Assembly (NCBI GenBank): GCA_000708835.1
Contig: DF237327.1
Span: 1-64,000 of the forward strand
Source of the DNA: Klebsormidium nitens
Lineage: Eukaryota > Plantae > Klebsormidiophyceae
Reading direction: 5' to 3'
DNA length: 64,000 bases
The notes beneath the pieces are model-generated. The model did no database searches. It was not told the origin of the DNA and was given only the letters and a program-made list of their open reading frames with translations. The position numbers were made by a program, and so were the translations under genes. The first letter of the stretch is position 1, and every line of letters begins with the position of its first letter. Positions 1-64,000 of the stretch are shown here, in pieces.

Positions 1-2038
1 CGCAACCTAACCTTTGTAAACAGAACACAACCTGCAAGGCAGACCGCTGAATCTGTGGCTAGATCGTAAGAGAAAAGAGGCCATTCTGACCTGTCTAATA
101 GAGTGCAACAACACCAGGACTCCAGGCAGGAATGCATCGTCTGCCAGCACTGTCACCCAGGCCTCCTTGCACTCTGAGTCTGCAAAGGAAAGAAACATTA
201 CGCATGTCACCACAGCTCATCTTAAGAGTTGGTACCCTACACGCTGCTCTGCTTTTGAGCAAGCAGTGCCTGACCATGCCTTGTTGCGTGATGGCTCCAT
301 CGAGACTCTCGAGAGTGAGAGCGGCACATGAGATTACACGAGCTAAAGGGAATTTTTTTGGCTTGTATCTGCAGGATTGGGGAAGACCTCTTAAAGTCAA
401 GTGGGTGTCTGGAAAAGCGAAATCTCGAAGTCTTGCGACAGCGATAATTCCGTTTGCAAATCAGGCCTCAATCTGCAATGTCAGTCGACACTCTTCATTT
501 CCTGGCGAAAGCATCACAAGCTGTTAAGCTGCACGCAGCAAAGCAGACAATTGTTTATTCAAACCCAAACGCGAACACAAAGTGAGGACTCTGGCAGCTT
601 TTGGCCATGGTCTCTGAGCAAATATTGGAGGCTCACCTTTTGCGGCAGCAGTGTCCAGGTTTGACAGGTCCTCCCCTTTGTTGCGGGGGCAGTACATCTG
701 CGTTATGGGGCCAGTGGCAGGCATAAGAGATTCTGTGTGACAGGTAAAGGTGTGAATACTTTCTCGCCAACTCGCTTCATGGATTGAAGTCGCCAAAAGC
801 CAGAACTGATTGGAGGCCTCGGGGCCACTGAGAACTGTTCAAGGTGTTCGAGGTGTCAGGTTAAAACCATCAATCATCAATACAACGTCTGAGACAATGT
901 TCCCTGTCAGAGAGCACTTAACAGGTAATCTGCTCCGGCGGGTAATCCTCAGTCTCTTCCAGCTGGTTTAAAGATGGTCCACGAAAAGAATGCCCGAAAC
1001 GAACAATCGGTTTCAGGTGGGGATTCTGGGGGCCCACCTGTCGATGTTGGCCCACCCCACGGCAGCTAGAGCTGTCCAATGACGACGCGAGCTCGTGGTC
1101 TTGGCAGCTGAATGGAAGGAATATAAGCGTCCTTGGCATTGCTCAATCTCTATGATTTGTGCTGGGGGGCAATCAGTGCGGGATGGGCACTTGTATATTC
1201 CCCTGATTGGTTGAGGCAAATTGTCAAGGCCGATCAATTGTTCTTGGAACATTGCAAGCATTGACTTGGAGCACAAACGTCCGTTCTCTTGTACTGAAAG
1301 GAGGTTAGCCAAAACAAAGTGGACATATGTGTGCACCTGGATTTGCGAGGGGCTATAGAATATCAGCTGCTGTGCCCCCACTTTCTTCAAGGCAAGGCTG
1401 CGGCTGGCAGCTTGAGCTGGAAACTCAGAAGAGCTCACCTCAGATCATACATCAGCTCCTTCAATTGAATGACCTTGGGGGCTTTCTTCTTGTGTGACCT
1501 GCTCAAAGCCACATTCAAAGTTCAAACTTCGGCAGAAGAACTATCAACAGAGAGGTTGATAATCGGGAGAACTCAGCGGGAGCTGCTCTGAATAAGAAGG
1601 TGCTGAGAGAAGTGATTGAAAGAAAGGAGGAGACGACAGCGAATCAGCTCCAGTCGGTCTTTGCAACAATTAGGGTTCCACGAACCCTAAAACCGCCTAG
1701 CTCCTATATGTGCGTGGCGTCTGAGCTCCTGCTGATCTTATACAGCTTGGGCGCCTCGGCCTCCTAAAAGTCAGGCGTGGGGCACAAAGGGCTTACCTGT
1801 TTTTGGTAGCTCCATGTTTCCCTTGCTGTCTATGCCGGGCAGCTGCGACCTGGCTATCGTCCGCAGTCAATGCAAGGATGAGTAAAAGCAGAAGGAGGAC
1901 ACTTCTTCCATGGAGAAAGCGCATGTTTGCAGGCCCGAGGCGCTGGAGTGAACGCTTCTGCAGCGTTCTGGTACATGGAGAAATGTAGCGCTCGAGCTCC
2001 TTCTTCCCAAAATCCAAATTTGGAAAACTCCTCGTCAT
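1..2038 (-). CDS. Glycosyltransferase family 8 protein (glycogenin-like/PGSIP-IPUT1-like), multi-exon, 3' part beyond left edge
   Basis: Exon 91-179 (AG/GT bounded) encodes DSECKEAWVTVLADDAFLPGVLVLLHSIRQ, matching the GT8 N-terminal motif (AYVTLLYGDEFLLGVRVLGKSIR in IPUT1-type proteins). Exon 1 (2038 or 1924 to 1797) has the hydrophobic signal/anchor VLLLLLLILALTA. Exon 1439-1498 is in frame. Exons between about 630 and 1400 are not resolved with certainty. Confidence 0.7.
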
Positions 2039-2670
2039 GGCTTGCCTACACGAGCCATGACAGCCGCGTATGAGATGCTGGAGACAGCATTTGTATCATG
2101 ATTTGGTGACGATCAATAGGAATTTTCATAAAAGCTACAATCTGAAACTGGAATTGTTGGCTAGGAGACAGTCAGTTTCATGGACCCCTTCTCACGCGCC
2201 AAGCTGCAAATTAACGAATTTTCGGCCTCGTGCCGCTAAACGACAAAGGTGAGGCCTCTTGTAAACCACCGGATTGCGTTCTATGCTGCATCGACGGCTG
2301 CCGAAATGTTTTACAATCGCTTCTGCACCGACCGATGGGACAAATGACTTCTAGCATCCCGTTGCGATGCTATTCTCCAATCATTTGAAGTACATGATAA
2401 GCGAACGGAGGGAGGCAATATATAGAATAAACAATTCAGAAAAATACAAAATTCCGGAAATATTTCGCCGTCGATGCTGTGAAAGACTCCAAATTCACGG
2501 CACGGTTTACATATTGCTTAGATCTCAAACACGGTACGTACCGGCCAACGTATCAACCGCTCGGGCCATCATCCACCAGGGCCACGTACCGGGCAAGACT
2601 TAGCTGCAAACTGTCACTCCTTACATGCCCGGTTCTGTCGCGGCACAGCCTCCAACCCATAAAACACGTA

Positions 2671-2826
2671 CTAGGAGGAGACCGCCCGAAGGGCGGTATC
2701 CCTCCTAGCCCATGACAAGTTATTCGTAGGTCAATATATCGAATTTTCCACACACTCTTCCCAATCCATGAGGATAATTAAACCAGCCCTTATATTAATA
2801 AAATCTGAGCAATCAAATATGATAGA
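2671..2826 (-). mobile_element. Possible small non-autonomous Helitron-like element or 3' end remnant
   Basis: GC-rich hairpin ACCGCCC-GAA-GGGCGGT (2681-2697) lies inside a larger inverted repeat CTAGGAGG...CCTCCTAG (2671-2708). On the minus strand the hairpin is followed by 6 nt and then CTAG|T. A candidate A|TC 5' end lies at 2826 in an AT-rich tract. Confidence 0.3.
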
Positions 2827-3008
2827 TTATGCAAGCAATATAGACCTTGTGCTGCATGCATGCTTTCACTATTTGCGCTGGCAGAGCTCTACAAATGTTG
2901 CAGGTCAGCTTCACGTTGCGATGGCGCCCCCCTGACGTTTGTGCACAGCTTTCACCAGTTGTCCAGGCAGCCAGGTAGCTCGCTGCTGGCTCTCACAGCT
3001 CCAGGACA

Positions 3009-3552
3009 ATGTCTGGAAAAGAGCAAGCAAAAAGTGTGAAACGCCACCCTTCAGAGACTTTCACCGAGTTTGAAAACTTCTTGAAGCGGATTGCTCCACC
3101 AAAGCCCAGGAGTTCTATGACCGGCCTGGAAAAGAGCCAGGAGTTTTGGATGACCGCTAGCAAACCGTTCAGGTGAGAGGGGCTCTGATTTTATCTGGAA
3201 GAGTCTTCTTGTCTTTGCAAAGTCAATGTCAATTCTTACATTACATTCCTTACCTTGTGGCAGGAGCTGTAAAGTGTGCCTCCAAGATAATGTCAGAATT
3301 ATGTTGCTGACAGCATTGCAGACAACCTCATAAGCACAAAGTCCTTGATAGATCCTTCAAACCAAGCATAACTCTTCTGAGCCGCAGTCCGGCTGATCTT
3401 CGCACTTGCTTACATGCAGGCATCCTGTGGGGTGGGTTGTGCTCTGGGTCGCTGCCGACGCGCTCCTAGCCAAGCATCACAAAACGGACTCTGCATCAGT
3501 CTTTGGAGGCTCTGCACCACACCAGAGAAAACAGAGCTGGGAGATGGTCTGA
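3009..3552 (+). CDS. Candidate spliced small ORF/uORF (98 aa, unknown product) just upstream of nicastrin
   Basis: ATG at 3009; exon 3009-3172 with donor GTGAGA; branch-like CTGAT near 3393 and acceptor TGCAG at 3419; exon 3420-3552 stays in frame to TGA. No family recognised. Confidence 0.3.
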
Positions 3553-3656
3553 GGTGAAGGGCGCCAGTTCTAGATTGCGCGATGGAAGTTGCGAGGGATG
3601 TTTGGGGAGCAAGCGTAGAAGCGGCGGGGCGTGAGTGGGGGCACGCAGGAGGTATC

Positions 3657-6600
3657 ATGACGAGGCAAACCTCTAGAGTAGTCAGACGCTCGGTTGTGAG
3701 GGATGCAAAGCGGTCCGCTTGGTGTCCGATAGTCTGGAGTCTTCTCGTTCTGGTATTGACCACTCAGACAGCGTCCGCCAAGCCTTCCACATTGCGATCA
3801 GTTCCAGAACTAGAGGCTGCTATGTATTCCACCATCGACGGCTGGCCGTGCGTCAGGTTACTGACGGTCAACGGGGAGATTGGCTGCTCCAATCCTGATA
3901 GGGGTCTGGTGATCTCCCCTATTCAGAGGCTCGAGTCTTCTCAAGACGCAGTGTTGGGGAACCATGCCGTTCTGCTCCCCCCAAGCGCATACCAAGGTTT
4001 CATGCAGCGGCTAGAAGCAGACCCTCTTCTCACTGAGCAAGTAGCAGGGGTCTTGCTAGAAGCGGACAATCTGTTTAACGGATCGCACGTGCTCAGTCAA
4101 TTCTCCCCTGCTGCCAAGTACCCCCAGGCAGAATGGGCCGATGAGTCGGCGCGGGGCTACGTGTGGAACCCCCCAGGGAGCGACTTAGCAAGAAAACGAT
4201 TCCAGCTGCCGGTGTTTCTTCTGAACGAGAATGGGACAAGGTAAGCGCCACACTTCTTTTAGAAATGTGTGCCGAGTCCCTGCTTCTCCGATCAGTTCCC
4301 TAACAGGCCCAAGCTTTCCAGTAACAGAGATTTTGGCGATGTTTGACACTGACGTTTCAATGATGGCTGTTTGATGACCCTGGACCCTGGTTTCTTCTGA
4401 AGTTGGAAATACCAGAACTTGGCTCCGCAAACCCAATGATGATTCGTATGATACATCGGGTGCCTAAAGTAGTTAAGATGTTTTTCTTCTGGACAACTAA
4501 TTCTAAGATTGCTTATCCAACCCTTCTTTGATTCGCCTCCTTTGCAGGCTGATGCGCAGCCACTCAGAGCACAACCACAAACAAAACTTCAAGCACCCCC
4601 TCTACGTCGCGGAGTTTGATCTCGTGATGTACACGACTGCTCACGAGACACCCACAACCGCAGAGTGCCTGGCAGCTGCCACGTGCCTGCCCCTGGGAGG
4701 CTACAGGTAAGATCTCACGTTTACAAGCACGAGGTCTAACGAGAGGCTCCGCGTGCTTGTACAGTGTTTGATACTTCTGCTTCGAAGATGGCTGGGTCAA
4801 AGCGGACTCTGGAATTTAACGTCCAAGTCGGTTGATTTACTTGATCTGCAGATTTTCGGCAGGGCAGAACTCAGCAGAAACTTGTGAATTTAACAATGTC
4901 CTAGTCGCGCTTGACACCCTGCCATCATTTTTACTCCCGTCTCTCACACACATCTCAACGGACTGTCCTTTCTACGCGCGTTTGACTGCTTTTTACTTGA
5001 AAACATTACAACCCTGCGTTCTCCTTCTCGTGCAGTGTCCTCTCGTCTCTGCCCCCCCTCCCCCCTCCAAACACCACTACTCCTACCAAACCCGTAGTAC
5101 TCGCCCTGGCCTCAATCGACTCCGCATCTTTCTTCCGCGACTTAGCCCCCGGCGCAAACTCCCCTCTCTCTGGCGCAATTGCTCTGCTCGCGGCTGTGGA
5201 AGCGCTCTCGCGGGTGCCCGGGGTTAAGGACGGAACCCTCCCTAACCAGCTGGTTTTTGCCTTCCTGACCGGGGAGTCGTGGGGTTACCTTGGCAGTCGG
5301 AGGCTGCTCGCTGAAGTTGCTGAGGGGAGCGCGGCAGTGGACGGGTTCTCTTGGGACCAGGTCGGATCCCACGCCCTCTCTTCTTCTGTATTTCATTTTG
5401 TCCTTGATCCAAAGTGCGTCCGAGTAGTGCAGTATAGTAAAGATAGGAAACGACACCCTTTTTACCTGCGTATCATTGATTGGACCGCCCATCTGTCTGG
5501 AGCGGCCACTTTGCTTTCGCCCCGACTTGACCTTGCCTCGAGAAGATCGTTCCAAGAACTCTCTATTGTCTAGGTAACGAGAATGTATTTGAAACTTCTG
5601 TAAACGGGCGATGAAACAGTAGGTTGACAGTTGACCGATCAAGACAGTTATCCGGGGCAAGGTGCCAACCTTGGAGCGCGCTCCTAACCACTCTCCCATA
5701 GCTTTGCACTTAGTTTCATAGAACAACGAACATCCTAGAGGCTCACTTTGAGAATATCTCTATCGGACGCTCTGTTTATGTTGCGGAACACCTGTGCATA
5801 TATCATCCGGAATGGTCGTTTGACTAGCCTGTCCCTCATCAGACGCCCCCTGGCGCTCTGCCAGCATCACAAGCTCTATATCGATGCACCACCAAAGCCA
5901 AGCGTCGAGCGCTTCCGTCGAAGTCAAAAGCCGAGAGCCTCTTTCTCCCTGACTGCAGGACTGATGTCATCTTAGGCGGTGTTGTTTAACGGATTAACTG
6001 CTCGAACGCGGCTCGTTTCTACTTTTGAGGCGTCAAGCCGTAAAGCTAAAACACCTGCAATTCTGGAAGGCTTTGACGAAGTGAATTGGAACCAGAAGCC
6101 TATATAGACAATACATCGGTAATTTCCACTAACCAAGAAACGGTAGGACTTCAACCACGGTTATTGTCCAATTTTTAGGTGACGGCGGTGCTGGAGGTTG
6201 GCTCTGTTGGGAGGGCCAAGAGAGGGCCGGTGAACGGAGCTCCTGACAAAGCGACGACGTTCTATGCTCACAGGTAGGGACTGCCTTCTCTAGACTTCTT
6301 CCCGTTTTGGACAGTGCCGAACTGACTTTCACGGCAATGGCCGTCGGTAGAGCAGGAATTCTGATGCCTTGACGGCGCAAAGCTGCCTTCACTCTGCCGG
6401 TTTCTAACAGCTGTCTACCTTGCCTAGCAACGAGTGGTGACTTTTATCGCATAGCTTCCTCGTTGACAGCTCAGCTCCTTTTCTTGCAAAGACAGGAACT
6501 GGGAGGCTGCTTCTCTGTTCGGAAGAGAAAGTGACGCATAACGGATCGCTTCTATTGAAGGCACGAAAAGTAAATGTTGATAAATCATTGCCCTCCTGAG

Positions 6601-8200
6601 TCGAGCAATTGTGACTGCTTCGTCTCCAGGGGAAAGCAGCAGGCGGCCTCCGTCTCCGCCCCCATCCTCACAGCCCTCACTTCCGCCGCGAGCAGCATGC
6701 CCGGCGCGCCCTCGGTCCAGCCCGCAAGCCCCGACACCCCCGGCGTGCCCCCCGACTCCTCGCTGACGTCATTCCTGTGTCAGAATCCCCAGACCCCGGG
6801 TCTGGTCCTGACCGACTTCGACGCCGCCTTCTCCAACCCCTACTTCCAGAGCTTCTACGATGACGTCAGCAACATCGACGCTGACGTCATTGCTGAAGCG
6901 GCAACACTGATCGCGCGCGGGCTGCTTCAGCTAGCCGGGGGAACACTCACATCGCATTTGCCAAGCACCAACCCCGGTTTGGTTAAGGACCTCGTTAAGT
7001 GCCTGTTGACCCCCTCCCCGGGGCTGGGCTGCAGCCTGGTGCAAAACCTAACCACGCCGCTAACCGCGTCCGGTTTCGCTAACCACTACGTGGGGATCCT
7101 GCAAGAAGGCCCGGGACCAAACCCGTTCCCGCTCGACGACACGTCGCGGTTTCTATGGAATCTGCTGGCGAACGTGACGGGGAAGACAGTAAATGGCAGC
7201 ACGTGTGATGGGGCGTGCCCAGCGGGGCAGGCGTGTGTGGGCTTGACGGCGGCAAAGAAGGGCACGTGCCTGAACGCCACGGCCAGGTATGGAAAGAGTC
7301 GTTGCTTCGTTTCTCGCTTTTGATGAGCCTTGCTGACGCCGTGTTCATCATACACAGACTTGCGTGGACTTCGACGGCATTTTTTCTATCCCTGTGCGAG
7401 GCTGGAAATACTCTTTGCTGTGTTTCCCGTTTCATGAGCCTTGCTTACGCCGTGTTCATTTAAAACAGAGTCGCGTAGACCTTCGACGGAGTTTTCCTAT
7501 CCCTGTGCGAGGAAAATTGGGGTTCGAGCTTGTGTTTGTTTGCTGAGTGAGTACTGTGATTGTTGGAAGTCCGCTCTCGTAATAGCGTCAGGAATGAGTA
7601 TCTCTGAGTTGCTTTTTGCAGTTGCCCAACATTTTCCATGTCCAGACTCGTTGCCGTGCACCATGATTTTGTGCCTCTAGAACAGCTGTCTCGAGCCGGC
7701 AAGTATGGCCGTCGATTTTTTTGAAAGGCGCTTCGTCGATATTTGGAGAACGGCGCTCCACTCACGAATGGTAGTTCATTCGAAAAGATTGTTCCTGTAA
7801 AGTAGGATTCTCAAGAATTCACGCCTTCGTTTTGCGTTTGATGATTTGAAAGGCGTTTTTTGTTTGCTTGTTTGAAAGAGTGCCAAAAACGTTGAATCGA
7901 TGAATCTACAACATTCAAGAGTTCTTATTCGAATGCTACAGGTACGTCCCGGCCTACTCGACGCGGCTCAAGTGGGACAACGGCTGGCAGCTGCTTCCGT
8001 CACCGCCCGGCTCCAAAGCAGACCCGGACCCAGTGTACACGGAAAGCTTCTGGAACCAGCTTCACCTGAGGACGTACATGGCCGAGAGCCCACGTTATGA
8101 GAAGTGGGTCTTCATAAGCGGGCTAGCCGTCACTGGCTTCGCGTATCTGTGTCAAGTGAGCGCTAAGCGGGTTGTTGAGCATAGGCTCAAGCAGGCGTAG
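3657..8200 (+). CDS. NCT: Nicastrin (gamma-secretase subunit)
   Basis: Six exons (3657-4240, 4548-4706, 5036-5360, 6179-6273, 6630-7286, 7942-8200) with consistent phases. Signal peptide, then GWPCVRLLTVNGEIGCSNP, CLPLGGYS, SIDSASFFRD, TGESWGYLGSRR, FDAAFSNPYFQSFYDD, RYVPAYSTRL, DPVYTESFW and a C-terminal TM helix, all matching plant nicastrin. Confidence 0.97.
7323..7512. repeat. Degenerate tandem duplication (2 copies, about 111 bp period) in nicastrin intron 5
   Basis: ATGAGCCTTGCT(G/T)ACGCCGTGTTCAT...TTCGACGG...CTATCCCTGTGCGAGG occurs starting at 7323 and again at 7434. Confidence 0.85.
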
Positions 8201-9558
8201 GTAATGTAGGACAGGTGATTCTTTTGTGGGCTTGCGGCCTCTTATTTCAGGTCGTCAGCTTAGCAGCTAGCCTGTTTTGTACATTCTGTGGTAATGCGGG
8301 GGGGGCAAAGAAGCCGGCCGGGGGAGGCAGCTTTTCCGAACCGAGAGGACTGCTGTGAGGCAATGCAACATGTAAAGCTTCAAATCTCTTTGCGCCAGGC
8401 GCACTCATGATGCAAAGTGCAACGCTGCGAATGTGCGCACACTGATCTTTGTATATGTGAAAGAAGTTTGGGTTGTATAAACGGGCCAGCCAGCGCTCGA
8501 TCCGCTCATGCAGCTCTCATGCATCTAGAGCTGGCAATTGATCTTTTGCAAATTGGCCGCGGTTGACAATTACCGTCGCAATGATGACCATGCAATATGG
8601 CATCGCGTACTCCCCGCGATCGTCCGATCCCAATTGTCACTGTGGGCCGGTGCGGTGGGCCAGGCCATCTTTGTTATATGCATATCGAAGCACTGATCGT
8701 TCGAATTATCGGATCCGATCGTGCAACTTAGCATGATGCAGGCTTTCCAGCTGTTGCCAGATTGGAGCTGACGGCCGCCGGTGCATGACGGTTTGCCTCG
8801 ACAAATTGCAGGCCGTAGCTTACTGAATCCGGTTTCGCTATGATGCAGGCGGGCGCATGCAGCACCTCATCGGCTGGCGGTGGCCTGCGTGGCACGGCGG
8901 CTGATTGAAGCATGATCATATCACCATTAAGTTGCGCAGGTGTTAAAGTGGCGTGCCACCATCACTGACATCTCGGGATGAGGGGCCCGCGCGGGCCATG
9001 CTACCGTCAACTAGCTCATGCACCGCGAGTGTTTGCTCTGCAATAAAGCGAACGCAACCAAGTAGTATATTCACGTATATCACATCGATTCGACATGATG
9101 CATGCAGTTCTAGCTTGTCGTCGGACGTACCGCAGATCTCAGTCTCGTCTGTACAATCTGAGTGATTCCAGAAACTTTGAGTCATGGTCCAACGTATTTG
9201 TTCCTGGCATCAACGCCAGTATTGTATTCCGTGAGTAGCTGGACATTCATTGAGCCGGCTGGTAACACGCAGCATGACCCCTTGCCGGCCTCCACCTGCT
9301 CATCTGTGGAGCTTGACAATCAAATTCTGAGACTGTTTAGAAAACAACGTTCGCGGCGAAAACTCTCTTGAGCAACGGCGTTTCTGGGCCCCTCTCTGGC
9401 AACGAAGCCTATCATAAAGTAATCTAAACACAGATGTTGCTTTCCCCGCTTGCTATCTCTGAATCCTTATCAGCAACATGTCACCCTTCTAATGTGGACC
9501 TATCAAATACTCAAGCGCAACAGCAATCCCATCACCCTGAGAGCAAGTGGTCATCCAC

Positions 9559-10475
9559 TCAGTCAGTGTTGCTCAAGTCCGAAGTGACGTATGCGCCCAC
9601 AGATCCATTGCCCCGGAACCATCTTTCGTCGTCACCCTCCGAGATGCTAATCTCCCAGAATTGGCGATATGCTCCAACGCGGTACTCAACAATGCCAACC
9701 ACGTGTCCAGAGCTACAGTATCTGAAGTCCGCCAGAGTCGTTTCCGTCACCTTGAGAGCCGTCCTCGGAACGCGCCGCACTGGGGAGGGGCAGAACGGGC
9801 AGATTCCCAACTTCTCGCTAGCATCTTCTGGATCGTTTCCGATGAGCGCAGTGAATTCCTTGACACACCCAACAACCCCGCGATACACTTTCCTTGCAAT
9901 CTGGCAACGAAGTTCAGCCACGGTGCCATACCCGTCTCTGTGAGTTACCTCATGCACACAGCACAGCATGAAGGACGCTCCGGCAGAGCTTTCCGCTTCC
10001 GCTGCCAGGATGCTTCCGGCGGACACCTCCTCCACAACGGAAAGCGTGTACGGCACAGGTGCTGCTTGGCGGGCTCGCACTTATGCATCTTCCCTGGCGA
10101 CCTTATTGCCTGGCAATCGAACGGCCCAGATCTGCTCTTCTCGGGGGTCTCCAGTCGCCCGGGGCACCACGTCAGCAGTCTCGCAAAGCTCATCCAACCG
10201 GCTTCCCCCGGGCTGTTTTCTGCCCCCCCGACAGGCACCAGATCTGCGCAAACCTCCGGAGCGACTCTCCTGCATGCTGCCGCCCAGGCGCTATCTCTGA
10301 CAACGCTCGCGTAGCGCCGCGAAACGCGGGCGAAGTTGGCGAGATCCGGCACTCCTTCGAAGGCGAAGAGCACGCTGTTGGGCGGGAAGAGCTTCTCGAG
10401 GACTAGGCAGGCCAGGTCGTCATTCAGGGACTCGAAGCACAGGCCTCCCATGGCGCTCATTGACTGGATCTTCAT
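9559..10475 (-). CDS. EID1/EDL-like F-box protein; two frames joined by a short intron or a frameshift
   Basis: N-terminal F-box (LNDDLACLVLEKL...FARVSRRYASVVRDSAWAAAC) and GWMSFARLLTWCPG are in one frame. KVYRGVVG...CPFCPSPV...YCSSGHVVG and an acidic tail are in a second frame (9559-10080). These match EID1/EDL motifs (WxxxxKxxxxCxG, VFRGVF, CPYC, FVCxNGHxxG). Confidence 0.7.
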
Positions 10476-11739
10476 GGCGCTAAACACAGAACAATTTGTA
10501 CCGAATCTTATGAGCGCTAAACCACAGAGCTTGACCTGGGTAAATACTCTAGCGGCTGATCCCCCAACACCTTCCGGAGAGGCTGAAAGTTACCTTGCAA
10601 CACGAGAACCTCCTCTACAGGCAACCATGCAGTCTCTAGAAAACACTCAACGCAAACCACCTGATACTTGAACAACCCTGCGCTCTGCCTGCGCCTGACC
10701 TATTCGGGATGTTAGATGGTTGCGCGGGAATAACTTTGTATCGCCGCAGGAAAATCTGGACGCCGAACCTTCGGATCTGTGAGATCCATCAAAAGCAGAT
10801 CCCTTATGTTCCGCTTGTCTGCCTCCGAAGGAGCCGTTGTCCGCCCTACGCTGACTTTAGAGAAGGGATAGCTCTAAAGGATTAGCTGTAAGTGTTGAGC
10901 ATGCAGCTGGCCAGGCATGCTAAAAAGGCTCGGAGTCCATACGCGCGTCTCTAAGATGCCTCCCTAAAACGCGTCTCTTTAGTGCTGCGCTCCAAAGCAC
11001 GACTCCCCGACGCGGCGCAGAAGAAGTTTCCTCGAGATGTCTGCCTGGCTTGATGGAAGCTACAGTAGCAGACGGCAGAAAGCTCAACACCGTACGTATT
11101 GCGCGTGTGTTTCCGGGACGTGAAACTCTCCTTTCTGTTGCAGTGAAGGAAACTCTTGACAATCTGATTCGGACAAACGGTTCTCATGGAGCATGACGTC
11201 ACTCATGTATTGTTACTGTGCTAGACCCCTGCTAGACATGTTGACGATAAGTAAGTCATAGCGCGAGTCCGATTGGCCGTGATGCAAAGGATCTGGCTTA
11301 CATGCTCGTAACGAAGATGACACGTGTTCACTGCAACTCCTCATGATCCCTGGGCTTAATCTTCCCAGCTACGCCTCAGCACTAGCGTCAAGTTGTAAGC
11401 CTTACGTAATCTCAGATCAGATCGGTCGAACTTTTGAGCGCTCAAGGGGCGTTTCAAAGTCTCAGAGCGTTCAGAAAGGCGTTTTGATACAAACGTAAGA
11501 TGCAAGATTTTATGCAAGTGTGTCCCTGCGTGGCAGCGGCTTCTTCTAAATTAAGTTCAAGTTTGCGACTCTGCGCTCAGTGGTCGCGCGGCCGCAGGGT
11601 TCTAAGCGCGGCCGCACAGCCGCTGCGCACTGCAACCACTGGCATGAGTCGGATCTGCGAGCATGTGCGCGCACTCGTATAGTGGTAGCAGAAGCTGAGC
11701 TAGCAGGCTGGAGCAGGCCGCCAGCATGCAGAGAGTGCA

Positions 11740-14700
11740 ATGCAGGCAATCTCGAGGCTTTTGGCAGGTGCAGCTCGACAGATGGCTGTAGACTGCGGCG
11801 TCGTCCTGGCCCCAAGAGCGCAACTGAGCGTCTTCAGCAGCAGACACTGCTCTATCAAATCTTGTAGCGATCGCTTTTGTCATTCAGTCAGCATTCGGAG
11901 GACGCTGTCCCCCTTCTCAAGAGGACGTTTCAATCTGTTGAAAAGTTCCACCCACAATCCTCTTGATTGCAGCACTTTTCAGCAAAGCCCCCGGCTATTT
12001 GCGAGCTTAGAGCCAACTTCAAGTGGCTATTCGACCTTCAGCGATCCGATGGGTGAGCCTTTTGAGGCGCCGTCAGACAAGATGAAGGAGGAAGACGCAA
12101 CGCCGGCCGAGTCTGCTTTTCTGCAGGGGCTGATGCCATCTGCCGAGATTGGCGCTCAGCGCTTTCTGAAGAAGCACCCCGAGCATGATGGGAGGGGTGT
12201 CATCGTGGCAATCTTTGGTGAGGCTGGAATGCCACCACCGGGAGAAGGTCTTGAAGCCTTTTCTTCTGATGTTGATTGGTCCTTGAGGCGCCGTTCTTGG
12301 CGCCACAAACCCATGCACTCCTGGAAGGAAGAGATACAATCATAGCTTCTGCACCGGTTGTAAGTTGATTTTGAGTCCGACCTCTATCACAGATTACAGG
12401 AACTCCAGAGGCTGTGGCTGCCGCCAGTCCAGTCTGCATACACCAATCTAGGCTGAGATGTGGCAAATGGCATAATCATTCGTAGTTACGGCAGTCTAGG
12501 GATCTGATTGTGCTCTTCATTCAGATTCTGGAGTTGACCCAGGAGCGGCTGGCCTGACAGTGACCTCTGAGGGCAAACCCAAGGTTATCGATGTTGTTGA
12601 CTGGTGAGTACTGTCTCTTCACTGGTCTCCTAGTTTAGTTGCAGAGAGATGTGATTCAAACCGGCCGGTGGGACAGAACTACCAAGCGGTCTCCGAAGAC
12701 CATGGTTATGATCCTGATGGCGGGTTTTGCTGTCTACTGTGACCATCTCTTTTCTTACCAGATAAGCAAACCTCATTGATAGGAAGTTTAAGGCATATGT
12801 CTACCTTTCTTCATTGGTCCAGTCTTTTGCGGTGAAAACATCTATCCGGGTTGTCCCTCATGCCCAACAGCCCCGCGGCAGTGGTGGTCAAGGAGCTATA
12901 AAAGCGCTCAATCCCGCACACCTGATCGCGTTGTCTTTGAAGGCACTTCACAGAAATCCTTCCCATGCCTGCTTTTTCAGCACTGGAAGTGGGGACGTAG
13001 ACACCAGCAAGGTGGTCAAAGCAGATGCAGACGGCATGATTGAAGGAGGTTCCGGTGAGCCCCATTATATCCTCCCTCCACTGGTAAGATGCATGTAACG
13101 TGGACGTCACAGACTGGTGTGTCCTCACCTGCGTGGACACGCAAGTCGACTGCATCAATCAAAGCATTGTCTTCCTATCGGAGCTTCCAAGGCTGACCAC
13201 TTGGGCCGGCTTACGGCGGTCTCGGTGTCGTTGATTCGCCTGTGTATCTGACAGGATTGCTGACACAGTCGAATAGTCTCCCGATCAAGCGGTTCAGCTG
13301 ACCGCCTTCGGGCTCCCTTTGAAGTTCCCTTGAACCCCTCTTCAAGAAGTCTTGCTTTACTCCATGTCACAGAGCGCTCCTCCAAGTTGTTTCTGCAGGG
13401 AGGCAGCTGCGCGTCAATCCAGAGTGGAAGAACCCCTCTGGCGAGTGGCACGTTGGTGTCAAGCACCTCTTTGAGCTTTTCACCAAGGGCCTTACGGAGC
13501 GTGTCAAAGTAAGCAGCGTAGACTCTTCTCGAGATTTTGTCATTGCTGAAATACTCAAAAACGATATTGGTAGTCAAACAGGTCTAACCGGTTTCCTGCT
13601 CAGGAAGGTAACAACCAGCCAATCATCGTTTGATGAAAACAATCATCCCGTCCCTGCGATATCTTCATTTTTAAAACGTTTGTCTACGCAAACTCAGCTT
13701 GTCAGCTGTGCGTTCTGTATTGATTACAGTTTGAAGATCAGCCAGGAAGCTTTTCACAACAGCTTGGATTGCTTTGAACGAGGTAGATCAAATTGCAAGA
13801 GAAATGAGATACCATACCAGCGTTTGATTCCGTTTCTGATTAGTAACTTGTCTGGGCTGCCAAGAAATGTGGGATATGTTTTCTTCGATGACGAAAAGTC
13901 GAATTCCATATTTGCACAATGAAGGTTGGTGATATTGGTTTCTGGCGGAGGATTGCTACTTTGACGAATTGCCCGAAGATTATCAGACATCTCGCCGAAA
14001 TGGCTGATCAAGCAGAAAACTCTAAATTGTCACCCAAGTCGAAGAAAGTCGAAGAAACCAAGATTGGTACGGTAGTGTAGGACCCTCTGAGTCGGATACT
14101 GATGCCGAACGCACCCCTGCTTGTGCAGAAAGAGCGCCGCAAGAGCTGGGACGCGAAGCACCGGCAGAGCGCCACCGAGGAGCTCCGACGGCTTTCAGCG
14201 TTCGATGCGGTAAGCCCCTATCATTCTTCGTCCGAAAACCGCATTGCTTTGTGATGGGCAAAGTTCACAAGCGACAACCTTTTGCTTCTTTGCCGGTCTG
14301 ATGTCTGCTATTCTCCGAAGACAGAGGTCGACATATTTCTCCAAACGGAATCCGCCTTTTGGTCTTTTCGTCTCCTAGCATGCATGTCCAAACATACTTG
14401 GACTGTTTGGACGGCTCTGCTGGTTGGAAAAGAAACGACGAACAGCGGCCTAATGAATCTTCGAAAGCCTCCCCTGAGAATTTCGCAAGGGATCAACGGC
14501 CTCGCATTTATTAGCGACGCGTGTTCTCGAGCATCTGCTTTCTTGAGCATTTTGCAGAAGAATCCGAAGCCGGCCACCGACAAGCTCAAAAAGGAGCGGG
14601 AGGACCTGCAGGCACGTGTGGACCTCCTCAAGAAGCTAGCCGAGGTGAGCTAGAATTCAAATTTCGAACCATCTCAAAGCTGAAAAAACTTTGAACTGAA

Positions 14701-17700
14701 ACCCGGCTTGTCTTGCTCGCTATCCAACATTCTCGAGTTAAGGCCACCCAAGCGTATGTCCTGTGGTAGATACTCGGTCCAAGATATGCCTCTTGTATTG
14801 CAAGACAGTGTACTGTCTGTGGGGCGGTATCTCTTGTAAAGAACGCGCCGCTCGAACTTCAGACGTTCTTGCCAAGGGGTCGACATGCAAGTGCACGTTT
14901 GCGTACCCTAAAATGCATTGGATGCATTAGAGACAGGACGAGCGAAACGGAGAGTCATCAGCAAACGCACGATCGTCGGACTATTGCAGGACTATGACGA
15001 CCGAGGGCCAATTGTCGACTGTGTTGTGTGGCGCGACGACAAGGACACGTGGCGAGCTGCCATTGACACGACGGACCTCGAAGAGGAGGGCAGCTCCGTC
15101 GGGAAGCTCGCGGACTTCGTTCCGCTGACCAACTTCCGGTGAGGGGCGTGAACGGATCCGGTTTGGCAAAATAAGCGAAGCCAGCTTTAGTGTTCAAGCA
15201 AGCTGACACCCGGAGCACTGGTCCTTTCACCGAAAGCGTGAACGTTGTCTTTAGCAATCTTGTGAAACGTGTAGTCGCTCACTCGAAAGGATTGGGTCAG
15301 ATACCAATTGCAGGAAGCGCTCAACTCTCATTTGCTCGCTCATCGTGTGGATGGTGTGCCTCGCCCCCTTCAAGTTAGTCAAACCCGCTGCGGAATTAGT
15401 AACATAGAAAGACAATACGATTCCTCGTAAGACATTCCGAACCTTCTTCTCTCAATGAAGGGCTCCTAATATCGCCAACAAAAACTTCAGCTCGTGCATG
15501 GCATGTCGAGATTTTCCGAATCCGCTCCTCAGACTCAATTCCGCTGTTTTGACAGGCTAGAGCGGAAGTACGGCACCTTCAGCAAGGTCGACTCGTGCAA
15601 CTTCGCAGCAAACATCTACGACGACGGGAACGTCCTCAGTCTAGTTACGGACTCTAGCCCGCACGGTGAGGGGCATCCTCACGGATGGCTAACCAACAGT
15701 TCTGGCGGCAAAATGTCGTTCGCATGCGTACACAGTTTTGCTTGGAACGTGTTGTCACGAGCGAGAATGAAACTTTTTGTCGTTTTCGTCCCCTAACATA
15801 CCCTGTAAGCCGAGACAAGCTTCCGCCACCCTCTTGCAGGTACCCACGTTGCAGGAATCACGGCGGCCTGCCATCCAGAGGTGAGGTCATGCGCGCATGT
15901 TCAGACATTCACCGCTTATCCTTTATGAATCTCCTACGCGTCGACTCGCGCGTGTTCAGACCTTCGCCGCTTATTCATTAAGAATCTCCTACCCTTCGAA
16001 TTTGAGTGATACGGGCTCCCAAAAACGACCCATCAAGCCTTGCACTCAGTATTCTCTTTTCGAACGTCGTCGTCTCTGCAACACTCCGTCGTCTTTCTTT
16101 GCGAGTCCTACCTCACTGCTTCCCAGAATGGCGTTTCACTGTCTTCCACCCATTGACCAACTTGAGCGAAAGCCCTTGACCGTGACAACCTTCTTTCTTC
16201 TTTCCTTGATCTATTGGGCATATCCCGATCACTCACCCTTGTTTCGATTTGGGCTTGTCTCATCGCGATTGGTCGTTCTTGTCTGTCTTAGAGAATTTAG
16301 CCAATGGCGAACTTCATGCATCCTTCTTCGCAAGTCTCTATCAAGGGACATAAGATTGTGCACTAACCTTCTACTAACCCCCATCTAACTTCATCGCAGG
16401 AGCCCGACCTGAACGGCGTGGCCCCCGGGGCTCAGATCGTGTCGTGCAAGATCGGGGATACGCGGCTGGGGAGCATGGAGACTGGAACGGGCCTCACGCG
16501 CGCGCTGATCGCCGTCATTGAGAACAAGTGCGACCTCATCAATATGAGGTGAGGCCGACGCAGGAAAAAGCGTTTTATGAAGATGCAATTTCGAAATTGA
16601 AATTGACTTTTGGCTTACTCTCATATTTTCGCTAGCAGCCGCCTCTCTTTTGGGTTTCGAGGCCTTGTCTCTCACCAGCTGGTGAATGAAAAGCGACTCT
16701 GGAGACCTTGTTACCGTTGCAAGATAGAACTGGAAAGGTCAGGGCACTAAGAAGATAGGATAAGGCAAAGGGCGTAAAGGCAACTGAGAAAGCGCGTAGT
16801 CAGCCGGCGTTCCCCTCGTAAACATACATTGAACCAGCCCAGAATTTCAGCTTCCTACTGCTGCAAAAGCGGACGTACTCTCGGCAAGGGGTGCTCTGCG
16901 TCACAATTCATACTGCATCACGCCGACCCGGCCCGAACCTCTGCTGACGTTTCCACTGACGTCATTCAGCTACGGCGAGCCCACGAGCACGCCCGACGTC
17001 GGCCGCTTCGTCTCCCTGGCCAACGAGATCGTGCACAAGCATGGCGTCATCTTCGTCAGCAGCGCTGGCAACGACGGGCCCGCGCTGTCCACTGTCGGTG
17101 CGCCAGGTGGCACCTCCTCCGCAATCATCGGGATCGGGGCGTACGTGTCGCCCGCCATGGCTGCGAGCGCACACTCGCTCGTGAGCCCGCCATCCGAGGG
17201 GCTGCAGTACACATGGTAAGCGATTGTAGAGTCTTGAATGTTCAGTTCTATTGGAGGCTGCGAAGTTTTGTGCTCGTCAAGTTCCTGCTTTTGCGAATCC
17301 GAAGAGGTGCGTGAACAAACCATTTAGCTGACGACTGGAAGAAGTCGGCTGGTTTGCCTTCTTTCCGAAGGGTTTAGAATTTCAGAGGTCTTGGTTTGAA
17401 CAGAGCCCTTTGAAGGCCCATCTGAGGATCCTTTCCGGTGTAGTGAGTCAGTTCAATCGGGGCCTTGATCGGCGACAGCGACGCACTTGGTGTGGGTGAG
17501 CGCGCAAGGATCTGCGGTGCTTTGGGTTGTCGGTCTGGAATAGGACGCGTGGCTTGACCTCATTTTAACATAATGAGGTAACCCCCTAAGTATGCTATAG
17601 CTAACGCCCTCCGTATGCAAGGTCAGGCCTTTGCTCGAAACGCCCTTGCAATCTGGGGTGGGCTTCCCTCAAAAGGCTGAATTCGATTCCATTTAGAAAA

Positions 17701-20700
17701 CCACCTCTTCTACTAAGCGTGGTTAACCCAACGCTTAACCGCAGGTCAAGTCGTGGCCCGACCCCTGACGGCGATCTCGGCGTGGGGCTGAGCGCACCTG
17801 GGGGCGCGGTGGCTCCGGTTCCGGCCTGGACGCTGCAGAAGCGGCAGCTCATGAACGGAACGTCCATGTCGTCGCCGTGCGCATGCGGGGGGATCGCGCT
17901 CGTGCTGAGCGCTTTGAAGGTGAGAAACTGCTTTCGCGAGTACTTGCACTCCGTTCGGCGACTGAGTGAAGCTCGTAGAGGAACGTTCGCAACATCGGAG
18001 CTGGTTGCAGAAGACAAGAAATCCAGTATCCGTACGATGAATGTCGATGGCGTCAGATTCTTCCGTTCCTTGATCGCCATTTCGAGAACGAAATCCATGT
18101 TTTCGACTTCAAAGATCGGTGTCATCATCTTCTCCCAAACTCAGCTGCGTTGTTCCCTTTCAGAAGCCCTTGCTTGCTTATCAAAGTATCTTCTGCTCAC
18201 CTGAAACGTTGTTGCTTGATCTGAACACTCCCCTTCCTTGCTTCCCTCACGTACTGCTCTTCCGTATGCAGGCCCAGGGCCTTTCTTCGCGGCCTAATTT
18301 GGTGCGAACGGCCCTGGAAAACAGCGCGGCGTCATTGGGCACTTCTCCCCACGACGCGCTGACCCACGGCCGAGGCCTGCTCCAAGTTGACAAGTGAGCT
18401 GCCCAAAAACACTCTTGCGTCTATTCTCCTTACAAGGCAACTCGTTTTCAGGAACTTGTTCTTTCAAGCTCAGCATGGCCATCGTCGGTTGTCTGATTGC
18501 TTGTGAGACGCATCTGGTCAATGGAGAATAAACCGTCCGCGCTGGCATGTTGACCAACTAGCCCGTGAGGACACGTTTACCTAGTATTGATTCCCTTTTC
18601 CTTCGTTTCCTGTGCGCCAAAGCGAGACAGCAAAGAAAGCTTCTGCAAACGGGAGGGATCGCTTCGTTTGCTTTGCCTCGAGCAAGACTGGCTCGAGGCG
18701 ACTTTTGATCTCTCGTCGGTGCCCATTCTTGCCTGACGCACCAAAGAAAGCCTTCGATGACTTGTATCTCACTATGGCCATGTAACGCCAAGGATGCAGA
18801 ACAGATTTCCAAGTCGCTCACAAAACGTCAACTTCCCGCAGGGCTGTCAAGTACTTGGAAAAATGCGCGAACTTGCCTGACGTGCGCTACGTCGTGGAGG
18901 TCTCGCGCACCAGCAGCTCCGCCCCCGCAACACGTGGCGTCTACCTGCGTGACCTGCCCGACCCGATGAGCCCCGTCGAGGTGCGGGCTTCTTTCTTTTG
19001 ATATCCAAACTGAGTTTTTAGATTGGTTGTGAGGTACGTCTTGACTGTCGCCAAAGGCCCTCAGCTTTGGAGAGGTTCATGTTTGATGTAGAGAAGACAA
19101 CAACTGTGTCAGATTATCGCCAGAGGTCTCTGCTTTGAGGGAGATCCCAGGATGCGTTTCGCTTTCTGGAAACAGCCCTCCTTGATTTCTGGAACTGCTG
19201 CTCTACCTCCTACTTCCTTCATTCCACGAACTCTCCATGTTTCGCCCCGGCGCATCTTGAGTTCCAACTGACGATCTCCCCACATTTTCACGAGGAGGCC
19301 AACAGTCTGAATGTCCGTGTCCCTTTGGCGGAGCGCGTTCACACTGCATCACTCTACCAATGGCACTTTCAACACCATAGATCCACAAGCAAGAAAGTCC
19401 CACTAAGACCTTACCGTCAAATTTCATCAATGCAGTTCCGGGTGACGGTCTCTCCCCACTTTCACGAGGACGCGGACAATCCGCGTTGCTTTGACGGAGC
19501 CCATGACACTGTATCAATTCAGCAATTGCACTTACAACACTAGAAATCCAGAAGCAAGGAACTCAAAAGTTCCATTAAAACTTTGAAACTACAAACTTGC
19601 AGTTCCGAGTACTACTCCCCCCCCATCAGGAAGCGGGCAATCTGGACGTTCGTGCCGCGTTCGAGGAGCGCATCGTTGCACTTAATGTCACTGGCCCTAG
19701 ATCTGTTTCCATACTCTGCGTAAAACGTTGAACCTGCAAGCTTCCATGATTGCAGTTCCGCGTGATAGTCTCGCCCCACTTTCACGAAGACGCGGACAAT
19801 CTGGACGTCCGAGCCGCTTTCGAGGAGCGCATCAAGCTGGACAGCACGGCGCCCGACTGGGTCCAAGCGCCCGAAAACGTGCTCCTGCCGCACAACGGCC
19901 GCAACTTCTGGTAACGCCCGCCACACTGAATGTGCTCAAGACAAGTCTACTCGACCGAGGCACCGAACCCTCGCATTTGTGTCCGAAGACTTTCAAACGT
20001 TTCTTCTTGGTTGTGACGGATGGACTTGTGTCAGCTAAAGCTGGGTTCGTTACTGCGCCGTGACTTCGGCTGGACTTTGCCTACGCACTTCCGTTGCCAC
20101 GCTCAGAATGTGGGCTAAGCAGCAGAGTTGTTTTCAGGGCGGAACCCACAGCAAATCTGCTTAAAACCTGTCCAAGTACAGATGCGCTGATTCAACGAAC
20201 CGCGGAAGAGCCCGACTGCGTGGCTTGACTTCGTAACCGGGATTCAAGGGTTGTGAAGCCCGTATGTCCAAGTCCGTTCATGCAGATTCTGGCATATTTT
20301 TAAGCAAACGACGACCTGTCTTTCAAAATGGACACGTAGTTCAAAGTTTCGGTTGGAGGTCCTTGTAGCAACCCCCTCGCCGTCTCCTTCTCCGTGCAGT
20401 ATACGCGTTGATCCGAGCGGCCTGCCACAGGGCCTCCACTTCGCAGAGGTGACCGGCACTGACATGAGCCGGCCGTGGCGGGGCCCCGTTTTCCGCATCC
20501 CCGTCACTGTCATTAAGCCAACCGTGCTGCCACAGGGGGCAGCGCAGGTGGCTACTTTCAACGGCCTCAAGTTTTTGCCAGGTAGGATTCCGGGCCGGGG
20601 AAGTTAAGGTGTCAGTTGCTATTTTGCGGTTTTCGACGCTGTCCTGGCCGGTACTGGGCAGATTATATCAAGATACGATACACGACGTGAGCTAAGCAGC

Positions 20701-23700
20701 GCATGGAAGGAAGGAATGGCTGCATCGGGTCTTGCCTCTTTTGCCGGAGCAAAGTGAAACGGCATCCACTTAAAATGAGAACAAGCACGGCCTGCCACAC
20801 CCTGCCCCCTCTGTGCTCTGCTTTCACCCCAGGAACCAAAGGTGACATTGGGAGGGCATCTTTGCTTGGATCTGTTAATGAAACCCACATAAGTTGCTCT
20901 CAGTCGATAGAGACACCGACGGACACGGAACAGAATTCCACATTGTCGAACCCAGTTCAGACAGCACTTTTGTTTCGACCAAGTCCTTCCCACCTCATCT
21001 CGTATGTCGCTGCAGGTGACATCAAGCGACACTTTATCGCGGTGCCAACGGGTGCCACGTGGGCGGAGCTCACGATGCGCTCGGGGGACCTGGACACACC
21101 ACGTCAGCTAGTGCTGCACACGCTGCAGGTGAGCCCCACCAAGGTCTGATTTGCTGGTCGGAATGGTGCCAGAACTCATTCCTTGAGACTTTTGCCCGGC
21201 AGTCTCTTCGGACATCTTTGCGACTTATTGGACTGAGCACGCCGTCCGAAAAACTCTGCTCGAATGATGAGACCTTTCAGCACAGTTCATCGAGACTACG
21301 CTGGTGGAGAAGAGGGAAGAGGCTGGACTTCGGTCAGTCACCGTGAAAGTTCAGTACGTCTCGGCGTTGTCAGACTAGCTGAATCTGGGACTGAATTCCC
21401 TGCCCAAGAAGCTCATTTTATTTATGTTGATTGATGCATAATCCCTCCTCGCGATCTAGAAGGTCAAGAACCAGAACCTCTCGTTTCTTGGTTGCACGTC
21501 AAGGGGGGGGAAAAAAACAAGAGAACAAAAGAGAGATTACACAGAAAGAAGACAACGGACGATCTGCCGTTGCTCCCGCTGCGCCTCTGCCTTTTGGAGA
21601 CCAATTCCGCGTTTGTGACCGACGGAGTTTTTGGCAGACACCTCTTCTTCCGTAACTCCCTTTCGTCTCATGCCGAGTGAAGAGAAGGTCAAAATCCACA
21701 ATTCAATACCGGAAAACATTTTCCGCTGCGCACAGTTGCTGCCCCAGGAGCGGCACACGAGCCACGAGCTGCGCACGTACCTGACGTTCAATTCGCACTC
21801 CACCAAGCAAGTCGCGATCGAGGTGCAAGAATCGAAGACGCTGGAGGTAACGCTCGCGCACTTCTGGTCCAGCGCAAGCGGCACCGAGCAGCCCTGCAAC
21901 ATAGACCTCGAGGTGGGTAATCTATCCGTAAGGAATTCTGGGTTATTATTCTGGATATATAGGGTTGCCGAAATTCAGTGTTGGCTTCCAGGAAGATACA
22001 AGTCTGCAAAGGTTGTATGGGGATTTTTAGCAGTGGTCTTCGAGCATCGAAAACGATGGACGCATGTACAAAGGCGAAGAAGATAATATTGTCCAAGTGA
22101 ACTAGTCACGGCGTACGCAGATGCACCTGAAGTATTGTCAGATAGGGATGGAAACAATATCGGCTTGTCCCTCGGTTGCCAGAAGCTTGCGTTCACATTA
22201 TTCTGCTGCAACTTCCGAGCCCAGATCTGACACTGACTGGCGCTGAAAATCCACGGCCTTTGTAACGGACAACCCTGAGTTGATGGCAAAGTTTCTTTCT
22301 GCAAACGCAGGTTGAGTTCCACGGCCTCAAGGCCAGCAGCGGCGCCATTCATTTAGACGGAGCCACCGGCACGGTCCGTGTCAACGTCAGGTCCGCTTTC
22401 GGGACGGAGCGGCTTGCACCCAACGGCGTGCTCAATCGTGTAAGCATACTTCCCTCAAGTCTTATCATTCTGGGCAACCTCAGTTGTGATACCACCCTGT
22501 GGGTCCAGGCAGGAGATGGGTGCTTTGCCGATGGTTACAATGTTCAAGATCTTGAGTCGGCCCATATACTTCGGCCCGTATCCTGAATTCCTTCTTGCAG
22601 ATCACAGTAAGAGGTGGAGCCGTGGACACCCAGACTGGACAAAGTGTCCAAGTCTGCTTGTGGTCGAAGAAACCTTGAACCAGTCGAGACTTTATCAGAA
22701 AACAGATTTGTTACATCCGATTCTCGGTGTAGGTTCCGTCTGAGATTGCCTCCTGCACCGGATGCCCTTATCAGTCTTTAAGTTGCTCTTTCCGTTTCGA
22801 AGATACGAACAGGATTTTGTTTGCTTTCTAGAACCGGCGTCGGACTAAAGCTGCTACTGTTGGTCCCGACTGCTGCAGTTGCAAATACCTCTAGCGCCGA
22901 CTGAAGCCAAGATCGAGGCGCTCTCCCCCAAACGCGACGAGCTGCCAGATGGGCGCCAGATCCACGCACTCCACCTGACGTAAGTCTTGGATCTTTAGTA
23001 AATCACTTTGCTGGGCTTGCCTGGTTATTGCTTTCGCATGCTACAGATTTGAAAGCAGACAGCTGGATCCTGAACTAATGGAATTGCCCCTTTCGGGGCG
23101 TCGTCATGTTGTTGCCAATCTGATGGAAACTGCTGAAGTTGCAGGGTGTCAAATGGACAATTTGCCGACGTTGTCGCTTTCCGCTCCTCCATTACAGTAA
23201 GGTCAGAGAAGCGGGCAGGTTGATCTTCCGGCCAAACCCCCTTTTCTGCTGACGTCATCGCTCTGATTTTCCCCCAGCTACAAGTTTACAGTTAGCGAAG
23301 CCGGCAAGTACACGCCCCGACTGCCAGTCCTCAACAACCGGGTGTACGACAGCGAGCTGGAGTCGCAGCTCTACATGGTTCACGACGCCAATAAGGTATG
23401 GGTCGCCGCCATAGCTTATGCTGTGCGATCCTTTTCCTTTTTGCTCTGCAGAAACCGATTCGGACGACTCCCTTCCTAAAGTTGAATAACGACATCGCAT
23501 TTGGCAAAGCATGCCAAGAAATAAGAAAGGTCTTTTGAAAATTGCCAGAGGAAAAGCGATCCTCAGTTTTAGCACAAATGCAACGTAGGCTTTCAGTAGC
23601 CACCTTGGGCCCCAAGTGTGGAAGGCAAAACTGTCGGTGGGATTCTGCTTGAAGTTTTTGGGTCTCCTTGACTTACTTTGACAGTCAGCAAGACGGACTT

Positions 23701-26700
23701 CTGTACCAAGTTGTTCCAGCACCCGGGTTGACGAGGCACCGTCCTGTGTGTGCAGAAGCTGCTGGCCGTTGGTGACGTGTACCCAAAAGAGGTTAAGCTA
23801 ACCAAGGGCGAACACACCATCCGGTACAGGATACGGTAAGCGCTGCAAACACCGATCACGGCCGGCCGGAGACGTTGACTTGGAGCAAAAGATAACCGAC
23901 GGCCCTCTGCACTCTCCCTTCCGCTTTCAGAACAATGGTCATGTGATTGGGATCCGAGGAACTGGATTACGGCAATATCAGCATAGGTCGGGGTCCAAAC
24001 GGAGGTTGATCTGGTGCAGGCACGACAACGTTGGGTACCTAGAGAAGCTGAAGGGATTGGTCTTGCGGCTTGAAAGGACGCTCGAAGACAAAGTAAGCCT
24101 TGCTCCCTCCGTCAAAACGTTCTGCCTTTGCCTCTGATGGCCTTGGATGCGTCTGATGCAGAACGTCGAATGCAGCGGCACGAGAGTTTCAAGAAGCCCT
24201 GAGCAGTGCATGTGTGATGCTTCAAGGGCGTCTCGAGCTCATGCACAGAAGCAAGTCCGAGAAGCATGGACTAATCCCTTCCATGCGCGGATGAGGACGA
24301 TGTGACGAAGTTGTATTCAGATTTCGAAGCATTGCAAGCTCAAGTTCGGGAAATAACGAGCCGGCATTGCCGACTAAGCCTGTAATAGTATCCAAACACT
24401 TCAAGGCGCTTGAATCTCTTGATTTGCTGGTTGCAGGCGTCCCTCAAGCTGACGACCCACTCATCCCTAGATGGCGTCATCACGAACACGAAGAAGCTGA
24501 CGTCAGCGACCATGCTATCCGGGTGAGCGGACCAACATGTGCCTTTAAGGGGACGTTCGCCGACCACACGTGAATCCTCTCTCCATGTACTCGGCCGTCA
24601 ACAAGTTACTCATGATCCCAAACGCGACTCGCTGCCATCCAGAAAGCGAAGCCATTGCTTTCTCTAAATGGACATAATTGGAAGGACCACCCAAGCTAGT
24701 ATTAATCCGCTGCAAAAAGTGGACTAAACAGGGATAGGTGGATGGAAGGGCTCGCGTCCTTCATATGACATTTCTTAGCTTCACTCCTCTCCTTATGCAG
24801 GGAGATGCGCTCCGTCTTCTTTGCCCCCCCTCCCGCTGACAAACTCCCCAAGGTACCTCTTCTGGCCATCGTCCCACCGCTTGGCCTTGCTTCCAGCCAC
24901 ACTTTCAGACCATTGGGCCTCCTTCAAGTTCGGGAATTCTCAGCTGTGTACGTCGTTTTGTTGTTGTTTCTTACGGGCTCCACTCCGCTCTGCTAGGGGT
25001 GCTCGCTTCCTTCTTTGCGTAACTGCGTTAGATAAGAAGACACTTACAACTCATGCTTTTGTCTACCGACTCTTACTGAGGATTTTTGAAAGACAGACAG
25101 TTCAATCGCTTACTCGTTGAAATGAGCGCGTAATAATCCTCAAGTTGATCTGGTCTTGCTTGCACGTGCTGCTTCAGATTTCTGATGATCTGTCCATGTT
25201 TCCTGTTGCAGGACGCTGCTCCCGGGACCTTGCTCCGCGGCCGGGCCACCTTCGGCAAGCTCTCGTCTTCCAATGGGGACAACGGCGCGGCTTGCCCCGC
25301 AGCTTCCCAGCTCGTCTACATTGTGCCGCCAGCTGTCAAGGTGAGGGATCGTGATGTATGTACAAGAGGGGGCAGCTTATATAAGTGGAGACAGAGGTCA
25401 TAGAAGCAGGAGTAAGCTGGGTTGCAGAGCAGCCTCGTTATCACTTGACCTATGCCGCCAGCTGTCAAGATGGGCTTTCGGAATGTTCGTGAAGTCGAGA
25501 TACTCTTGCATATGCAGGGAGCAAGCCGGGGACGGTGAGATCGACTTTCTCTGACGTTCTATACCCTGATTTGCTAAAGCTATAAATAGCGACAACTTCG
25601 TTTCGTGTGGGGAAGAAATTGGTCGGGCCTGTGCTTGCAGGAGGACAAGGACAAGAAGGGCAAGGACGATGCCAAGAAGACGGCCACTGAGAAGATGCAA
25701 GAGGAGGTGAGACGGACGTCAGTGCGACCCGGATATGAAGCTCTGCAAGTACCTTTAAGGTGGCGTGCGCGACACGCCCCTTGTCAGGCCCAAGATGCCG
25801 ATGGCACTGTTCCGCCCCCAGTTCGATGCGGCCGGCAAAAGCCGTACGTCCTTCTCGTGGCGGTTTGACGAGCATTTTCGTCGCTCCGGTTATGGGGACC
25901 CGACGCCCCCTTTCAGCTGCATGCGTTTGACGGCACAACGAGTGCATCCGAGCATTTGTGTGGCTCATTCCAGTCCCTTGAAAGCTCGCACATCAGCAGG
26001 TGTTCAAGCTTTCTCCGAGGAAGTACTTGTCGTCACGTTCTCCGGTAATCTATCAATCGACCCTTGCCAGATTGCTTTCTCTTTTATGACGCAAGCCCAG
26101 AACGAAAAAACCAACAGGGTGCCGTTATCGAGGGTCTTAGGACAGTTCTGTGTTTATAGTGTGGCAGCTCTCGGGAGGACCTGTGCGTAATCTGAGGGCA
26201 ACTCAGTGACCTTCAACCCGTCAACCCTGAGAAGAGGTCGTACATGAACCTCTTTGCACCTTCAGTTACATGCGAAGGGCTAGAAAGAGAGGGCATAAAT
26301 TTCTGGTTTATAAATCTGAACGTGCACCTTGGCACTCGCAGTTGCGTGACGTCAAGCTGAAGGTGCTGACGGGGCTGCCAACGTCGACGGATGAGGAGCG
26401 CGCGGAGTTTGAGCAGCTGGCCAAGGACCTTAAGGTTGGGCTTTTGGGGTTTCAGGGTTTCCCGATTCTGGGTTTTGAGGATTTCAAGGTTACGGGTTTC
26501 AGCGTTTTAGGTGGATACGCAATTTAACCGCAGTTGTGTAAGGCTTCGCTGATCTGAACAATTGCGTTCTTGTGCTTGCCAAACTACACTGCGTGACGAG
26601 CCAGCGTAGATTCCTGGAATACCCTTTTTCAGGAGCCAAAACGCGCACAGCCTTTCAAAATAACACGTTCTGCCCACCTTCTGACCATATTCGTTCTGAA

Positions 26701-29700
26701 ACCATTTCGTGAGACGGCTCTGCGAGACTCAGTGGTCGGTTCCTGATGGGCTATGTGGTTGAAGATTCGCTCGAAGTTCGGCATCTTTTGCAGGAGGAAT
26801 GCAGCAGAATCTTGAGTAGTATATAGAAACGTAAAACGCTAGAGGCTGTCAGGTATGGAAGCGCACGCCTCACAGCAGACCCGCATCTCCAGACGACACT
26901 GGCACGTCAGTAATCCCTCCGTTTCACGCTGTCAAATCAGGAACTGTCAAATCGTTCCGATCCTAGCAGGCCAGTAAACCCCCCCGTTTTGACGTCACTT
27001 TGTTCCGCAGGCGGAATACCCGAGCCACGTGCCCTTGTTTGTGGAGCTGCTCCACAAGGTGGACGGAACCAAGGAGAAGCGGCGCGCAGTTCTGCCTGAG
27101 GTGCGGACGCTTTTCCTGCTAGTGATTGGATCGTTTGCCAAACTCTCAGATATTAGTTCTCTGATCTGTGATGACGGAAATCAATTATCGACTCTCTGAG
27201 TCTGTGATGAGATGCTGGAAGTCGTAGCATCGGTAAGTTAAAGCGAAGCCTTCGACAAGTCGTCGAACGAAGCGGTTTTGAACCTAGCGGTTTGGAGGCG
27301 CTCCGCAGTTCGGTCGTCTCCAAACTTCTTGGTTGAACGTCAATTCTTCTTCGCCAGAGGCCCTCTGAACAGTTGCGTTACCAGCATCGATCCGGGAGCC
27401 GCGTGTCCAAATAATGATAAAAGTCTCTTGTTTACTTATCGGTTTACTCAATCACGACCTTCTCGTCACCGCAGGTTGTTGCGGCGGCTGACAAGGTGAT
27501 CAGCCTCATTGACACCAAGGTGCTGGCGGACTGGTTCGCGCAGAAGAGCGAGCCCGAGGGAGAAGACGCTGCCAAGGTGAGGGCCGCGCAACCACAGCGG
27601 ATAGAGAAGCGGCGTTCTCATCGCCTACGACTTTGTAATCAGGGGCTAGTTTTTTGGCACTGCTTTCAAATGGTGTCAGCCTCTAGGCTGCGATCCGCCA
27701 AAAGGGATGGTTATCCATTTTCTGCTCTGTTTGACCCGATTGTGCTGTAGTAGGTCCCAACTGAAAACAAGGCCGCTTAAATGGGGAACGTTCGGACAGT
27801 ATCGTAAGTAGTTGGCCCATGGCTGGCTGAGTTTTGTGCCGCCCTTCACTAGATAATAGACTGGATGCTGCCGTAATATTGCCTGGATTTTGTAACCGGA
27901 GTTGGAAAAACCTATCGCTTGACGAATCCGAAACGAACGCGCATGAATCCGCATTTCGCTTCTCAGCTCAACTTTGGCGACCAGCACTATATCAATACCG
28001 ATTTTGCTCCACTGCAGTTGAAGAAAGAGCACGAGAGTAATCGCGACATCTTGGTGGACGCTTTAACTAGAAAGGGGCTCGCGCTGGCGGAGCTGGAGGA
28101 ACCCGAGAAGGACGAGGTGAGCCCCGCCGCTTACGACTTCTTGAGGAAGCAAAGTCGGCCGAGGCAGACTGCGGGTTCAATGTATAAGGAGTCCGAACCG
28201 TTTTGTAGCTCTTAGCGTATCATTGCTGGCGCAAGAACCATAAGATTGATGAACCCTCTTCTTCTTTGCAGAGAAAGTGGATGTTTGGGCTTTCGTTCTT
28301 CAGTATAGTTCCCTTACTAGAAGATTTGGAGTGGCCTGCCAACAAAAGAGGACGGTTTGTTCATAAAATTTTTGATCATTGTCTCCCTATGTATCTCTTT
28401 CGATGTCGTCAAATGGATGTAGAAATATACAGGGCAACATGGTTTGAACTTTCACACCACCTTGAACCGTAAGCGAAGCTTTTCAGGTTCGCTCAGGTCC
28501 GCTCCCCATGTCCTTCGTTCAGGGGTTGGAACATTTCTGCGCAAGCTGACTCTTCGGTGACGTCAGGAAGTTTGTAAACTCTTCGCCTGACAGCTTCTCG
28601 ATTCCTGAGCAGCAAAAACTTGGCTTTTTCTCCAGGCTGCCTCCAAGAAGAAGAAAGCCAAGCCGTCCGAGCAATCGGTGCACGGACCTACCAAATTTGA
28701 GGACAAGACGCCCGAAGCGTCCGAATCAATACCTGCGCTGTCCAATACGCAAACGGACACGACAGCTGCGTCCGCTGAAGTCGAGGGGCTCTCGAAGACG
28801 TCGAAAAAGCCGGCCAAGGAGGCCGAGGCGAAAATGGAAGTGGGGAGCGGAACCGGAACGCAAGCGGAAGCCGATGCGTTCGAGGAGAACTTCCGCGAGC
28901 TGCGGAAATGGGTGGACACGAGTTTGGCCAAGCACGGCATGCTGGTGTACAAGCGCGAGAAGCGCGCGGGGCGGCTGGGCCACGCACTCAAGGTGGGCTT
29001 TCTACGATATTTTGAAATATTTGCAGCCACAATTTTGCAGCTACAGTTTCTTGTAGCTAGAGTTGTACAGTATCAGAGCCCCAGTTGTGCCAACTTTCGA
29101 ATAAAAATCTGCTTACGTTTAGGAGTTCTGCCAGCTGTCAGAGGTTTCCGAACCAAAAACGTGCGGGGGGCCTGCAACAAGCGCTCCAGATGGGCGCTCT
29201 GAAGCCCTGGGATGACGTGTTACGCTTGGGCTTTGCGTTGGAGTCGCTTAGGGTTTTGCTTAGGGCTTGCTTTGGGTTTGCTTCTGAATTTCGCTTGATT
29301 TGCTTGGGTTTGCTTTTGGGTTTCGCTCAGGGTTGCTTGGCGATTCGCTCAAAAAGCCTAGGGTTTCGGAGGTCTGCTAGTCGGTGTACTTACTGCACAG
29401 TCTCAATTGGAGCCAGTTACGCCTTCTCTTTCAACTATCACTGCACGACCATCCTATCCTAGAGCTTTAGGACTTGAACCCCTAATGTTGCTTAGAAGTG
29501 GCAACGTGTCCTTTCGTTATGGAATGTTGGCACTTAGCAAGGAGGCTCGATATCTTTTAGAGGGGTATCGAGCTCGACGGGTTATCCCACGCTTTTCCAG
29601 ACTCCTGCAGTCTGCTTGACTCGTCAAATAGGCAACCTGTTTGCTTCTTCCCATGGAAAAGCTTGCTATTCGCGCATCACGCGCGTTTCTGAACGACGAG

Positions 29701-30009
29701 AACCACGTTTAGATTGCGCCAGTTCATGTTTGCTGACATGCAAGGGCGTTGTCAAAGCAACCACCCAAATTTCTCACCGAAGTGCATGACGGTCTAAAAG
29801 ACGCCAGCGATCCTCTTTGTCTCATAGTTACTTGACTTCCACGAATGCAGGCCCTGAACAAGGCGATTGATGACGACAGCAAGGCCACCGAGCGGTCAGC
29901 CTACGAGGCCCGGGCGGAGCTGTACGACCTTCTGGGATGGCCGCAATGGGCGAACTACGAGAGAAGCTGGCTCAGGATACGGTTTCCGGGCAGTTACCCG
30001 CTGTTCTAA
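11740..30009 (+). CDS. TPP2: Tripeptidyl peptidase II (subtilisin-type S8), about 30 exons
   Basis: Catalytic motifs: IF|DSGVDP (exons ending 12217 and 12525-12603), SPH|GTHVAGI (15665/15840) and NGTSMSSP (about 17855-17878). Also [44 protein letters not shown] and the C-terminus RFPGSYPLF* (TAA ends 30009). Exons are bounded by canonical GT/AG. Confidence 0.98.
15899..15992. repeat. Intronic tandem duplication (2 copies, 55 bp period) in TPP2
   Basis: GTTCAGACATTCACCGCTTATCCTTTATGAATCTCCTAC versus GTTCAGACCTTCGCCGCTTATTCATTAAGAATCTCCTAC. Confidence 0.8.
19257..19910 (+). repeat. Tandem array of a TPP2 acceptor site plus exon 5' part: three degenerate pseudo-exon copies preceding the functional exon 19756-19910
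   Basis: AG|TTC... copies start at 19262, 19436, 19603 and 19756 and translate as [58 protein letters not shown] and [26 protein letters not shown]. Confidence 0.9.
26441..26511 (+). repeat. Degenerate telomere-like (TTTYAGGG)n tract in a TPP2 intron
   Basis: TTTTGGGG TTTCAGGG ... TTCTGGG TTTTGAGG ATTTCAAGG TTACGGG TTTCAGCG TTTTAGG; about 9 imperfect units. Confidence 0.5.
29223..29370 (+). repeat. Degenerate (GCTTAGGGTTT)n-like minisatellite in the last TPP2 intron
   Basis: Recurrent GCTTGGGCTTT, GCTTAGGGTTTT, GCTTAGGGCTT, GCTTTGGGTTT, GCTTGGGTTT, GCTCAGGGTT and CCTAGGGTTT. Confidence 0.6.
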
Positions 30010-31071
30010 AAACGGAACGCCTCAATGAGCCTCTGCGGGGGGTACGGGCCGCCTGAAAAGTGGAGACGAGCTCTCCAGTCTCTTTCGTCTTTTATTGTGC
30101 AAGCAACTATGTTGATAAAAGTATCGGCGCTTGTTCAAGCTCCAGCGATCATGTCTGGGATCCCGACCAGTCGTCATGTCAAAATCAGTACACCCCTGAA
30201 TGATTTCCTTTTTGCAGACCCACAACCATGCCATGTACACGACTGCCAAGTTGGCATTAACGATCGCCGACCACGATGCGATTGGGACTCGCGATGGAAT
30301 AGATGTGTCCATGATGCCAGGTTGAAGCTGCGCAGTTGATAAATTAAGGCTGACGATTTCAACCGAACCAATTGGTGAGGCGGGTACGCCTAGCACGAGT
30401 CAGGCAAATCTTGCGAATGCACAGCTCTGACTGAAGTGATCATGTACTGATTCAGGCGGCCGGATCGAGTCGTGACTGAATTTCCGATGGCGCACATGTG
30501 GCACTAGCCGGAGCAGATCGTACGATCTTATTGCGAAACTTATTGTCATATCATTGAAACTCGAACTTCCAGAGATTTCTTGGCCCCAAGATACTATAAT
30601 TAAACCACGTCACAATTAGGACTTAGCAACGGAGTTCGCTGCATGGACGTCCATGCAGGCGTGAATGGTATAAATGTTGACTCATTGTCTCTCGCTCTCG
30701 CAAATGACACGCCAGGCTTTCCAATTACTTCTTTCTTTGTTTGGACAAGGCATTAATTGATCACCAGATTGAACGTTTCGCAGTACGCCTCGTCCGGCGT
30801 TCATTTGGGCGCGGCGGCATGATTGGGAAATGATTGAAACGTACTAAGATATATGCTAGCAGCACTTATAGCAGAGCTTCAAGCTGTTGTGTTATTGAAA
30901 AAGGTCGGATCGGATCATGCTAAAGGGTTCTGACTGAAGCTAGACCGTGCATGACTCACGGTATCATCCGATGGTCAAGCAGATTTATGTTTGGATCATG
31001 ATTCCAATTGCAACTTACTAGATCCGCATGCAAGAGCTTTAGTATGCTCAGGCAAACTTGCCCCAGCTAGC

Positions 31072-31366
31072 TACCGTAGTCCAACGTGATGATTCCGAAC
31101 GATTTTATTTCGAATTATTTTCCAACAATCCGACCAGGAAAGCGGAATTATTTATGCAGATTCCGACAACAATCCGAATGCCCTATGTTCCCCGTAAGAA
31201 GGGGATTTTTAAGGGCCATTTTGGCCGTTTTGGGGCTTCCGAGGACCATTCTAGAATTATTTAACCTTTCCGAATTTTCACTTTCCGAACGAGAATTCCG
31301 AATATCTGACTTTCCGAATGCAGATAATTATTTATTTATTCGGAATCATTACCTTGGACTACGGTA
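31072..31366. mobile_element. MITE with TA target-site duplication (Tc1/mariner-pogo superfamily-like), element 31074-31364
   Basis: Left end TA|CCGTAGTCCAACGTGATGATTCCGAA; right end reverse-complemented is TA|CCGTAGTCCAAGGTAATGATTCCGAA (26-bp TIR, 2 mismatches). The interior is AT-rich with repeated TTCCGAA and has no ORF of note. Confidence 0.85.
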
Positions 31367-31730
31367 CGTATCGAACGGGACGACGGTATACTCGTATGTA
31401 AAGTAAGTATTAAGAGACAGTCACTCAGTTTCTGAATTAGTCCACTATTCAACAAACTCATGTCGGACAATCGTCCTTGACTTTCTCATGCCTAACTTAT
31501 AGCTGTTAACCTCAGTGCGCAGCCTCTACTAATCTTCACTTAATTAATATTTGTTACAAGTTCTAACTTTACGTTTTAAGGCTTGCATGCAATCACTGAT
31601 TTCAGGATTCTTACACCCGTTATACCTGACTGTTCACTAGGTTCTCGACAGCATTTCTGTCCGATCAGATGTTTGTGTTCTCGTGTGCACACGAGCTTAA
31701 AAGATTAAAAATCTAGATAGCGCTTGCAAT

Positions 31731-33167
31731 TTAGGCTAGCTTTACATTTGATACTGAGCAGCTCTTGCTGAGAAGCTGCCGTGTGCTGGGGTCGATGCTC
31801 AAAGTGCACTTCAGGGTACCCTGCAGCAGTTGGACAAGGAGATGTGTCAGCCACAACTTTGACACTTCAATGATTGCGCTCGAAACCAGTACTTTGTTAG
31901 AGCTTAGACTCTTGCTTTATATGCACAGCGGCTCTTATGGTCCTGTATGCAACAGAGCTATGACACTACAACACTCATCTGGACTTGTATCTGTACATAA
32001 AACGTGAGGTTGCTCACTTGGCATAGTGCTTATTCCCAGTGACCAACACCAGCAGGTAATGGAGAGCGAATGTGAAAAGTCCACTGCATTGACAGGAGTT
32101 TTACGAGAGGCCCATCTTTTGTGGGGTCCTACAGGACCCCGTACGATGTAACTGGGCCAGTGCCTTATGCTCTTGTGCGTATGAGATCTTTCAACTAGAG
32201 ACCAATCCGGAGATAGAGACCAATCAACCTTGAAGGGGCGTCACTCACCTGGAAAGGGGGTGAGGTGATGCCCCAGATCTTCACGTTCCCCTTGATAACA
32301 CTGTTGGTTGCTAGCGGCACTGAACCGTTGTTGTACGCTGCAAATAAAGTTGATGGAAAGGTAAACATCCAGCCAAAACCTACATTCATTTGTTGCTTCC
32401 ATATTGTCACCTCAAAAGCACTACAGAAGCTGGGATGCAAGCACCTCAATCATGCTTGTGGCCAATTGATGGGGAGCTGCGGTGCTGGCTTCTGGATCTG
32501 GGAGTGGGGAAATCACGCAGAACAGCCATGCTAGCTTAGATGGAGCTAGCTAGGTGACAAACAACGAGTCACCTTCTGGTGCAATAACAAGAATCTGGAA
32601 GGTGCAACAAGACCAAGAGCCAGGAGTTTTACCTGCCAAGAAGTTGCTGGACTCGCTCAGTAGATCCACGTTGGCTATGGAGGCGCTTATGGTCACATTC
32701 TTCTCTGAGTTCTTGCCTTGTGTAAATGCGGGGATGAACGCTTGGCCGATCTGTCTTGTTTGGAAGAAGAGGTCTACTGTGCTATTCTTCACGTTGATCT
32801 CTAGCCGATTGGGGTTCTTAGTGAGCAGATTGAGAGCTAAGCTTGAGGTCAGGAAGAGCGTGGCATTCCCGTCTGTGCTACTGTTTCCTTGCGCTACTGA
32901 GAAATCTTGCACTGAGGCGCTGGTTATGCTGTACGATGGGGACTTTGGCTTCAACACAAGGTAGCCGACAAGTGCTAAGATGCCGAGAGCTAGGATGATG
33001 AGAAAGAGAAGGATGCAGAGAGAACAACACAAGCCTCTACAGGAGCACCACCCCCTCTTCTCCCTCTTGTATTGGCGCACAGCAGGATTTGGAAGGCCGT
33101 CGTCATGGAACTTGCTGTTAGGCCCATAGGTCCCTTGGTTCCCATTGGAAACATAGGCGCCATTCAT
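31731..33167 (-). CDS. NDR1/HIN1-like (NHL) / LEA_2 domain membrane protein
   Basis: Exons 33167-32633, 32337-32249 and 31820-31731. Cys-rich CSCRGLCCSLC, then a TM helix, LKPKSPSYSITSASV, KNPNRLEINVKNSTVDLFF, GQAFIPAFTQG and C-terminal LKCTLSID...SKSC, the typical NHL/LEA_2 layout. Confidence 0.88.
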
Positions 33168-33199
33168 GATGGCTTCGGGGCTGGAGTCACTGCACAAAA

Positions 33200-34830
33200 C
33201 CCGCCTCGTAAGCAGAAAAGCAGCTAGACCTGTGGCAGAGGGAAAGGAACGTTGCGCTTTGGCAGATTGAACTGTATTCTAGATGCTCAGGTTCACGGGG
33301 AATGAACCTCAACTTTGAAAGAAGAGCTTTTTAAAGGCAGACTCCAAAATCTGGTGCTGAAGCCACCTCTGTTCAAGCCGTTTGCCTTGCTCGCCTCGAC
33401 TTTTACGTCTCAAAGCTTGGGCTTTCCCTCAACTTTCCCTAAGCTGTAGGAGACCGCTCTTGATCTGGAGTCCTCCCCCAGATTTGCTGAAGTACTAGCT
33501 CAAAGAACCTGGGAGCCTTGGTAATATCACCTGGGAGGAGGTCTGCCCCAGACATATGCAGGTGTTCCTGCACACTCCCTTCAGATTCGCACAGGGCGCA
33601 TCTTGCAGTAAAGTGCACAGCAGTTTCCTGTTGAAGCAGGAGACATTTTTTGGGAGAAGGGGAGCAGCCGTGCAGAATTCAAGCAGCCGCCACTTGTCAC
33701 TCGGGATCCCCCAGAAATTCTTTGGTCAAACCTGGGTACTTTTGCGCTTGTGCTCGGGGGAAAACCACCGGGTTAATTCTTGGCGGTGGTACCGGTAAAA
33801 CGCAAGCAAGTGACCAGGAAAAGCTCCACCAGCATCGCGTTGACCGTGGAACCAGACGTACGGGTTTTTCGCGGGGCCTGGGCAGTGCCAGTGGGGCCTA
33901 GAGGCTAGAACTTAGGTAGTGTTGTCATAAGCTTAGGTTGTGTTGTCATACCGGTAGGTACTTATTATTCATCAAGGCCCTGACTCAGACTCAAGAGTCA
34001 GAGTCCAGTCTGGACTCTAGAGTACCGTACCTAGACTTGACTTAGCTAAGTGACGGACCAGGACGGTACTGTTCTGTGGCTGTGCTCTAGCTATTCAGGT
34101 TCAGGTTCAGGTTTTCCAATAATGCAAGCATCATCGTGCGGTTGATTCTACCTGGTAGCTTAGCAGGGCTGCTGCAAGCGCCGTGCTTGGGCGAGCCAAC
34201 AGAGAAGGGTGGAAGAATACAGTTCCTGTATGCGCACGTGCCTCAGACTCCTCCCAGCTGGTGGGACAGGCAAGGTGAGTTGCAGCATAAGGACCTCACT
34301 TGCCGCTCTTACAGTATGTTGTGCCCCTGGCGTTTGCTAATAATGGACCGGAATGTCACATCTTTAAGCAGCTGCTTGCTGATGAAGAACTTGTGACCAT
34401 TTCACACCTTTGCAGGCCAATAGCTCCAAGCTTCTAGTATGCACTTGTCTTTGCGATTCCAGATGGCGCCTCCCTATGGTACAGCAGCAAGGGAGCTCTC
34501 ATGATCCTGCATAAATCCCATTCTGTAGAGTTATACCTGCACAGCATACAAGAAGCACCTCTGATCATGCCTTGCACTTCGACGCTTCTGCAAAGCATCC
34601 TCTGCCAGTCCTGACTGTGAATCTTTGGACTTGCAGGATCCAAGACTCCGCTGATTGGGGGTCACCGCATTGATAGGATATTGCGGGCAGCAATGCTGAT
34701 GGCCTTTCGTCATTCAGCAGGTCTGCCCTAGCTCTCAACCTCAGACATTGGATTCCGCTGATTAAGCGATGCTAGGGCCTCCGTAGGGCCTGTTTCTCTG
34801 GCCATTCCAATCCCTCAATCGCGTCCCCAG
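33200..34830. promoter_or_regulatory. Divergent (head-to-head) promoter/5' UTR region of the NHL gene and the NLR-like gene, with a hairpin cluster at 33980-34070
   Basis: Lies between oppositely oriented start codons (33167 minus, 34833 plus). Contains three adjacent inverted repeats and TGACTCA, TTGACT and GTAC motifs. Function is inferred from position only. Confidence 0.4.
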
Positions 34831-34832
34831 TC

Positions 34833-37800
34833 ATGGCAACCAGGCAGGGGGAGGCGTCCGTCAGCAATGAAGACGGAACTGCTGTGTCCGAAACCCCCTT
34901 GGACGCATTGGGGAAGGCAGAAGCTGCAGCCGACGCAGCCGCATTTGTTGCAGGCAAGCTGGAGGATCTCCGGAAGGCAGTGGAAAACAACAAGGACTCC
35001 TTTGACAAGGCATTTGCCAGTGCGTTGACGGGGGTGCTGAATGGCCTGACCGCGGTGCCCTATGTTGGGATTGTAGCGCAGATGGCCAAGTCGGTGCTGG
35101 AGCACGTTCACAACCACTCGGCCGTGCCTAGGAAATTGGCAAAAATGCTTAGGTGGTTCCAGGAGCAGGATTTGGACAGGGTCCTTGGGAGCGTGCCGCA
35201 AGGAGCGGCCTCGCTGCTAGAGTTGAAGAAGACCATGGTGGAGGCAGATCTAATCGCACAGACGATCAAAGGGAAGGGCTGGGGCAACCGCTTCTTCCTT
35301 GCGGCGCCCTATGAGGCGGAGCTGAAGGGAAAGCTGGGCAGTTTGAAGGAGGTGAGGGCCAACTTTCCGCTGGAAGCGACCTGTGACAATGTTGAAATGT
35401 TAATTTCGGTACTAGCGCTTTTGCAGTCAAGCAGACCGGAAGCAACCGCAGCCAAGCACAATGTGCCGGAGGTGGGCCCTTTTTTTGTGGGGCGGGAGGA
35501 GGTCCTTAAGGAGATGTCCGACGCGCTGTGGGGGGGTGCAGAGACCAGCGCAGGCTCCCGTATAATTGTGTGCCTCTGGGGGATCGAGGGCATTGGGAAG
35601 ACAGAGCTGGCGTGCAAGTACTCCCACGAAAATCTGAGCCGGTACGGGAAGGTGCTGTGGGTCGACGTCCAACGCAAAGGGGCGCAGGGGGGCTACGCGG
35701 CTTCAGGGGGGGATGTCTTGGGGTTGACCCAAGGTCCCGGCGAGCAACTAGAGGACTACGTGAAGCGGGTCAGGCTGACGCTGGAGAATCAAACGGAGCC
35801 TTTCCTTCTGGTTTTTGACGGGGCTGGTGGGGAAACCCTGTCGGAGCTGCAGGCGTTGTTGCCAGGAGAGCGCCAGGCGTGCCACGTGCTCGTCACGACT
35901 GCGGACGATCTGGCTCTGCGGCAACATGGGGCGGTGCCAGTGGCTGTAGAAAGTCTTGGTAGGGACGAGGCGCAGGCGCTGCTGAAACGGGAGCTGATTA
36001 TGGAGAGCGCATCGCGGAGTGGGGAAATCCTCGATGAAGTGGCAAAGCGGCTGGGGTATCTTACGATTGCTTTGACAGGAGCGGCTTCTTTGCTGGAACG
36101 GCGCTTGTTCGAGCGCAATCCGTTCGAAAAGTTTCTAGCAGAGGTGGGCGAGCTTGGAGGTGTGGGGCCGGCGAACAGAGTGTTGGGGCTCAATCTTCGC
36201 TTCCTGGAAAGAGGAATTCCCCTCGGGCCCAACATTGTGGTGCTCCAGTTTGCCTTTTACATTGCCATGGTATCCGGGTGGTTTGGGGAAGGGCCTGTTC
36301 GCATCGAGCCTTTGCTGGAAGCAGCAAAAAGGTAAAGTGTCAAGACAGCGCCTTGCAAGTCTGCTTCGGATCAGATGAAGTGTGAATGAAAATGCATAGG
36401 CATCTGCATGTCGAATAGTTGCCGACATCGTTTGCCTTGCAAGCAGGGTACTTGACGGGGAAAGCTTTTTCAGTTGAGATACCAACTCGAGAACCACAGT
36501 GACAGTTGCCTTGTTAACATGGATGGGAGCCCAGAAGATGCGTTTTCAAACCTGTTTTGCTTGACAAGTACAGGGTGATTAGAGATCTAGATATGCAGAT
36601 TTCCTGTCCCCATAGCCTGAGGTGGGACAACTGAGTTCAAAAAAGATTCTTTCCTTCTCCCAAGAGCACCTGCTCACAACAATCATGATATGTCACTTCC
36701 CGCTTGTGATGTTTCAAAGACGGCCTTTTATATTGTAGTGCTGTGACAGTAATAAGCCAGCCATAGTCGGAGCCTCGGACTCTGATTTTCCTACTTACAC
36801 AAAGAGACAAATAGCAATGCGTTTTGCAGGCTGGTTGCGGCAGTCCGCGCAGAGACGGAAGCGAGTGACGACGAAGCAAACATTGAGTTGGACATGATCT
36901 ACCATTCTCTGCCCACTCAACGAACAGCAGAGGCTGAAGAAGGTGCTGAACAAAGTAGGTCGCACCTCGTTTACACCATGGTCAATCATTTGCTAAGAGA
37001 GTGACCACACAAACCACTAGCCGAACACAAAGCGGCTTTGCAACTGGGCAACTTCGATCAGTTTTGGGTCTCGGATTACAATCTTCACCTCTTTACATCC
37101 AACGAATGCGACTCTTGGTGACAATCTGTACTGTGCGCATTCAATGCAGACTTTATTCCAAAATCTGTCACGGAACTTGGTTTGGAAGTGCAGACCGTCC
37201 ATTTGCATCGTTTTAATGATCTAGAGGTCAGAGACTTCTTCGTTTCCCGGTTTTGCCGAAGCCCCCTCCACCCACCTGGCTGCGCTGAACTCTCTCTCTG
37301 AAAAATTACGCACGAACACAGGAGAATGTCAGTCCCAGATTCTCTGCAAACTTTCTTGGGAAGACCATTAGAACAGGACGTAAACAAAGTTCGCCTTGAA
37401 GAGTCCAAAATTGCTTTTCCGTGTTTTGGTGAGAGTCTTAGTGCGAGCCTAGGAATCTAGATTGGCTACTGCTTGCTACTAGATTCACCTGAATACAGTT
37501 GGGGTCTGGCTTTGAAAGAAGCTCCACGAAGTATGTTCGAAGTATTGATGCGCCCCGGCCAATCTCATGGCCAATCAGTTTGGTAAAGAGCTGACACAAG
37601 ATCATGGGTTTCTTTGCAGAAAAGGTTACCAGCTTGACCTTCCACGTGCTCTTTCTTGAGTACGTGAGGCGCCAGGACGGGGTGGACGCGGCCAGAGCGG
37701 CAACTCTGGCTACGGTTGCGGGCATGGAATGCGCCGCGGGAACATTGCAGCAGTTCCGGGGGGTTTGGAACGTGGTGGTCAAGCTTCTGGGCGCCCTCGA

Positions 37801-38793
37801 CCGTTCGGAGTTGGAGAATGCTCGTAGGGTTGGGGCCAAGTACGCAGGATATCTCCTGGGCGATGGTGGCGATTGCAAGACGGCTGAAGCGGTGCTCGAG
37901 AGCGGTCTCGAAACGTTGGGGGAGGGATCGCGGGGTTGGGAGTGGAGGCTTCAACTCGCGCAAGCCCTGAACCGATCCGGGGGTTACGCTCGTGCCGCGG
38001 AGATTGCCGAGGGTGTGGTCAAGGAAGTTGAGGACACAGATGCAGCTCCCCCAGCTCCCCCAGCTCCCCCTATCGAAAGAAAGCGGAAGCAGAATACCAA
38101 GCGGTGGCTCTGTTGCTTTGGACGGCAAGATGGGGGTCCGGGTCCAGAAGTCGATGGCGGGCTTGACTTGGTCAACACTGGTCTGGTTCGGGCACGAGCG
38201 TGGCAGGTGCAAGCAACTATCCATGAAAGTTAAGGGAGGCATGCAGAAGCGCTTCAGCTCCTCGGGCAAAGCCTGCTTGCCACGGAGAAGGCCCTAGGGC
38301 CGGACCACCTCGACGTGGCCCCCGCGCTGAAAAGCATGGCGGCCGTGCTCCAGAGCCAAGGCAAGTTGGACGAGGCGCTGCCGCTGCTCCAGCGGGCGCT
38401 TCGCATAGATGAGACGGCTCGGGGACCGGACGACCCCCACGTGGCTATCACGCTGCACAGCCTTGCGGCCCTACTCGGCGACCAAGGCAAGTACGAGGAG
38501 GCCCTTGCGCTGTACGAGAGGGCGCTCGCAACCCGGGAGAGGGCCCTGGATTTGGATCACCCCACGTGGCTGTCACGCTGAATAGCATGGGGGCCCTCGT
38601 TTGTAAGAAAGGCAGGGACGAAGAGGCGGTGCCGCTCTTCAAGAGGGCGCTTGGGATCCGGGAGAAGGCGCTCGGCCCCGCACATCCCGACACGAATACC
38701 CTAAGGTCTGACTTGGAGGACGCGGAGCGGAAGGTGCGTCACCCGTTTGTTTTTACTTCCTACATTCTGATCAATTTTGGATGCACCCGCTGA
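34833..38793 (+). CDS. NLR-like STAND NTPase: putative four-helix-bundle N-terminus, NB-ARC (TNP-like) and 42-aa TPR repeats; disrupted in the TPR region (possible pseudogene or truncated allele)
   Basis: Exon 1 (34833-36331): FVGREEVL, Walker A GIEGIGKTELA, Walker B FLLVFDG, HVLVTT, LGYLTIAL, MVSGWFGEGP. Exon 2 (36830-36954) and exon 3 (from 37620) are phase-compatible (LTFHVLFLEYVRR). TPR units GPDHLDVA, GPDDPHVA, DLDHP, GPAHPDT. In-frame TAA at 38231-38233 and a 1-bp deletion near 38564. Confidence 0.85.
38231..38732 (+). repeat. Coding tandem TPR repeats (kinesin-light-chain-like, 126-nt period)
   Basis: The G-P-D-H-P-like motif starts at 38297, 38423, 38549 and 38674 (spacings 126, 126, 125 nt). 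Confidence 0.9.
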
Positions 38794-41229
38794 TGGTACG
38801 ACTATTCGAAGGATTGGACTTCAGCTTTGACTGCTTTTGGCCTTCTCACTGTTTTGAGAAGAAAGAGGGCGAGGTACTCATTGGAAGCAAGCAGGGGGCA
38901 GCCCTTGTCTGCTGCGCCGTGGGGACGCTTCAGCGGTACCCGAATCCGAATCCTGCTAAGAAGCTTGCGACCAACTTTCGAGCAGACTGCGTAAATTCCC
39001 GATTATGTCTCTCTACCTCGAGGATCGGGTTTGCATGCTCAGTAGTGTTCGCGCCAAAAGGAGTGGTTGCTGGCCAGGTTCGTCAACCCAACCTCGAATT
39101 TGTATTCTGCAAGGCGGCGTTCACGGTCCCGATTGTTGTTTGAGGCTCAGATGCCGTCACATCACCATTAGCTTGAACAGCCGCCTTCCGCTAAACAAGC
39201 CACGTTCGCCTCGATTTCGTTGTTGGGTTCAAAGCTCGGATCAGTTTCTGTTTGATGGTGGGTCATTGCTTGCAAGCTCGCTAATCGTTTTCAGAATCCA
39301 ACTTTTCTCAACGAACGGTTTCAACTTCCATATAAAGACCGGCCGAGCACTTGCGTCAGGCGTCATTGAGCTCCCCGCTGATTTCGGCCCTTCTCCGAGT
39401 CGAAGAATGTTCGCATGGTCCGCTTTCAAACCTTTCCTGATACGGTGCCCCACTGAGTGGATATTCCCTGTGACTGCAGGTGGCTCAGATGGCATTGCGC
39501 ACGGACCAGGGGATGGGCTCGTCGGTCGGCGAAGATACTGCGGAGAGCCGCAGTTCGGGAGCTCAGGGAACGGTCAAGTAGTAAGAGCAATCTTTGAGAG
39601 ATCATTGAGAGGGCCTCTCATGCCTGGAGCTGTGTAGTAGAGTTCTAGACAGGAAGCCTGTGTTAGCCTTTGCGTACAGACAACCGAAACTTATCCAACT
39701 TGTTGTGGAATCGCATCGATCGTGTCCGAGGTTGATAGATGGATAGGACTCGTGTTGAGCCTTGAGAAACAATAAAGGGTGGTGCAAAATGGAACTTGCA
39801 TGGCAGAACGATCCGACCAATCTACCATTCTGACTATGAAAGGGCGCCACATGCATATCCAGATCGTTCGTGGACATTCCCGTTCAACTTGGACACCTAC
39901 AGAAGAACCCCATAATTTGTGATATTGTCGATCTCGATCAACTAGAGATCAGGATCGCACTGTGACGGCAACTGAAGCGCCGTGGGCCTCAACCGTGCTG
40001 CCATGTGTACGTCAACAAGCATATCATGCATATAGGCCTGCTTCGCAATCAATCCTAGGCTCGGGCTAGCTATACTATCGGCCGGATGCAAATGATACAT
40101 GTTGCTGCATACATAGTATTTGATCCATGACGGTCACTCAGTGTGCATGAAGGGGGCGGCCGTCCCGAGTCCTTGTTAATATAAGGATCCAGCGTTGCAG
40201 TGACATGGGCCCCGGGGGCCCGCGCGTCGTCCGGGCCCGGCCATGATCACGTCTTGCCCTTTTCGAAGGCATCATCGAGGATGCATTAGAGCCCGACTTT
40301 GACGGTTGAAATATCACGATCTAGATCCGCACATGCATACGTGATGCACATATTCGATCAGCAGCATGGCAGCCTGAACTGCCGGGACGGATATGGCGGC
40401 AGTCCGGTCTTACAAGCTGCTGCTTGCGCCTTGATAGCTGCAATAATGAGCATAGACCATTAAATGACTGGCACTATGAACAAGTTTTCGCAAAGACGCA
40501 ACCTGTATCACGGATAATCCAACATCGAGGTTTGAGCAAGAGAACTTTGGATCCACAACGATCTGCTCAGACTTTAAACCCACAACGATGTTAACAAGTC
40601 TTCCTCCGGCTTCTGCTTATGAATCAGTCCCGCTTGAACAAGAACGCCTGAAATCACCGGCGTCGTCCTCGTTATGTTGCTTTCGCATTGCTTTGAGTAG
40701 GTTGCGAATCAAAACTTCCAGCGGACAGGTTCTATGTTTATGGTGTTAGTGCTGGGGTATATCCGTGACGGCGTTCCATTTGTGCGAGACGGTGTCTCGT
40801 TCGAAGGCCTCCGCCGCACCAAGGCTTCAGTAGGCTGCAAGGCACCCATCTTCCGCATCAGACAACCCGATTGAATGTGATTTTGACAGAAACCGCAGAA
40901 AGAGAGTTGATTCCGTCGTAGAGGGCTGTCCTTGTGGATGCAAGGTCAAAGTGTGTCAGGATATCATCCGAGTCAAACAAGGAAGAGACCACTGCGTTCT
41001 CAAACTTTCAGCCAACTCGTGATGGGCGATATTCTTCTGGCTGCCGGGCACTGTGTGCGCTTGGCGCAGTGTCGCCTCCAAATCCAAATGGGCATCAGAC
41101 GGGTGAGAAATTTTGCACATGATGTTGAACAACTACCATGTCCCAATCTTGTCGCCGAACGAAGGGTCTTCTTGAGCACCCAATGTGCTCAGGGAAGAAA
41201 ACCACTGTGCTGAGATTGCTCCGGACTTA

Positions 41230-44200
41230 TCAACAACACCTTTCGAACTGCGTTAGAAGAGATGACGTCATGCTGACCTGATTGGAGGGCGTACCGCTGG
41301 CGGGGGCTCCGGCCGTGCCTTTGAAAGTCGGAGACAAGAGGGCGCCCGCTTCTGAACAGAAAGAGTACGTAATTAGGTACTGATCACGTCCCAATCAGTA
41401 CCCAACTCATCGGATGTTTCAATTGGGCAAAAATCAGCGAAGAGCGAAGCGACAAAGATTCTCAACAGTGTTTTTTTGGGCTACCAGTCCTGAGCCCAGG
41501 TGCCGCTAAGATGAACCGACGAGAATACGTGCCGAGATGCCGAAACGTCTGGTTCCATATCGTGACTTACGGAGTGGAATACTATGAAGCTTTGACGGTT
41601 AAAGATTCGGATTTGACGGAGAAGAAAAAGGAAGAGCACACGAGAAGACGTCGAGGCAAGAAGTGAATGTCGCGAAACTCAACGCGCCTTCCCAACTTGA
41701 CGGCGAAGTATCTGTTCATCAAGCCCCTGAAAAAGCTCACCCGCTTCTCTCGGACTGTGAACAAATCCTCTTGTCCTACGACGCAATCGCAGCACAACCA
41801 TCCCGGGGTGGAGAACCACCCCCGAAAAGCTCACCCGCCACTGCCGGAGGGTGGCCTCCCCGTGCACCATTACTCTTCTACGAGACAGTCCAAGCATACT
41901 TTCCTCTCATCGGGGGCGAACTGAGGTGAGATCGACCCCCCCCAAAAAGCTCACCGCGCCACTCCAGACGGTGAACGACCCCCCCGCACCTTCTGCGTTT
42001 TAAGAAACAGTCCAAGCAACAAATTCCTTCATCTCGGGGGCTACCTGAGGTGAGATCGAACCCCCCCGAAAAGCTCACCGCGCCACTCCAGACGGTGAAC
42101 GACCCCCCCGGACTATTCGCGTTTTAAGAAACAGTCCAAGCAACACATTTCTTCATCTCGGGGGCTACCTGAGGTGAGATCGAACCCCCCCGAAAAGCTC
42201 ACCGCGCCACTCCCAGACGGTGAACGACTCCCCCTGCACCATCTGCTGCCGCACAAGCACCCGCGTGTCTTCCCTGGCCAGGCGGTCAACCTCTTTCCAC
42301 AGCGCCCCCCCCCGCTCCCGCGGCTTGAGCAGCGAGTCCCGGAAGTGCGTCGCGATCTTCCACTTGGGAGCGCCCCCCGGCCGCTGGGCCGCGTCCTCCA
42401 GCTCGGCGCAGATCTGCGGTTCGGGGGGGTGGGGGTGATTGTGGTGGTTGAATACGTTTGAGTTTATTGTGCAATTATGCGATTGGGGGGTAAAGCGGCT
42501 GCTTCGCATTTGTTTGGCTATCTTTGATGCGTTGATGCAGCGTGCAGAATTGGAGAGCGCCAGAGGACAGATGCTTGCGAACCATGATCGGTCAGTGTGC
42601 ACTAAGACTTGGGCGGAATGAACTTTGTTGTGACAAGGACGAAGAGGCTAACAAACTACTGTACCACATCGGGAAACGAGGGTCGGCTCTCGCCGACCCT
42701 TTCAGAAAGGCTCCCTTTGTACCTCAAAGGAGACAGCCTTTCTGCAAAAAATGAGAGGCATGAAACTCTAGCCCACGGACCTGACTGTATTCCTGTTGCC
42801 GGTGGTATCAAAGCGCCTGAACGCAGGTGGGAATGGCAGAGGCGAAAAGAAGCGCTGACAGCGACGGCAGACTTCCCCGACAATTGAGGAAAAGCGTTTA
42901 CGAACCTTTTCGTAGAGCGTCTCAGCAGCTTTCACAAGCGCCTGCTGTTGCCGCCGCCGCCGCCAAAAGTAGAGCGCCCCCAGAATGGACAGCAGCAGCA
43001 GCGCGAGGGGCTTCCAGTTGCGCTGCGCCGCTTCGCGGGCGAGACAGCTCAGCGGCTTGTACTGCCGCGCCAGATCGTCAGGACACACCAGCACGGGTAC
43101 TCTGCACAAACAGAGCCAATGTGAGCGGGATTGTTGTCTTCCTAACCTACAGGTTTCGTTCTGGCATTTCGAAAGCACATTATTCTCTCGCTGATCTCAA
43201 ATCTTCGCTGTGTGGAAAGCGATCTTCGTGTGAAAATGATGTCCAATGCCTGGGAGTAACCGAGTGATGCTAAATACAATTCTCTCAGCATATACGGGTG
43301 CTTGCAAAAGAGCAAAGCGTCGGACTTCCGAGCAGCGACCATCTCTATGCCGTCTCAAGCAGGCTTTTGGCTAAGGTGAAAGTTTTCCAAAGCGGTACAG
43401 ATCATCAACAGTATTCTGTAATTGAAGCAGCTCACCCGTTCTCTGCCGCCATGAGAAGTTCCTCGCCGGCCCTCTGCACTGCCAGGGAAAAGATGTCCGC
43501 CGTCCGTTGGTCCACAGTCTGCGGAATTAACAGTTCAGAATAAGCTTCGAAAACGGACGGTGCGTAGCAAGTGCACGAAAATTGCTTCAGGGCCGAGACC
43601 TCTGAAGAATGGTTGCAAACGACCCAACATCGTCTTGCATGAGTCAATTTCGAATCTGTCGAGGAGACCCCTGATCAGAGCTTTTGGACGTTGCTAGGGT
43701 CCTGACTGCAGCCATTCTTGGACGGACTCTTTTGAGTACAATGGATGGCCTCCATTAAGATGCTGCCTATTTCCTCGAACACAGCAGCGTGGCACACTTC
43801 TGACTTCAGAGCAATAAGTGAATTTAGTCCAATTGAGTCTAGTTGCTACCAGCACCGTCCCTACTGGCAACATTTGCCGTTCTCTTCTCCTTGTTGATCT
43901 CTAGAAGCCAGAACACAGTGTCAAATAAACGTGATCAGTGGGGCTGTTGCCCCCTGCTTCGCTCCACTCCCCTTCGGACGGTGGCTCTTTGCTTCACACT
44001 TTTGAAAGTGTTGATCGAAAATACATGGCTTGTCTGATCTGGATCTTCAAAAGAGAAATTTTGTAAACGTCCACTTTCAAAAATCGTTTAGTCTACAGAG
44101 CTATTTGGCAGAGATATTCGAATCAGATAGATCCATCGGCCTCACCTGGCCCTCTCCCAGCATTCCCATCACGCTCGCCCGTGTCACCGCTTCCGAGGCG

Positions 44201-45963
44201 TTGTATCCGCACAGCGCCAGTCCCCGCTGCTGGCATGCGAACCGCTTCACTTTCCCAGCCAGCTTTTGCACCCGCGCCTCCACTCGCTTGTCCTTTACGC
44301 AGTGCCGCCCAACCTTTTCGTACCCGACAGCGCACGTTAAGTGGCCCGACTCGCAGTGGCCGTGTTCGGGGCAGGGGATGCACTGACTGCCTGTGAAGAA
44401 AGAAAAGAGGGAGTTTCAGAGGATGTGTAACAACCAGGTACGATTCAAGTACAAAAAGTACACTTCAATCGTGAAGAGGGTCAGGTCCACAGGGAGTGCA
44501 GAGACTGTTGAGGAGAATGTGCGCCCGCAAAGAATAGAAAATGTCACCGACATTCCCAGATTCGGTTACTGACATCAATGCAGAACTCTCAACATACCAA
44601 TGGCTTCAGGATAGTCTTGTAAAAGCCATTAGAACACTGTTGCGATCGTGCACCTCAACAACTAGACGCATCAAGCGAGCTGGGATCCTTGCAAGCAACT
44701 TGATCAGAAGGTGGTGCATGAATGCCAAGACGTTGTGTAACTCCAGAGTCACTAATGGTAACCTTGGAATGCAACGCAGTTGCAACATACCAGATTGTTT
44801 TTACCAGAAATTCATAAAAAGCTAAAGGAGAAGGATGGGCAACCTATACGAGTTCTACAGAACAACACCGCCGAGGTGACCTACGAGGGAAAAGGTAAAA
44901 AGGGAGCTATAATCTCAACTCATAACGACGAGAGATTCAGAAAAGCACAAGCATGAAGACTCTGCGGAAGACAAAGAGCAGGTGATCTTTGCAGACCGTC
45001 ATACTCACCGACAGGTGAAGCCCCAGTATCGCAGAATGGTATCGGCCGCAGCGCTGCTTGCAAGTATGAGATCGCCAGCGCCACGACCATCCCCAGAGCG
45101 AGAAGGAGTACAAGCCACTGAGGCGGCCTGACACTCAGGATTCTGCTGAGTAACTCCCACCCCGCCTTTGCCGCCCCCCAGCTTCGCCGTCCCAAGTTCT
45201 GTACGCGCATGGTTCTCACTTCCTCTCTACTGCTTCTCTCGACGTTCTCGCGTTTGCTTCTCTGAAAGAAGGATGGCACCCAGAAGCCAGCTTTCTTTGT
45301 TTTCTTGGGGACCCTTTCTTGTTTTACTTCTGCCGCTGCTGCCAAGGGCTCTGGCTGAGGTTGTGTCAAGGGCTTGCTGGCTTGGGGAGGTGTTTTGGGG
45401 CCACCAAACAGAGTCTCATCCAGGGTCTTTCGGGCTGTGCTGGTGGTTGCGTCCCCTCTAGTTGCTGCTGCTTCTGCTTTCCTTCTCAATGGGGACTTGG
45501 CGCGACGCAGGGGCGACATCTCTCGCATCCGACGGGGAGACTTGTAGGGAGTGGCACCCCCCTCCTGTTTGATGGGGCGGCCTCGCTCTGGCGACCTCAG
45601 CCGTTGAGAAACACTATCTCTTTCACTTCGGCCAGGCTGTCTGGGAACAGCGGTGCCAGTCCTGTCAGCTTTACTGCTCGATGCAGCCCCCTCCTGTTGG
45701 GGCATCTCAGAAGCTTCACCCTTCTCCGCAGCTTTTCCATCTTTTCCGCCCAGAGGTGAGGTGCGCAGTTCAACCGGCTCGGACCCCCATCGCGTTCTCG
45801 GTGATGTCAGGTTACCAGCCGACAGCTCGCTTTGCTGCACTGCAAGCCCGACGTAGTACTTTTTCAGCTGCGTCTTCGCTGGGAGCTCAACGCCCTCCCC
45901 TCGCAGGTAGTCTTGCAGCTGCGCAACAGTCATAGACTCGAAGTTCTTCTTTGCAGACGCCAT
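41230..45963 (-). CDS. MAN1: MAN1/Src1(Heh1)-type inner nuclear membrane protein with N-terminal HeH/LEM-like motif, two TM helices and a Man1-Src1p C-terminal domain
   Basis: Exons 45963-45009, 44390-44146, 43518-43436, 43101-42906, 42413-42203 and a probable last exon 41351-41230; phases are consistent. Motifs: PFCDTG, CIPCPEHGHCESGHLTCAVGY, TM2 followed by WRRRR, FRDSLLKPRER...LWKEVDRLAREDTRV...VWEWR. The last exon is less certain. Confidence 0.88.
41725..42240 (-). repeat. Tandem array (5 copies, 94-124 bp period) of a MAN1 exon 3' end plus donor site plus intron start
   Basis: AAAAGCTCACC (minus-strand donor G|GTGAGCTTTT) occurs at 41731, 41825, 41945, 42069 and 42193. The copies at 41945 and 42069 are near-identical to the functional junction; the distal two are degenerate. 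Confidence 0.92.
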
Positions 45964-46688
45964 CTTCTGAGAGTGTGAATCCCAGCGAGCATGCACATGA
46001 AAGGATCAATGCACGCTGTATTGCCAGGAAACCGCTCCTTTACAACACCATATGTGCCCCAATTCCTGAGAAGCCCCAAAATTCTGGTGGCAAGGGCGGA
46101 AGGCAGCTTCCTGAAGAGGTCTGTTGATTCATGCAAGGAGAGGCCGCCCTGGCCCCTTCCACCCTTCCAAGTTCCAAGTTCCAGCAGTGCGCCTCTAGCT
46201 GTACGGGCAGTGTTGGAGAATTTTAATTTGAAGCCTTCAGGGAGGGGTTTGTTCTAACGGCTTGATCCGGCGGAAAAGGAGAGAAGCGGAACCCTTCATT
46301 CAGCAGTTCATCAGGATCCTCCGGTCGAAGTCGCAACTTTCAAGTAGAGTGAGAAGTGACCGGAGGGAGACACCGGTGATTAGCAGCGCTTCCGCTTCCG
46401 CTGAGAAATGTGGACCGGAAAGTAGGCAACGCAGAATATTGGCTCGCCAATATTCTGATTGAAATTCGGAAATTGGAGCAATGGAGGGCGGCGAACTTCG
46501 AAGTGGAGCATTTTGATGGCGCCTCTTCTTGTAAGATCAGCTGTGGTAGGACAACTGTAAAATTCTGGTTCTTTCCTCGAATCCAGTCCCTCTTCAACCT
46601 GAACTGACGAGCACCTGCACTACATGGATTTTGATTAACTGGCTGAAGCAGGGTGTTTGAAGTTTGAGCGTCAGCTGATTGTTTGATG

Positions 46689-47668
46689 ATGCCTGGAGGA
46701 AAAGACATTGTGCCTAAAAAGGATCCAAAGCAGATAATTGAAAGGATCAGGCAGGGGCTTCGTAAGTGCTCGAGTGAGGTGAGGCTTTGTGCTGTGGTAC
46801 TCGGGCGGCGATGCCAATGGTACTGAGAGGTATCAAGTCAATAACAGCACAGACAAAGATTGAAACCAGCATTGCCATGCTAGTTTATACAAGTTTCATA
46901 AGGAGCTTGATGTGTTAAGTGATGGTGTAGCATGCAAAGGTTTAAAAGCTGTGCTGGGTTTAAGTTTCTCTAGTTTACTCGATGCGACGCTGATACCCTT
47001 CAAACTGATCTCAAAACCTGAGGGCTTGTATGTGGCTGGTCCCTTGGTGGTGGCACCTTGCTGCATTCATCGTACTTGGATACGAGATATTGTGAAAGGT
47101 ATGGCGTTTCGCACCGGAAAAGCCGTAAAAGCTAGATAGTTCCTTTTTTGAGTTGCTTCCCTTCAGATAACATCAATCTAAAACTTTTAATGGAGTTTAC
47201 GATGTAGATCTTATGGTTGGTTCCATTTGTGACCTTGTCTGAACAGGCAAAGGCATACGGGACTTGTGTGGCTAGCAAGTTGCCGGAGGTGGAGAAAGGG
47301 CAGTGCGAGAAAGAGTTTGCAGCTCTGAAGGCCTGCATGCAGCAAGCGGTAGGTTTTTGGCGCATGTCACTCTTCGAAAGTGATACTATACTCTGCGCAC
47401 TTAAAGGTACTTTCCAAATATTGTCGCTGCAGTTGATCCTTGTGAACGGTGGTCAACAAGTATCTAGAAGGGCTGGCATAACACCAGTCCACCCATACTG
47501 ACCGCAATCGGTTGGCCACTAAACCCAACCAATTGGCCACTGACCGCAATCAGTCGGCCCCTCATGCTATTCTTCGCATGATTATGTAACAAAGGACGAA
47601 AAGTTTGGGGACTCTTTCAATCTCAGATGCAAGGCTATGTAGCTCCTAGGTCATCAGTGCCCCCTTGA
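46689..47668 (+). CDS. Small twin CX9C (CHCH-like) mitochondrial intermembrane-space protein, NDUFAF8-like
   Basis: Exon 46689-46778 spliced to 47247-47348 gives ...RKCSSEAKAYGTCVASKLPEVEKGQCEKEFAALKACMQQA, with two exact C-x9-C motifs. A third exon at 47627-47668 is probable (good acceptor) but not certain. Confidence 0.8.
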
Positions 47669-47841
47669 AAAGATGCTCGATCAACGAAATACACCCGTTG
47701 GGCATCCATGGGTCTCCCTAGAGTCCAGACCTGTCATAGACAGGCCGGGAAGTCGAGTTGACATCATCACTTGCTTGATTGCAGTTTAAAAACAAAGCAT
47801 AGGTGCTCTGCTGTGCGCACGCCAGTCCCAGTCCGCCTGTC

Positions 47842-50398
47842 ATGGAGTACAAGTTTGATGACTTCCCAGGGCGGACGCTGCACATACTTCTCTTCGAGCA
47901 AGTCGCTAACAGCAAGTAAGTCGCTCTTACCTGTCATAACACCGCAGTTGATTGTTTTCCTTGGATATGCCAGCACTAACATTTTTTTGCAAGTTTTCCT
48001 GTTAGTAATCAATTCCAGGCGTCAAGACTGCTTCAAAGAGTGGTCAGAATCTATTGTCGACCGCACTACTTGTTTGTCAGTATAAAGCGAACGAAGGTTC
48101 TCTCTTTTTTGCAGATTCCTTTTGGAGTTGCTGCAAAGTGCGAAGCTGGTGCCAGAAGTCGCCCTGATGAACGCAGCTCTGGTAAGGTTGCATTCCCGCC
48201 AGTCCGTTCGTCGCAGAGACGTCTCTTCCTTGATTGGTCGTAGGGTCCGTGAATCAGACCGATCGGGGCAATACTTCGGATGGAGTTGAGTTTGTTGGAC
48301 AGCTGTGATTGGTCATTTGACACTGATGTCCCGACTTTAGCAGGAGAGGTTGGCATTAAGTTCCGGTCCACTCCTATCATGCTCTGTGAGGGGGCTACCA
48401 GCTTCGTACCGTCATGATCATGGGAAAGGGCCCTAAACCCAGGCCAACCCAAGGTTGCTCAAGTCTGTGTTGTGAGGACCTCAAAGAAATCAAATCACCA
48501 GGTCTTGACCAAGAGAGCCCGGGAAGACGAAGGGGCGCGTCTTGCTCCAAAACATGATCACCTTGAATTGTAAAAGGCGTAGCTAATCTTCTGGGGTGCG
48601 AAGTCCTTCGCACAGTTTCCCCCTTGAAGCATCTAGAATTCCCCCTCGAGGCACTAGAAGTAGTTTGGCTTTCTCTTGGTTTGCTGAGTGCACTCCGGTT
48701 TTAGGATTCAAACGGTTACCAAGCAATCTTACATCCGCTTTTTTGCGGATGCAGATTCCCGACGGTTTCCCCCTTTTAGCGGCGGCCCACTCCGCACTTC
48801 TCACACAGTCGCGGGGCCAGCTGCGGTCCAAAACTCTGCACTCGGAACTGGTGCTGAACTACGCAGGGTCCAAGCACGTGAGCACCTTCACAGCTTCTCT
48901 TTTAAAAACCATCTCTCAGCGTTCCGCGGTTGCATTCAGGCGCTCGTCCAAGAACGGTTGAACGATTTGCGCAATAGAGGGGCGTCCTTTGCCTGGGCGT
49001 CAAGTTGCCAGACACGGTGCTCGAGCCAGGGTATTGGTAAAGGCGTCAGCTTTGATGGCTTTCTCTCTGGTTTCTCAACCTTTGGAGACTCTCTCAATCG
49101 TAGCTGACGAAAAAGGTGTCGACAGCTAATGTGACGATTGGACTTTGTTGCATTGGGTGCAATGTTTGAATCGTGGTCTCAAGCGTAGCCGCAGCCAGGT
49201 CCCTCATACGCTCGCTGTTGTAGTGCTCTTTGATGGACCAGTTCCCAAACAATTTGACAGCTCGTTGTTTCATGGGCACCTCTGGTGAAAGGGCTCCAAA
49301 CCATCTCCAAAACGTTTCAGAAACGCCATCACATCCAAAAGAGTCATATTCCTACTTGAAAAAACTGCGCTGGCCGGTTCCTTGACAGCCCGTCGACGAA
49401 CATGGGCCACAAGTTGAGCGCGTTGTTTGGCGGGTAGTCCTTTGTGTGGTGGGTAGTCTTTTCGCCAGCTCACAAGCCGTGCAGCTGTGACTTTTTGATC
49501 TACTGCTTTCGAAAACCGGCCATGAAATCTCTTGCTGGCGCTTGTTCCCTGACAGATAACGGAGTCCTTTCGAAGGATCGGTGTCGGTAATGACACGGCG
49601 TATCTCCTCTTAGCGCGTTTCGACGCAACCCCTGACGAGGTAGGTCCGATAGGGCAGGTCGCGACGTACAACACTGCCCAGTATTCCTTCTGCAAGGTTG
49701 CACCTTCTACCTACTTTGTTTGCAAACGTTGAAGCTGAGCTTGATGCACTGTCGCTTTCGTACCGGAGAGTGTTGAACGTAGCCTGCGAATCAAGTTTGC
49801 TTGCAACTTGCGTACTATGAGTCTGCACGAGTCTTCCTCCTGGCTACGCGAAATGGTTTGAGGGTTAATGTAACTCTGCCATGCAATGACGGAACCCATC
49901 AAAGCTCCTTGAAGCATGTTGTCGCTAGCTGAAATTTGCGGTCTCTGTCTTGGCACAGATGCATGCTGCGAGAGCTCTTGTCGATGGGACCGAGGTTGCG
50001 TTGACGGAGCTCGAAGCTCGAGCGGACCGGGATCTTATCCAAAAGGTGCGGTTGGTTCTATTCTGGACATGCTCGCAACGGCCCTCAAGAAGCGCTTGTT
50101 TCTGGACAGTTTGGTTTCAAGGGACCTTGTGCATCTGGACCGAATTTGCCTTTGTTTCGGCTGTGCTTTTCTTTTAAGGGCTGCTGTGACGATGAGCAGA
50201 TGGCCACTGTGACCTGGACAGACATTTCTCCTTCAGTTGCCTTGCTCGTTGCCTTGCTCATTATTCAAACCATTGGCTTGTTTGTTGATGCAATTCTTCT
50301 GCGCCTTTTCGCAGACGTTCAAGTTAACGGCACAAGAACTTCAGGTCTCGTCCTTAGCAGACGCCATTGTTTTCCGACAAGCGGTGTCTGCTTGTTGA
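47842..50398 (+). CDS. CGI121: EKC/KEOPS complex subunit CGI121/TPRKB
   Basis: Six in-phase exons (47842-47915, 48115-48181, 48755-48877, 49556-49639, 49959-50045, 50315-50398) encode LHILLFEQVANSK, IPDGFPLLAAAHSAL...SKTLHSELVLNYAGSKHITESFRRIG, YLLLARFDA and SLADAIVFR, matching plant CGI121. Confidence 0.93.
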
Positions 50399-51755
50399 GG
50401 AAGCACTGAGGGTTATGGAACCGAAAAGAATCAAATGACTGCACTGTTTAGCAGGTGCTATTACCAGCAGATCTGCATCCAATGTCGAAATAGGTTGGCG
50501 GCAGATTATCTTGCTATTAAGACGAATCTGGTAGTTCCTGCGGACATTCTTGGACGGAAAATCTGATAGAGTTGTGTTGGACGGTCGATTGGCCTGCGTG
50601 AAAGCTTTTCATCATGGCTTGGGAGGCTAGCCTAGTTCCGACGCAGGTCGTGAGCCTCGGAGTGCACGAGTATGATCGATTTTGCTCTGCTTTGGTCAGA
50701 CAACCTACATCTAATATAAGGCTTAGGTAGTTCTCAGGCCACTGCGCATGCGCATTTTATCAGACCTAATGAATGATACGTGCCGGCGAGAATGCAGTGC
50801 GTGTGGATTCATTCGATAGCGTTCTTCTTAACATGTCACTGTTCTGCGCTCCAGGGCGGCTAGTAGCCATGCTCAAGACCCCGCGGTTCCATCCATCCCG
50901 GATCGCCAATCCGGATATCAATTGCCGCGTCATATCAGTGCCCGGCTGCCGCGGCATATATGCACACTATAATTGATTGAAATTGCGTACATGGTCAATA
51001 TCTACGATCATGCCCACTAACTCATGTGCACAGTTGACAATCAGTCATATATACATAGATTTGCTATAGCTGATCATCCAGGCGCGCGCTCAGCTGGGAT
51101 CGACCCGGCCGTCGATCCACAGTACAATATTGACCACAGGCCGCAGCCTGCACATGCATGCATGATAATACTATAGCAATGCAGTACGTTCAACCTAGCA
51201 AGCTAGCATGCATGTGTTACTTTATAATCAAGTGGACGCGCAAGCTCGAGCACCTCAACCCTCTTCACAGATACAAAAACCCGCGACATACCGATTGACT
51301 CTGACGTGAATCAGGATCAGTGAACCATCAATCCTTGCTGCCATTTAGTGATCCACAACAGTAGTCATGATTGTGTTTTTGCTACTTTTTTGAAATCGGT
51401 AACGAGGGTGACAAGTGGAAATATAAACGTCTTGGTTGATGAGCATGCCCATATTGTTGAATTGTAGACAGCTGCCCTCAATTGTCTTTGCAAGAACAAG
51501 CTAGAAAGGCACACATCCAGCTGCTTAGCTAGTCATGCAGCCCAAAAGTGCTTCACCTAACATATCAAAGTTCACAACCTGCACTTCGTGCTAATCTTGG
51601 TTCTCCGCATACGTTGACAGCCCATTGGGTATGAGGCCGGCAGTGATCCTGCGTGCCTGCCAATGTGAGCGTGCCACACGTCTTGAACCCGGTGATATCC
51701 CCCGAGTCTTACCCCAAACATGCGGCAACAGTCTTTCTTATCGCTACCCCACCTA

Positions 51756-54700
51756 TTACTTCTTCCCCAGGCACGCTGGGCACTTGTATTGCTTGATGTG
51801 CTCAGCCTTTGCAGGCGTGATCTTCACGCAGCGACCATGGTACCTGTATTATTGAACACAACAGTAAACAGTAAGGCGTCCAATCCTGACTGACAGATTT
51901 TCGGACAATTCAAGCTTAGCGTTCAGTATCAGATGCTAGCACTGAACTATGCGCCATCATTGGCATAGCAGGGCCTCCTCCTACAGCATTACAAGCTCGC
52001 AATTACCTCCCCCAATAGCAAAAGCTTGCTCTAGCAAACTTCAAGAGAATCTAATTCAATGGATTCTCCTGGCAAGAGACTGCTCCTTCTTTTATAAAGA
52101 GGGCACCTACAGCAGAACACCTCCCCGCAGAAGCAGGCACTGAAAGGACCACTCACCACTTCTCGCAGATGTCGCAACCTATCCAGAACTCGGACTGCGA
52201 GTAGGGCCCGCCGCAGATCCCGCAGAACGTCTCGTCGTCCTCTTCCTCGTCGTCCGTCACTGTCTTTTGCTTCTTACTCTGGTGCTCTCCGCTCTTCTGC
52301 CGGGGGACACCAGAAAACCAGCAAACTGCGTTAGCTACCGGTGTTGCTGTGCTCATGAACTCTGGTGGCAAGTCTTTTTTGTTCTTGGAACGATGCTGAA
52401 TCTGTTTTGAAAGTACACCTGCTAGAAAAAGCTCTCACAGTTTGGGTGCAGGTATTGGCTTTGGACAAGCAGGTCACCGATGCAGGTGACCGGAAGGACG
52501 GTTGAGTGAAAAAACGGGGAACGAGGGTCTGGGGAGAGGACACTCGAGACAGAATCTAGCAGATGTCAAGAATCTGCACAGTTGATTGATTTCTGATAGA
52601 TAGGATCTGGGCCCTTGCCACTAAAACGATCAGTCAGCCTGCTCCGCTTCCTATATTGAGACCACCTCTTGGACCATTGTTGAACCAGACCAATACTCAG
52701 GTCTTCTTCAGCCACAGGAATCCGATGCAATCCCCCAGTAGAGACAGGATCCCCCCAATGAGCTCACTGGACGGTCCACATCGCCCACTTCTGTCGCTTC
52801 TGGCGATTAAGCTCAAAGCTTCATTGCAAGCTTGCTTCAAAAAATACACCAACTCTGAAGACACCAGACACTAGCCCCTTAAGTGGAGTGATGGTCTGCT
52901 GTGACAAGGGCTAAACGATCTTGCACGCCTTACAGCAGGTACGCATCTAAGCCGCTCTTCACAGTGCCTGCCTCGAGTCCTCAAATGCCAGAGCTACCAC
53001 AAATATATCCAGCCTTGGCCATTTCATTGCAGACCAGGCACACTGACTGTAGCAATTGGAGCCCCCTCTGACAGGCTGTCCCATTTGAAAGCGTCTGCCT
53101 TTAATCAGATCCACCTCTAGCAAACAACAGTTCATCAATTTTGGAGCGTTGTCTGCCAAGTGCATCCACAGTGTCGTGCCTAGGATGCTGAAATCCAAGA
53201 GCCTTGTGAAAACTGCTGAGCGATACTTCCAAAGTACTGGCTCTCAGGCGCTCTGCTCTCCGTGCCAAAGCAGTGCCAAGTGCATCCCAAGGGGCTCTCC
53301 ATCTTATTTGCTGCCAATGGCCATCTGATCAAGCATGTGTCTAAGAGCAATTGCACAGATTATGCTGAGGAAGTGCCTGCTGAGAACTTCCCCGACCTAC
53401 ACTCTTTGAATTATTGGTAGACGTGCACTAATTTGCTGGGGGATGTGCAGACCTCATATTGCACCAAACATACTATGCAGCAGACCCAAGGAGTCCACTG
53501 CAAGACTGACTGATATTACCAGTTTGTGAATTGCCTCCATTTCTTTTGCTTGCAGTCAGAAGCATCGGTTTCAAAATCTGCACCAACAAGCAACAGCATG
53601 TGAAATGGCGAGCAACCTGCTCACCTTCGTACTGTTCTTCGACTTGTTACTCTTTGCATCATGCTTGTCTCCCTTGGGCGCCTTCTTTCCGGTCACAGTG
53701 TCAAACACAGTCGGGAGCTCGTTGATGAGGACAAAGAGCCGCTTCCTGCAACAGTGCTGCTCGTCAGTAAAGCACCAGGCAAGCACTTCACTTCAAACTG
53801 GCCAACAATTAAGCATCCAAAGTACAGACCGCAAGGCAAATTGTAATCAGATTGACCAGAAACGCTTTAAATTGGATCAGAGATTCTCATTGCTTTTTTG
53901 TATGGATTGCTACCAACAAACTGCAACGAGCCTGGATAAATGCATCCTTTGTGTCCGTTCAAGGTCAAAAGCACAACCTAGAAGGGCATAGCGATCCTTG
54001 CAGGAAGAGCCAAACTCGTTCTGAAATAATAATCAGCAGGCGCCATCAAAACATGGCTGCCTAATGCGATCTCACCTTTCAAACTTATCGAACCGGGCCC
54101 CGTAGTAGAAGGCCACTGCCAGCAGCCACGCATCGCTGTGCACGGCCACCAGAGAAAGCCAGTCTTTTCGCTGCATGCCATCCCTTGCAAAGTTGATACC
54201 TAGCGCGGGCTCAGGCAGCTCTGGGGGGACTTCCTCAGCAGGAAGGTTGACTTCCCAGGAGCCGTCAGGGAAACCATACAAGCAGAGATTCTCCTTCTCT
54301 GGATCACATTGCCGATAGAACTGCTCTTCCTCTGCACACGGCGACAAGCAAAGATTAGCAGGCTCAGATGGCTGCATGCCTATTTGCTGCCACACTTTGC
54401 AAGAATGCAGTGCGAGCAAATTTGTTATGAAAATGCTGCAACTTTAATTCAGCTGTATACACCGATTGTGAAATGGCAGCCAATCGGACTGATGTAAGGA
54501 TGGAAGCAGCTTACTCATGATTAATGACTAATTCCACGGTCATTTCCAGTAGCAATCACCCAAGTGGAATCTCAGTTATAAAACCGATCAAGATAAGTTG
54601 AATGTAGCATTTTCTGAAGCTGGATGATTGCATAATAATGAAAATACACAGCGTCCAAAGAAGTCCCGACAGCGGAAGATTTGCAAGTATTAGCACATTG

Positions 54701-55174
54701 AGCTTGCCCCCGGGAAAGATATGCAGAATTGTCCTTGGCAGAAAATAGGAGATGCAAGAACAGAGCCTTGCTTGTGGTCTAGATATTGCCTAGCAAAAGC
54801 TCAAATCAAGACAACCTGCGCAAACCGGAGGTGGAGCAACATGGTGGTAAAGGTCAGAGAATCACAGGCCATGCTCAAAGGCAGAAGCAGAAGAAAGCAG
54901 AAAGACATATCAACAACTGCCAAGTGGTGCTCTTGACCATGATAAATTGGCTGCTGCAGGTCATCTTCCCGCATTCTTGCGTGGAGATACAGGCAACATC
55001 AAAGACCATTTTTACCACACACAACGAAAGCGGCGAAAAGGTGACGGGGAGGACTAGTGCTTAAAATTTACCTGACGTCAAGGCCTTCAGCATTCCAGCC
55101 CTCCGGCCCCGAAAGTCTTCAAAGACTTCCTCCACTGTTCTAGGATTCGATCCAGTGGTTGCACCCCCTTCCAT
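51756..55174 (-). CDS. AL: Alfin-like PHD finger protein
   Basis: Exons 55174-55072, 54331-54076, 53745-53625, 52296-52157 and 51843-51756. [29 protein letters not shown]...[21 protein letters not shown]...AVHSDAWLL (Alfin/PAL domain), then the PHD CGICGG...[34 protein letters not shown]. Confidence 0.97.
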
Positions 55175-56899
55175 GCTGGGCAAAAGGGGCCGCTCAATAT
55201 TCACAGACGGCAGAAATCCCCCAAGAAGTCGCTCAGCACAAGCAACTTATTGCAGAAAGTCACGCTCGCAAAAGGACAATGTTAGCTTCAACGACTCTAT
55301 GAGAAACTCCTGCCGCGTAGGCTGGAAGGTAAACAAGATTCAAACTTATCGGCCTGATGCAGGTCCTAACGCACAGCTGGGGAAACTAGATTGTTGGATG
55401 CAGAAGAAAAAGACGCATGCGCCCTTCCTTGTATTCTGGCCTCCGCAACTCCTTTCTCTAAGAATGAAGGAGCAAGCAGATGGCGCAGAGCATTTCGAAG
55501 TTGCCCCCCTTCGGCTTTGCAGGGCCAAAGTTGCTTCGAATCAAGACGCAGTCCGTTCGACGAAACTTCGAAGTTTGAATTATGCGCAGCTGGCGACGCC
55601 CGGCCAGGCCCCGACTTGGGCTGACTCAGTCGGAGAAGACAGGCTCCCTCGTTCGACGCGAAGTGACTTCGAAAAATCCCGCCATGACTTCTGGATTCGA
55701 AATCGAAGCTTCATGTGTGTTCCAAGAATTCCCCTTCCGCCTCGAACTAGCATGGCAAGCTGTGATTCCACCCGACGCTTCCTGAATCTTAGCTCTATGC
55801 GCCACCGCATACTACGGTGAGTCGTCGATGAAGATCTCATCCATGATCGGAGGGCATGGGCTCACCCAAATCTCAGGTTAAGATCGTCTCGATCCATCAA
55901 ATAAATCAATAACGGCAAATGCCACATATATAATCTTGAATCCACAAATGACGAAACTGCCGTACTGAGCTGTGGACAAGGGCCTTCAGATGCAGCTGCA
56001 GGCAGCAGGGATTCAGAGTTTGAATGCCTCAAAGGCCTGAGCCTTGAGCATCCTACCTAATTACCGGCTCACGTTAAGCTCTGATCAGATAGGTTACAGC
56101 AATTTGGTAGAAGGGCATGCTGCTTCCAAAACTGTCATGAGGTCTTATGATCTAGTACAATCTTAACCCTTGGATTATGTCAGTCAGGATACCCCCGTGA
56201 ATGCGACAACCCCATCTCAGTTGGACCGTAGGTTGCAGCCTTGATCGACATCACTGCCCCGCGCTCACCGCAATCCCAACGCACATCATTGGACAATAAC
56301 GTGAAGCTGGCCCTAAGTGTGCAGCCGCTGAGAATGATACTCCATCAATCACGAAATCATTCGATCTGTTTTGTAGCTGAGAATGCGCATTTGAAACCCT
56401 CTTACCTCAGTGATTAAACCGCACAACTCAAGGGTTGGTTAAGCGTTCGAAGTCTGAATCAAGAGCTCAATTCACATACGCAGCGGGGCTGTAGTACTAC
56501 TATGATCAACATCTTCATCTACATATGCAATTGATTCCATCCCGCTCACGATTGCAAGTATATGCTTCAGGTTTGTCGGCCCAACATCAAGCATCCTAAG
56601 CCACCACATGGTGAGTTACTTGCATCCATATGGGTCAAGAATCAAGATCAATGTACAGTCCTAGACTAACACAACAAACAGTTGTCCGGTTTGTTTTTCC
56701 TTGACTGCTCCAGGTCGCTTAGCAACAAAGGTCAAGATGGTCGAATCAAGTGCGCACATCACTGGGCTCCGGCTTCTCCTAACATGTGCTCAGTTCGTAT
56801 CAAGGACGATGCCGAATAGTCAAATACCTTTCAGTACGCAGAGCAGCAAAGGAATATGCGTATGAATTCAAAAGCGAGCATTGAGAAAATCCTCCTTGC

Positions 56900-59843
56900 C
56901 TACTCCTTGGAACCTTGAACGCCCACCCATCGAGCATAGTCCACCCAACTGCAAGCGAACATGGCTGAGTTGCATACCTCCTCTTGTCAAGTAACAAAAC
57001 AGGACATTTGAATGCGCATAGATGTTTGCAACAAAACAAACAGTCTGGAACTGACAAGCCTTCAAATGTGAATACGAAAGTGGCGAGAGAAGACTCACAG
57101 CAAGGATCCCAAGAATGTGTTTCCCGTTCTGACGACGAAGCTGGAGACCCCCAATGCTAGCTTGTGCTTGTGAAGGAAAGGCTCCAGCACCCGCTGCTCC
57201 ACGACACCAGCCAGAAGTTGATACCTGCGAGCGGCCCGAGTTAGATTGAGCTAACAATGAGTCATTCCCGTGGAGAACTCGATAGGAAGGTGTAACAACA
57301 GATTTCGGATGCGCCTTCTTGGTTGAAGATACTCTGTGAAAGCCAAAAAGGTGGATAAGGCTGGTTCCGTGTCAAACGAATGGATGCACATGCCCTTCAA
57401 AAGAAAGGAACTTTGGATTAATGCAACGGTGCAACTTCTCGACCATCTGCGATGCTGTGACTAACAAGGCAGATTCGTCTACTGGATCTTTCTCTTCTTT
57501 ATTCTTTGGAACTACAAAGAATTGGGAAAAGCTTTTCCGTGCGCAAGAGGGTGCCTTTTCGGACTCACCGAATGTTGCTGGAGATGGCCATGTATGCACC
57601 GTATGCGACACTGGTCGAGATGACTGGCAGGTCCTCATTCTCAGCAACATAGTCAGGATTCAGAGCCACCCGGATTTTGCTCAAGCTGTTGGTCGCGAGG
57701 GTCCCAATCTGCAACCAGATGGCGCGTGATGTTGCTTGACTGGTTGAGCTCAAAGTAATCCGTTACAGAAACGACTTCAAAACAGCATGTATGTTGAGAC
57801 TTCGTCACGAAACTTTTACATTTGACTGAACCATGTTGAATCGTGTCAGAGAACAATCCGGGAGACAAGAGTAGTGGTGTGCTGGAGAGGAACGCAGGTT
57901 TGGTCATGAGGAGTGAGCTAACTCACCAAAGAGGCACCGGTTCCAACGCCAAATAGCTTTGCACCGTTTCTCTGCAGAAGTCAACATGAACCTGGTGGTC
58001 AAAAGCAGAAAATTGGTACTCCCAGGCAATTCCTTCGTTAAGCATTACGCACATGGTCAGCTTGTCACCATGATCTAGTTTCTCTCTAAGGCATGTATCA
58101 TTCAGAAAGATACAGCTTCGAACATCCTGTGGCTGCAAGCGAGTATCTCACAACAAACTTACTAGTATAGATCCGGCCCTCAAGAGTAGGCTGAAGTCTT
58201 GACCAGGCAAAGCCTTCTGCAAGAAGATGACAAGAAGACAATGGTCAAAAAAGCTCTGCATAGATTACCGTACTGGAGGCTCCTGATGTACTAGCAAGCA
58301 GCCTCACATTTAGACAAACAGCAACGATGGTTTTACCCCTTCACTGTGAACTATGAGAGACAGCTTTGCTTTCACTTGTCCTGTCTTGAGGCAAAAGATA
58401 ACATTGATGTTCCTAACAAGCACTTGAAAGGGACCTGCCTGATCCATTTTATGCAAACAGAAGCGACACTCTACCTGGAATGCATTGTCGGGGCACTTGA
58501 AGAAGAAGCGCATGATTGCATTGGATCCTAGCCCTGGCGCTGGCCGGAGTGCCACAGTTGGCGCAGGCAGCCAAACAAGCATGAAGTCAGCGACCAGAGC
58601 CATCACCTGGTCAAGTTACAGAAGGGCAAACAGTTAAGCCAAAGGAGCGAGGACAACTGGAGAAGCTTTAGCCTCGTTTGTTGGCCAGGAACAAGGACGT
58701 TGAGATTGCCAAAAGTTCCCTTACTCAATGTAAACAACAAGAGTTCCGGTTTCTAAGACCTATGTCTCCAAGTTGAGGTGGTGAATTGTGTTGATTACCA
58801 CTTCTCGGTGCTGGCAAAATACTTATCAAACGGCAATTCGAGGGGCAAGCTACAAAGAAGGGTGAAGATCTGCTGATTAAACAGCACAGGTATGACAACA
58901 CTTGAGACACGATACATTTTCTGCAGAGAAGGCTTTAGACTTCCAAACATACATTCAGGAGGTTTAGTCCAGAACTTACCACATCCGCAATCACAAAGTC
59001 CAGCTCCTTGTAGAAGTTCTCTCGCCGGCGTTCGTACTCTGCAGCAGTCTGGCATACAAGCAGAGTGCTGAGTTAGATTGCGCGCAACGCAATCAGGCAT
59101 GCAGGTTATCGGACTGTCAATCAAAAGAAGCAAACTCTCATACAGATCTCTTCTGTTTCGCAGTGACTGCAAGTTGGAAGCTTTCCAATGTGGACTCACT
59201 CGCTTACCTTCGTAAACATACCCACGCCACACTCAATGAGGACTTTTGTCAAGAACAGGTCATCAGCCAAAAGGCGCTCCCGGAATCCACTAAACCTTGT
59301 GAAGAGTCCAATGACCGGCGTGCCTTCCAGATCTAGGAACTTCTCGACAAGGAATCCTGGAATTGCGCCCCTCTCAATCGCCTGTGCAAGATCTGACGGC
59401 AGACTTTCCAAGCTTCTACTGGCCTCCTTCAGAACTGCAAGCGCTTCTTCCACATTCTTCTTGCTCTTTCCGTCACCTTCACCGCCATAGCTATTGTCTC
59501 CTCCACCCCCTCCGCCCCCAATTCCTGTCCCATCCACACCCCCTCCGCCCCCAGCTGTGACCAAGACATTCTCATCAATTGATGTCTGCGCATCTCCAAA
59601 GTTGCTGGCCATCAATCCGCGCACGAGCTTCTTGTGCATGATCTGACCCTGCTTGCTCAAATTCGTCAAATTCCACTGCGCAGCAATGACAGCCTTCCTT
59701 GAATGCCGCAGATTCAATTGTTTGTTCAGCACAGCTGGTGCTAGCATTCGGCCAGGATTGATACGCTCGATTTCATCTATGCTCTGCCCGAAGCTCAATT
59801 GAGGAAGTACACACACCCTCTGCAGATGCAGAGCGCCCGCCAT
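56900..59843 (-). CDS. RETICULATA-related (DUF3411) plastid envelope protein, RER4-like
   Basis: Transit-like N-terminus, poly-Gly tract, LPSDLAQAI, FRERLLADDLFLTKVLIECGVG, ADFMLVWLPAPT, PDNAFQ, RNGAKLFGVG, YMAISSNIRYQLLAG, VRTGNTFLGSLLWVDYARWVG. Eight GT-AG-bounded exons were traced. Confidence 0.92.
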
Positions 59844-60954
59844 TGCTAGGAATGCCTCCCCGTCCTGCTCAGCTAGAGCTGTCTTGATTATGGCTTGATC
59901 AATTTGGAGGGATCCCTACTTCTCCAATACTCTGCAGAAATCCAGGTCGCCTTGGCAGCATCTCAATTCAACCTTGAACCTCCTGAGATCTGCGCTGCCA
60001 AATGCTGATCGTTCTTCCTTACTTCCAGCGTGAACTGGTCGCCATAGCCGACTTGCTAGCCCTGGCCAGCGGCTGAGCAAAGACTTGCTGTGCAGCTCCG
60101 AGCTGCACGAAAAGTTTCAGGTCTCCTGATTCAGTTGCTCTGGTCGCCACATTCAATCAGTTCCGCGGTACGTACCGTTCAGGCGGGCGTAACTGTATAG
60201 GACTTGAATGCAGCGCTAGAGCCTAGCGGTCACGTGTGGTCATGCGGCATGAAGAGTGCAGAAGGATTTGCATGGAACTTTGGAAGGCAGGGGGAACTTG
60301 CAGCTTGTTGAGTCCAGCCATCGCTGAGTAGCAGCTACATTGCGCCTCGCACGGTTGGAAGGACCTTACACGTACGCCAATCTTCAGATCATTGAGTTAT
60401 AAGATAACCTCGATCCGGCAACGCGGCATGTGTCCGTTTTGAGGGTTTCATGTAAGTAAATCCACATGGTCATATTTTGAAATTGTCCCTGTCAACTTCA
60501 TGTCGGAATGGATGGATAAAGTTGTCGTCAGAGTAACTTCGGTTTCATGCTGAAATTCAAAGCCTTAAGACTGCATGAAAATCTGCTGCTCTCTCGCAGT
60601 CAACTCTTTTCATGTGACCACATCGGGCCAATTAGTCGATGCGATGATCGCTTTCATTCTCCAGAGAACAATGACCAGCAGGGAAGTAGAACCTCTCGGA
60701 CTATGTTACTTGTTGCCGCCCCACTGCCTGAAAGGCGTGGTACATTGAAAGTTTCCGTTTCAAGTCCGTTCAAGCTCCCTTTCAGAAGCTTTGCGCTTCA
60801 AATCAACATACGGCGAGACTAAGATCGTCAATAATACAGATCGGCATCCCTGATGACCACCTAAAACCACCAATAACTTGCTCGACGATCTTGCAGCTAC
60901 TTCATAAAATCACTTTACTGTGTACGTCAACCTAGACCTACTTGGCAACCTCCA

Positions 60955-63651
60955 TTAAGCTCTTGTTGCAAGAATGGCCTTCTTTTCATTCGACCCTCTC
61001 GTGGCCTTCTCCGTATCAACACCGCCAGTGGCAGCACCGGCGGGACTACTACCCTTCGTCTCTTCCTTGCCCTCCACTACCTCCTCCGTTTTCTTTGGCT
61101 CGTCGACCCACACCTTCTTGATTGCCTCATTTGTCATGAACAGAATCCCCGCAGCCGGAATCAGCTTGATCAAACTCGGCCCGAGCCCGACGTACAACCC
61201 GCCTAGCCCCTTCTCCTTCACGATCCCCTTGAACGCCTCCAGACTGTTCGCATACACAACCCGGCCCCCCAGCTTCCCAACCTGCATCTGCTTGCGCGCT
61301 ACCTCGAGCGGGAACGTCGCGGTTGCGGCGAACGCCCCCGCGGCGGACCCAATGAACAGCGTCTCGATGTTCGTAATCTGCTTGTCGGTCTTCTTGGCGA
61401 TCTTGCGCCACGTGCGGCGGAGCGTGTCATAGGCGAAGTAGTTGCTTCCGGCATAGGGGATGATCCCAACTAGACTGGGTGCCAACCCACGGTACAGCTC
61501 GGCTGCGCCCTCCTCCTTGATAATCTGGGCGAAGCAGTGGAGCACGCCCCGATAGACGCCGCGCTGCATTACATAAATCGCGCAGGGTTAAGGAACAAAT
61601 CACAACGGTTAAGGTACAGAACATTATGGTCAACGAACGAAACACCAGCGCCCAATCAAAGCAAAACCTGCTGCCCGTCTGTACGTGCGGCTCATATGCT
61701 CAACGATGCCGAGAAGACATGCCCGGAGCACGGTCGTCAATACCTCTTATCAGACTCGCATGACCACACGCATGCACAACTGAAGGCAGCCTCTGAAGCC
61801 TCCCTTATTTCAAACGCCCGTTCGCTAAGCCCCTGGCGTCCTATAGGCGCCAATCTGACGGAACAGATGGAGATGGAGCGCCATATTGCAGAGCACCAAG
61901 GAGGATTGTTTAAGAACCGGAGGCCCCAGAAGGCACGGCTTGGCTGACACGTGGGCTGCTGACGACCTTACATTGTCCTGGAACCGCACTCGAAGCAAAC
62001 GGACGAGAAATAAATGGCATAAAACGGACTCTTCAGGCTCTCCGGAAAGCCATTCGAAAAGAGGCAAGAAACTATGGTCGCAAATACCCTTTCTCTAAGT
62101 TGAACGGACTGGACATCCTCTTTCCAACCGCTTGCTGACGTTGGACCCTTTGTCTCCGAATGCAAGAGGCCGAGCACCGGGTTCGCAAGTTGCCGATGCA
62201 TCTTTGGACTAAAAGTTGTCGAGTCCGTAGCACTCAAACTAATGGTGTGCAAGAGCATTATAACTCCTTCCAAGCTTTGGACACAATCTCCAGGAGCAGG
62301 TCTGAGTGAAAGGTTTTGGACTTGAGCCTTCATTTTGCCGTGCGAAACGGTCCTGCAGATCTCAGAATACTCGCCTCCCCACGTGTTGACCAGGAATCTC
62401 CGCATTGTGCAAGCACGACTAACCAGGGCAAAATGCATAAGAAGACCTGGAACCTGCATTCTCGGGGTTCCGAGAACCATGCCCCGCGCACGCACCTCAA
62501 CCGTGAGCCGCGTCTTGACGAGCTCCAGGGGGTACGTAAGAATGGTGGACACGACGCCAGCTGTCGATCCGGCCAGCAGCGAAATGGGCAGGCCGGGCAG
62601 CGGGGCGTTGGGGCCGTTGGCCAGGGGGGACAGCGCCTTCTTCGTCACGTCGACGGTGAACAACTAGAGCGAGGGAGGGGAAAGAGGGAGGATCAGCAGT
62701 GAAGGGCTGAGAGCAAGGCGGGAGAGAAAGACGTGGCTCAGGACGTAATTCTAAGGATTGAGTCTACAAGGTTTGGTCAGACGTAAGAACCAAAAAGGGG
62801 ACCCTGCGGCTGAATTGGTGTGGGGAGGACTCCGAAGCTATTGATTTGGAGATAGGACGAGCATCTAACGAACACTCCTGGCCGATAAAACGGAGGTCAC
62901 ACTCATCACATGCATCACGGGGGCATAAGCACAGCGACGTTTGCAAACAAATGCGCAAAACTATCTGACCGCGACGTAGATCTCGGGACCAATATCCAAC
63001 TCCGGACGCAGTAGTCCTCAACGCAAACGAGATATGCGTCGCCACAAAGCACACACCGAATAGGATCTTCCGCGCAACTCTAACGTGCCTGCTTCCAACA
63101 ACACTCCTCGACGAAACCGACGTACAAATTCCCCTGATGTGCCAGGTCCTCAGTCCAAAACATGCCTCTGTCCTCTCCTGACATCCTTGCTGAGCGCAAC
63201 ATTCTGGCCCCATCACCCACGATTTGCTCAGCCACTGGATTTCGTTTTGACCCCAAGCCATACCACAAAGTTCGCTCAAAAACCTTGCAACGAAGGAATT
63301 AGACGCCAACTACAACACCACCTCGCAGCCACGCACCTCGATCGCCTTGCTAGGCGCGACACGCAACACGTTGATCCCGTTCCCGCGGAACAGCCCCTTC
63401 CACCCCTCCTCCTTCATGATGCGCGCAAACACCTCCGGCACCGACCCCCCCCGCCCCACCATCAGGTGCGTCCGGATGGTTTCCAGGGGGGCAACCGCAC
63501 TGCGGGAGAAGGCCCCCGCTATGGCCCCCGTCACGAGCTTCTTGACAACCCCCTGCGTGCCCTTCCGGACGACCACCTTGCGTACCACGGCCGGCTTCTG
63601 CGCCTCAGGGGCCGCTTCGGTGGGCGCCGCACCCTCGACAGGCGCAGTGGT
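60955..63651 (-). CDS. BT1: Mitochondrial carrier family protein, Brittle1 (BT1)-type adenine nucleotide transporter; 5' exons beyond right edge
   Basis: Exons 63651-63337, 62663-62496 and 61563-60955. Three carrier signatures (APLETIRTHLMVG, YPLELVKTRLT, FPLEVARKQMQVG), plus GLFRGNGINVLRVAPSKAIE and GIIPYAGSNYFAYDTLR. Confidence 0.92.
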
Positions 63652-64000
63652 CTGCAGGAGTGAATATGACGGATGTTGTCCTGTTTGAGAGCTTGTGAAC
63701 TTGGGCAAGGTGTAGGCTTTCTTGACAAACCAATGTAAAGATGTTCTCCTCGGCAGGCACGGACTCAAATAATGCTGTTCTTTGAGTGAAAGCGTCAAAA
63801 AACGACTTCTCGTACGAGCTCTGGAAATTGTAGCCGTCTGTGTACCTTGGATTATGTCAAACTTTCTGGATTAGCCTCGAAAGCCCTCTCGTAGTGCTTC
63901 AGGCTTGCTGCAAATCAGCACCATGGATCATAGGCAGGAGGACTGTGAGGAGGGCTCAGAAACTAAAATTTGCCTTAACCATTGCGCAGTGCATATCTTG

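Follow-up and report, generated by a model that had tools for sequence, protein, structure and literature searches.

The closest described system is the clade I NB-TPR family of Klebsormidium nitens, which was catalogued by Andolfo et al. (2019, Genome Biol Evol; PMC7145615) with the members kfl00078_0280, kfl01104_0010 and kfl00378_0070, the last being the very gene studied here. The supplement of that work gives the clade-I motifs IVCLWGIRGI, YCHENLSRYG, SIAMVAGWFG, LTFHDLFLEY and TVQQFKGVWD as Klebsormidium-specific, and the motifs of kfl00378_0070 are placed at aa 245-254, 263-272, 476-485, 547-556 and 583-592. There, kfl00378_0070 is labelled 'NB' only, with neither an N-terminal domain nor TPRs, and no mention is made of a stop codon or frameshift behind its missing TPR, nor of a stop within the N-terminal domain of kfl00078_0280. 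A 2023 review (PMC10952240) states that K. nitens NLR-like proteins carry CC/RPW8-like bundles together with alternative repeats.

Outside Klebsormidium, the order of NB-ARC followed by TPR, as in the Klebsormidium ancestor, is found in plant TNPs, whose NB-ARCs resemble bacterial and fungal NB-TPR proteins and for which reciprocal BLAST revealed no orthologue in K. nitens (Johanndrees et al. 2022; PMC9806590). Fungal NLRs combine HeLo, HeLo-like/SesA or Goodbye N-termini with NB-ARC-TPR bodies, the fungal NB-ARC being preferentially followed by TPR and the HeLo-like domains pairing mostly with NACHT (Dyrka et al. 2014; PMC4986451); the tripartite layout of helical effector, NOD and TPR is common to these proteins and the Klebsormidium family. 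A bacterial counterpart of the NB-ARC and TPR parts is the FxSxx-COOH system TPR protein (NCBIfam NF040586), an actinobacterial NB-ARC-TPR. For the N-terminal part, the comparable domains are MLKL_N (PF22215), RPW8 (PF05659) and plant CC_R, all of which are all-helical, comprise about 140 aa and are thus similar in size to the core domain considered below.

The window, a stretch of 64,000 nt of contig DF237327.1 of the K. nitens assembly GCA_000708835.1, contains the gene KFL_003780070 (kfl00378_0070), which encodes a 745-aa product (public protein P0001). The open reading frame 34833..36335 on the forward strand is present as first described, joining and translating the RNA-supported exons gave an exact match to P0001, and the published clade-I motif positions agree with P0001 coordinates. 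An exhaustive phmmer search over 1.84 billion proteins revealed the N-terminal family to consist of P0001, P0002 and P0003 only. P0002 is the K. nitens paralogue kfl00078_0280, in which the TPRs are kept and a stop, on contig DF237027.1, lies inside the N-terminal domain, and P0003 is a distant relative, present as a truncated fragment of 325 aa. No further relatives of the N-terminus were found by word-index search, either with the exon-1 protein region 1-215 or with a profile of the N-terminal alignment. The count of paralogues proposed in the earlier note thus amounts to three clade-I genes in K. nitens (PMC7145615) and to P0001-P0003 by phmmer. The same note did not recognise the architecture as described, a point overtaken by the 2019 listing of both the gene and its NB-TPR clade (PMC7145615) and by the coverage of K. 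nitens NLR-like proteins with bundles in the 2023 review. The features of the locus are compiled in Table 1.

Table 1. Features of the kfl00378_0070 locus; positions are those of the window.
Feature	Position	Strand	Remarks
5' untranslated exon	34105..34274	+	start approximate, at least 168 nt supported; GT donor at 34275
Exon 1	34637..36331	+	contigs 34635-36332, 4 runs, 0 differences; CDS from ATG 34833
N-terminal extension	34833..35036	+	aa 1-68; about 22 disordered residues, then Ala-rich helices (AF2)
Core N-terminal helical domain	35037..35468	+	aa 69-212; candidate remote MLKL_N/RPW8-like bundle
NB-ARC nucleotide-binding domain	35469..36104	+	aa 213-424
P-loop GIEGIGKT (Walker A)	35580-35603	+	aa 250-257; intact
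Walker B FLLVFDG	35802-35822	+	aa 324-330; intact
HVLVTTADD	35883-35909	+	NB-ARC motif
GLPL-like LGYLTIAL	36051-36074	+	degenerate GLPL
Intron 1	36332..36829	+	498 nt, GT..AG; joint in 4 of 4 runs
Exon 2	36830..36954	+	NB-ARC to helical-repeat linker; contig pieces and joints
Intron 2	36955..37619	+	665 nt, GT..AG; joint in 4 of 4 runs
Exon 3, coding part	37620..38233	+	MHD-like motif, degenerate TPR-like helices, TAA stop; contigs with 0 differences
MHD-like FHVLFLEYVRR	37640-37672	+	exon 3
TPR_10/TPR_12 repeats past stop	38234..38563	+	CDS frame, untranslated; TPR_10 E 7.8e-22, TPR_12 E 5.7e-21
1-nt deletion	38562..38566	+	shifts frame of last TPR; DNA alignment gap versus paralogue at about 38563
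Last TPR repeat and tail	38566..38733	+	+1 frame relative to CDS; Pfam TPR_10 E 5.7e-10
Last exon seen, now 3' UTR	39481..39735	+	3' end approximate

Transcript support was taken from RNA-derived contigs of four runs from four studies, the contig depth of which is no measure of expression. Exon structure and start codon (ATG at 34833) are both borne out by the contigs, and the N-terminus is accordingly real; the kfl00378_0070 copy is transcribed and correctly spliced. Ahead of 34635, the loose ends of the contigs (4 runs) read ...GGGACAGGCA and match the window at about 34243-34272. The leader 34637-34832 contains in-frame stops and two short uORFs; since these stops precede the ATG and the 5' exon is untranslated, fusion to an upstream TIR-coding exon is impossible. 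At the other end, exon 3 terminates at 38733 with a contig loose end at 38736, and the loose end GCTCAGATGGCATTGCGCACGG matches the window from 39484 onwards, past a CAG acceptor. The last exon would once have coded for an ancestral C-terminal tail resembling the end of P0002 (...VRTDQGMGSSV...).

The NB-ARC domain was recovered by Pfam (PF00931) at aa 230-406 with E 5.6e-10 and 39.3 bits, above the cutoff of 23.5; for the paralogue P0002, the score was 26.0 bits. The best profile match of both the NB-ARC and the TPR parts was NF040586; P0001 scored 101 bits over aa 213-424 and P0002 scored 232 bits, neither of which reaches the curated cutoff of 300 bits. The Klebsormidium gene differs from this bacterial system not only in the score but also in being eukaryotic, in having spliceosomal introns and in carrying another N-terminal domain. 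Searching with the NB-ARC region of P0002 (aa 75-420) gave weak bacterial and metagenomic NB-ARC-TPR matches, a Micromonospora protein being among the nearest and plant TNPs being absent; identity of the NB-ARC to the best non-Klebsormidium matches was about 27-33%. A phmmer search of the PDB with the NB-ARC region found nothing, and PADLOC returned nothing meaningful.

Downstream of the NB-ARC, the coding part of exon 3 yielded weak Pfam matches to TPR_14 and TPR_16, corresponding to degenerate TPR-like helices, before an in-frame TAA at 38231-38233 interrupts the first canonical TPR repeat at a position where P0002 has Q. Each segment flanking the stop or the frameshift was searched on its own. 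The repeats directly behind the stop are 58-59% identical to the P0002 TPRs (BLASTP E 1e-39), and the last, frameshifted repeat is 68% identical to the P0002 C-terminal TPR (BLASTP E 2e-23); the P0002 array itself is intact, with six TPR_12 units. At the deletion site, a run of four C stands against five C in the neighbouring repeat of the same copy. Both the TAA and the 1-nt deletion are unchanged in RNA contigs of four studies, and a tiny intron excising the TAA was ruled out, as the contigs are colinear across 37620-38736. Descent of the window protein from an ancestor with C-terminal TPRs is supported, and the kfl00378_0070 copy encodes no canonical TPR array; the TPR_10/12 repeats being untranslated, the description as a receptor with TPRs does not apply to this copy. 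The annotated absence of TPRs in kfl00378_0070 is thereby explained by a nonsense mutation together with a frameshift. The stop precedes the last exon junction by more than 50 nt, and nonsense-mediated decay (NMD) of the mRNA is therefore predicted.

The first approximately 212 aa, directly upstream of the NB-ARC, are all-helical by prediction (DSSP of both AF2 models), and no TIR domain was matched in the window protein by Pfam or NCBIfam. The observation of a helical N-terminus without TIR, ahead of an NB-ARC that Pfam recognises, was therefore borne out. The strings on which it had been based were located at aa 75-92 (VPYVGIVAQMAKSVLEHV) and aa 146-155 (KGKGWGNRFF). Five helices are predicted in the core domain, at about aa 74-93, 100-111, 122-146, 150-177 and 181-199 (AF2 DSSP), the first of which is moderately hydrophobic, with a KD19 maximum of 1.53 at aa 73. 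The core (aa 70-210) matched P0003 by phmmer with E 1.4e-6. The extension is absent from P0003 in the alignment and showed a dN/dS of 0.63 versus the paralogue. For aa 69-210, the corresponding value was 0.30, equal to the NB-ARC level of 0.31, which indicates that the N-terminal core has evolved under purifying selection since the duplication.

Whether this core is an MLKL/RPW8-type bundle, as the earlier note read by eye, was approached with sequence profiles, ESM features and structure models. The N-terminus of the window protein, searched as a whole and in sub-ranges to E 10 against Pfam, NCBIfam and PDB sequences, gave nothing, or noise (IMPDH, CD180, FAP360), and profile searches of PDB sequences with the N-terminal domain found nothing. 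Neither the window protein nor the K. nitens paralogue matched a bundle family of Pfam even at E 10, and no above-threshold match to PF22215, PF05659, PF14479, PF17111 or PF17107 was obtained for the window protein, the paralogue or P0003. For P0003, the top Pfam match was MLKL_N (PF22215), at E 0.013-0.015 and 15.3 bits (cutoff 27), a score only about 5-10 times better than that of the noise matches in the same tables. Here, aa 63-119 were aligned to model positions 55-111, a register that sets the start of the domain at the N-terminus of the protein, as expected for such bundles. Among the ESM-feature neighbours of the window protein and P0003 were MLKL_N, RPW8, SesA and MCAfunc clusters with scores of 0.77-0.89, all below the lead threshold of 0.9, so that the tool counts them as leads only. 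In the window N-terminus, the MLKL_N cluster held rank 2 (0.87; 190 of 256 features in common), and in the P0003 N-terminus, where MLKL_N, MCAfunc, RPW8 and SesA clusters appeared, 8 of 10 belonged to one clan.

Structure prediction was run as the earlier note had suggested. Of what was expected from it, the all-helical character stood and a confident four-helix bundle did not emerge: the AF2 models of aa 1-210 and aa 69-212 (three-homologue alignment) are of low confidence (pLDDT 49 and 52; pTM 0.29 and 0.43), and Foldseek against the PDB, the ESM-Atlas shape search and the VIA-wide search returned generic helical bundles only, which speaks neither for nor against a fold. The better-modelled part, aa 121-212, matched generic three-helix bundles. 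A PDB match of P0003 to TAL-effector repeats (E 2e-5) was rejected, as it consisted of one 23-aa stretch whose score of about 2 bits per repeat had been added up along the tandem repeats. Similarity to Cbl-N, the other family named for this N-terminus, was seen in none of the sequence, ESM-feature or fold searches.

We consider the four-helix-bundle reading of the domain, for which support is weak, plausible, and put at about even the chance that the N-terminal module belongs, as a very divergent member, to the MLKL_N/RPW8/HeLo-like superfamily of helical bundles, with a hydrophobic first helix that would act on membranes. It would differ from MLKL_N, RPW8 and CC_R in that the sub-threshold match falls on P0003 only and in that the K. 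nitens protein has 68 extra aa in front; among known executioner bundles, additional sequence ahead of what would be the first helix is unusual. From the fungal NLRs, the Klebsormidium family is set apart by an N-terminus without above-threshold homology and by its place in the streptophyte lineage.

Less probable, but a serious competitor, is an orphan helical domain confined to this lineage and without kinship to the MLKL, RPW8, HeLo and CC bundles. It could, for example, be a three-helix-bundle adaptor, serve oligomerisation or act as a regulatory lid, and the faint signals of MLKL_N would then reflect a generic likeness among amphipathic helical sequences. It would account for a family of three members alone among 1.84 billion representatives, for a window protein that Pfam does not match, and for AF2 models that build no four-helix bundle and resemble generic three-helix bundles at aa 121-212; the spurious TAL-effector match of P0003 likewise illustrates how easily short helical stretches match. 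However, two methods applied to two sequences that are only 32% identical lead to the same superfamily, the Pfam register sets the domain start where bundles have it, and helical N-termini of eukaryotic NLR-like proteins are established to belong mostly to the bundle superfamily (PMC4986451, PMC10952240).

Taking the locus as a whole, we lean, if only slightly, towards an ancestral helical-NB-ARC-TPR STAND protein of which the window copy is expressed and has lost its sensor, the N-terminus being most likely bundle-like; this slight lean covers, jointly, the assignment of kfl00378_0070 as one of three paralogues in a family of NLR-like STAND NTPases restricted to Klebsormidium. The ancestral protein would have comprised about 946 aa in three parts, namely an all-helical N-terminal domain of about 145 aa (to which K. 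nitens adds the 68-aa extension), an NB-ARC switch in which P-loop and Walker B are intact, and a C-terminal TPR_10/12 array. If NLR, Avs and fungal NB-ARC-TPR proteins are taken as models, this array would hold the protein off and bind a ligand, upon which nucleotide exchange in the NB-ARC may lead to oligomerisation and gather the N-terminal domains as an output module. The 745-aa window product retains the N-terminal domain, the NB-ARC and degenerate helical repeats and is devoid of the canonical TPR sensor. Complementary defects in two K. nitens copies, together with a relative that is a fragment, constitute birth-and-death decay typical of NLR families, and on this pattern the window copy is most probably a receptor that was disabled recently or one that lacks a sensor.

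That the window copy is instead a functional truncated protein, kept beside the intact paralogue(s) as a helper, a decoy or a constitutive signalling partner, we regard as unlikely. Four independent studies show it expressed and correctly spliced, its P-loop and Walker B are intact, the defects of the two K. nitens copies are complementary, and the dN/dS of 0.3 found for both the N-terminus and the NB-ARC implies constraint for most of the time since duplication; pairwise dN/dS, however, averages the whole divergence and is blind to any constraint that postdates the stop. The TPR remnant is, moreover, already frameshifted, NMD of the mRNA is predicted, and the RNA support is given by contigs whose depth cannot gauge expression. 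Very improbable is the proposal of the earlier note that the gene is of TNP type, with the TIR swapped for a four-helix executioner in a functional 4HB-NB-ARC-TPR immune receptor: an ancestral order of helical N-terminus, NB-ARC and TPR would suit it, as would an NB-ARC near bacterial and fungal NB-TPR proteins, which is also reported for TNPs (PMC9806590), but the protein has no TIR and can have had none from an upstream exon, the reciprocal BLAST of PMC9806590 revealed no K. nitens orthologue, the supposed TNP motifs were published as specific for Klebsormidium clade I, plant TNPs are missing among the NB-ARC matches, and the TPRs of the window copy are untranslated.

For the record on this family, kfl00378_0070 is a catalogued NB-TPR member, the motifs taken as those of TNPs are clade-specific, and the N-terminal domain is an orphan that resembles death-fold bundles only faintly. 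A bolder extension of the preferred account, which we hold to be improbable at present, is that streptophyte algae independently fused a very divergent, membrane-attacking MLKL/RPW8-like bundle to a bacterial/fungal-type NB-ARC-TPR, and that the broken copies might act as a split pair, the window copy contributing effector and switch without sensor and kfl00078_0280 contributing switch and sensor without effector. If the fusion took place, the family would be a plant-lineage counterpart of the fungal HeLo-NLRs, older than the CC_R-NLRs of land plants. Should the N-terminal module be an MLKL/RPW8-type bundle, four-helix-bundle executioners would already have been coupled to NB-ARC switches with TPR, and not LRR, sensors in an early-diverging streptophyte alga, which would bear on the origins of plant CC/CC_R-NLRs and MLKL-like proteins.

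The 500-aa ORF at 34833-36335 was found to match, with 100% identity, residues 1-500 of K. nitens KFL_003780070, a protein of 745 aa publicly annotated as 'NB-ARC domain-containing protein'. Logan contigs of 4 runs from 4 studies were placed on 34300-39300 of the window, revealing zero base differences and zero indels; since these contigs are spliced, they are RNA-derived. Joining of the three coding segments reproduced the public protein exactly. The third intron and the last exon lie 3' of the annotated stop and are, therefore, missing from the public gene model.

Transcript structure of the NB-ARC gene in the window
Feature	Position	Strand	Remarks
5' exon	end 34274	+	untranslated; RNA contigs
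Intron after 5' exon	up to 34636	+	RNA contigs
Exon 1	34637-36331	+	RNA contigs
Intron 1	between exons 1 and 2	+	498 nt, GT..AG; RNA contigs
Exon 2	36830-36954	+	RNA contigs
Intron 2	between exons 2 and 3	+	665 nt, GT..AG; RNA contigs
Exon 3	37620-38733	+	RNA contigs
Third intron	38734-39480	+	747 nt; downstream of annotated stop
Last exon	from 39481	+	downstream of annotated stop; RNA contigs and window sequence

In-frame stops in the leader (34637-34832) precede the ATG at 34833, by which an upstream TIR exon was excluded. Thus, the N-terminus is as the earlier note had it, and its description as helical and without a TIR before the NB-ARC was confirmed. The same leader contains two short uORFs (ATG at ~34694 and ~34769). 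A 215-aa ORF on the reverse strand (32550-33197), which has a single transmembrane stretch and matches Pfam LEA_2 (E 1.2e-6), is of the NDR1/HIN1-like protein type and stands head-to-head with the NB-ARC gene, ~1 kb from its 5' exon. Angiosperm CC-NLRs need NDR1; the adjacency is curious and may be due to chance.

The ORF of the window copy covers an N-terminal domain, an NB-ARC and degenerate helices, without a canonical TPR array. Strong TPR_10/TPR_12 Pfam matches (E 8e-22 and E 6e-10) were obtained at 38234-38563 and 38566-38733, outside the ORF, contrary to the earlier note, which had counted the TPRs as part of the protein. The former block shares the CDS frame and lies 3' of a TAA at 38231-38233; in the latter, the frame is shifted by one base through a 1-nt deletion at ~38563 in a C-run. 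The TAA interrupts a TPR unit, as evident from IHES*GRHAEAL versus NRQGRRAEAL in the K. nitens paralogue P0002. RNA contigs from each of the four studies carry both the stop and the deletion with zero differences, and an intron removing either was ruled out, the contigs being uninterrupted over 37620-38736. The TPR remnants share 58-68% identity with the intact TPRs of the paralogue, and a hypothetical open-frame protein would, by arithmetic, comprise ~946 aa, its C-terminal tail being encoded by the last exon and similar to that of P0002. The stop codon lies ~500 nt 5' of the last exon junction in an mRNA that is made and spliced. That the TPRs are untranslated in this copy accounts for its listing as 'NB' only, both by Andolfo et al. 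and in the public annotation.

Within the 745-aa protein, Pfam NB-ARC matched aa 230-406 with 39.3 bits (cutoff 23.5); the bacterial NB-ARC-TPR model FxSxx_TPR of NCBIfam fits far better, scoring 101 bits over aa 213-424, which is below its 300-bit cutoff. The P-loop reads GIEGIGKT and Walker B FLLVFDG, both intact; the GLPL motif is degenerate. Residues 420-745 gave no significant Pfam match, and nothing stronger than weak TPR_14 and TPR_16 signals was detected within the coding part of exon 3.

The affinity to plant TIR-NB-ARC-TPR (TNP) proteins proposed earlier was not upheld. Andolfo et al. 2019 described seven NB-encoding genes in K. flaccidum/nitens, of which kfl00078_0280, kfl01104_0010 and kfl00378_0070 constitute 'clade I NB-TPR', and the very strings that the earlier note took as TNP-like are found in their Supplementary Table 4 as clade-specific motifs of an NB domain without typical R-protein signatures (PMC7145615). 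The window gene, kfl00378_0070, thus belongs to an already described family; its NB region had a bacterial TIR-NB-TPR protein as best BLAST match (1e-10) (PMC7145615). A literature search by gene identifier returned no mention besides this listing. Johanndrees et al. 2022 recovered no TNP orthologue by reciprocal BLAST, either in K. nitens or in Chara (PMC9806590), and our NB-ARC search with the intact paralogue P0002 returned no plant TNP; its matches were weak and confined to NB-ARC-TPR proteins of bacterial and metagenomic origin (27-33% identity). In general terms, a 2023 review ascribes to K. nitens NLR-like receptors that are truncated or have alternative repeats and that bear TIRs or CC/RPW8-like bundles (PMC10952240). 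For the layout of the present family, fungal NOD-TPR proteins offer a comparison, on which helical death-domain N-termini are common (Dyrka et al. 2014; PMC4986451).

Exhaustive phmmer with aa 1-210 against 1.84 billion protein representatives retrieved three proteins, namely the query, P0002 and a distant relative, P0003; word-index searches revealed no further N-terminal relatives. P0002 (kfl00078_0280; 924 aa, annotated 'kinesin light chain') has an intact NB-ARC and six intact TPR_12 units. Its locus on DF237027.1 (L001) carries a colinear N-terminal domain with ~89% DNA identity to the window copy, within which, in the assembly, TAA replaces TGG (Trp) at 5920-5922, so that annotated P0002 begins at an internal Met. 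A 12-nt insertion lies just 5' of this TAA in the N-terminal region (L001 5590-6237). For the N-terminal core, the NB-ARC and exon 3, pairwise dN/dS between the two K. nitens copies was 0.30, 0.31 and 0.51, respectively, at a dS of ~0.5; these ratios cannot date the stop codons. Hence, the N-terminal region evolved as a protein domain under constraint for most of the period after duplication, and we infer that the stop codons of both copies are probably late events.

P0003 (325 aa, Logan assembly; phmmer E 1.4e-6, 33% identity across aa 70-210) starts with a hydrophobic helix matching window aa ~69. It has GKG where GKT is expected in the P-loop, ends after RNBS-B with no frame continuing it, and shows a GC3 of 0.51 versus 0.69 in the adjacent KAP-NTPase ORF; it is probably a decayed fragment. 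It comprises the N-terminal domain plus half of an NB-ARC (6001-6978 of L002, a contig of Logan SRR23617307) and is the only relative retrieved outside K. nitens. The intact 892-aa KAP-family P-loop NTPase ORF lies 430 nt downstream (L002 7408-10086), and the contig's GC of 51% is similar to that of K. nitens.

Whether the domain is an MLKL/RPW8-type bundle we regard as evenly balanced. The top Pfam match of P0003 was PF22215 MLKL_N (E 0.013-0.015, 15.3-15.5 bits), far below the cutoff of 27 bits and only ~5-10x better than the noise matches listed with it. For the K. nitens N-terminal sequences, there was no Pfam match at all. P0003 aa 63-119 align to model positions 55-111, so the model start falls at the P0003 N-terminus. 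As the family had been hypothesised beforehand and is one of ~10 among 24,736 Pfam models, this top rank is unlikely to be pure chance. Among ESM-Atlas feature neighbours, all scoring below the 0.9 threshold, an MLKL_N cluster ranked second for the window N-terminus (0.87, 190/256 features), flanked by two unannotated fungal clusters; named neighbours of the P0003 N-terminus were MLKL_N, MCAfunc, RPW8 and SesA, with 8/10 in the same clan. Two AF2 models of the domain were poor (pLDDT 49 and 52), and nothing was retrieved from PDB sequences by profile searches. With a KD19 maximum of 1.53, the first helix is moderately hydrophobic and not a clear transmembrane segment. The MLKL-like part of the earlier proposal is possible; a link to Cbl-N came up in none of the searches.

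NLR, Avs and fungal NB-ARC-TPR proteins serve as analogues for the ancestral protein, whose TPRs would have sensed a ligand, whose NB-ARC would then have mediated oligomerisation and whose clustered N-terminal domains would have signalled. In the window copy this putative sensor is gone, and its predicted 745-aa protein may be inactive, may be autoactive or may act together with the other copy. The three accessible family members are each broken, in different modules, consistent with the usual birth-and-death turnover of NLR families. Overall, the earlier interpretation is partly supported, by the lack of a TIR and the possible MLKL-like domain, and is wrong on the TNP affinity, on TPRs belonging to this protein and on the family being undescribed. 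The family is a catalogued, lineage-specific NLR-like one, to which a previously unannotated N-terminal domain is added, a novelty that is modest.
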